A stretch of 64,000 nt of DNA from Yuukianura sp. NJ FZ-2021. Lineage: Eukaryota. The translations under genes and the position numbers were made by a program. The stretch is from the NCBI GenBank assembly GCA_046563655.1, contig CM102286.1:4402001-4466000 (forward strand), in the 5' to 3' direction. The notes beneath the pieces were generated by a model. The model did not search any database, was not told the DNA's origin, and saw only the letters and a list, made by a program, of their open reading frames with translations. This document shows, in pieces, positions 1 through 64,000 of this stretch (positions are counted from its first letter, which is position 1; the number at the start of each line of letters is the position of its first letter).

Positions 1-270
1 TTGTTTTGAATATTTGTATTTTGTTGATCAATCTCAATCATCACAGCTGACGAAGGTAAATTTAGTTTTTCTTTAGTTAATTAATTGTTAGTCATTAACT
101 ACATTCATAATCATTTATGTAGATGATCAGATGAGCACTGCCGAAGTGCACTAGAAATTTGAAGGCAAAACAAGCAAGTGGAAGCCGAAGGCACGCCAAC
201 CAAATAAAATAAAAAAAAGCAAAACTAATCAGAATTCAGAAACAGGAGATAAATAATCGGTGAGGTCATC

Positions 271-1081
271 ATGGCGCAATTACAGCAGCCAGCACAAACC
301 ATTCATGAAGGGATTCCGTACCCCGGTACCAAAGCTTATGAAGAACGGATGCAAAACATCCCAAGACTTCCACCCAACTACACACCGCCAAATGACCCTT
401 CATTTATTGACATCTTCAAAGGGAATGATTATGATGATGGTTTCCGTAAGATGTTGTTGATGACTAAATACACCACAGGAACAGCAATCGCTTGTACTGT
501 TACTGATGTGTTAGTTGGAACACAACCTACCGTAAGCTTTGACCCAACTAGTATAATGAATTTTCTTTGTTTTAGTGAAAACGTAAAACTTGGTCAATTT
601 TAGGACGTGGCTGGAATCTTGCGAAGAGCTGCTTATTGGAGCGTGCCGCTTATTGGAGGAGGTCTCGCCTACACAGCTACTGTATGCATAGCTGGATCAC
701 TTCGAAAGAAGTCGGATCAGTGGAATCATGCACTTGGCGGTGCAATTGCAGGATCAGTCCTTGGAGCTGCAAGTTAGTAATGCGTTTTCCACAGTTTTAG
801 TTAACATTAAGTTATTGATTAGGGTTCAGGATTTGAATAGCTTGACCTGTTTGTTTCCAGGGAAGAACGCGCTAACTGGATTTGTCACTGGAGCGTTCCT
901 CGTTGTGTTGGGGGTCGTCTACAAGGAAACTGTTATGGATGGGCAGGAATTGTGGTCAAACCCGAGGCAAGCCCGGCGAGGATATGCGATGTCTCATAAA
1001 CATGATTTTACAATGCAGCGTGACATCCCCGGGAATTGGTACACTGATCCGACACCGCAACCACGCTCCCCAGCATCTTAA
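271..1081 (+). CDS. NDUFA11: NADH dehydrogenase (ubiquinone) 1 alpha subcomplex subunit 11 (Tim17-like); exons 271-531, 604-772, 861-1081
   Basis: GT-AG introns 532-603 and 773-860 give one continuous frame. Exon 2 encodes GGGLAYTATVCIAGSLRKKSDQWNHALGGAIAGSVLGAAR, resembling the NDUFA11/Tim17 transmembrane region. Confidence 0.8.
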
Positions 1082-1274
1082 TGAAAAATCTTCGCTTCTG
1101 CTCGTCAGCCACTTCGTTGTCACTGCCTAACTACTAGTAATCGAAGAATTTACGGCAGAAAAATGCTTCATTGAGAACGGCAGTACTTCTCCAATACTGT
1201 TGTTCATAGTCACATGTTAGAAAAAATTGGTAACAACGATTACTCTCTGGAAGTGAAAAATCAGTAAAGTTTAA

Positions 1275-1787
1275 TTAATCATCACCATTGTTCAAGTACA
1301 GTAGTCTGCTTATATCTATGATATCCATATCGGAAGCCGAAGGAATGGGCATTTCCCTTAGTTCATTTACTCTTTTATCCCGGGCATCTTCAAGTGTTAG
1401 GTCCATGGACAGGGAGCGTAGGGTATTATGACTTTGATTCCTCAAATTGCCGAATCGCTGGTCGTTATCGACATCCCAGCGAATCGTATGAGAGTCCATG
1501 ATGGCACTGGACTCATTCAGCTGGCCATCGTTGATTACATGGAGAGAAGGGTAGATGAAAAATGCAAACAGAAAAAGCGCTGTACAGAAGAAAATAGGAA
1601 CAGCAGCAGCCCAGTACTTCTGAGGGGGTTGGTACGGCCATTTTTCAATGATGTCTGCAGGAATGACGATCCATAAACCATACGAAACGATAAAGGAGGC
1701 ACAAAGACTGGCAAATATGAAGCCATAGATTCCTCTAGCCGGTTGGGGAGATGGTGAATGCTCGACTTCCTTCACTTTTGTTTGCAT
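1275..1787 (-). CDS. PIGP: Phosphatidylinositol N-acetylglucosaminyltransferase subunit P (intronless CDS)
   Basis: 170-aa ORF with PSPQPARGIYGF, two hydrophobic helices and PQKYWAAAVP, typical of PIG-P. Confidence 0.9.
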   Translation of the reverse strand: MQTKVKEVEHSPSPQPARGIYGFIFASLCASFIVSYGLWIVIPADIIEKWPYQPPQKYWAAAVPIFFCTALFLFAFFIYPSLHVINDGQLNESSAIMDSHTIRWDVDNDQRFGNLRNQSHNTLRSLSMDLTLEDARDKRVNELREMPIPSASDMDIIDISRLLYLNNGDD

Positions 1788-1825
1788 TATGATTGATGTT
1801 TACTCGGCCGACCTTGGTTTGGTCT

Positions 1826-2237
1826 TCAGTTATCCTTAGGAATGCTGAACAGGTTTATCGTTTGCTGAACCAAGGACAAGTGATCGAAGAACGAAGTGGA
1901 TGAATGCTTGACTTGACGCATATCTGGGCCTGACATGTCACTGAAAAACGAAAAAAAAATATTCATTACATCCTAATTTCCGCAAATTGTATCCGGGTCC
2001 CGCCCAATCCAGTTCGTTTTTGTTTGTTAGTCTTACACTTTAAATTAATTGAATTGATGTCAAAATGAATTTAATGACTTACAGAACCAGTTTATTTTCC
2101 AGTACCGACAGGGTTTTGACGACTTGGCTTCGCTTAGGTTCCTTATCGACTCGTAATGTATTGTAGGCAATCGTTGCTTCTTCCACGCTCTTAAATGGAA
2201 TTTCAAGGTGTAGTGTAGGCCAATTTGACGTGTCCAT
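1826..2237 (-). CDS. LAGE3: EKC/KEOPS complex subunit Pcc1/LAGE3, 89 aa; exons 2237-2083 and 1940-1826
   Basis: Spliced translation (GTAAGT donor at 2082, TTTCAG acceptor at 1941): MDTSNWPTLHLEIPFKSVEEATIAYNTLRVDKEPKRSQVVKTLSVLENKLVLDMSGPDMRQVKHSSTSFFDHLSLVQQTINLFSIPKDN. This matches the Pcc1 pattern (L.IPF....A.IA...L.VD.EP ... SFFD.L.LV..T...F). Not in the ORF track. Confidence 0.88.
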
Positions 2238-3099
2238 TCGATTAGTTTTGTAGTTAACAAACTAATTAAAAGCACCACTAATGTTTCCGGTAGATGAAGG
2301 TGAAAGGGTGTAGCTAATCCGCTGAAAATGCGGAATCCCGGTTGTCCACAAATTACATGACTGTTTTGTTACTTTCCCGCTCAAATTCATGTTATTGGAC
2401 GAAGGCCTTCCAGTCTGGAAGTCCCAGAATTAAACTGGTCAGTTCAATTACAAGAACAATATATTGAATATTTATTGTCGCAACATCTTTCATTCTGAGG
2501 TAAAAACTATAACCAAAAACTAATTAATTAATTATATAAAATGTATAAGAAAATACTGGAAACTACAGTCGCGATCATAACTCTTTACAATTTCAAAAAA
2601 TGTTTCTGCAACTACTAAAAATTACTTTGTATCTAAAAAAAATTCTATTTTCTTAGACACTTTGAACATAAACTGAAGCTAAACTAATTAAGTTAGCAAA
2701 TATATCATTGCATTTGTCGATTTACAAAATATAAACATTTAAAACTGCATCAAAAAAATGTTCGTCCAGTATTTCTGGAATTATGTATAACTTAACTAAC
2801 TTCTGCCAAAATTCTTTTTGAAAATTCGTAACACAAGAAAGAAGTACACGGCTAACGCTGCTTTTTGACCCACAGTACTTCAAAATAAGACTAAATGTAG
2901 TTTCATAGCATATTAATATAAATGTATACTAAAGAATAACAAATTGAAAATAGCTTTTGCTGATTTCCGTTATTCTGAGGCCTCTTTTTGCAATTTACAA
3001 TTTCTAAACAAACTGTTCTAAAAAAAAGTCACAGGTTGGTGGGTGAAGTAGAAATGGATTTAGGAATGTACTAGCCCAGTTCTCTAAATATGGCTTCCA

Positions 3100-6000
3100 C
3101 TACACTGGAACTGTGACATTGACGTTGGGTAGTTCTGGCCGGAATGCTTTGGGACGAATCATCATAATGGCTCTTTTCAAAGTATAGTCCCATCCCTGCA
3201 AATTGTTCAAAAAGGTCAAAGGTTACAGAAACAGTCACATCCATTTAAATGAAAGCGGGAAACTAAGAATTTTAAAACATTTTAAACTTTTTTATTTTGG
3301 TCTCCAAAAAACTCACTTTCCAGCGAAACCAAACGATTCCTTGCCGAGCTAACGCAGAATCTGGCTGTGATGCTTCGTAGTAAATTCCATTTAGGCCACG
3401 CCCACAGGACTTCCACCACCAACCGCCTTTAAGCATCGATGCGCAATTCAGTGACGACCGGTCATTGTCCCGGTCATGCGTCGAAAACGCCGATCCATGA
3501 GCACCATACCATGGGTCACTCAAGGCGTCTCCTGCGTCGCCGCTGTAACCACTCACTTCTAGCCGGAATCCATCGGCTTCAGACGCCACCTAAAATCGGC
3601 GGGAAATTTAGCACTACAGGTTATTGACCTCAAAATTCAGGCATAAAGCGAATCTTTTTACTTTGAACGTAGAATATTCCGCATATCTTCTTTCCCCGTC
3701 GAAATCTTCCAGCTCAATTCGAAGAACTTGGTCTTCCGAGGTTGTTAGAAGATGCAAATTGATATTTCCCATCCACATTTCCCGAACGGGGTCACCGAAT
3801 CCACTTCTATATTCGACCCAATTTCGGTGAAAACTTTCTCTTGGTTCTCCGAAGTCAGCACGTCGTTGAATTACCTAAACAAAATTGGTTTGTGCAATCT
3901 AAATATAAGCCTAGGTGCAGTTTATAAACGATGACTTCTGCTGTTTGTCAGCATTATTTTGCAATTTGATTATAGTTAATTTAATGTTTTTATAAACAAC
4001 AAACATTACCATCCATCCACCTCCGGCCGTTTCTTGGTCACAGTATGTCAGCAGTTGCCAAAATGAAGATCTCGCGCCGGGAAGGCGTAAATGGTACAAT
4101 CCAGATCGCTTTGCTCCCTGCACAAGCAGTTCTGCGCATGACGTTACAGTTTGACCAGACTGAAAAACAGTTTTAAGAATCATGATTAGTCATCGCTCTG
4201 CAAGATCTGTGAAATATTGTTTTACGCCAGTGAGGTATGCGTCTGCGCTTTCAGTTGAAGACGTTTCCACATTAGGTTTGTTCCTTATAGATGGAAAAAC
4301 GAGGTTCGGATGGCGACTGCCGTTAACTGTCGGTAAGGTATCAATTGCAAGGAATGTCACATCATGTGAACTTGGCAATTCTGGTGAAAGTTGTTCCGGT
4401 TGTTCAATGCCCTCCACAGGCGGAGCTCCTGCTTGAGAAGGTAAGTCCGGTTTTCTAAAATTTGTTTGCAAAACGTTCAATTGCTGTTCAACCGTTCCGA
4501 GTTCTGACATTATTTGGGATGCCTGTTTAAAACAAATGGAAATCTAATGCTAGCTGCATTACAGAAGTAATACTAAAATTGAGCTGAAAATTTCAATTAC
4601 TTTCAAACTTAAGTCACTTTTAATTGCAGAAATTGCTCTCTCCTGTCGCCTTGATTCTGCCAATAGAATGTCGTTCGGTGGAGGTCCGAGGAACCTTTTA
4701 TCTCCACTTCCTGTACTGTTGACATTAGGAAAAGCGGGAGTCGTTTTGGCGGTTTCATTTAAAACAATACTCCATAATCCTTCGACCCGTGACACGAGCG
4801 GAGTCAATGTCCTAAGGACACGGTCCACTCTTCTCCCGCATTGTGGAACATCATCGGTCGTTGATGATAGGGAATAGCGTGATTCCAAGTTGTCAAACGA
4901 TTTTTGAATTTGAACTTGTGTTTGACTCAGCAGATCCATTTTAGATACAAGCAAGTCCAATTTGGTAACCAGTGAATTCAGTAGAGGTCTGAAAATTAAA
5001 ATAAAAAATTACTGACATTGCGACTATTGCATCAAAACTTGTTTATATTTTTTTTCAACAAACGCGGTGTGAATTTTGAAAAAAAAATGAAAGATGGGCC
5101 ACTCATACGCCAATTCAAGAATGAGAACGAGGAATCCACTGCAATATAACGTGTCATCCTTCATTTCATCAACACCTTTCTCATCAGTGTCATCAATGTC
5201 ATTTAATTAACCTCCAAATTCAGACACAGTAAATAATTCATTTTTATGTTCTCCATTTCCATTCCTTGCCTAAACGTTTTAACACTAATAGAAACTAATA
5301 TAATTTATTTTATTTTAGGTAATCAGTTTCCATCCTTGCGGTACTGGGAGACGCTTAACACGGCTTTCGTAGTACTTTGAACTACAGCTGAACATTGCGC
5401 AACACGATGGGATTGGTTAATTGCAAGAAGAGTTTTCGCGCCTACCGCGCGTTTCCAAATTCTAACACAATGTGAATGGTTTGTTTTAAGTAAAAAAAAC
5501 TCCTCAAAAATCAAAATTTTACCGTATCCACCGTCTCAGGAGGCATTTGAAGCTAAACCTTGTGGAATGGAGATGTTCTTCTTAACACAAATAAAAAGTT
5601 GTCTACGCACTGCAACAATCGCAGTAACTTATTTCAATTTTGAATTTAATTAATTAGTGCTTAATTAAAACTCAAACTTCAAATTAAGAGTATTATTTTT
5701 TATAATTCATTTGCACTGTTTGTTAATTCACTTCAAACTGTTTCTCACACTTCCAAGCACACCTCGAAGCCTTTTCATGATTAATTTGTAAAGCTAAATA
5801 AATATAATTAAATAACAATTGCGCATGAACCCATACATTTTGTGCTCAGAAGTCTGTTAGTCAACTTTGAGCAAGGTAAGTGCAGTTAAAAATCGTGACT
5901 CAATTTAAATTAAAATTCGTAGGGCTACTATATAGTCATCATCAGACGAATTAAAATATTGTGTATAGCTTTTCCCCTACTGTATTTTTCACAACACAAT

Positions 6001-9000
6001 TGCGATTCGAGTTGACTTGATAAAAGTTTAGGTGAGCTTTTGGATTGCTAGTATGCTAAATAGTTTTTGTGAAAAGTTGACGCCAAAGTTGATTCCACCA
6101 ACAATTTTGTTTCCAATTTCTAACCCAAAAAGTCCATGGTCAAAGGAACGATAATTATTTTAGGTAATCTGCTCTACTAATTTTGTACAAGATCATAATT
6201 AAACTGTGTGTTACACAACTAAAGCAAATCTGTCTACCTTGACTTACCTTCTGTGTTGTAATTACTATTCTGGGACAACATTTGCAATTTGTTCCAATTT
6301 ACAAATCTCTCAGATTCGTGTTTCCGAAAACTGCGTTTCTAAATTTAAATTTGCCATCAACTTACATTTCAGTTTTGAAATTTTTGAAAATCCTGCATTT
6401 TACAAATTTTTATCAACGGAAGTTCCAAACCTGTAATTAGTATTCTGATTTCAAGTGTTTTCATCAGGGTATAGCAAAACTTTGTGAAATGCGTATTGCC
6501 GGAACTAGCATGACGATTGGCTAGTTTCTAAATAGTTTGAAAAGGCGTACAATTTTGAGGAAACGCTTTATAGCATGGTCAGGAATTTCTTGAAGCTTTT
6601 AGTAGTGGTAGCCAATCACGAAATGGTAATCGGTTACTGCATTAACAAAAATTACTTCTTCAGAAACCAACATTTTGAAAGAAATCTTACAATTGATCAT
6701 GACTGTAAACCTTTACTTTTGTGAAGGAAAAGTATGAAATATTGTTAAGCAGGAATAGGAAACTATCAATTTCACTTTCTAATTTTAATTTTTTACTACA
6801 ATGAATGAAGTCTGTTCAGTTCAAGTTTTTTATTATTAACTTTAACTTCCTTTGAATCTTCATTTTAATTGTCTCAGGAAACAAATCAGAGCAACTTTAC
6901 TATGTGCTTTGAATTCTTAATTAGGTTAGACAGAGAGCAGCATCAAAAAATATTTTGTATCAGTGTATTGCATCTAAATAGTGAGTACTAAAACTAATTT
7001 TCAAAATCCGGTCGACTTCAAAGGGAAAAGTTAAGGGAGTGTCCCTTGCACACATCCATAAATGTAACCAAATGCAGTTTCAAAATTTGAAGCATTTTGA
7101 CGTAAGGTTAAAGTTAGATTGTAAAGATTATACTAAGAACTTTTTGAAAAACAATGATTTCGTAGGTTTGCTAACCTAAGAGACGAAATAGTGTCAAATT
7201 TGAATACGTTTTTGATTTGTATCTTTTGCATGTTTCAAAAAACGAAAAAATATAATACTAGTATTTCATTACATTCAAAAGTCAGTTTGAGTACTGGCTT
7301 CAAAGATATCACAGACAGGACAATCAATTCAATTTCTATAATCTGGAGAATGACAAGCACGAAAAAATTTTTGCAAGGTAATATTAATTAACAAACAATA
7401 TTAAGAATTTGTGGCACAAATTAAAGGTGTGTACACTTTATTGTTACTTGAGTGTTTGCCGAATACTAAAATCTGTTATGCAAGAGGTCATACGAAAGTT
7501 TGATAATTAACAGCTACCACTGCGTGTAATTAAAACTTTAGGGCAGAAAACATGCACAGAAGACAACCCCAATCAGTTGAAACTATTCATCCTACGCAAT
7601 GCGTCGATTTATTACTTTTAATGTCTCATAATTTCCTATTTTTCCTTCTTTTGATCACAGTTTTTCCCAAATAAAAATTGATGTCAAACCAGAAGTCACT
7701 TTTTATCAAAATTATTTTTTTTTTGGTATTTTCATAATTGACCCTGGAACGCACAGGTTAGATGGGCGGAAGGTTATCCAAAATTCGTGTTTGTGTCCCT
7801 TGTCGTGACTTCATGGACTCAAAACAATTTCGTAAAAACAAAAATAAAAACAATAGAATTGTCATTTTTTTTTACTTTTTGGACATTCAGAATGATAATG
7901 AATTCCCTATTGTTTTGTCATCGTTTTAGCTCTAACAATTTCCTAATTCAATCTTAATTAGGTAGCACACACGCATTGATGGAACCCAAATTCCTTTCTT
8001 TCCACAAGACTTCTTTTTGGCTAAAGCAGTTTTACAGGTTTCCTATTTCTAGTTAGCTTTTTTGTGAATACTTTCGTTTTTTATTTTATTGTTTTCCGGC
8101 TTGACTAAAAAGTTAACTTAGCATGGACACTATTATATTTATTTTTATTATCTCATTTCATTAATCCAAGTTTGTGTAATAATTTTGCTTTACTCTATAC
8201 AGGGTTAACTTAATTTATGTGGCCTTGATCTAAATTAATGGGGTGTTGATGAAGTTTATGAGTTTAACATAATCCTTTTTCTATAGAATTTGACCATTTT
8301 AATGATTTTTTTTCACCTGTCATATTATAACGTAAAAAAATATAACGAGTCGTTTGACTTTGAGCAGGATTTGGCGCTACTGTTGTTGACATTGAATTGT
8401 ACAAATAAACAGAAATTCAAGAAGTGCGTCTTTTAAAATGTATGTATTTGGATTCATAAACTAGCGCGATTGTTATAACACAAATATTTAATAAAATATT
8501 TTTAGTTCATATTTATTGTGTTGAGCGTAGTCAAATACTTAATGTTGCAAAATCGGAGACAAATTTGGAAAGTACATAGAAAAACATCAACAAAGTATTC
8601 TGCGTCCGCAATTTGAACTCTGAAGGTCACCAAAGTTCAAAGTGACCAATTCCAATCAGATTCAAATTTCCTCACCGTCCCCCTGTTCTCCCTCCTTGCG
8701 TAATCTGTTACATTGTTAATGAATCACAAATTTTGACTGGTTGGCTGCTGCTTCAATTGCTAATTTCTGCTTGTGGTTTCTTTTGAGTTACAGTTTTCAA
8801 TTTTGACAGACTCAAATCGCTAGGGAATCGACGCCATTCATCTAAAATTCAACTGGCATGAAGTGCTTGGAGGCTTAAGAAACTAAACATGGTTGACAGG
8901 TTCAAATATTTGTGTTCTCCAAATTCACAAATTTACTTAGCCAGACATGGAAGATACACAACGAGTAATAAGTTATTGTTAAAATCCACTCGTGTAAAAG

Positions 9001-12000
9001 TAATCGTCAGCCCCAATTAACTTGCACAGTACAAGTGAAGTAATTAAGTTGGAGATTGTTTGTGCGTCACACTGCTACTATGAAAACCTAACAAAAGTAA
9101 GTTAATATGAGGTTACACACCTACGCCTTCACTTTCATCCACATCCGCTGTAACTTATTTCCGCTAAAGATCACAAATATGACACGGACGAGAACTATAA
9201 TTTTTAATCAACTTGTTGGATACGCTCGTTACCTTATTTTGTGCTAAAATACCGCCGTAAGAGTCTTTGCTAACAAATTTCTTGAAAAATACCTAACCTA
9301 TGATTTCAAAATTTTGCACCAACAAACTTTTATGACTGGGAAGGCAGTGATTTTGTTGTTTAGAGTATTAGTTCTGTGTAGAACGCTTGCGAAACATGTT
9401 TATTTAGTACACGCAGTGTGAAAAACCATTTTATGAGTTAAAACACATTGAAAAAGAGAAATTCTAAAGACAAAAAGAGAAAAATTGTGGGAACGTCGAA
9501 AAGCCCTTGAAATCCACGAGGTAGTAGCAAGTATGTGGACACAAGACGCGAAAACATTTTCGAAAACGAAAGTTAGCGCCATGTAGCCTATAGGAATATA
9601 AGGAATGATGGGAGAGGAATTGGCACTAGCCGTTGCGGTTGTGGAGAATAAACAACTTTCAATGGAGAATGCTGCCTTTAGTGCTATGATTGTTCTGAGG
9701 TTTTGTCTAATACACAAAATGGTCAAGCATGACTAACGGGTGTTTGACCAAAGGCGTCATTATCTACACTTTCGAGCAATGCTGAACTGCGCATGCCTAG
9801 TGCTCAGAAGAAGGGGAATGATGACATGGATCAAATTTTAGTCAACGGACCAATTTGTTCAAAGTGTATCGCAATTTACCAATGCAGTGAAGATTTGTGT
9901 CAGACGAAAATTTAAGTTCGAGTTCTGAGCAAGCGCGAAGTCTAAATATTCTTTCTGCAAGCATAGCCAACGATAATTCTGGGTATTGGCTAATCCTCAG
10001 GCGTGAATTGTACGTGTGAATGCGGAAGTGTTTTGGGCTGTAAAATATTTTTGCTAAAGTAAACACACTGTATTTTTGAGTTTCACTGTTTTTCAATTCT
10101 TAACAAGGAAAAGTTTAGAAAAAACATGCGTACTATTATTTACGTCAAGTACAACAGATTATAGACAAATTGTTTTCTAAAAATATGAAAGTTTTTTTGC
10201 AAAATTGGAAGATTCTGAGTCTGACCAAGGATTCTTGAGTCAGGCTAGGCGTTTTCAAATTATGTTTTTTTGAGAACCAATTTGAAAATTTTCTCTCAGA
10301 CCAAGGAAAAGATATTTTACTGTTTTTTTGCATTTCGTACACTGGATCGCGTGCAGATAGGTTTGCCTGCTTGATTAAATGTAGCAATCGTCAGGGACGT
10401 CATTGCAGTGCGTATTTATGTTATTTGGGATTTTTTTTTTCAAAACCGATCGTAAGATATGAGATCTTTGCTTTTTTAAGTTTGAAATTTTGACAGCAAA
10501 GGATTTTCTCAGGGAAAGTCCGACGAAAATGTGAGTTTACAGGAGGTTGATGGAAGAGACACTAATGAGAAATGTGTCAAGACGATACTTGAGCATGGCG
10601 CGGATTTTTAATAAGAAAATGAACGGTTTGAAAAGCCGTTTTAAATTTGGGCTAAAGACATGTATGGGAAAAGTGTTTGTGGTCATTTGGCAGAGTGACA
10701 GATGACATAGGTCAAACAATTTTGGCTAACAAGAGACTATCTTCCCAGGGGGCATGACCTTTAAACTTTGAAGCAGCACTTAAACCTTCTTTATGTTGTC
10801 AGAAGAAGTTAAAAACTGATTTGCAATTCTAATCGAACATAAAAGATTCCAAAAGTGTTTGAAGCCAGGACTTTTCAAATTGGAAATTGAAGAAGGTTAA
10901 ACCTACTTTTAAGGCTTTCTTATGGGCTCATCCGTAAATTAACAAACGGATTTGCTCATCCCGTCAACATTGAAGATTCAGAAATGTGGTTTTTGTCCAT
11001 AAAAGTGAAATGTTGTTTTCATTTCCCACGAAAATGAAAGATTAATTAAGCGAAATCATCATTTAATAAACAAAATAACACATTTTTCAAACTAGAAAGT
11101 TCGTTTTCGTTTGAGTTGTTGATGTTTAGCCTTTCGCTAATTTAAAAACGCTTGTCCCAAATGCCGCTTTTGTGGATTGTGTCGTTTACCTCAACATTTA
11201 CAAAATTTCTCCGAGATTTGTTTGATGGCGCATGTGAAGATTGCCAAAAAAACAGACACTACTGACCTTGTTACACTATTTGCAAATTTTTAGAAAACAT
11301 GCGAATGTAATTTTGTTTTTTGAAATTTGACCTCAAGGCGTATCCTATTTCATACCAACAATTTTTCCTTAATTTTAATTCCTGTTTGGGAAACCATTAA
11401 TTATCACTTCAGCCTAAATCCTGTATTTCTGTAAGTAGTATCAAAAACATTAACAAACTTTTTTTTTGCAAAATTACTTGAAGCAATTCGACCAATCCCA
11501 CAGAACTTAATTTTCAATAACTTTTTCTTCCCATAATTTTTAAATGTCTATGCAGAATAGGATCTAGCCAGAGAAATTGGGCGTTTATACGAGGAAGAAT
11601 TTTTTTCTCAATGAAAAATAATGCAACTTTGAGTTTATGAAAACGTGCGAAAGTTTTACACAGAAAAAAAATTGAGCGTGATTTATGTGAGTAATTGGCA
11701 GAATAAAGCAAGGAGGAAAAAGCAGGATGTTTTTAAAACAATGCCAAGTTCACACCCTTGAAAATTTCAAAAATCGTTGATTATGGTTTACAAAAAAGTT
11801 TTTTTGTAACAAAATTTTAAGGCTAGGGCTCATCTTCGCTGGAAATTGATGTAACTCAAACAAAAAGGTTTTAATGTTAGCAATTTAGTTGAAGCCAACA
11901 TTAAGTAAAAAGTTTCCTACACGATCTTCTCAAATTCATCTTCACAAAAAAGTGCGTAATTTTTGGAATTTCTTCCTATTCGTACAACATCCTTTTTGAA

Positions 12001-13630
12001 ATCGTGATTTATCCAGGATTGTTTACTAATTATAAGTTGTCAAACACGAAAAGAAATTTTGAACTAAAAGTTATTCTCACTCGGTACTTAAACTATCTTC
12101 TTTCGTTAGTCAAAGTAATCAGAAAGTCCATCAAAATTTAACATGTTTGAAATTCTGAAGAATTCAAGTATACAAGAAATGTGTAAATTTGATGTGGATT
12201 TTGCACATAGAGTGAGTAACGCACAGGCGCGAACGATTTCTTCGTGACTTGATTCTGATTCGAATCTACTTCATACGTAATCCCTCATTATAACCATCAT
12301 TCTGCACGGTGACATGTGGGATGTGACGGTTTCACTATCAATATGCAGACATGGCAGAAAATTGGCTTTTTTGAATGTACCGCGCTTGTGCAAATTCTTT
12401 GCGTGTATTTGCATTAGCTCAAAAGGCTCAAGTGCCACTTTGGAAACTGCGGGAGGTCGTCATAGGCGGCTCTATCGTTAATTTTTGCGTAACTCCGGTC
12501 CTTGATGACTTTGACGTATTTTGAGAAGCGGACGAGGACGAAGTAACAATTATTTAATTATTTAAAACTAAAAGTTAAAACTTCCCGCTTAAAGTTGTAA
12601 CGTGACACGAAATCGAATCCTCCATATGAAACGACATACTACTACCTGTGTTATGACATAAAATGTTGTAATTCATTACCGTTTTACCAATAGGACACAC
12701 CTTAACATGCCAACCCTACCAGGTTACTACACCTTTAGTATTTTCAGTAACGATTAGTACGCGAATGACACTCTGTTTACAGAAGCGTAATAAAAAGCAA
12801 GATGAGATTAAAGACTTAGAATTGAAAGTTTAAATTTAGAACGAAAATTGGTTTTCGTAACTTATTTTGGAGCCCTAATTTCCAATTTCAAAATTCAAAA
12901 TGTTGCAGAACCGCGAAAACTTCTGTAAATTGAAAAAAAAACGTGTGCTACGGTTACGGAAAAGTTGACTAAAAGCAAAAGCCAAAGATTTAATTAGAGT
13001 TTTAATCAATTTTGAAAGAGAAAGTGTTTGTCAGCTTATAATTTCTTCTTTTGGTTTTCCATAAAATTTATGAGTAAAATTAATTATGAATACGAGTAAC
13101 ATAAAATATGAGCCTGATTCAAAAGCAATTTTTTTTTGTTAGCGGGGCGTTCTGAAGATTTGTTTGTGCTACAAAGTACTTCGGAATTGTATAATTCCTA
13201 CTTACTATTGCTAATGTCAATTAACTCTCCAAAAAAAAAATCCAACTTACTTGTTTCGGATTAGTGGGGACGCTTTGAATTCTTTTACAACGGAGCTAGT
13301 TTGTGACGTTGCATGGCTAGCTGAACGTTTTGAATGTTGGGACGACGTTTGTTGGGTCGATGTACTTATGGGTGCTGGAACAGTGATGCCACTACTAGTA
13401 GATGCACTGACTTCCATTCTAGACCTGATTACTGAACTTGAGCTAGACGGATTGCCGCCATTGACACCATTTTTAGTTCGATGAGGACTCCTCAATTCTG
13501 TCAAATTGGCAGCATCCCAAAGACGGATTGAGAAATTTGCTGTAGGTGTTGGATCGGCACACTGTCCAGTTGACAACATGCCAAGAACAAGGATTACTCC
13601 ATGCACGAGACACTGCATCTTCAAGTCCAT
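3100..13630 (-). CDS. Secreted fibrinogen C-terminal domain protein (angiopoietin-related/scabrous-like FReP); signal-peptide exon 13630-13251, 8.3-kb intron, remaining exons 4988-3100
   Basis: Hydrophobic N-terminus (MQCLVHGVILVLGMLSTGQCA). The phase-2 donor at 13250 is compatible with the acceptor at 4989. Coiled-coil-like exons are followed by FReD motifs YCDQETAGGGWM, FSTHDRDND, GGWWWKSC and GWDYTLKRAIMMIRP. Confidence 0.85.
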
Positions 13631-16600
13631 TGTCACAATAACTCTCAGACAGACACAAAAAACACTAATCTTCCATTCACAAAAACTAACAATTACTTTT
13701 TACAACGTCTGCAACTTTACCCGGAATTTTTTTCATCCGTCACATTTCTCCAAAACATTCAAAACAAGAAAAAAATTAGACAAAAAGTTTTTAGTATTAA
13801 AAATTACTTGAAATAAAAAGATGCACAATAATTAAATTATTGTTAATAAAATTGAGTTGAAACTCGAATTTTATTTTTTACGGCACAAAGAAATTTCTCA
13901 CGGTTAAAATTTTCAACTGACTGAAGTATTATTTAGTTGTTAAAATTGACTTGTTGTATCCTACACCAAAAAATGCCAACTTCACTCACTACCTTCCTGA
14001 TCATTCGTTTGGTGGAAACTGATGAAGATTGCTTTTCGAAACTGCATTTACCAAAAAGTAAATTGAAAGAAGTTTTGAAGCTTGTGCTAAGAGGGGAAAG
14101 GACTTGAAGTGATGCTTATTCTTCGTAAGTTGTTTCTTTACGAGTTGGTTCAAGGGGATTTTTATCTTGATGGGCGAAGAAGCCAGAGGCAAAAATACAC
14201 TGCAGTACAGTCCATGCTCATACTTTTCAATTTTTTATTCTTGGGAAATGAAAATTGGATAATTTAGAAATTTTGAAAACTTTTTTTTTAAAAGTTAGCT
14301 TTGAAATTTTGAAATTTAATTTAACATAAGTGCAGCCCCGTCCATTAAGAAGATACAATAATGGGATAATTCTAAAAATATGATTGTGATCTAAAATTAT
14401 TTTGTTGCAGTTTATTGCAGCGTTTGAGCAGCTTGGATGCGTTTTGCAAGAGATAAATTTGAAGGTGCCAAAAACTAAAAATAAGAAAGTTGATTATGAA
14501 GACACTAATATAAGTGAGTGCCAAAAGATTCTCATTTATGACTTTGAAATTTGTGCTAAAAACAAAGTAAACGGGGTAATTAATTGCTCACTCGAAGTAT
14601 CGAAATCGCGTCCATTCATATTGAGTGTGCCAAAAATGTGTAGGAGTTATGTCAAACGTTGAGTTGTTTTGCGGCACTTCATTTGATGTTTTGTTACTAC
14701 ATTGATTTGCACATAAAAATTTTTTTTATAAAGTTTTAATAAGATCAGAAATGTTGACACAACAACTTTTGTGGACGACGCAACATGAATTTAAACGATC
14801 CATTATTGTTCAGGAGATGCAAACGAGCTTTTTGATCATAAGCAATCCACTGCATGTTTTGTCTTACACTATTGAAGATCATTTTGGTTTGACCGCTAAC
14901 AAAACGATGCTTATGCTTTAGTAGTTTGTTGAGTTGGAATAATCTTAATTATTTCTGTAAGTGCAGACCAGTTACAATGTATTAACTTGAGTAATCTGTT
15001 GTAGGCATTGATTTATTTACAAGGTTGACATCTGACAGCGTCATAGGCTAGCCGTGTGCTCCTGCACGTTGCCACGTTGTTTATATCGTAACTTGCTCCC
15101 CGTGACTACCGTAACTTGATCTTTACCTCCCATTTATAACGCTTGGATGAATAAAAAAATGATTTTATGTTTTGACAACTAAGAAAAATTGAGAATAAAT
15201 CGACTTATTGTTAAAGAAATGGAAATGAAAAATTGGCAGTAGAGTGGGAAAATGACATTGACATCCAACTGCTGACAGAAATTTGGCAGAAATATCTAAT
15301 TTTTTCTTCATGAATTTGCAGTTTACACCTTCTTTCAAAATGGGAGGGCAAAAGTGTACTTTAATATGCTTTTAGTTGATTGATTATCTTGCACTTGATT
15401 TACATTTAAATCGATCATGAATCTCATTACACGCACTGCAGATCCCACTTTTATTTGTTTTTTACAAATTTCGGCGTTGTCAATAAACATTATGATGGCA
15501 AAAATTTCCAATCAGAAATTTTGAAATATTTGATCAACATAATTTTGCAATACATTAGTCTTGGATAAGTACAAACAAAAATTTGTTCATAAATTTTCGC
15601 TTTCACTATGCAAATAATTTCCTTCTTTCTTGGACGAATTGTCAAAATTTCCAAACAAAAAGATTTTTGCTTTGACTTTTGTCATAGATTAAATTTTTTT
15701 TGTTACAGAATTCTAGAAGTTAATGTGATAATCGTCTCATTAACATTCGTTTGGAAACAAGTAAATTTTTTGGGTTGGTCTATACTTGGCGTTGGACACA
15801 AAAGTTGTCAATCTTGCTGCTAAAAAAAGCACGTGACAAACATTAGAAGTATTTGTTGGTCGTATTGATGTAAGTTCATACTGACAAGCGATTTATTGCG
15901 CCAAGTTGGCAAATAATTGTGATTGTTTGAATAAATTGACAAATTGTGCCTTGGTTCAGCAACCGTATCCTTGCTAACTAACGTTTAGCGTCATAAATTT
16001 TTGAAAAAACCTTCTGAAGTGAACCACAGTTAAATCTTAGCACTACTACCATTGACCTTTTTGGGTTTAGCATGCAAGGGTGACCGGTGGTCTGGTCTGG
16101 TTAAGTGACTCACGCCTTGTTACTTGGACATTTAATGGTATTTACCAGCTCACTACTGTTCTGGTTCAATTTCTAAACAGAAGAAGTGAAATCAAGTTGT
16201 GGTGCCTCGAGGCAGTATAGAGTTATTAAATGCTAATATTCTGTACAATGCAAGTAGTATTTATTGCGTGGCCAAAACATTTGCTATAAACTCAACCGTA
16301 ATTGGACCACTAATCAATCCCAATATGAAATATTTCACGCACCCATTGACTCGCTACGCTTAGTTATGACTTCTTTCAGAGCAATTTTGAACTTTGAAAG
16401 TACGTAGAACTAATTTTGACACAAAAAACTGGGAATTTTCATTAGGAAACTCATTTTTTGCGAATTCGATAAATTTTGTTTACAGTGGTAAGTTTGCCTG
16501 TACGGAGGGAAATGCAAGTTGCCAAAATGCATTTCCGGTTTTTTTGAATGGTTGAACGCTTGGCGGTCACGTACTTGTTTTCTTCCTGCGCATGCGCAGA

Positions 16601-19442
16601 ACTGCAAGTTACAGTTTAATACACACAAGGTATAATCAGTGTCTGCAATCACATTGAAGTCGTATAAAAATTTCTCTTCAAAATTCCACTTGAACTCATT
16701 TCGTTTTCTACCAATTGGAATTGAATTGCAAAAAAAAAAAAGTAATCGAGAAGAAAGTTAACAATTGAAAATAAGGTTCATGATTTACTACTAATAATAC
16801 GTGAGAACTTCAGAACAAGAAAAAAAGCTGAATCACTCAATATAAATTGAAACATTTTTTATACATTGGCAAAAAATACAAAGGGCAGGGAAATTTTGAC
16901 CAAACTTTTTTTTTGCAAAAAGAAAATAATTTTTGAAATTTTCCCGCTTCTGAATCTCTTGCATTTTCATTTTTGTTCACGTGACCTCTACTTTTTTTTA
17001 ATTCTGTTAGTTTTTCAGCATTGAAATAATGCGTTTGCGGTTTTGAAATTTTCTCACAGCTTCTGAACATCAAAAGTTTACTTTGCACGTAATCAATGGA
17101 AAGTGCAGTAGTGCGAGTTGTACAATGAGGATATCAGTCATATTCGCACATAACTTAAATTAAAACCGGATTTAAGTTTTAATTTATCACACATCGCATG
17201 TCTTCTGCTTGTACTTAATACCGAAGCTTAATTAATTTTCAAATAATTTACAACTTTGATTTGTCGATTGATGTTTATCATGTGCCTGTCTTCCTAAGTC
17301 CTACCACGTATGCATTCTCCAAGTGAAGTTTTTGTACCCTCAAGGTATAGGTTTAAACAATCGACTTCAAAAGTACGTGAGGAAATTTCAAAATTTCCTA
17401 ATTGCAAATTTGTATCGTCTGGATCAATAAAAAAAGCACAGAAATTCTATACACGTGCGTTTCATTTCAATTTTTTATAAGCTTAGCATTCCTGTTCATA
17501 CAGGAGTTTTAAAACCCCTGCACGAATTGACTTTTCAAGATTTAAAATTTCGAAAAAGTAAACCATAAAGTCCTCGAAATTGAAATTCAAGTAAACTGAA
17601 TACTGTTCATATCAATTGATCAACGGCCATTTGCAATTAAATCACGGACTCAGAAGCCTCAAGCAACTTAACAACATTTCTACCCTTGCAAATTTTTTGC
17701 AAAAATTTCCCCTAGAGGTTAAATGATGAAAAGATATAAATAGTACACAATGCATTGTGTGCTCTGATTACAATTATGGACTTAACGTCCCTTCGTAGTG
17801 CTTTTCAATTTAAAAAATTTGCGCAGTAATAATAGGTACATTCGTGTGTACTGTGCAGGGTACACGTAGCACCAAGGTGTCTGACTAAGGTTGAACTACG
17901 GCAACACCAACACTCGTAACCCCTAATTATGGTTTCAATGAGTGTGTAAGATGGATCCTTTGAAGGTTTACAAACGCTTAATTAAAAGCTAAGATAGTAA
18001 GAGATAATAGACTTTAAGCCTAATGAAATTTGCGTATACGCAGAAAGAGTCGTACACCTTCGAAACGGATCCTCCCATTGATCTAAATTGACCAACTTTA
18101 TGGCCATATTTCCCACTTTCGCATCTCGCACCTCACTGCGAAATGACATTTGAGCGTCGTCTTCGTTCTCGTATGTATGGTCAGTGTCGTCTTGTTTTGC
18201 TGTTAAAAACAGTAGATCTTGATGCAATATTGCAATAGGGTATCCAACAAGTGCTAATTCATTATTTGCCAAATATTTCGTATTGACCCTTCTCGTTTTG
18301 AGCAAAGTCACAGCCAGTTTGAAGGAAACCGCTGTCGATGCGAATTCATTTTGCTCATTTTTGAACCAATTAGGATAAATTTTGTATTAAACTACAGTTA
18401 AACTGTTTAAAAATTTAAAAAAAATTTTAGCAATGTAAGCTTTTAAAGACAAATTATGCTCAGGTCGTTCATAACGTACTGTGCGGTATAGCTTTAACAA
18501 AGGAAATTATTGTTAACAATTTTTAGGAGTAAATATGTGTTTAGTGTTTAACATACTAAAGCGTCCTAATTGAATCGGCAGAGATTTTAAGAACCAAGGA
18601 TTACCTTGAGAAGTACAATGTCGTACGGTGTTTTTCGTTTGTTTAAAATAATTACTGTATTATCAAAAAGACAAAATGATGAATACCTTTGTTAACTTTT
18701 TACTTGTGCACGAGTAATGCTATTACTTTTAGTAAATGATTTACCAATGATATTAATTCTTTTAAAGAATGATAGAACTGTACATATAATTAAACTTTTG
18801 ATTTGAGTTAGGTTATGATAGAAAGAAATCAATGTTACTCAGGAAATTAATTTGATTCTTGCGGTGCTAATTTCCACAATTATGGTTTCATCAAATTACT
18901 ATAAGTTCACACGGTAGTGTTAGATTAATTATAAACTTAAATTGGTTTCCACACAATTCTTGAAAATAGTAAATTAAGAATTTTCTTTGCAGTTACCGTG
19001 TAATTTACGCGGTTAAACGTAGCTATCCTGCTGAGTTCAAGTGTCATACTTTCAACATCAATTTCCTTTACTTCCTGCTTTTTAAAGACTTGCGTAAGAG
19101 AATTAAAAATTCTCAGCAAATTTAGGAGCGAAATGGTTCCGACTGGTGGTTCCTTCAGTTAATGAAATGTTTGATCAGTATACCGCTCAAAGCAGGCAAA
19201 ATAATTGTAGGCGCCTTTTAAAAATAACTTTGAACTATATTCCAGGACGCTTTTCAAAATCTGACAAAATTTTTTATCATGAATTTTTCAGAAAATTTCG
19301 TGCCCAAATGATATTAGTTAGGGTGGTCATGAAGCTGGAATTGCTATCCGCTACCCCTCCCCTTGCCCCCAGAACGTTTGTACAAACGTTGGTGCCATGA
19401 TGGTCGTCATTGTTACGACCAGTAGCCATTTTGAACAAACAA

Positions 19443-20223
19443 GCAGAAGGACTTTTGGAAAAAGTCAGTATGAGGCTAGCAAATTCATTAAAGTGCATTT
19501 TCCTTTTTTATGAAAATTCAGAAAATTCCGAAATATTGTGTTTCCGCAACATCATCACACATTATAACTTTGTGCAGAAGGACTTTTGGAAAAAGTCAGG
19601 ATTAGGCTAACAAATTCACTAAAGTGCATTTTCCTTTTTTATGAGAATTCAGAAAATTCAGAAATATTGTGTTTCCGCAACATCATCACACATTATAACT
19701 TTGTGCAGAAGGACTTTTGGAAAAAGTCAGTATGAGGCTAGCAAATTCATTAAAGTGCATTTTCCTTTTTTATGAAAATTCAGAAAATTCCGAAATATTG
19801 TGTTTCCGCAACATCATCACACATTATAACTTTGTGCAGAAGGACTTTTGGACAAAGTCAGGATTAGGCTAACAAATTCACTAAAGTGCATTTTCCTTTT
19901 TTATGAGAATTCAGAAAATTCAGAAATATTGTGTTTCCGCAACATCATCACACATTATAACTTTGTGCGGAAGGACTTTTGGAAAAAGTCAGGATTAGGC
20001 TAACAAATTCACTAAAGTGCATTTTCCTTTTTTATGAAAATTCAGAAAATTCAGAAGTATTGTGTTTCCGCAACATCATCACACATTATAACTCTCTGCA
20101 GAAGGACTTTTGGAAAAAGTCAGTATGAGGCTAACAAATTCATTAAAGTGCATTTTCCTTGCAGAAGGACTTTTGGAAAAAGTCAGGATTAGGCTAACAA
20201 ATTCACTAAAGTGCATTTTCCTT
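19443..20223 (+). repeat. Left arm tandem array of 131-132-bp units (about 5 full plus 2 truncated)
   Basis: Recurrent GCAGAAGGACTTTTGGAAAAAGTCAG...CATCATCACACATTATAACTTTGT, with two variants (GTATGAGGCTAGC / GGATTAGGCTAAC). Confidence 0.95.
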
Positions 20224-20300
20224 ACAAAGTTACAATGTGTTGTGAGATTCAGGGCTCACATAGCTTGAGAGACAAAGGATGATAGTGCAGAAAAAATAAG

Positions 20301-20373
20301 TGACCGAGTGGGATTCGAACCCACGTCTTTCTCCAATCCGGGGAGACTGCACTGCCCTTATGCTACCAGGCCA
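20301..20373 (-). pseudogene. tRNA-like cassette (A/B boxes, cloverleaf, T6 terminator) in the TRIM 3' LTR
   Basis: TGGCCTGG-TAGCATAAGGGCAGTGC-AG-TCTCC-CCGGATT-GGAGA-AAGAC-GTGGG-TTCGAAT-CCCAC-TCGGTCA, followed by TTTTTT (20296-20291). The acceptor stem is imperfect and the anticodon loop lacks U33. Confidence 0.8.
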
Positions 20374-20588
20374 CAACTTGCACAGGATAGAGTAGGAAGG
20401 CTACCATCAAAGGCACTGTCCAATTCCTACACCTCTATCCTTGGCGGTTGGGAGTGGGACTGTTCCCAAACGCCACATCACCCGCCCCTCAAGCTCCCTC
20501 ACGGCGCCGCCTGCCTCGGGGCACCAAATGTGAGATTCAGGGCTCACATAGCTTGAGAGACAAAGGATGATAGTGCAGAAAAAATAAG

Positions 20589-20661
20589 TGACCGAGTGGG
20601 ATTCGAACCCACGTCTTTCTCCAATCCGGGGAGACTGCACTGCCCTTATGCTACCAGGCCA
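20589..20661 (-). pseudogene. tRNA-like cassette in the TRIM 5' LTR
   Basis: Identical copy 288 bp from the first one. Confidence 0.8.
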
Positions 20662-23600
20662 CAACTTGCACAGGATAGAGTAGGAAGGCTACCATCAAAG
20701 GCACTGTCCAATTCCTACACCTCTATCCTTGGCGGTTGGGAGTGGGACTGTTCCCAAACGCCACAGTGTGATGATGTTGCGGAAACACAATATTTCTGAA
20801 TTTTCTGAATTCTCATAAAAAAGGAAAATGCACTTTAGTGAATTTGTTAGCCTAATCCTGACTTTTTCCAAAAGTCCTTCTGCACAAAGTTATAATGTGT
20901 GATGATGTTGCGGAAACACAATATTTCTGAATTTTCTGAATTCTCATAAAAAAGGAAAATGCACTTTAGTGAATTTGTTAGCCTAATCCTGACTTTTTCC
21001 AAAAGTCCTTCTGCACAAAGTTATAATGTGTGATGATGTTGCGGAAACACAATATTTCGGAATTTTCTGAATTTTCATAAAAAAGAAAATGCACTTTAGT
21101 GAATTTGTTAGCCTAATCCTGACTTTGTCCAAAAGTCCTTCTGCACAAAGTTATAATGTGTGATGATGTTGCGGAAACACAATATTTCTGAATTTTCTGA
21201 ATTCTAATAAAAAAGGAAAATGCACTTTAGTGAATTTGTTAGCCTAATTCTGACTTTTTCCAAAAGTCCTTCTGCACAAAGTTATAATGTGTGATGATGT
21301 TGCGGAAACACAATATTTCTGAATTTTCTGAATTCTCATAAAAAAGGAAAATGCACTTTAGTGAATTTGTTAGCCTAATCCTGACTTTGTCCAAAAGTCC
21401 TTCTGCACAAAGTTATAATGTGTGATGATGTTGCGGAAACACAATATTTCTGAATTTTCTGAATTCTCATAAAAAAGGAAAATGCACTTTAGTGAATTTG
21501 TTAGCCTAATTCTGACTTTTTCCAAAAGTCCTTCTGCACAAAGTTATAATGTGTGATGATGTTGCGGAAACACAATATTTCTGAATTTTCTGAATTCTCA
21601 TAAAAAAGGAAAATGCACTTTAGTGAATTTGTTAGCCTAATCCTGACTTTGTCCAAAAGTCCTTCTGCACAAAGTTATAATGTGTGATGATGTTGCGGAA
21701 ACACAATATTTCGGAATTTTCTGAATTTTCATAAAAAAGGAAAATGCACTTTAATGAATTTGCTAGCCTCATACTGACTTTTTCCAAAAGTCCTTCTGCA
21801 CAAAGTTATAATGTGTGATGATGTTGCGGAAACACAATATTTCTGAATTTTCTGAATTCTCATAAAAAAGGAAAATGCACTTTAGTGAATTTGTTAGCCT
21901 AATCCTGACTTTGTCCAAAAGTCCTTCTGCACAAAGTTATAATGTGTGATGATGTTGCGGAAACACAATATTTCGGAATTTTCTGAATTCTCATAAAAAA
22001 GGAAAATGCACTTTAGTGAATTTGTTAGCCTAATCCTGACTTTTTCCAAAAGTCCTTCCGCACAAAGTTATAATGTGTGATGATGTTGCGGAAACACAAT
22101 ATTTCGGAATTTTCTGAATTTTCATAAAAAAGGAAAATGCACTTTAATGAATTTGCTAGCCTCATACTGACTTTTTCCAAAAGTCCTTCTGCACAAAGTT
22201 ATAATGTGTGATGATGTTGCGGAAACACAATATTTCGGAATTTTCTGAATTTTCATAAAAAAGGAAAATGCACTTTAATGAATTTGCTAGCCTCATACTG
22301 ACTTTTTCCAAAAGTCCTTCTGCACAAAGTTATAATGTGTGATGATGTTGCGGAAACACAATATTTCTGAATTTTCTGAATTCTCATAAAAAAGGAAAAT
22401 GCACTTTAGTGAATTTGTTAGCCTAATCCTGACTTTTTCCAAAAGTCCTTCTGCACAAAGTTATAATGTGTGATGATGTTGCGGAAACACAATATTTCGG
22501 AATTTTCTGAATTTTCATAAAAAAGGAAAATGCACTTTAATGAATTTGCTAGCCTCATACTGACTTTTTCCAAAAGTCCTTCTGCTTGTTTGTTCAAAAT
22601 GGCTACTGGTCGTAACAATGACGACCATCATGGCACCAACGTTTGTACAAACGTTCTGGGGGCAAGGGGAGGGGTAGCGGATAGCAATTGAAGCTTCATG
22701 ACCACCCTAACTGATATTAAATGCATTTTGATTCGTTCGGTGGACCCACAGCAAGTGCCCTAGGGCACTTTTTTTTTGAAATTGTAATTTCAAAAAAGAA
22801 AACATGAGCATTATTTTGTTTCTTGCAAAAATTAGTGGAATTATGACGTTGGAATTTTAGGGAAACTCTGATGCCAAATGATAAAGAATGAATTACAACT
22901 TGTGTCATGACCCGACCCTGTCAAAATTTTGGGACACATTGCATTTCTACGAAAAAAAAATAGTTAGCACATGCGCAATACACTTACAATTACAAATTAA
23001 CGAATTAACCCTTCAGATTTTATTATACAATTGCTTTCCACCGCCACGGTATACAAAACGCTTACGGTGACAACACTCAAATCAAAAATCATCTTTTAAT
23101 CATTGTAATATATTATGTAAGGTTAAAAAATTATGTACTTGATTTAACATCGTAAAGCATCAAATGACAGAATAGTAATTATAAAATTAGGCATCTCATC
23201 TTGAGCCTCATCTGTCGACCTTTGACCTCACATCAAAATTTGATTCTCAAAGTGTCAAGGTAGGAAAGTCACACCTCTTCCCATATAACATCCGCATGTA
23301 AAATTCTCTTAAAAACAAAAATCATTTCAAATACCAAAAAAATTTCAAACAATTTTTTGCTAATGAATAATTTAGCCGCCCACCATCAACCGCGCCTTTT
23401 TATTGACACGAGCTGACTTATATGACCAAACTCGCTGCACAAAGGCTAACTCTTGAAATTTCGAAAATAACGCTCTAAAATTTACGGCGAGGTTATAATT
23501 CGGTTGTTTGAAAGCAATTTATTTGTCAAAAATAGGAAACTCAAATCCTACTTATAGCATTATTTTATGAGAATTAATTGTAACAACTTTTTAAACAAAA

Positions 23601-23668
23601 TTCGCAGTATCTGGTACTGCTGCTGCGGAGAATCGCACAAAATAACAATGGAATGAAGTACAGGAACT

Positions 23669-33892
<10,224 letters not shown>

Positions 33893-34425
33893 TCAGCCTC
33901 TGTATGCTCTGGTGCTCTGACGTTTGTCTTATTTCTGTGATGCGTTCAAGTGCAGTAGTTAGTTACGTTCAATTCTTAATTAATTGTAAAAAAAAATACT
34001 AGGAATCCAATAAAAACAGTGACGAAATACTTTGTTTTCTTGATTTTTGATGAATGAAAACTTTTTGAAATTCAAGGGCAATTGCTTGCTGCTGTGTTTT
34101 TGAATTTCGAATTCCGGCATGTTACCACTCACGCTCTATTCTGCACTACACCTCCACTCCTACACTTTTGGGCGACAAAAACCCACATAAATTTCCTATA
34201 GATTACCTCTAATTAAGTCTAGATGGAAACAATTTAACTCAATAAAATTAATTTAATGCAACTACATTAAGAAACACCGCTCACTTTTTGTATTATTTAT
34301 GAACCCTTTAGGATTATCTTAGATAATCTTCAAATTTACTTAGCTCGATGTCCATACAGAACGCCGGGAAACCGACCGTGAGTGCCTTTCACAGCTCAGT
34401 AGGTTTTACTTTTCCAGAACTTTGC

Positions 34426-36548
34426 TATGGAGGGATTCTGGTGGCTAAATTATTTTAAATTTTCGCGCGTTAAAAAACGTTTCGCGCATTAAAAACGACA
34501 GTTTCCGCCAATTAAAACAACGCGCGAAAAGTATTTTTAATTGGCGGAACGTTTATTGCAGAAAAAGTAAATTGCAGGAAAAATCAATTGCAGTAACTCT
34601 ATTGCAGTAAAAACTCGTTTTTTACCATTTCAAAATTTGTCTTTTACCATTTAAAATTTTGCCATTTACCATTTAAAGTTTTGTCATTTACCATTTAAAA
34701 GCTTGTTTTTTACCATTTAAAAATTTTGTCATTTACCGTTTAAACTTGTTTTTTGCCATTTAAAAATTTTGTCATTTACCATTTAAAACTTTGTTTTTTA
34801 CCATTTAAAAGCTTGTTTTTTACCATTTAAAAGTTTGCTTTTTACCATTTCAAATTTTGTTATTTACCGTTTAAAATTTTGTCTTTTGCCATTTCAGTTT
34901 TGTATTTTGCCATTTCAAACTTTGTCTTTTACCGTTTCAAAGTTTGTCATTTAAAAGTTTGTTTTTCGCCAATTGATTGCACTAAAAGTCCCACATGGCC
35001 CAGCTCCCCGTGCAAAGATGGGCAAATAAATTATTCCTAATCTTAATTATTTCGTTAAGCTAACTACGTCATAAATATGAAAATAATCTACTAAAATTAA
35101 TGTATATTTTTTGTATTAATTATATTAATATTTAAGGCGCCTAATGGTTATTAAATACAATGCTGTTGGTTGTAGCATTTGTTCATTTGGACATTGACAA
35201 AGTGACAAGTCACAAGCCGGTTGACGTAAGGTATACCATGCACAATTGTACATTGTAGCCAGTGTTGGTGGATGCTTAAACGTTCAGTGGCTTAATTGCC
35301 ACTTCCACTGGATATCCACTGGAAGAAATGCTCCCGAAATGGATGAAACTTTTAGTGGATGGAAGAAATTAAGAATTTAGCGCGAAATTCAAAAGAAATT
35401 CAAATTTAAAATTGCAAAAAAATGTGAAAAAGAGTTTTTTTTTCATCGTTAAAATTAATTATTTATTTAAAACTGATACAAAAACGATATTTCCTTCGTT
35501 TTTGTACGGTATTTTGAATTACTCAATCTTGTTGTATTTAATTAATTAAAATCCCGCGGGCAATGCTCCGCCCCTTTGGATTCATCCATTCATCCTAATC
35601 TTCATTTCTTCCATCCACTAAAAGTTTCATCCATTTCGGGAGCATTTGTTCCAGTGGATATCCAGTGGAAGTGGCAATTAAGCCACTGAACGTTTAAGCA
35701 TCCACCAACACTGGCTACAATGTACAATTGTGCATGGTATACCTTACGTCAACCGGCTTGTGACTTGTCACTTTGTCAATGTCCAAATGAACAAATGCTA
35801 CAACCAACAGCATTGTATTTAATAACCATTAGGCGCCTTAAATATTAATATAATTAATACAAAAAATATACATTAATTTTAGTAGATTATTTTCATATTT
35901 ATGACGTAGTTAGCTTAACGAAATAATTAAGATTAGGAATAATTTATTTGCCCATCTTTGCACGGGAGCTGGGCCATGTGGGACTTTTAGTGCAATCAAT
36001 TGGCGAAAAACAAACTTTTAAATGACAAACTTTGAAACGGTAAAAGACAAAGTTTGAAATGGCAAAATACAAAACTGAAATGGCAAAAGACAAAATTTTA
36101 AACGGTAAATAACAAAATTTGAAATGGTAAAAAGCAAACTTTTAAATGGTAAAAAACAAGCTTTTAAATGGTAAAAAACAAAGTTTTAAATGGTAAATGA
36201 CAAAATTTTTAAATGGCAAAAAACAAGTTTAAACGGTAAATGACAAAATTTTTAAATGGTAAAAAACAAGCTTTTAAATGGTAAATGACAAAACTTTAAA
36301 TGGTAAATGGCAAAATTTTAAATGGTAAAAGACAAATTTTGAAATGGTAAAAAAACGAGTTTTTACTGCAATAGAGTTACTGCAATTGATTTTTTCCTGC
36401 AATTTACTTTTTCTGCAATAAACGTTCCGCCAATTAAAAATACTTTTCGCGCGTTGTTTTAATTGGCGGAAACTGTCGTTTTTAATGCGCGAAACGTTTT
36501 TTAACGCGCGAAAATTTAAAATAATTTAGCCACCAGAATCCCTCCATA
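34426..36548. mobile_element. About 2.1-kb palindromic (foldback-like) element: arms of about 945 bp and a spacer of about 235 bp
   Basis: 34426-35369 is the near-perfect reverse complement of 35604-36548 (termini TATGGAGGGATTCTGG / CCAGAATCCCTCCATA). Flanked by direct repeat CTTTGC (34420-34425, 36549-36554). Confidence 0.85.
34615..34965 (+). repeat. About 21-22-bp minisatellite (TTTTACCATTTAAAAnTTTGTn) in the left arm of the palindromic element; mirrored at about 36005-36360
   Basis: Many degenerate copies of TTTACCATTTAAAA...TTTGT visible directly. Confidence 0.85.
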
Positions 36549-37191
36549 CTTTGCAATTGCATTTGGCATTGCAGTTATTGAACTAATGACATTTTGTAGG
36601 CTGTATTTTTTTGCAAAATAAACGTAAATTGTTTTGAGATAACTTTAATAAACTAAAATGCGAACCAATTTTTTATAAACCAGCTCAACATGGCCTATAA
36701 CTTTGTTATTTTTTTATATGAGCCCGTATTACTCATTGAAATTTCATTTTGACTGAAAGATGAATGAATAATAATTTAAAATAATTTCAAGAAGTGTATT
36801 TTGTACTTCACATATTTTTGGAATGGCCTTTACTGTTTTGCGACTTGCAAATTACCTTTCCATTACTAGTTATTTTTTTCAAAATTTTTGAACTGTTTTT
36901 TTTAATCTAAATACTAAATTTGAAAACTAATTAGTTATCAGCGAATTGTAATTCGATTAAACTATCGGAGTCCACTAATCAATTGTAGTAACATCACTTT
37001 GATCGCTTTTAAACATAGTGGCTCTCAAATCAATCCTCTTGTGGTTCTCGCATGACAATGAGTCATGTATTAACGGTTAGAGTTTAAATCGAATTTTATG
37101 ATCTGCATTCTGCAATAACCAGTATTAAATTCAATCAGCAACCAGCAAGCCGCCGCATCTTCACTGTTATTTGTATTCTCGAAGCTTTGAC

Positions 37192-38460
37192 ATGGGGAGA
37201 AAAATTGTTGTCGTTCGTCACGGTGAAAGGGTTGACTTCACGTTTGGGGATGAATGGGTCGATAACTGCTTTGATGCGAACGGTAAGCGACAAATTATCG
37301 TAACGTATGTTCTTGTGGTGGCGAGTGAACATTACTCTTTTATTCTATATACATCGAATGCTTTCTTCAATGTTATCTTATCATTTTTAAACAGGTAAAT
37401 ATGCGAAGAAGAATTTGAACATGCCGGATGCTGTTCCTCACCGAACACCCTGCGACTTCTTACAAGACTGTCCTTTGACGCAGGTATCTATCTAAATGGA
37501 TATAACAATTAAAAGTGGAATGAAGGCGGTGGACGATGGTTTTCACTATAGAAATGTTTTGTTCCACAGATTGGTAGCCTTCAGGGACACTTGGTAGGGA
37601 AAGGCCTTAGAGAGGAAGCCATCTTGCAACCGGGATTTCAAGTATACGTCTCCCCGGCGTTAAGATCTATCGAAACAGCCGCTGCAATTCTTTCAGGTCA
37701 GGTTCCACATGGCTAAACGCTTTGAGACTAATGTACGACTACATTTCGGGATTGAATGTAAAATGGTGTTAATTTTATATTTTAGGGATGCACCACCCAG
37801 AGCAAAAGCTTCAACTAGAGCCGACACTATTCGAGTGGACGGGATGGTACGCAAAAGGGCTGCCGAAATGGCTGACACCGCAAGAAGTGTCGGATTCTGG
37901 ATTTGAAGTAGACACTACATATTCACCATTTATGGCGGTGTCTGATTTAATCGTAGATGAGCCTGTTGAAGAGTATTATGAACGGAGTTTGCGTCTAGTG
38001 AAGCATCTTCTAGAGAAAGATGGTAAGAATCGACTTTTGGTTTATGCCCTTTCCTCGATTCTATTAGTACTTTTATTTAAACACTGTTTTTACATCACAG
38101 ACAACGATTTGCTTTTGGTTGGACACGGTTCATCACTGGATAGCTTGACGAGACAACTGGTCGGATTATCTCCAAGAGAATTCAGGGATATGATGAACGT
38201 TCTGCGTAAGGCTTTTACATTGAATGAGCAAAACCTGTTAGAATTCACCTTGAGGTTGTGATGTGAAATATTTAACGCCTCGGTATCGTGTTTTAACAGG
38301 CGGAGTTCCCTACTGTGGAGTGGCAATAGTTGAAAAAGATTCAAGTGATACTTGGAAGTTAGTTTCTGCTGCCTCAACTAACATATCAATGCGTCATTCA
38401 TCTGCTTCAGATTTTTGTGCTCTCAAATCCTTCATGGGATCTCCCGATGAAGGTGCGTAA
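37192..38460 (+). CDS. Standalone histidine phosphatase (PGM-family) domain protein, UBASH3/Sts-like, ecdysteroid-phosphate phosphatase-like
   Basis: RHGERVD motif at the N-terminus, NMP, DCPLT.IG, SPALRSIETA, EPTLFEW, LLVGHGSSLD and VPYCG motifs across six exons. No UBA or SH3 exons seen upstream. Confidence 0.85.
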
Positions 38461-39202
38461 AGTCATAACACAATGTGCCGTATTCGTTAATCACTACTTA
38501 TTAATTCCATAGTCGTAGGCAGACGATATCTTGACGATAATGTCAACCTAGCAGCCCCATTTAGTGAACTTTAACTTTTATAGTGGCAGCTCTCCGATTA
38601 TAATGTGATCAGTTTATAGCAACGCAACGTTAATGCAACGTTTCAATTAATCCTTCTTTCGTTTTGTTTTAGTTTAGCTGACGGATCTCCCAAAGCATGC
38701 TTTAATAGTGTCCTGTCACAACTCACAGCAACACGCCATAAATGAACAATATTACTAATCCTATGCACCGTTTTCAAAATTAAATTGTGTTTTGGTAAAT
38801 CCTTGGCTTTAGAATAATCAAGACTGCTTTAAAACCCGTCCGTTTCCAATTCCAAATGCACGATAGCACGATATTGAAGAAGCTGTGTTAGTCCTTGTAA
38901 CCTGTTAATTTCCGCTGAGATTTATGAAAATAAATTGCGATACTGGACAAATCAAATTGCCACCGCCTTTCCTCGCGGTCGCTCTTCAAATGGCAAGACA
39001 TTTCTATGGATTTAATTAGTACTTATCATATAAATGGAATATCAGGGAGGAAAAGAAAGAGGTCGCTATTGTGGCCTGTATGTTCTCAAATAATCTTATT
39101 TTTCCTTAATAACTTAAGTCCTTAAATCCTTTGTCAGAAGAAAAAGCTTACACTATTATATTCATTCATACAGTATGTTAAACGTTAGTGTGAAAATTAT
39201 TC

Positions 39203-40528
39203 TTACGTAGATTTTTCGTGCACAGCTTTGTGAGGTTCCCTATCGTGTAAAATAACTCCAGCGTTGGCATTATTTCTATTGGAAGCAATGCCTGGTGAGA
39301 CGGAAGAGAGAGATGCAATTGAGTCAGGATAACCATTTTCTGGCGGTGTCATCTGTACGTTGCTCTGGACATGGTACTGATACTCTGGTCTGAGAGGCAA
39401 TTGCTGCATATGGAAGGGAATGTATGGATTACTATTGGCTCCCACGGGATTCAAAATGGATGCTGACGATGATGGCGCAGCCACTCGTGGAGAGTCTTGT
39501 TGGAGGTATGCGGCTGGAACAGGCGGGGGCATGTGATAACTGACGAGGTTTGGATCATTGATGTATGAAATTGAACTTCTACGTGGTTCAGCCGCTGGAG
39601 AAGTACCGGAGGAAGAAGAGGTTGCTGTTGATGAAGGTGGCGGGAAAGTGAACGGGTTGTTAGTTGTGGACGAGCGCGGAGTTTCGGCACCTTCTTCGTC
39701 ACCCTGGACGTCTGGGATGGTGGCCACTAGTTCCTTGAGGAAGTCAAATCGATGCTCCGCCAAAATACATTGTTTCCTTCAAGAAAATTTAAATAAATGG
39801 GCGAGTTAACGTAACGTGCATGTAGTGTGTGGTGTGTTGAGTCGCTTACAAATGTGATGGAGTTAGAGTTTTGGCATTCCTGATATTGGTCACAACTTCC
39901 GCTTTCTTCAGTAAGGACTCCACGAAGAGTTCAAGAGCGCGAGGTAAACGTATCGTTAAGGAAAATAATTTCGTTTCGATTTTCATAAAATAAAGCTACT
40001 ACTAAAAGCAGCGTGTAATGCAAATTGCAAGCTTTGCTAAAAATATAAAAGCATTTTATAGTGTTAAAACAAATTTTTGCAGAAAACCGCTGGCCGCACT
40101 TCAAGCACTAGAATGAAGCGTTTGCTGAAGCGTTTGAATACTATAATAATAATAAATAATATCATCGTGTATATTGTGAAGTATGAAGTGGATATAGATA
40201 ATAACCGGTACTGCTTGGGCCACTTTTCCGACTTCTTCATCACTCTGCATGATCTTTTTGATACGAGCCTGAAACGGGACAACAAAAACAAATTTCAAAT
40301 GCCTAATAATAATCCCAATATCGAATCAATAATGTGCAATATTTGAAAGTCGAAGTTACGTCCACACTAGTGCTGAAGAAGGACTAGCTGGGAATATCAT
40401 ACTTTCTTAGGAGACCATTGACCATGCATACAATGTAATGTACTACCATGAAGCCTGTGTAATTGTTTTGAAATTCAACAACTAACCGGGGGAAATCTGG
40501 CATTGTACTTTTTCTTCTTGCTTGGCAT
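39203..40528 (-). CDS. DRAP1: Dr1-associated corepressor (NC2 alpha); exons 40528-40487, 40268-40196, 39943-39850, 39776-39203
   Basis: [53 protein letters not shown]...[24 protein letters not shown] histone fold, then a Pro/Ser-rich tail. Confidence 0.95.
39944..40195 (-). other. U12-type (minor spliceosome) AT-AC intron in DRAP1
   Basis: 5' ss ATATCCAC at 40195, branch site TTTTCCTTAAC at 39965-39955, 3' ss AC at 39944. Excision restores the conserved VPVIISRALELF. Confidence 0.9.
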
Positions 40529-41307
40529 TATCTCCGAAACCCGGGTAGCAACTTCGTCAAAATGTCGTCAGTCTTCACGCTTCAATTACACTACAACAGG
40601 AGGAAGATTTCAAATTTGAAACCCGCCTGCCTGGACTCGCTGGACTTTGGATAAGTAAATCGGTCCGGTGGTGATTATCCAGGAACCAGATCCTCAGTTG
40701 GCTAAATTAGTAAACCCTGCATCATAAATTATGATTCATAATTAGACATTTTGCAAAATGCTTGCAACCCAAAAAGAAAAAGATAATCAGCTGTCTTGGT
40801 TTTCCCATTTTAGCATTTAGCTTACCAATTACTGCTGCGGGGTTAACGTTTCCCTGTGTTCGCGTAGAATAAAACTACCATCGCTTTGATGTTTTTCTAT
40901 AATAATTATTATTGATCGTTATTCTGGCCATGTTATTACGTAAATCTCCTTCCTTATTCTATTTCTAACATCGCAAAATCCACTTTCACTCGAGGTCAAA
41001 TTAAGAGGTCAAAAATGTGCAAAAAATTTTGCAAAGAAAAGAAGGAGCAAGGACAAGGAGCGAACTTTTCTTTTTTGAAATTTTTGAAAAATATTTTGTT
41101 TGCATTTTCCCAGTTTATGTTTCCCGCGTAAATGAATATTCCAAATATTGAAATGTATTGTGCCTACTGACTGCCAGATGGCAGTGTATATTAAGCTAAA
41201 ATTGAAAATGACGCTACTTATCCAGCAAGAAATTCAAAAAGTTTAGACATTTTCAAAAAGACAATCTAGTATTTTGATTAAAAAACTTATTCAATTTTTT
41301 AAAAGTA

Positions 41308-42279
41308 TTATTTATTTGGCGGCCATTGGCACAGTTTCTGCATTTCCTTCTCATGGCGTTCATGCGTGTCTTCAAATGGAATCCAAAACGGAGCTGAATA
41401 CCACGAACTGTCTAAGTGAGCATTTAAACTCGACTAATTAAGTACGTTCGTTTTAAAAGGTTTGGTTGTTGGAACATTTTTTAAAAAATCAACAGATTAC
41501 TTTCAACATAATGGGCGAGTGCATTCAAAGATCGGAACATTCTGATCCCTTTGGAATCCCGGAAGAAGTAAAAGTGCAAATTGGCACTAGTTGAGAAAAT
41601 TTTGAAATGTCTTACTGGAAAGTCTGGACTCAGTCTGAACAGATTGAAAATTAGGCAAAGTTAACCAAAATTGAGTAATTGCAGTAACTATTGCTCAAGA
41701 TACATTAGTCTTGAGAGTCTAAAGTCAGTCAATTAGCCTAACCAACGTACTAACTTGTAAGACAGATAGAACTGGAAAGAATCCTTTGGCATTTCACGAA
41801 TCATGTACTTTTTATGAGGTTTCTTTTTCAGCATAATTTCTGCTTGCTTTTCAGTGATTCCACCACCCCAAAACCTGGTAAAGCAAAAACAATTTTGTAA
41901 GTGCAGTTAAATTTAATAATTAAATAAATATAATAACTAAATAAACATAACTAAATTTTAATTATTTTTGTTACCAATCGTGCGGTTGAATGTTAATCAT
42001 TGGGTCTGCTACATAGCCATGCTTTCCGTTTAGGAATCCGCGATACCATCTTGAATCTCCAATTACAACAGTCAGAGACGTTAGCTAATCAGAATCAGAA
42101 ACATTGAACGCAATCTTTTCGTATTAAATGATTTTGAAAGTTAGAATCCGATTTTACGGATTGCTAAAATTAATTGTATGCACAGAAATAATTTTTACTT
42201 TTATAAGATCTCCTTGCTGAATTGCTAGAAACTGATCTCCATCTCCTGCGAAATCCCGGTTCGCAATAGCCTCCGCCAT
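41308..42279 (-). CDS. Divergent GRB2/Drk-like SH3-SH2 adaptor lacking the C-terminal SH3 (5 exons)
   Basis: MAEAIANRDFAGDGDQFLAIQQGDLIK-LTSL...RWYRGFLNGKHGYV...IQPHDW-FWVGGITEKQAEIMLKKK..KYMIREM...FYLSYK-LSPDFPVRHFKIF...FRSLNALAHYVE aligns by eye with the GRB2 N-SH3 and SH2. Stop at 41308. Confidence 0.7.
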
Positions 42280-42565
42280 CGGTTTCCTCGAAAAACACAC
42301 TGCAAACAGTACGTACTTCCGAAAAGCGCTAAATTTCAAACCAATCTAAATCTACCGACACCTCCATACCCTAATGAACCTTATGAAATTTAATTAAGGT
42401 ATGCGGTTGATCCTGAGTAAGAGAGCAACAAAACCACGAAGAAATTTCTTGTAAAGTGACGCTAATTGTATCTTTAATTGTTTCCTCTGACATACATGAG
42501 AATATTGAGATGCAATGCTACTCTTCTGTGTTTTAACAAATTCGAACTTTAAAGTCATCTATGCT

Positions 42566-43467
42566 TCATTTAATTGTTTTGTCTCCATCAGCGTCTATTC
42601 CAACGTCGGCATCAATCGAAATGGACACATCGCTTTTCCTAAGGCTGTGTACACTCCATTCGGCAATTGATTCCTTATTTTTGTGATATTCAAGCGTCAT
42701 CATGAACTCATCCTGCGCATAAGTTTCAGCCTTCTTGTAAAATGATATTACAAATGTGGCTTCAATTCCATGAAATATTCCTAGTCCAACTTGGACAAAC
42801 ATTGCCCAAATTGTGACTCCCGGGAGACGATGGCTCCTAAGTAGAAATAGGTTGGTGAAGACAATGGTCATGGGAATTAGCAGTTGAAGAAAACAGTACA
42901 CCAGCCATGTTTTGATCATACACATGATTTTCTAAAAAATGAAAATCAAGTTAATAACTTACATTTAAAGGCAAACTTTTGTTTTTTATGTTTGATTTAC
43001 TTTCCGAGCACCTTCGTGTAGAATTATTGCAAAAACTCCTTGAAGCACGAACACGGATAACACAACAATTTTTGTCATTTGCTCTCCTGAAACAGAATTT
43101 TTAAATTTTAGTGCATGATTTAATTTTTAATAAACCTAAAATAGTGTGTCTTTTGTTAGTTTTACTTGCAGCGGCTTTGTCTGTTCCTTCCTTCGACAAA
43201 CTTTCATATTCCAGAGATATTAGCACCACCTTCACCGTTATAGCAATAGTTGCCACAATCTGAAATATTGGAAGTAACAATAATTGTTACTTCTTATACT
43301 AACTTAACTTTAAATAATCTTACAATTATTGTAAGATTACATTTTTAATTTTTTTTTTAAAAAAAACTTAAACACATAAAACTTACGCCTTCAAACAATG
43401 CTATACAACGTATAATCCATCGTAAAGATTCCAAACTCTTGAGCCATTGACGCTTGCCCAAGCACAT
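42566..43467 (-). CDS. Uncharacterised four-transmembrane protein (4 exons; LAPTM/DUF4728-like topology)
   Basis: Spliced frame MCLGKRQWLKSLESLRWIIRCIALFEG-IVATIAITVKVVLISL...-VVLSVFVLQGVFAIILHEGARK-KIMCMIKTWLVYCFLQ... with four hydrophobic segments and GT-AG introns. Confidence 0.6.
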
Positions 43468-44506
43468 TGCACGTCTTCTTTTGTTTTTCGCTCTGAGAGT
43501 CCTTGCAAGAAAGCACTCCAGATTTTGTTTTTCAAATGAAACTGAACAAAACTTTCAAAACAACATTTCCAAAATAATGATAACAGTTTTTGTTTTAAAA
43601 ATATGAGAAGTTTTGTTCACGTTCAAACTACTTAAGTAGTTTCTAGATTTCAGATTCTTAAGTATAGTTTCCCCGTCAAATCTGATGCCTAACAGCACAA
43701 CTTGTTGATTTATTCTTATTTCAATCACGAAGTTTTGAATAGTTTTAAAGAAATTTTTAAAATATTGAACCTTCTGAGCTGTTTGACTTTATATTGTGTT
43801 CCAATATGTCAGTTTTCCTGATGACTCCATACCATTTTTTTTTCTTTTATTTTCATAAAATTTATTGATTAACTTTAGAACGGTCAAATGGAACTACTAC
43901 ATTTAAATTAACTTAGCATAGGCGTTCTAAGCAGGCTAACCACAACCTTTCCGCTTCCGTTTGTTCTTTAGAAAGTCGTTCATCCATCTGCAAGACTAAA
44001 AGCCATCAATTTTTTAGTAACGTTTACATTAAGAACTTTTTCAGAATTCAAAAAGGTCAAACGTATACCACTTTTGCTATATTGGTTTTTGCCGTTTTTG
44101 CAATTTCTTCGTTGAGCTCTCTCTAACTAATCGTAAGTGATTGATGTAAAGCGGTTTTAGTTTTTTGGGTTTTCAGTACAATGCTATTTGAGGACAATGC
44201 TACCTTGAATACACATGAACTGGCAACTTAATATTCACAATTCCTACTATAAATGCTTGGTTTGGAAATGAAAGTGGGCTACCTCAACCCAGGTCACAAA
44301 TCCTCACACATCTAGGTCAAATTTGATGAAAATTATTATGCAGTTTTGCTGATTCCTGGAAATCAACTACTGTGCTCAATATCCTTCAGCTCAAGGAAAA
44401 TATAAAAACGTTGGCCTAAAAAATAGTTGAGGTGCTTGAAAAAAAACTGGGATTTGATTTCAGACGCTAAAGCTGAGCAAAGAATTTTCGAATTCGGTTT
44501 GCCACC

Positions 44507-45371
44507 ATGGCCCACGGCGTAATTGTATTCGCAACATTTTTTCTTTTTGGAATGATTTCGGGAGCAGAGATTCAGACGAAGCGATACTACCATATCGAAG
44601 CCTTCGACGGTTCAGTACGATAAATTATAAAAGATATGATACAACTAAAAAAACTTAAATTGAAACTAACATTTTACGAAAATTTTCCAGTTGGTGACAA
44701 TCGGAGGAGACAATTCAGACGGAGTGAAAGTTATCACTGAAGACAATCATGGAAGTGATCCCCGGCAGAGTTTCTGGGTTGGAGCAGGTATGATTCTTAT
44801 GAAGATAAGGAAATTATTATTTATAATGCATTTTTAAAAATGTAAAATAATTGGCTAAGTTAAAGTTAAATATAGTTTAAGACGTATATTTGGTTGATTA
44901 AATCTATAACAGGAGACTCACATGAACTTCAGCCACAAGCACAAAACACATTTTCAACCTTAACGGTGGCCCTCGAGCTGAAGTCGAAGTTAATCGTTCA
45001 ACAGGTAAAAACTACTTCAACGTTACGAAAATTGTGGGAAAAGTTGTGTTTGATTTTAATTTTTTTCTAACGAATCTTAGACGCGGGGCTACTTCGCACG
45101 ACGTCAGTGGTGGCATATCCATGACTTGGGCGAAAATAAATATGCCGTTCAAAACGTAGACTCAGGACTTTGCATGTCTTCCAATGGGTAAATTAGCTAA
45201 TTTTTCATTTATATTACTCAATGAACACTGCATGATAAATTTTTGTAATTATTTTTTTTTTCTAGAAAACCCAACAAGCTTGTCGGAGCAATTTGTGACC
45301 GCAGTTCTGTCAACCAAACTTTTGTCTTTAATCCAGTTCCGAAGAGATCAGCTCCTGTGAATTTAGAATGA
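44507..45371 (+). CDS. Secreted ricin B-type (beta-trefoil) lectin-like protein A (5 exons)
   Basis: GCCACCATGG start; signal peptide MAHGVIVFATFFLFGMISG; QxW-like repeats DPRQSFW, RQWWHI, NQTF; NVDSGLCM. Not in the ORF track. Confidence 0.7.
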
Positions 45372-46160
45372 GTAAACGCTGATTTGACCCTCACTTTTTT
45401 CCGATTTGACCTTAATGCATTAATTTTATTTTGAATTATTAGTTCAGTTTGACAGAAATCAAAGCGTATTAGTAGTTCTTATTAGCTGAAGTTGTGAAAA
45501 CATTCAATTAATTAAAAAAATTCGAATTAAACCTCTGTTAACATTTCTTTTGCTTAATTTAAAACTTGCGTTATCTATCAGTGAATTAATAAATCGGTTA
45601 ATATAAATTGAGATAGCTCCTTTTAAGTATAAAAAATTCATGAAATTGATAAAATTTTAAATAAACTAGTTGATTTCTGACAAGAAAAGCTTTGAAGAAT
45701 CCCGATGTGGTTGATTTTCGTGTTGTTGAGTTCCGTTATTACACAACGTTTGGACATAAACGTTTGAGTTTAATTGAATGCATTAGATTGCACTAAATGT
45801 GATTAGAAAAATTGAAGTGTTTTCTTATGCTTTGAAAATTATTTTTTTTAAAAAATCGCAAAAATCAATTTCAATTCATTTCCAAAATGTATTTCTCAAT
45901 GTTTTCGTAACAATTATTCTTGGATATACATATGTAATGGAATGTCAGGTTCTGGTTTACATATGAATATCGTTATTTGGATTTGGGGCACAGAAATACT
46001 TTCTCCAAATTTCCATACCCTACCAAAATCATTTTGGAAACGAGCCATGAACTGTTTGGTTTCCAGTTGTTAGTCCTGTCGCAACAATTAGCGAATTGTG
46101 CCTATTTACCTATATAAAGCATATTTTCATATCCAACCGACTGGATTTTAAAACGGCAAA

Positions 46161-47027
46161 ATGAAGCAATTTCTAACCACAATTGTGTTAACGATTTTGT
46201 TGTTTTCACCTTTTTCTCAAACAGTGGATCTGGAGCTGAGAAGATTTTACAGAATTCAAAACAATGCAGACATGACGGTAATTAACATTAAACTTGATTG
46301 AGATTAATGCTACCAACAAAATTGCTGAACTGAAACTTTTCAAATGTTTGTCAAGGTTTTGACAGTTGCCGGACATGGCCACATTATGGAAAACGGGAAA
46401 ATTATTACTCAGGATTCATCGGCATACGTGAGAGATCCCAAGCTACAATCATTTTGGATCGGAAGCCGAGTTGGAATTGGTAACTTCATTTTCAATTTTA
46501 ATTTATTTCAATTAATCTAAAAACATAATGTGTTTAAACTTAGCTAAAATAAATTTTTAACAGATCAAAGTATTTATGAAATCAGTCCCTCAAGCCAAAA
46601 TACAGCCATCAGTCTAGTTTTGGAGGAAGACACCACTGCTAAATTACTGTTTCAACAGGTCAGTATTAAAATTAAATTAAAATTGCATACTGTTAAATGA
46701 TGTCTTGGAACAATTCTTTTTTATTCTTCCGTTTGCAGATTCGTCACTTTAGAAATACACAGTGGTGGAAAATAGCTGATGCCGGTGACGGAACCTGGCA
46801 AATCATAAATGACAACTCCAATTCCTGCCTTGCATCTCGAGGGTGAGCATCTTTTTACTAACTAATTATCTTACCGTTACATTTCTAAATAAGTATTTCA
46901 ATTCTCACTTTTAAATTCTACTTTGAATAGGTCCGGAATGCAAGTCGGAAGTGAGATGTGCGACTTTAGCGTTAAAAATCAGTCGTGGACGTTCACAATA
47001 GAAAGAAAAGGAGATTCATTCCCATAA
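46161..47027 (+). CDS. Secreted ricin B-type lectin-like protein B (5 exons), tandem paralog of A
   Basis: Signal peptide MKQFLTTIVLTILLFSPFSQT; LQSFW, NTQWWKI, NDNSNSCLAS, CDFSVKNQSWTF; same exon structure as gene A. Confidence 0.72.
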
Positions 47028-47378
47028 GAATACTTTCACTGACACAGACGCCTGCGACGTGCGACATTCGGATTTGTACGTAGTAGTACTAGACGCTGCA
47101 CCAGAAGACGCTGCGCATAAGAAGCTAAAAATATGGAATTTGGTTTTATAACTCTGTGACGAAATTTACAGAAGCAGCAATGTGAAAGGTGTAAATTAAC
47201 TTAAATTGTAGTAAAATAAAAAGTAATGATTTCATTAAATATAAACTAGGTAAATGAAATTCGTATGTCCAACTTTGTTGAGTACGGAAAAAAGAGAAGA
47301 GTGGAACGCGCGTAGCTCTTAGTTTGGCCCGTCTTATTCAGTAAAAACTTTTTTTTACACACTTTTTTCAGTCGACCT

Positions 47379-47587
47379 CAGGGTTCACGACCGTAATCGT
47401 AGCCACACAGTGTAGCCATCCTGGCCAGCTTTTGTTTAGGCAGCTACCTTTGAATGGCAACTTTTGTAGCCACTTTAGCCTAGCGTAATCTAATGCGGCA
47501 ACATGAGTTGTCAAACACTGTAGCCACTATTTGTATCCGCTAACTGGCGTGGCTACACTGCGGCTACATTCGTGTACTTAAACCTTA
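47379..47587. mobile_element. Possible degenerate hAT-like MITE remnant
   Basis: CAGGGTT...AACCTTA ends and several GTAGCCA / TGGCTAC subterminal motifs in both orientations; no TSD found. Confidence 0.3.
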
Positions 47588-48003
47588 CGCCAACCCATTT
47601 TTTATTAGATCATTGGAGTAGTAATACCAACCAATACTAACAAACAAAAAAAAATGCAAGTAGACGTAGAAACACATGGACACCGGGAGATCGACACGAC
47701 ACGGCACCATTCATCATCATCATTGATAATTGGTTTCGCAGTGGGGTGAGACGTGAGATACGATTTTTAGGAAGAAAAAGAAATACTACACGGCTTCCGT
47801 TCCCCATCCCCGCTAAACAAAGTTGTGACAGGCGGACGTGAGACAGGCAGGTGAGACAGTGTGAATGTGAAAGTTGAGTCGGTCCTTGCATCAGATTAGC
47901 TTAGCAGCAGTAAAGTAATTGAAGTATTTTTTGACGGAGCGATTTGTTCAGCGAATTTATTTGTTAATTTAGATCACAGGCGATTTCGTTTTAAAACTCC
48001 GTA

Positions 48004-50043
48004 ATGGAACAACCCGACGTATTGAACAACGTTACGGAAAAGCTGGCGGATGCGGTACGAATAAGTGGCGATGGCGCCCCCGCGGAGGAAGAGGATATCG
48101 TTAATCCGTGGGATGTCAAAACAACATCCGTGGCTGGAGTGGATTACGACAAACTAATAAGTAAGCCTTTATGGACAAGTTGAACTAATAGTATAATATT
48201 ATTTTTAGCTATGTAGTTGTGCTTTGACATTTATTTATTTTTCAACAGGTAGATTTGGCAGTGAGAAGCTTACGCAAGACCTCATCGATAGAATAGAAAG
48301 AGTAACTAAAGTACCCTGCCATCCGTTCATTAGACGTGGAATCGTGTTTAGCCATCGTGATATGCATGCTATTCTTACGAGATACGAAAGTGGAAAACCA
48401 TTCTTTCTGTACACTGGCCGAGGACCGTCCTCTAATGCCATGCATGTTGGCCATCTTGTTCCTTTTACGTTTACGAAGTAAGCAAATGTCTTGACTTTAT
48501 CCGTTTGTTGTTCTGAAATAATATTTAGCATAGTTAATAACTTCCTAAATTCTAGATGGTTGCAAGATGCCTTTGACGTTCCGCTGGTGATTCAGATGAC
48601 TGATGATGAAAAGTTTCTCTGGAAGAATTTGACATTCGAGGAGTGTGCAAAGGTAGCGAATACAATTTTGGCTCTTTACATTTACTTAACTTCGAATTTT
48701 TCTGAATCTAATGAGAATGTATTTTATTGCTTTTAGTTCACTATAGAAAACGTAAAAGATATAATTGCATGTGGATTTGACAAGGACAAGACGTTCATTT
48801 TTTCAGACTACAACTACATCGGGTAAGTCCATGCGTAAACTATAATATAAATAACCAAATAATACATATAATATAACTATCAACTATAAATTACTTAACT
48901 CATCGTCACCTGGCAATGCTTCTTTATCGTTGCAAGTACATCGTAGTAGGGCCAATAAGCAGTAGGCTTTGAATACTAAAAATCAAGTTCACTCGTCATT
49001 TTCTTATTCGTTTATAGGCAATGTCCAGAATTCTATCGTAACATTTCAATGGTGTCACGAAATGTAACGTTTAACCAGGCACGCGGAATTTTCGGTTTTG
49101 CTGATGGCGGTAAGCGTTAATCCGAATTTTTAATATTAAATTATATTTTCTCATGAACGAATATTCTGAAAAGAAATTTTGTGTTGCAGATTGCATTGGA
49201 AAAATCCATTTTCCAGCAATTCAAGCAGCTCCTTGTTTTTCGTCTAGTTTCCCACTAATTTTCAACGGACGGAAAGACATTCCGTGTCTAATTCCATGTG
49301 CAATTGACCAGGTAACTTTCTCCAGTCAGCTTATCTTTTAATCTACTTCGTAGCAGTAATTAAATTCTATTTAATTTTGTGTGTACAGGATCCGTACTTT
49401 CGAATGACCAGAGACGTCGCACCTAGATTTGGCTGTTCAAAGCCGGCACTTATGCATTCAACATTCCTTCCAGCGCTACAAGGAGCACAAACCAAAATGT
49501 CTGCCTCTGACGTGAACTCAGCAATATTTGTTCACGATACAGCAGCTCAAATTAAGAAGAAGGTGGGTTTACGACTTAATGTGACGTTGGAATTGTAACA
49601 ACTAAAATATTTTTTTGCTTCTTTCATCTTTCATGCGTCTTTTTGTTTCCCTTTTCGACAGATCAACAAGTATGCATTTTCCGGTGGAAAAACGACCGTC
49701 GAAGAGCACCGAGAACTGGGAGGAGACTGTGATGTTGACACTTCTTATCAGTATCTAAGATTTTTCCTTGATGACGACGCTAAGCTCGCCCAGATTCGAG
49801 AAGTATTTGTCCTTCCAGTTATTATCACTTTGAAGCTTTTGCCGTTAACTTCTAACGTATAACTATTTTACGTTCTGTTTTTAGGATTATTCCTCAGGGA
49901 AAATGTTGACAGGAGAGCTGAAGGCTTTAATCATTGCGGAATTGCAGAAAGTTGTGGCAGAGTTTCAAGAGAGGAGGAAGAACATCACAGATGAAGTGTT
50001 GCAGGAATTCATGACACCTCGACAACTAAAGTATAAGTTCTAA
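48004..50043 (+). CDS. WARS1: Tryptophanyl-tRNA synthetase, cytoplasmic
   Basis: [31 protein letters not shown] (HIGH), IPCAIDQDPYFR, KMSAS and INKYAFSGG across multiple exons; stop at 50041-50043. Confidence 0.97.
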
Positions 50044-50082
50044 ATGTTCTCTGTTTTCAAAGCACATAACGAATTTAAAGTA

Positions 50083-50324
50083 CAGTAGACTTTCCCACTT
50101 ATTCCATTTGCCAAATACAAAACAATTTCAATTGACAAATACAAAACCCGCACCCGTACACTGGCGGTAAAATGGCAAAATGAAACATGCAATGGCAAAT
50201 GGGGGATTTGCCAATGACAATTTGACCTTATAAAAAATAGACTCATGTAATTTTCTAACCCCAGTGTAGTTCAATTGTATTTTGTTTTGTATTTGGCAAA
50301 TGGAATAAGTGGGAAAGTCTACTG
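50083..50324. mobile_element. Tc1/mariner-type MITE (242 bp) just downstream of the WARS stop codon
   Basis: TIR of about 42 bp, CAGTAGACTTTCCCACTTATTCCATTTGCCAAATACAAAACAA, with TA dinucleotides on both flanks (50081-50082, 50325-50326). Confidence 0.88.
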
Positions 50325-50548
50325 TATTTGGGGTTTGTTACCGTATTATCGAATCTGCCTTGTGGAAACAATCGAATAAAATTGCATCATTCAGTTCCTT
50401 GACGCATGAGTTTTTTTCTGACCCTGCTTCCATAATTTCCTTAAGAATTGGTTTATTTTCGGAGTAAAGTTAAATCAGTAAGTGAAAATCATGAGTTGAT
50501 TAAAAAGTATAGATTGGTAAGATTAGCATTATAGTAGTAAAATGAATA

Positions 50549-52927
50549 TTAAGGCAAGGGAATTCCATTTTTCTGGCAATACTCAACCTTCAGTACTCTT
50601 CGTAACAACTTTCCGGACGGAGCTTTAGGAATTGCGCTTACAAATTCAACGCCTCCCGTCAATTCCTTGTGTCGACTTATTCTTCCTTGAAGAAATTTGT
50701 GAACATCGTCAGCCGTAAGTTTGGGATCATTGGAGACGATGTAGGCTCTTGGAAGTTCTCCAGCCTCAGGGTGAGGAATGCCAATCACTGCTGCTTCAAC
50801 AATATTCGGATGTTGACGCAGGAGATCTTCTAACTCTGCAGGCGCGACCTAAAAAATATCCAGGTCAAGAGTTTCAAAATACAAAAAATATAGATAACAG
50901 AACCTAACAAAAAATAGAAATACAAAAAAAAGCAGAGCAGTGGACGCTTTGCGTATGCGCAAGGAATTTGCAGGAACTTACTTGGTTCCCTCTAACTTTA
51001 ATTAGCTCCTTGACACGGTCAACGATGTAGAAGTATTCATCTTTGTCGTAGTAAGCAATGTCACCAGTATGCAACCACCCATCGGAGTCTACCGTTTCCT
51101 TCGTAGCCGCGTCGTTATTCCAGTATCCTTTCATGACCTTGAAAAATTTCGAAATTGTTTTTTTTTTTTTTTGAAAATATTGCCAAACCTAATTCAATCA
51201 ACATCGAAAGCTAACCTGAGGTCCTTTGATACAAATTTCTCCTCGTTCATTAGGTCCAAGTGTTTTTCCAGTACCATCCGTTGCCACAAGCTTCCCAAAA
51301 GTACTTGGTATTAACGTGCCACAGGATCCTACTCTTGTATTTTTTGTACTCTGAGGTAGTATCATGCATCCAGGACTGAGTTCAGTCATTCCATAAACCT
51401 CCTGGAAGAAAAAGTATTTCCCAGCTTTTTCCAGTAGTTTCTCGATAAGCCATGGGCCAATTGGAGCTGCGCCACCCACTACAGTATGAACGCTTTCTAA
51501 TTCCTTCGAACCATACTCGGGGCTGGAATTAATTAAGGCGATCAGAGGCGTTACGACGTGGAGAATCGTAGGCTGAAAACAGAAAAAGAAAAGAAAAATA
51601 ACCGTATCGCCTAATTCAAATCAAAATTCTATTCTAATGCCTTCTCTTGTAATTTGTACGTAATCCACTGTTAGTGACTTTGTTTCACCTTATGAGTTCG
51701 TACGGCATTGAGGAAGGTTACTGGATCAAACTTAGGCAGGCAAAGCGTAGTGCCAGCAACAATTGGTCCAATAAAAACAAACGTTGTGAGGCCATAGGAA
51801 TGAAAGAACGGTAACACTAAAACCAAAAATTAAACTCATTCATCAGTATTACCAAATACATTTATATTTTTTTAATTAAAGACGACCTACATCCTATAAA
51901 ACGCTCGTCTCTTCCAGAAAATGCGCTTACAGTTATCCCACAGTTTCCTAATGTAAGTTGAACCATTTGAGTAACCAGATTGCTGTGTGTCAAAGCCACG
52001 CCCTTCGGCTTTCCTATAAAGTAAAAGTCAATTTACTAATTTAACTCTATCCGTCAAATTGGAAATCAAGACATGCAGAATGAACCTGTCGTTCCGCTAG
52101 AATAGGGAAGAATGGCAACTTCGCCTGTCGTGTCAATGTCCGCTCCTCGTAAAACTTTTGCCTTGGATCCATCCACTTTGATCATTTCAGTGTACGTGTG
52201 ACATCCCTCCATGGCTTCGCCAAGGACAATCAAATGCGTCAAGCTTGGATTCGTTTTCTGAAAATTCCTTAGGAATGGAATGAATGGCGGAATTGTTACG
52301 ACGCATTTGCACTGTGCATCAGCGACTTGTCGCAGCATTTCCTCTAAAAATTGTCAAAACACAATTATCCATAACTTCAAAGTATTAAAAACTTCCTTGA
52401 AATAACTTTTTTTTTTGAAAATCTTGAAAATACCTGGAGTATACGCTGGATTGACAGTGCTAGGAATTAGGCCAGCTTCCATAACGCCATACAAGATGGA
52501 GGCAAAATGAATGTTATTGGGAAGCACAATTCCCACGGTATCTCTTCTCTGGAGTCCTGCTTCTTGAAGCGCTGCAGCGAAATTCCGGGCATTCCGGAAT
52601 ACTTCTCCATGACTAATTTTTGCTCCAGTTATACCATCTTCCTGAAATTTTAAAAAAAAAATCAAATTCAACAACATAACTGGAAAACTAAAAGTAAAGT
52701 TTGGAATAACTTACGAACGCGATACTTTGTTTGCTATTCGCGAACTTATTGTAGGATCTAACGTATTCTGGAAGTGTTATTCCAACGACTGTTCCAACAT
52801 CCGGATACTTTGACTTCAGTATAATTTCGTCATTTGAAATTGTTCCATTTCCAGTTGTAACAATTCCACGATTTGACGTTTGAACAACAGGCCATGTCCG
52901 GAGACAGATTCTTCGACACAGTAACAT
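50549..52927 (-). CDS. Luciferase-like / 4-coumarate-CoA ligase-like acyl-CoA synthetase (AMP-binding superfamily)
   Basis: [44 protein letters not shown] and [11 protein letters not shown] motifs. Arg-rich N-terminus; the C-terminus (GIPLP) has no PTS1. Confidence 0.92.
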
Positions 52928-53620
52928 CACTTCTGTAGAATCTTCTTCAGCTTTCTGATCAAGCTCTAGACGGACACTGAAGATATGAGAGCTTAGTTTT
53001 TTAGGTCAGCCGACTCTTACGTTTTTTATGTTGTCTACAACAAGGTTCTTGACAGTCCTTGAAGAAATCCTTGATAGAAACTAGAAACTTATTGTCTCTT
53101 ATAAAATTTTTGCTTAGGCGTAACTTTTTGTTCAGTTTGTCGCTCCCCGTTATCAATGCCCATTGGACTGGACCTCTCATCGGACCATTATTACAAACGG
53201 GGAGTAACTACTACCCCATTGAAACTAACATTAAACTTTAACCTTGTCTAGGTTGGCTTTAAGATATGATAGTTATGAGTTTTACGGAAGCATAAAAACA
53301 AGAACAATAGACACGACACAAAAGAAGAATGCAGCTCAACCTGCCCAGCCTCAGGCGGCGGTAATCCTTAAATTGTCTACGAACATGCAACTGTTGTGGT
53401 CAACAGGACAGGGGTTTTCGTGGTATGCCAAACTGAGTTACGTAACTTAAAAAAAACGTTTAACATTGCTTTTCCTGAATTGGAAGACTGCTGTCCGCAG
53501 CCCAACCTCAAATTTTAATTCTTACGATTAGTATAAACCGTACGAATCTAAAAATGATTCCAATTGTATCAAATATGGAGCAGGAGAAACCAAAACCAAG
53601 AAAAGATATAAATCTTAATT

Positions 53621-56600
53621 TTAGTAGCTACGACCAAACAGAGTGTAAGCCAATGGCTTCGAGGTGCACTTGGGGTGAATGCACTTCGTTGCATCTCCGA
53701 TTTCCTTGGGTTGTTTGAAAGGAGTGCATAAACTTTTCGCTCCCATGGCTGGTGCTCCGCTGTCACCGGCTTCTTCCTTGGCACTTTCCTTCTTGATTAA
53801 TTCCTCACATGGAATTGCACCACAGAAAGGAGAGAGAATTATATTCCTCTTGTCCAAATCTCCGCAAAATGTCTTCCAATCTTCGGCAACTGAGATATGG
53901 CTGTCCATTTCAGCCTTAGCTCTGCGTACAAAAAAGACAATTTTTTTTATATAGTTGTAGTTCTTCCAAAGCTTGACTTCTCAAATATTGTACTTACTTT
54001 TGAAACATGCTGTTATGGATTTCCTTGAGGAGATTTGGAATGTCAACCTTCGCAGTTGCGCATTTCAACGTGGCTTTGACTCCATTGTCACGTCTTACTG
54101 CCACGTATTGATTCTCCTTCAGATCTCTTGGACCGATTTCAATTCGAATTGGTACACCCTAAAACAATAGTATTTCAAAAAATTTTAGGTTGTCAATACG
54201 AAATTCTATTCGCATGTTCAGGCACAACGATTTTTCAAATATACCTTCAACTCCCAATCATTAAATTTCCATCCGGGAGAGTAGTTATCTCGAAAGTCCG
54301 CTTCAGCTCTCACTCCAGCCGCCACGAGATCCTGTTCGTGTGTCTTGCAGGCAGTCATAAGTGCATTTCTGTCCTCATCAGTTGTGTTTACGGTAATACC
54401 GCACGGGATGATTACCACTTGAATCATTGCTACACGTGGTGGAATTACTAAACCTTGATCATCCGAGTGTACCATCACCATTGCACCTAAAAAAATAAGA
54501 TGATAACGTGACCCGTTGACTACTCAAGAGGAGGCAAAGTGCGAACTTCGGACTCCGAAGTTACACTATTTGGGGAGAAAGTCCAATAAACAAAAACTCA
54601 GAATCAGCATATATAACAACAGATTTACCGATTGTCCTTGTTGAGAGTCCCCAGGAATTTTGGTACGCAAACTGTTTTTGCTTAGTTTCAGGATCGTCAA
54701 ATGTAATTTCAAACATCTTTGAAAAGTTTTGACCAAGATGGTGAGAAGTAGCGCCCTATGAATTTATTAAAAAACTTCAAATAAATTATTTAATACACCA
54801 GCATTCAAAACATTAATCAACCATTAGCCCTTCGGTTGAGCTTACCTGAAGACCACGGCCAGAGGCAGAGATGTATGCTTCGACAGTCGTCGTGAAGTCG
54901 CCTCCAGGAAACTTTTCCTTTTCTGTTTTCCTTCCCGGAACTACAGGAATTGCCAACAAATCGGTGTAGACTTTCTCATACAAGTCCAGAATTTGGTACA
55001 CTTCTTTGTCCGCTTCTTCGTACGTTGCAAATGCTGTATGACCTTCCTGCCATAAGAATTCTCGCGTCCTCAAAAACGGCTGCGGGTGTTTGAACTCCCA
55101 TCGCACTACGTTGTTCCATTGGTTGAGTTTGATTGGGAGATCCCTGTATGATTGTACCCATTTGGCGTAGGCAGGGTACATAGCAGTTTCAGATGTCGGA
55201 CGAATTGCAACAGGTTCAGCCAGCTCACTATCCCCACTCTTCGTAACCCAAGCAACTTCGGGAGCAAAATCAGCGATGTGGTTCTTCTCCCTCTCCAGCG
55301 CAGCATGACTTACAAATATCGGAAAATAGGCGTTCTTTACTCCAAGCTTTTTGATTTCAGCATCGAACCAATCACGAATAGCTTCCCAAATGGAGTAAGC
55401 CCATGGACGCAAGATGTAACAACCACTGACGTCGTAGTACTCGATCATTTCACCTTTCGTAATAACCTGAAATCCAATGTAACAAATTACATTAACTTTA
55501 TGAATAAACTTTATTTTGTTATTTTGTAATTAATTTGGGTCTTGTTAATGTTGAATTCATTACCTGAGAATACCATTCTGGTAAGTTTTCTGCCTTCTTT
55601 GCCTCCAAACCCAAACGGGTTTGCTTCTTTCCGCCGGATTTCGCTGCTTGCGGCTCTTGTGCTTTTCCTTTGTTGTCCGGTTTCTTAGCGTCTCCAGCAT
55701 CAGGCTTCTGCTTCTTTGGATTCTGCTTGGGACCGTCTTGTTTCGGAGTGTTTTGCTTCTTCGCTTCAGATTCCGCTCCCTTTTCCTTCTTAGGGTTCGA
55801 CTTCGCAGCATCCGGAGATTTTCCTTGCACTTTGCCCTTTGGCTAGGAATGTCAAAAACCAAATTCCAAAATTCTACATCTCTTCATTGAGACTATAATC
55901 GAGATAGTGAAGCAAGTATTACCTCAGCTGCTGGTTTCGGTGGTTCAGTCGTTAGTTTCTTGACGCGACCATCGGTGATTTCGTGAAGAATAAGCGGTTG
56001 TACTTCTCCCGATCTAAAAAAAAAAGAGTAATCATCGTCGTTAGCATATGAATGTCCCAGCACTTTGAAGTATTTCAACAAATGTTTTGTCAGCTTACTC
56101 ATTAGCACTGTAAGGTGCATCACAAATATAGAATTCTTTGCGTTGCAGCTGAATAATGTCGCCTTTCTTTACATGTTTTAAATCCTCATCTCCGAACATC
56201 TCAACCGCAATCTAAAAGAAAGAAAAGTTACACATGATGAATTTGTTAACTCCATTCAATTCAAATGCGAGGCATTGTGTTCCGTACCTTTGTATTTTGT
56301 GCAATGTACTGCTTGAAGTCTTCCTCCTTCCCCAACACAGCCTTGGAAATAATGTTGTCAAAAGTGTAAGCGGTTATGGGAACAAAAGTTGTACCCTTTG
56401 CTTCGCCTAGCCAAGTAATCTTCAGCGTTTTCTTGTAATCCGTGTTTTCCAAGTTAGTTTCAGCGTCAACACTCTCAATGTCTCCTTTCTCATTTCGATG
56501 CAATTTTACGATCTTGATGTTTCCCCAGTTTACAAAAGTGACGTTCTCGCCTTCTTTGAACAAATCAGCATCTGCCTTCTCAACCCAAACCTTAGGAGAT

Positions 56601-59543
56601 CTCCAGACGTTGCGAGTTCCAACGTCAGGATTCTTTGGATGAGCTGGTACTTGTTGGCATTCCTCTTTGGCGTTTGCAATATTGACAAGAATTCGGCCTT
56701 CCTTGACCAGAGCAGTATGTCGAGGGGCAATGGGGTCAATGACCTGCAAAAGCATTGATTCCATGATCTGTGTGTTGAATACGGCAGAAGATGATCTTCT
56801 TACCTTTCTGTTGAAAGCCCAAATCTTGTCCCACTCCATCATGTTCACAGACTTTGAAGATCCTTGAGCTATAATGAATTGCTTGAGTCCTTCCACAGTC
56901 ATGCCACGTCGAATAATTCCGCGAACTGTAGGAAACCTCGGATCGTCCCTGCACAACATAAAATGATGATATTAACTAAAGATCCAGCTATAAACCAATT
57001 TGTAATCCCATTTATCTAATCAAACCCAGCATTGCTTACCATCCGTCAACCAGTTTCTGATCTACGAACCAAGTGAGCTTTCGTTTTGAGAGGACGGTGT
57101 GAGTCAGGTTTAGCCGAGAATATGAGTAAATGTATGGCTTGCGAAGACCCAAAGCCTCAATAATCCAGTAATATTGGGCATCTCGATCATGGTATTCCGT
57201 TGTTCTGAGAGCATGCGTAACACCTTCGATGCTATCCACAATTGGACAGGCAAAATCGTACGTCGGGTAGACACTAAAAAGACAAGTTATTGAAATCAGT
57301 CATGATCTTGCCGTTGTAATGTAATTACATAACAAAGAGAAAATTATAGAGGAAAACTGGCGGTACCGCCTCATTATCAAAGCAATTTACTATATAACAA
57401 CCTAATTAAGTTACAACTTAACAACTTACATGTACTTGTTGCCCGTGCGCGGGTGAGCTTCTGCTTTGCATCGATAAATGGTTGGATCTCGTAAACATCC
57501 GTTGGCCGAATTCATGTCAATTTTCGCTCTTACACAACAGGTCTGTCCAACCTGAGATCCTCTCTTCATTTCCTCCCAGAGTTCCAAATTCTTTGCAACG
57601 TCTTTTAAAAGTAAAAACGATGTTACAACCGAATGATTTTAAGCAACCATAATCATATCATACCATTGTTGCGGTTCTTTGATTCCACTCGCTTCTCGCG
57701 CTCAATCTTCATTGTCTCTGGGTCCGTGTCATCAACGTAAGCTGTTCCATTCCTCAACATTCTTTCACAAAATCCAAGCAGAGCCTCAAAATGATCCGAT
57801 GTATATGTAAATTCATCGGGTGTAATTCCGAGTGTCTTGACATCTTCAAGAATGGCCTAAAATTCAAAATGGACCTCCATTATTAAATACCTTAAAGTCT
57901 CATCTCAGTGGGGCAAGAATCGTATTCAGCTATAGTACTTACGTCTTCAAATTCCACATTTTCTTTTGCTGGATTCGTGTCATCGAATCTAAAGATTAGC
58001 TTCCCTTCAAACATCTGTTGGTAATGTTGATTCAGCAAAGCCGCCTTGGCGTGACCAATATGAAGAAAACTGAAACCATAAGAAAAATTGTTCCAGGCTT
58101 CCAGACAAATACTTCATTTTTATTATTATTATAATTATTAGTAAGTGAAGAGATTAGCATACCCTGACGCCTCCGGAGGAAATCTGACGACAACTTTCCC
58201 TTTCTCAGCCCCCGGTAATTCAACATATTTTCCCTCATCTTTGAAGTTCTTCTTATCGTTGTCTTCTCCTTTACGTTGATTCTTTTTGGAATTGTCCATG
58301 TTGCCCTTACGGTTCGTTGAATGGTCTCCTTCGCCAGAACCCTTCTGTAAAAATAGGACAAGGGTCAAATGTCAATCGAGAAAATCAGTGCCACTGCCAA
58401 GCCAAGAATCAAAGCACTCCCTGAACAGCAGGAAAAGGGAGAAATGATAACTCTCGTGAAGTAAGCCGTGTGCATTGTGTCATCATTCATCGGCATCTCC
58501 ATTCATTTGAACGGATCAACAAGGAGTTACGCACGCATGGGAGACAGATTACGGTCTATGTTGGGCATCACCAACAACGTGCAAAAATTGAAATGTGCAA
58601 AACGATTCGACTAAGATTAATGGATTTAAGCACAGGTTACAGGCACTGAGGCAATTCAATGGTATCCGCGAAATAACACGAAGAAAATTGCTGAAATTAG
58701 TTATCTCACAAACAAGCATTACGAAAATAGAGGAGTTAGATGTCAAATGATAATGATTGTCAAGATATATGGTTTTTACCGATTTACCTTAACTGCGTGA
58801 TTCTTGTCGTCCTCGCCTGTCAAGTCGATGAACTGGATTTTCTTGTCGATGCCAGTAGTATCTACGTAGTTGTTGATCTTTTCCCGAATCAATTTCATCC
58901 ATCTATTGATGTTTGCAAAGTCTGTCTCCACTTAAAGAAAATGTTTGCATTTTAATTCCGACTGCTACCTCCTGCGGCAGAATCAATATTTGCCTTACCT
59001 TTAACGGGAATTAGCTTGTCATAGATTGCTAAGTCCGCGATAGTTAACACTTCGCCGGCCATGAAAGAGCGATTTTTAAGTGAACTTTCCAGATACTCCA
59101 GTTGCTTTTGCCCCGGGATAACAAGATGCTGCTCCGCATATGTCAACCAGTGATCAATCTAAAACAGTGGCGAGCATTACTTTGTTATGAACTTACTACA
59201 AAACTGTACTAAAAAATCAACATACCTGGGTCTTCTGGATCGCAGTTCCCGAGTATAGCCCTTTTGAGGTCTTCAGCGAAAGAATTCGTAGGATTGACGA
59301 ATGCTGCTTAGTGGAGTACTTGTTATTTTCCCAGCACGCTTTTGTTTCGTTTCCCCAAATCAATTTCACCGATGGATCGTTAGCAGTGTTCAACAGGTAA
59401 GCGATTCCTACTTAGAAAAGAACTCAAATCAATTCAAAAAATGAAATCGTATTATGGTATAAAGTTTTCAGTGATCTTCACCGTTTACCGGTACCTTTTG
59501 GAACATTTTCCTTCGCCAAAGTCACCTCCAGATTCATTTGCAT
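53621..59543 (-). CDS. EPRS1: Bifunctional glutamyl-prolyl-tRNA synthetase (GST-like, GluRS, linker, ProRS)
   Basis: GST-like N-terminus (LTIADLAIY), [31 protein letters not shown], then ProRS motifs [23 protein letters not shown] and C-terminal LFGRSY. Confidence 0.96.
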
Positions 59544-60504
59544 TTTGAAATTTTCCGTAATATCCTATGTATCAAATACAACTTAAATGATGAAATGTAT
59601 TGAAGTGTGCTTTTAAATCTAAACGAAACGGTGGTTACCTTCCCCCGATTAGTTACGACCGAACTGAAGAATGAATTAATCTTGAATACTGGATCGTGGA
59701 TCCGTACTTCGGTTGTTGGTTTTCCCCGGTGCTGTGTCGCTGCTTTTCCTGGATTTTTTGTTGTACTGTCGTCAAACTTTTTATTCTTTTCCGCTTGGTC
59801 TGCTAAATATCTCTGGATGCTCAACTAGCAAATAACGCTTTTAATTAAAAATTGTATCCAAAATAAGAATACTAATTAATCGGTCGGGGATACATTTATC
59901 ACAAACCCGGAGCATTTGCCCAAATCTAAAATTCCAATTATTTTGACAGGTCAATCAGAAACAACATTCGGCAATTTTGACTCCGTTCCCATAATTTTTC
60001 TTCCCTTCCTCGTTCCTCATCAATCAGCTGCTTCCTGGATTCAGGATTAAATTTCATAGGTAAGTTTGTTTTTCTTATCTTCATATCATCTTATCCAATC
60101 CAGTAATCCATGCAAATCGTTTTTACAGGTTCTCTTCCACTTCAATGTTATTTTCATTCGGCGTTTGTTTGCATTGTCATCGGATCTCATCATTCAGTCA
60201 AAATCAGTGAAAGTAACGCTAAATAAAACCCCAAAAGTCGAATCCGTACCAGCAGGGCAGGTAAATTCCATTCATGGACCGACTAGATAGATCAGATTTT
60301 CAGAAGTGCTAAATCTTTATGAAGATTATTTTTTATTCCAGAAAGAATTACTCAATAATAGAGAAAGAGGACCATTTCACAGTCGCCGGTGAATCATCTG
60401 AATCTAAACAAAAATAAGGTCATTTGCGGAATTCCTCTTCATTTTGAATATCGTCAACTGATCAAGTACTCTCTTCATTTCCTTCAAAAAGGCTACAAAG
60501 GAAA

Positions 60505-62939
60505 ATGCATGGAGTTAGGCACAGTTTACCAGCGGATACGGTTACGGCTACTTACTACGGCGCTGGAGATTCGGACGGAACATTAAGTGGTGTCCCATTT
60601 TCTACAGATGGACGTTCGGGGTTTTCAAAGGCCAGTTTCCTCACTGATACGTTTATGTCTTCCCATTGAATTGATGATAATTAACTGTTCTGCAGGGAGA
60701 AGAAGTGCCTTTGATAAAAGGAGAAGAAATATGGAGAATGACACCGGATGTAACATACCTCAGCCCCTACGCTGCTCCATTGAAGGGAAACTTATACTTA
60801 ACAACCTACAAGCTATATTTTGAAAGCACGTCTAACAAAGATAAGGAAAGCAAAGTGTTTCAAGTTCCGCTTGGAGTGGTAAACTTTCTTTTACTTTGCC
60901 TTATTTAAAACTTATAGAAATCCGGTTGTATAAAAATTTGTCTAATTTAGATCAACAGGGTCGAGAAAGTTGGGGGAGTATCTAGCCGTGGTGACAATTC
61001 TTATGGACTGGAAATTTTTTGCAAAGATGTCAGAACGTTGAAATTCGCACAGAATAGGGAGAACCATTCCAGACGAGAATTATTTGAAGATTTACTGCAT
61101 CTGTGTTTTCCTTACACAAGAAAAGGCCTTCCATTTGCATTCTCATTCCAGGAACAGTTCCATGTGGATGGATGGACAATATATGATCCCGTCGCGGAGT
61201 TGAAACGAATTGTAAGTTACACAGTTTGTTATTTTTGCTAATATTGTGGTAAGTATCCAGTGAAACAGTGTACATGCTTTTCTACAGGGAGTTCCAAATG
61301 AATCCTGGAAAATTATCAAGATAAATGAAAAGTACGAAGTTTGTGACTCATATCCAGCGATCTGGGCAGTTCCAGCAGTTGCTGATGATGAGTTCATTCA
61401 TGACGTTGCCTCCTTTCGCTCGAGAAACCGCCTTCCTGTTCTTTCATGGCTTCATCCCCACAGTCAAGCCAGTATTACGAGATGTGCCCAACCGAATGTT
61501 GGATTAGCATCAAAACGAAATAAGAATGATGAGATTTATCTTCAAATGATTCTTGACGCAAACGTACAAGGTCACAAATTGATCGTGATGGATGCTCGTC
61601 CCAAGTAAGAAAATTTCTCGCTCTAACCGAACAATCTAAGATTATTGCTCAGATTACCTAATTAATCTATCATTGACAATGTTTTAGTGCAAATGCTTTG
61701 GCGAATAAAGCGAAGGGCGGTGGATACGAATCGGAAGATGTATATCAAAACATCGAGTTGATATTTCTGGACATTCACAACATTCATGTAATGCGAGAAT
61801 CTCTACGAAAAGTGAAAGGTAAAGTACATTAACAACAATTAAATCAACTGAGTTCAGTACTTCCATCACTAATTTACTATTCCCGTTACCATAAACAGAG
61901 GAATGCTATCCAACTACAGACGAGAATAGATGGCTGTCGGCAATCGATAGCTCACGATGGCTGGATCACTTGAAGTGTGTCATAGCTGGTGCTGCTCGGA
62001 TCGTCGACAGAGTCGAGAACGGTAAAACTTCTGTTTTAGTCCATTGTTCAGACGGCTGGGACAGAACTTCCCAGGTAACATTTCCATCAAATAGAACAGT
62101 TTTTACTTCAATTGTGAAATTCTTCGTCAAAATTTTGGATTTTTGTGTTCCCAAGTTGACTTCACTCTCCATGTTACTTCTGGATGGGTACTACAGAACG
62201 TTACGCGGTTTTCAAGTCTTGGTTGAAAAAGAGTGGCTAAGCTTTGGTCATAAATTTCAGCAGGCAAGGAAGATTAATAATATTGCTGGATCTTAATTTC
62301 ATTAGCTTCAACTTCTGTTTTAACTTTTATAGCGCGTTGGACATGGAGACGAGAGACACGCAGACGCAGATCGGTCTCCGATATTTCTTCAATGGGTGGA
62401 CTGTGTTTATCAAGTAACCAAGCAGTACCCTAATGCTTTTGAGTTCACTGAAAACTTTCTCATCACCATACTGGATCATCTCTACTCTTGCCTCTTTGGT
62501 ACGTTTTTGTACAACACTGAACGAGAACGAGTGGCGAATGAACTCAAAAAGAAAACAGTTTCATTATGGTCTCTCGTCAATTCTAATCCCGATTTCTACA
62601 CAAATCCTTTCTACTGCGATGAGGTTTCCCGTAACAAGGTCATCATCCCATCTCCAGCAATTCGTCACTTGAAATTCTGGAAAACCTACTTCTGCAGATG
62701 GAATAGACTTGTTCATAAACAGGTAATTGACATGATTGTGCAAAGAACATCAAGAAACCAAGAATTAACATTTACATGTATTGCTATTGTTAAACTAGGA
62801 TCCAGTGATGTGTTCGAACAAATATCAACATCTGATGCTTTATAAAGCACAACTGGAAACTAGGCTAGCAGACCTGAAGTTGTTGGAAGATGCGGAAAAT
62901 AGAAATCACCGCACTGCCGTGAGAGCCGCGTATTTTTAG
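60505..62939 (+). CDS. MTMR2: Myotubularin-related phosphoinositide 3-phosphatase (MTM1/MTMR2-like)
   Basis: PH-GRAM region, catalytic [32 protein letters not shown] and a C-terminal coiled coil. The start at 60505 is inferred. Confidence 0.9.
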
Positions 62940-63271
62940 ATTACGAATGTGCATTAAAAGTCGCCTAAATTATTCCTATCAACTGGAGTTAATAACAAAC
63001 TGGTTACTAATTGTACTAGCAGTTGAGGTTTTACTATGCAATGGTTCGGATATTGTCCATTTTGTATCATATTGTTTAATTTGAGTGGCAAACACCGGAA
63101 TCGGAAGTAGAGTTTAAGGTTTGAATTATCCTGAATTGAGTTCTGATTTTTTGACAATGATTTCTTAAAAAGAGTTGCTTTTGCTTTAGCTGCTTTCCAT
63201 ATAATGACATTTAAGACAATAAAGTTCCAAGTACCTGGTTGATTTACGTTTTTTGTTATCTTCAGTTGAGC

Positions 63272-64000
<729 letters not shown>

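Follow-up and report, generated by a model that had tools for sequence, protein, structure and literature searches.

A probable Helenus-type TRIM, with a tRNA-like unit in each of two identical LTRs, inserted in a 131-bp satellite

TRIMs that carry a tRNA-derived unit in their LTRs have been described as Helenus, or TRIMp3, elements (Kojima, 2024; PMC10886601); the first-pass annotation of the locus considered here had mentioned tRNA-bearing TRIMs under this name, and the class is indeed a published one. In that source, animal Helenus LTRs range from 104 to 323 bp and internal regions from 43 to 621 bp, full lengths over all families are 311–1263 bp (PMC10886601, Table S1), and the target site duplication (TSD) measures 4 bp in all animal families for which its length is given. 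The animal elements are thought to be mobilized by Gypsy elements, and the primers listed for them are of the Lys, Leu, Trp, Arg, His, Ile, Pro, Glu and Ser types. The tRNA-like part is decayed in most Helenus, and transcription by RNA polymerase III (Pol III) is stated there to be unproven; Cassandra is the one TRIMp3 lineage with experimental evidence. The only arthropods from which Helenus is reported are wasps.

In the 64,000 nucleotides analysed here (the window), positions 20241–20765 of the minus strand hold what is very probably a full-length, recently inserted Helenus-type TRIM (TRIMp3), a non-autonomous LTR retrotransposon. Its 525 bp divide into 237 + 51 + 237: in the element's sense, a 5′ LTR (20529..20765), an internal region (20478–20528) and a 3′ LTR (20241..20477), all on the window's minus strand. 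The LTRs start 288 bp apart, have TG and CA termini whichever strand is read, and are equal by string comparison at 237/237 positions; because there are no differences over these 237 positions, the element appears to have been active recently. On the sense strand, the internal region begins with TT followed by TGGTGCCCCGAGGCAGG, a sequence resembling a primer-binding site (PBS; 20510..20526), the TGG of which begins 2 nt past the 5′ LTR, and it ends with a polypurine tract (PPT)-like sequence (20478..20500, sense GAGGGAGCTTGAGGGGCGGGTGA), with purines at 18 of the final 23 nt and 11 of the final 13; a PPT ahead of the 3′ LTR is a feature of Helenus. The sizes of LTR, internal region, full element and TSD (237, 51, 525 and 4 bp) all fall inside the published Helenus ranges. 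The complete, young TRIM that had been proposed at first pass, with identical 237-bp TG...CA LTRs around a 51-bp core of PBS and PPT, is borne out by repeat, string and base-composition analysis, the PBS being a putative one. Two ORFs run across it (20269–20553 on the plus strand, 20410–20688 on the minus strand), neither of which matched a Pfam family, and to judge from its sequence the element is without coding capacity. None of the 82 window ORFs of at least 85 aa encodes a reverse transcriptase, integrase or gag domain, and BLAST found no second copy in the window, the best other matches being of 12–17 nt (E at least 1.2).

The element is bounded on both sides by GTGT (20237..20240 and 20766..20769), and neighbouring units of the 131-bp satellite in which it lies have a single GTGT in the same context. 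The corresponding empty site, AATGTGTGATGATG, occurs 18 times in the window (13 on the plus strand and 5 on the minus), every time within satellite units, and in two DNA runs there are uninterrupted satellite contigs (7 in X1, 4 in X3) that read straight into 20766 from ...AAAGTTATAAT. Removal of the element together with one GTGT restores a satellite unit, and the earlier claim of a 4-bp GTGT TSD confirmed by the empty site stands. The array that received the insertion, in what we call orientation B, occupies 20766..22585 (13.9 units, 96% matches). To the left of the element is a 17-nt satellite fragment in the same orientation (20224..20240; ACAAAGTTACAATGTGT, compared with ACAAAGTTATAATGTGT in the unit, 16/17), and then satellite in the opposite orientation A (19443..20223), terminating in two truncated 63-bp units (20097–20223). 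This switch of orientation at 20223/20224, 17 bp from the element, does not figure in the first-pass annotation; the insertion site has been rearranged, or it is possibly misassembled. There is also a near-perfect palindrome of 2.1 kb elsewhere in the window. With its identical LTRs and a known empty site, an insertion in a satellite such as this one is useful for dating both the turnover of the satellite and the change of orientation close by.

Each LTR includes a tRNA-like unit, placed by Rfam at 20301..20372 in the 3′ LTR and 20589..20660 in the 5′ LTR, and by ARAGORN, which labels both as Ser (GGA), at 20299–20374 and 20587–20662. The matches of both programs are to the minus strand, in agreement with the initial assignment of the unit to the element's sense strand; the presence of a unit in each LTR was likewise correct, but its length is 72 nt (Rfam) or 76 nt (ARAGORN) rather than the 73 nt first given. 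A search with Infernal had been proposed at that stage, and cmscan of 20100–20900 (4227 families, E ≤ 1) found tRNA (RF00005) twice, over model positions 1–71 of 71, with 31.4 bits (E 1.7e-4) against a gathering score of 29; tRNA alone was returned from this interval, with no 5S rRNA-derived segment such as marks Cassandra and Ajax. Both of the internal promoter boxes by which Helenus is recognized are present: box B is intact (GGTTCGAATCC on the sense strand, including GGTTC), and the box A-like sequence TAGCATAAGGG, of the form TAGCA..GGG, is slightly off the common Helenus pattern TRGCY..YGG. In the Rfam alignment, the anticodon loop is CCGGAUU (C33, U37), with GGA as a Ser anticodon; only 5 nt make up the variable region, and the acceptor stem has one mismatch, flagged by cmscan as a non-standard pair. 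The minimum-energy fold has three hairpins and is cloverleaf-like, with a stability no greater than that of shuffled sequence (z 0.15). As read from these features, the unit is decayed and not a working tRNA. Four nucleotides past it comes a T6 run that resembles a Pol III terminator (20291..20296 in the 3′ LTR, where it is A6 on the plus strand; 20579..20584 in the 5′ LTR), occupying sense positions 182–187 of the LTR (TTTT starts at 182–184). Three fungal Helenus LTR consensus sequences of PMC10886601 have a T4 run shortly past the tRNA-like part, near the LTR end.

Related copies exist in two organisms. Their DNA runs contain variant LTR contigs (G>A at 20566, for example, appears in 16 X1 contigs and 7 X3 contigs), in which the first 50 nt of the LTR sense strand (20716–20765) are invariant in both organisms. 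One X1 contig matches 20685–20765 and then continues into 36 letters that are not satellite, which gives this end of the LTR a second flank. The order LTR–internal region–LTR, with the joint going back 288, is found in contigs from RNA libraries (X5 and X7), which also cross the T6 run; these contigs are unstranded, of low depth (2.4 and 8.8), and come from environmental metatranscriptomes in which DNA carry-over is possible. Other runs, too, have contigs with the same order, among them a diverged version from the second organism. Contig depth was not taken as copy number in any of these comparisons, and stretches of the element that had little or no cover in a single run did not enter into the evidence. 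Exact-pattern scans of metagenome contigs gave no match to a 24-mer from the conserved LTR end, nor to a 25-mer covering T arm, acceptor and trailer.

How might such an element be propagated? In the outline that follows, we infer which polymerase makes the template, that a terminator is read through, which tRNA acts as primer and that the partner is a Gypsy element. An RNA would begin in the 5′ LTR and finish in the 3′ LTR, most likely made by Pol III from the internal A and B boxes that the tRNA-like unit provides, a template step that we consider somewhat better than an even prospect. The R region would then be about 80 nt long, from the start of the unit as far as T6 (LTR positions 106–187), and termination at the first T6 would have to be leaky, because Pol III, on meeting a T6 right after the unit, should stop about 50 nt short of the LTR end, with the PBS lying beyond. 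A host tRNA would pair with the PBS 2 nt past the 5′ LTR to prime minus-strand cDNA, the purine tract would prime the plus strand, and reverse transcriptase and integrase supplied in trans would insert the TG..CA-ended DNA, with duplication of 4 bp (GTGT). To judge by animal Helenus, for all of which this is the published view, the autonomous partner would be a member of the Gypsy superfamily, as had been suggested at first pass.

There is a different account, to which we attach a minor but real probability: this would be an ordinary TRIM transcribed by Pol II, and the tRNA-like unit would ride along as a passenger, the fossil of a SINE or tRNA once inserted in an ancestral LTR, at most yielding its own RNA of about 85 nt that ends at T6 and plays no part in transposition. 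With T6 only 4 nt past the unit and about 50 nt short of the LTR end, a normal Pol III transcript would be without the PBS, and the RNA-library contigs cross T6 as a Pol II transcript would. In addition, the block of T arm, acceptor and trailer occurs in other contexts in X3 and X5 (with loose ends at 20579, 20612 and 20638), as would be expected of a module that other tRNA-derived repeats also possess. On the other hand, neither a TATA-like nor a poly(A)-signal hexamer could be found on either strand of the LTR (AATAAA, ATTAAA, TATAAA and TATAA were sought), and among the variants listed from both organisms none falls in 20572–20613 (T arm, acceptor, trailer and T6), although the flanking LTR is variable. 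For the unit as a whole, the X1 and X3 variants listed give 3 variable places in its 72 nt and 13 in the 165 nt outside, numbers too small for a claim of selective conservation. A further point against a passenger is that the RNA of Cassandra is reported, in PMC10886601, to start and end in the 5S part of the LTR.

That the structure is not an LTR element at all, but a 288-bp segment, containing a tRNA-derived SINE or a tRNA pseudogene, that was duplicated locally in tandem, or else an artefact of assembly where the satellite is rearranged, is already disfavoured, and seems to us very improbable. Tandem Repeats Finder (TRF) does report a repeat of period 288 (1.8 copies), the adjoining satellite is rearranged, as its truncated 63-bp units and the switch at 20223/20224 attest, and there is the 2.1-kb palindrome elsewhere in the window. 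Such an origin would nevertheless leave unexplained repeat boundaries that coincide exactly with TG..CA, the presence, precisely at the two inner junctions, of a tRNA-complementary site beginning with TGG and of a purine tract, the restoration of a satellite unit on removal of the element and one GTGT, and the recurrence of the LTR–core–LTR order in the contigs of other runs, including the diverged version from the second organism. Least credible of all is a pair of functional tRNA-Ser(GGA) genes, as ARAGORN's label would have it for both units and as the T6 past each, like that of real tRNA genes, and an Rfam score just above gathering might suggest: a genuine tRNA would be expected to score well above 31.4 bits, the copies are identical only as parts of LTRs, and C33, U37, the acceptor-stem mismatch and a 5-nt variable region are at odds with a functional tRNA-Ser, a tRNA that has a long variable arm and, for UCN codons in eukaryotes, normally comes with A34/I34, C34 or U34, not G34. 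The two 'tRNA-Ser' genes, with no others called in 64 kb, illustrate how Helenus-type elements inflate tRNA gene predictions. A tRNA-derived SINE (SINE2) was also considered, and is ruled out by the direct 237-bp TG..CA repeats with PBS and PPT between them.

Returning to the Helenus-type TRIM, the primer for this copy looks like elongator tRNA-Met: by hand count, the PBS agrees with the first 17 nt of an oligonucleotide complementary to the human tRNA, which may differ from that of the host, at the first 10 nt and at 14/17 in total (10.1101/2020.12.02.402354). Related copies in the second organism have a different PBS, of tRNA-Phe type, and in the DNA run of the first organism little of the contig depth, summed over LTR/core junctions, belongs to the PBS type seen in the window. 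Self-priming by the tRNA-like RNA of the LTR was tried as a candidate and rejected, since by hand comparison the PBS has only TGGTG and CCGAG, with an indel between, in common with the sequence complementary to the CCA-extended 3′ end of that RNA; complementarity for such self-priming was likewise not found for Helenus in PMC10886601. We suggest, very tentatively, that there may be an active springtail lineage of Helenus with one conserved LTR (with the unit and T6 serving as R) and interchangeable PBS modules, Met-like here and Phe in the second organism. If that were true, these TRIMs would swap their primer tRNA, and perhaps their autonomous partner, across short evolutionary distances, and the lineage would be a tractable system for learning how a parasite of a parasite changes its host element, and whether read-through of a Pol III terminator makes the template. 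The difference in PBS between close copies and the placing of a terminator ahead of the PBS provide handles on the template polymerase and on changes of partner dependence, both of which are unanswered in PMC10886601.

Among the window's genes, an exon for ProRS, with 80–89% identity to animals of many phyla, is too conserved to place the host, PIG-P has 8 relatives in a protein search (best 67%), whose names are uninformative, and the best named identity of a GluRS exon is 62%, to Orchesella cincta. The animal host of the element is probably a springtail, and if this placement holds, the range of Helenus/TRIMp3 would be extended beyond wasps, the sole arthropods listed so far. When motifs of the element were compared with the consensus FASTA and tables of PMC10886601, seven of the eight were absent, the sole match being a generic T arm in a fungal family, and it is plausible on these sequence comparisons that the element represents an undescribed Helenus family. 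Three points look new: the lack of shared motifs with the published consensus sequences (the generic T arm apart), a host that groups with a springtail, and the copies with a tRNA-Phe-type PBS in a second organism.

Finally, we compare the element with the systems that it most resembles, as these are described in the sources cited. Like ULTR-1_NVi and the other Helenus families of chalcidoid and cynipid wasps (PMC10886601), it has an A/B-box unit in each LTR, a core with a putative PBS and a PPT, a 4-bp TSD, no ORF and no credible tRNA, but the wasp families have internal parts of 197–621 bp, in contrast to 51 bp here, and are hosted by Hymenoptera rather than by a springtail-grouping animal. 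The PBS types of our element (like elongator tRNA-Met, and tRNA-Phe in the variant) are outside the primers listed for animal Helenus. In its proportions, it is closer to LTR-11_DR/Helenus-1 of cypriniform fish (PMC10886601), with a core of 43–48 bp, LTRs near 200 bp, a 4-bp TSD and very recent activity; these differ in having a vertebrate host, a tRNA part aligned with tRNA-Val and a PBS of His, Leu or Lys type, and LTR-11_DR is reported to form tandem arrays, in contrast to the lone copy with two LTRs seen here. Cassandra shares the plan of a small-RNA gene with Pol III promoter and terminator in each LTR, but its segment is 5S-derived and it is confined to plants (PMC10886601, PMC10853983), whereas cmscan recognized only tRNA here. 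Like the element, the tRNA-derived SINEs (SINE2) are short, non-autonomous and headed by a tRNA-like sequence that contains A and B boxes; they have neither LTRs nor a PBS and PPT, and their 3′ tail is LINE-related, A-rich or a simple repeat, whereas the element described here has LTRs and a fixed 4-bp TSD.

At 20241–20765, with the window's minus strand as its sense strand, lies a 525-bp unit that is very probably a new, intact and young TRIM (a miniature non-coding LTR retrotransposon) of the Helenus type, in a host that is probably a springtail. By repeat search and string comparison its two LTRs (20241–20477 and 20529–20765) are identical at 237/237 positions and spaced 288 bp from start to start, each beginning with TG and ending with CA (TGTGGCG...CTCACA in the sense reading), and between them is a core of 51 nt (20478–20528). 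Read in the sense direction, a putative primer-binding site (PBS), TGGTGCCCCGAGGCAGG, which has TGG at its start and resembles the complement of a tRNA 3' end, stands directly after the TT beyond the first LTR, and the core closes before the second LTR in a likely polypurine tract (PPT; purines at 18 of 23 positions) terminating in GAGGGAGCTTGAGGGGCGGGTGA. Because these two sites follow in this order on the minus strand, the element and the tRNA-like unit within each LTR share that strand as sense; the first-pass annotation was right about the paired LTRs, the short core and the common orientation. Checking of its ORFs for domains revealed no coding capacity.

The flanks read ...AATGTGT on one side of the element and GTGTGATGATG on the other. 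The surrounding satellite, a 131-bp tandem repeat, contains 18 copies of the 14-mer AATGTGTGATGATG, in which GTGT stands once (13 on the plus strand and five on the minus strand), and contigs of unbroken satellite reach 20766 in public DNA runs of two coded organisms (n=7 in X1 and n=4 in X3, with loose ends before 20766). These 18 single-GTGT 14-mers and the contigs running into 20766 therefore establish the 4-bp duplication and its empty site, which had been proposed from the sequence alone. With no difference over 237 LTR positions, the element must either have inserted very recently or have had its LTRs homogenized by gene conversion. Arthropod mutation rates are roughly a few × 10^-9 per site per generation, at which a single LTR difference would be expected only after something like several hundred thousand generations.

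The array itself is built of inverted arms, with one orientation at 19443–20223 (closing in two truncated 63-bp units, 20097–20223) and the reverse at 20224–22585. The element lies only 17 bp from this switch (20223/20224) in a 3.1-kb array, a closeness that random insertion would give about 1% of the time (34/3140), and which may reflect a preference for distorted DNA, later rearrangement or misassembly. Elsewhere in the window there is a near-perfect 2.1-kb palindrome (34426–36548, with 224 nt between the innermost arms), whose arms pair at 34426–34583/36391–36548 and 34618–35008/35964–36354 (both 100% complementary) and at 35007–35374/35599–35966 (99%), and contain tandem repeats of 22 and 110 bp. 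The palindrome is a foldback-type transposon or else an artefact of long-read assembly.

ARAGORN found only two tRNA genes in the whole 64-kb window, both inside the LTRs on the minus strand and both labelled Ser(GGA). Rfam cmscan of 20100–20900 (E<=1) gave two matches, one in each LTR and both to tRNA (RF00005), at 31.4 bits against a gathering score of 29, with E 1.7e-4 and the full model covered. The unit occupies LTR positions 106–177 in sense orientation. In the Rfam alignment the T arm and box B are perfect (GGTTCGAATCC), the D-arm region is TAGCATAAGGG, the anticodon loop is CCGGAUU (giving C33 and U37), and the anticodon is GGA (Ser), yet the variable region has just 5 nt; cmscan scored one acceptor-stem pair as non-standard. 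The minimum-energy fold has three hairpins with the acceptor stem partly paired, and its stability does not exceed that of shuffled sequence (z 0.15). Nearly all tRNAs have U33 and a purine at position 37, tRNA-Ser carries a long variable arm, and G34 is normally not used by eukaryotes to read the UCN box. By its C33, U37, 5-nt variable region and GGA anticodon, the unit is therefore a decayed tRNA derivative with its promoter boxes retained, and not a functional tRNA-Ser(GGA) gene. A T6 run follows at LTR positions 182–187, four nt past the unit.

Contigs of four public runs were compared with 20460–20896 (X1, which may be the source sample, X3, and two environmental RNA libraries, X5 and X7, whose contigs are unstranded and may be DNA). 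LTR-matching contigs with many variants were present in the DNA runs of both organisms; 20566 G>A, for example, was carried by 16 contigs of X1 and seven of X3. The sense first 50 nt of the LTR (20716–20765) showed no change in the variant contigs of either organism (records 3 and 11). One 94-nt X1 contig is identical to 20465–20558 (LTR end, core and LTR start), and another matches 20685–20765 and continues into 36 non-satellite letters, a different flanking sequence joined to this LTR end. Contigs of X5 and X7 pass from LTR through core to LTR (at the joint they go back 288) and cross the T6 run. The 64-kb window contains no second copy, and scans of metagenome contigs for short exact patterns from the LTR gave no matches. 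In all four runs depth was highest over the T-arm/acceptor/trailer block (20576–20638, with its counterpart in the second LTR), contig depths not being copy numbers. In X3 and X5 contigs this block leads into other tRNA-like sequence, not LTR (loose ends 20579, 20612 and 20638), one X3 continuation again having a ..GGA.. anticodon-loop remnant; this block is probably a module shared with related tRNA-derived repeats of the same genomes, either SINEs or further Helenus families.

The PBS varies among these copies. By hand count, that of the window agrees with the complement of human elongator tRNA-Met (human, not the host's own) at 14/17 positions, the first 10 contiguous, as counted over the initial 17 nt of the oligonucleotide printed in 10.1101/2020.12.02.402354. 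Organism B (X3) and an X7 RNA contig have a core version differing by 12 letters and two gaps over 97 nt, and five of these substitutions (20512, 20514, 20517, 20518 and 20519) fall inside the PBS. With these five changes applied by hand, the 17-mer agrees at 16/17 with the complement of Drosophila (again not host) tRNA-Phe(GAA), as printed in 10.1101/699934, whereas the window PBS reaches only 11/17; a human tRNA-Phe oligonucleotide (10.1101/2020.04.28.067314) repeats these 17 letters behind three additional A's at the 5' end. The summed depth of the X1 contigs is about 9,700 at the PPT-side junction and drops to 780 across the window-type PBS, and most of the depth at 20495 has another letter, which suggests further core and PBS variants in that organism as well.

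The window consists of animal DNA. It encodes a fibrinogen-C-domain protein (3275–4189), an AMP-binding enzyme (acyl-CoA synthetase or luciferase-like; 50552–52710) and a bifunctional Glu/Pro-tRNA synthetase (53624–59411), all on the minus strand, and a myotubularin-like phosphatase (60951–62842, plus strand), which are ordinary animal genes near the satellite, together with a single-exon PIG-P homologue (1278–1799, minus strand; Pfam E 1.9e-19). The last has just eight relatives at E<=0.001 in a collection of 5.8 billion proteins (best 67% identity), none informatively named and one labelled 'hypothetical protein', the lineage being thinly represented in named databases. In a quick IQ-TREE analysis of the synthetase (25 rows: the window's tblastn pieces joined with X, and 24 hand-picked from 243 proteins), the window was placed with a metagenome protein (78% identity), and the pair joined the springtail Orchesella cincta with support of 99 and 100 (SH-aLRT only). 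This argues with moderate strength, since the tree held only one springtail, for a springtail or near relative as host.

How might such an element be copied? Its integrase-type TG..CA ends and 4-bp duplication are LTR-element anatomy; the 82 window ORFs of at least 85 aa contained no RT, integrase or gag domain, and by analogy with Helenus, reverse transcription and integration may be supposed, with a Gypsy partner. Each LTR has promoter-type boxes and a terminator-type T run, and by analogy with Cassandra, as summarized in PMC10886601, the template RNA would begin in the 5' LTR, at its tRNA-like unit, and stop in the 3' LTR, at its T run. R would then be LTR positions 106–187, which leaves about 105 nt for U3 and about 50 nt for U5. 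The first T6 would have to be read through, much as retroviruses must ignore the poly(A) signal of their 5' LTR. In the three fungal LTR consensus sequences of Helenus that were inspected, a T4 run likewise stands a little past the tRNA-like part, near the LTR end, and so this layout seems general. That the template is instead made by Pol II, with the small-RNA gene a passenger in the LTR, we consider unlikely; AATAAA, ATTAAA, TATAAA and TATAA occur on neither LTR strand. Pol III transcription of Helenus is without experimental proof, as PMC10886601 states.

Helenus was defined by Kojima (2024; PMC10886601) as TRIMs with tRNA-derived LTR sequence, mostly judged non-functional, and with a PBS and PPT between the LTRs; with Cassandra and Ajax it makes up TRIMp3. 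Literature searches on TRIMp3 gave no other relevant paper, and those on Helenus retrotransposons gave, beyond it, only papers citing it; the class is therefore already known, as the first-pass annotation had suspected, and the element has its defining structure. Seven of eight element motifs were absent from the supplementary text of that paper (99,764 characters of consensus FASTA and tables, in which motifs broken across lines could escape), and the eighth, a 15-mer of generic T arm, occurred once, in a fungal family; thus the family is likely to be undescribed, as judged against that text. Arthropod Helenus are listed from chalcidoid and cynipid wasps only, with internal parts of 197–621 bp (Table 1, Table S1, PMC10886601), and the element's main value, of modest importance, lies in a probably wider host range and in the questions of PBS swapping and termination. 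Animal Helenus families show PBS similarity to Gypsy elements only, and their published primer list lacks both Met and Phe, which the element and the variant PBS resemble (PMC10886601). Duplications are of 5 bp in fungi and the single plant family and of 4 bp in every animal family where determined, animal LTRs are of 104–323 bp with internal parts of 43–621 bp (Table S1), and full lengths are 311–1263 bp (Discussion, PMC10886601); at 237, 51, 525 and 4 bp for LTR, internal part, full length and duplication, the present element lies within every one of these published ranges.
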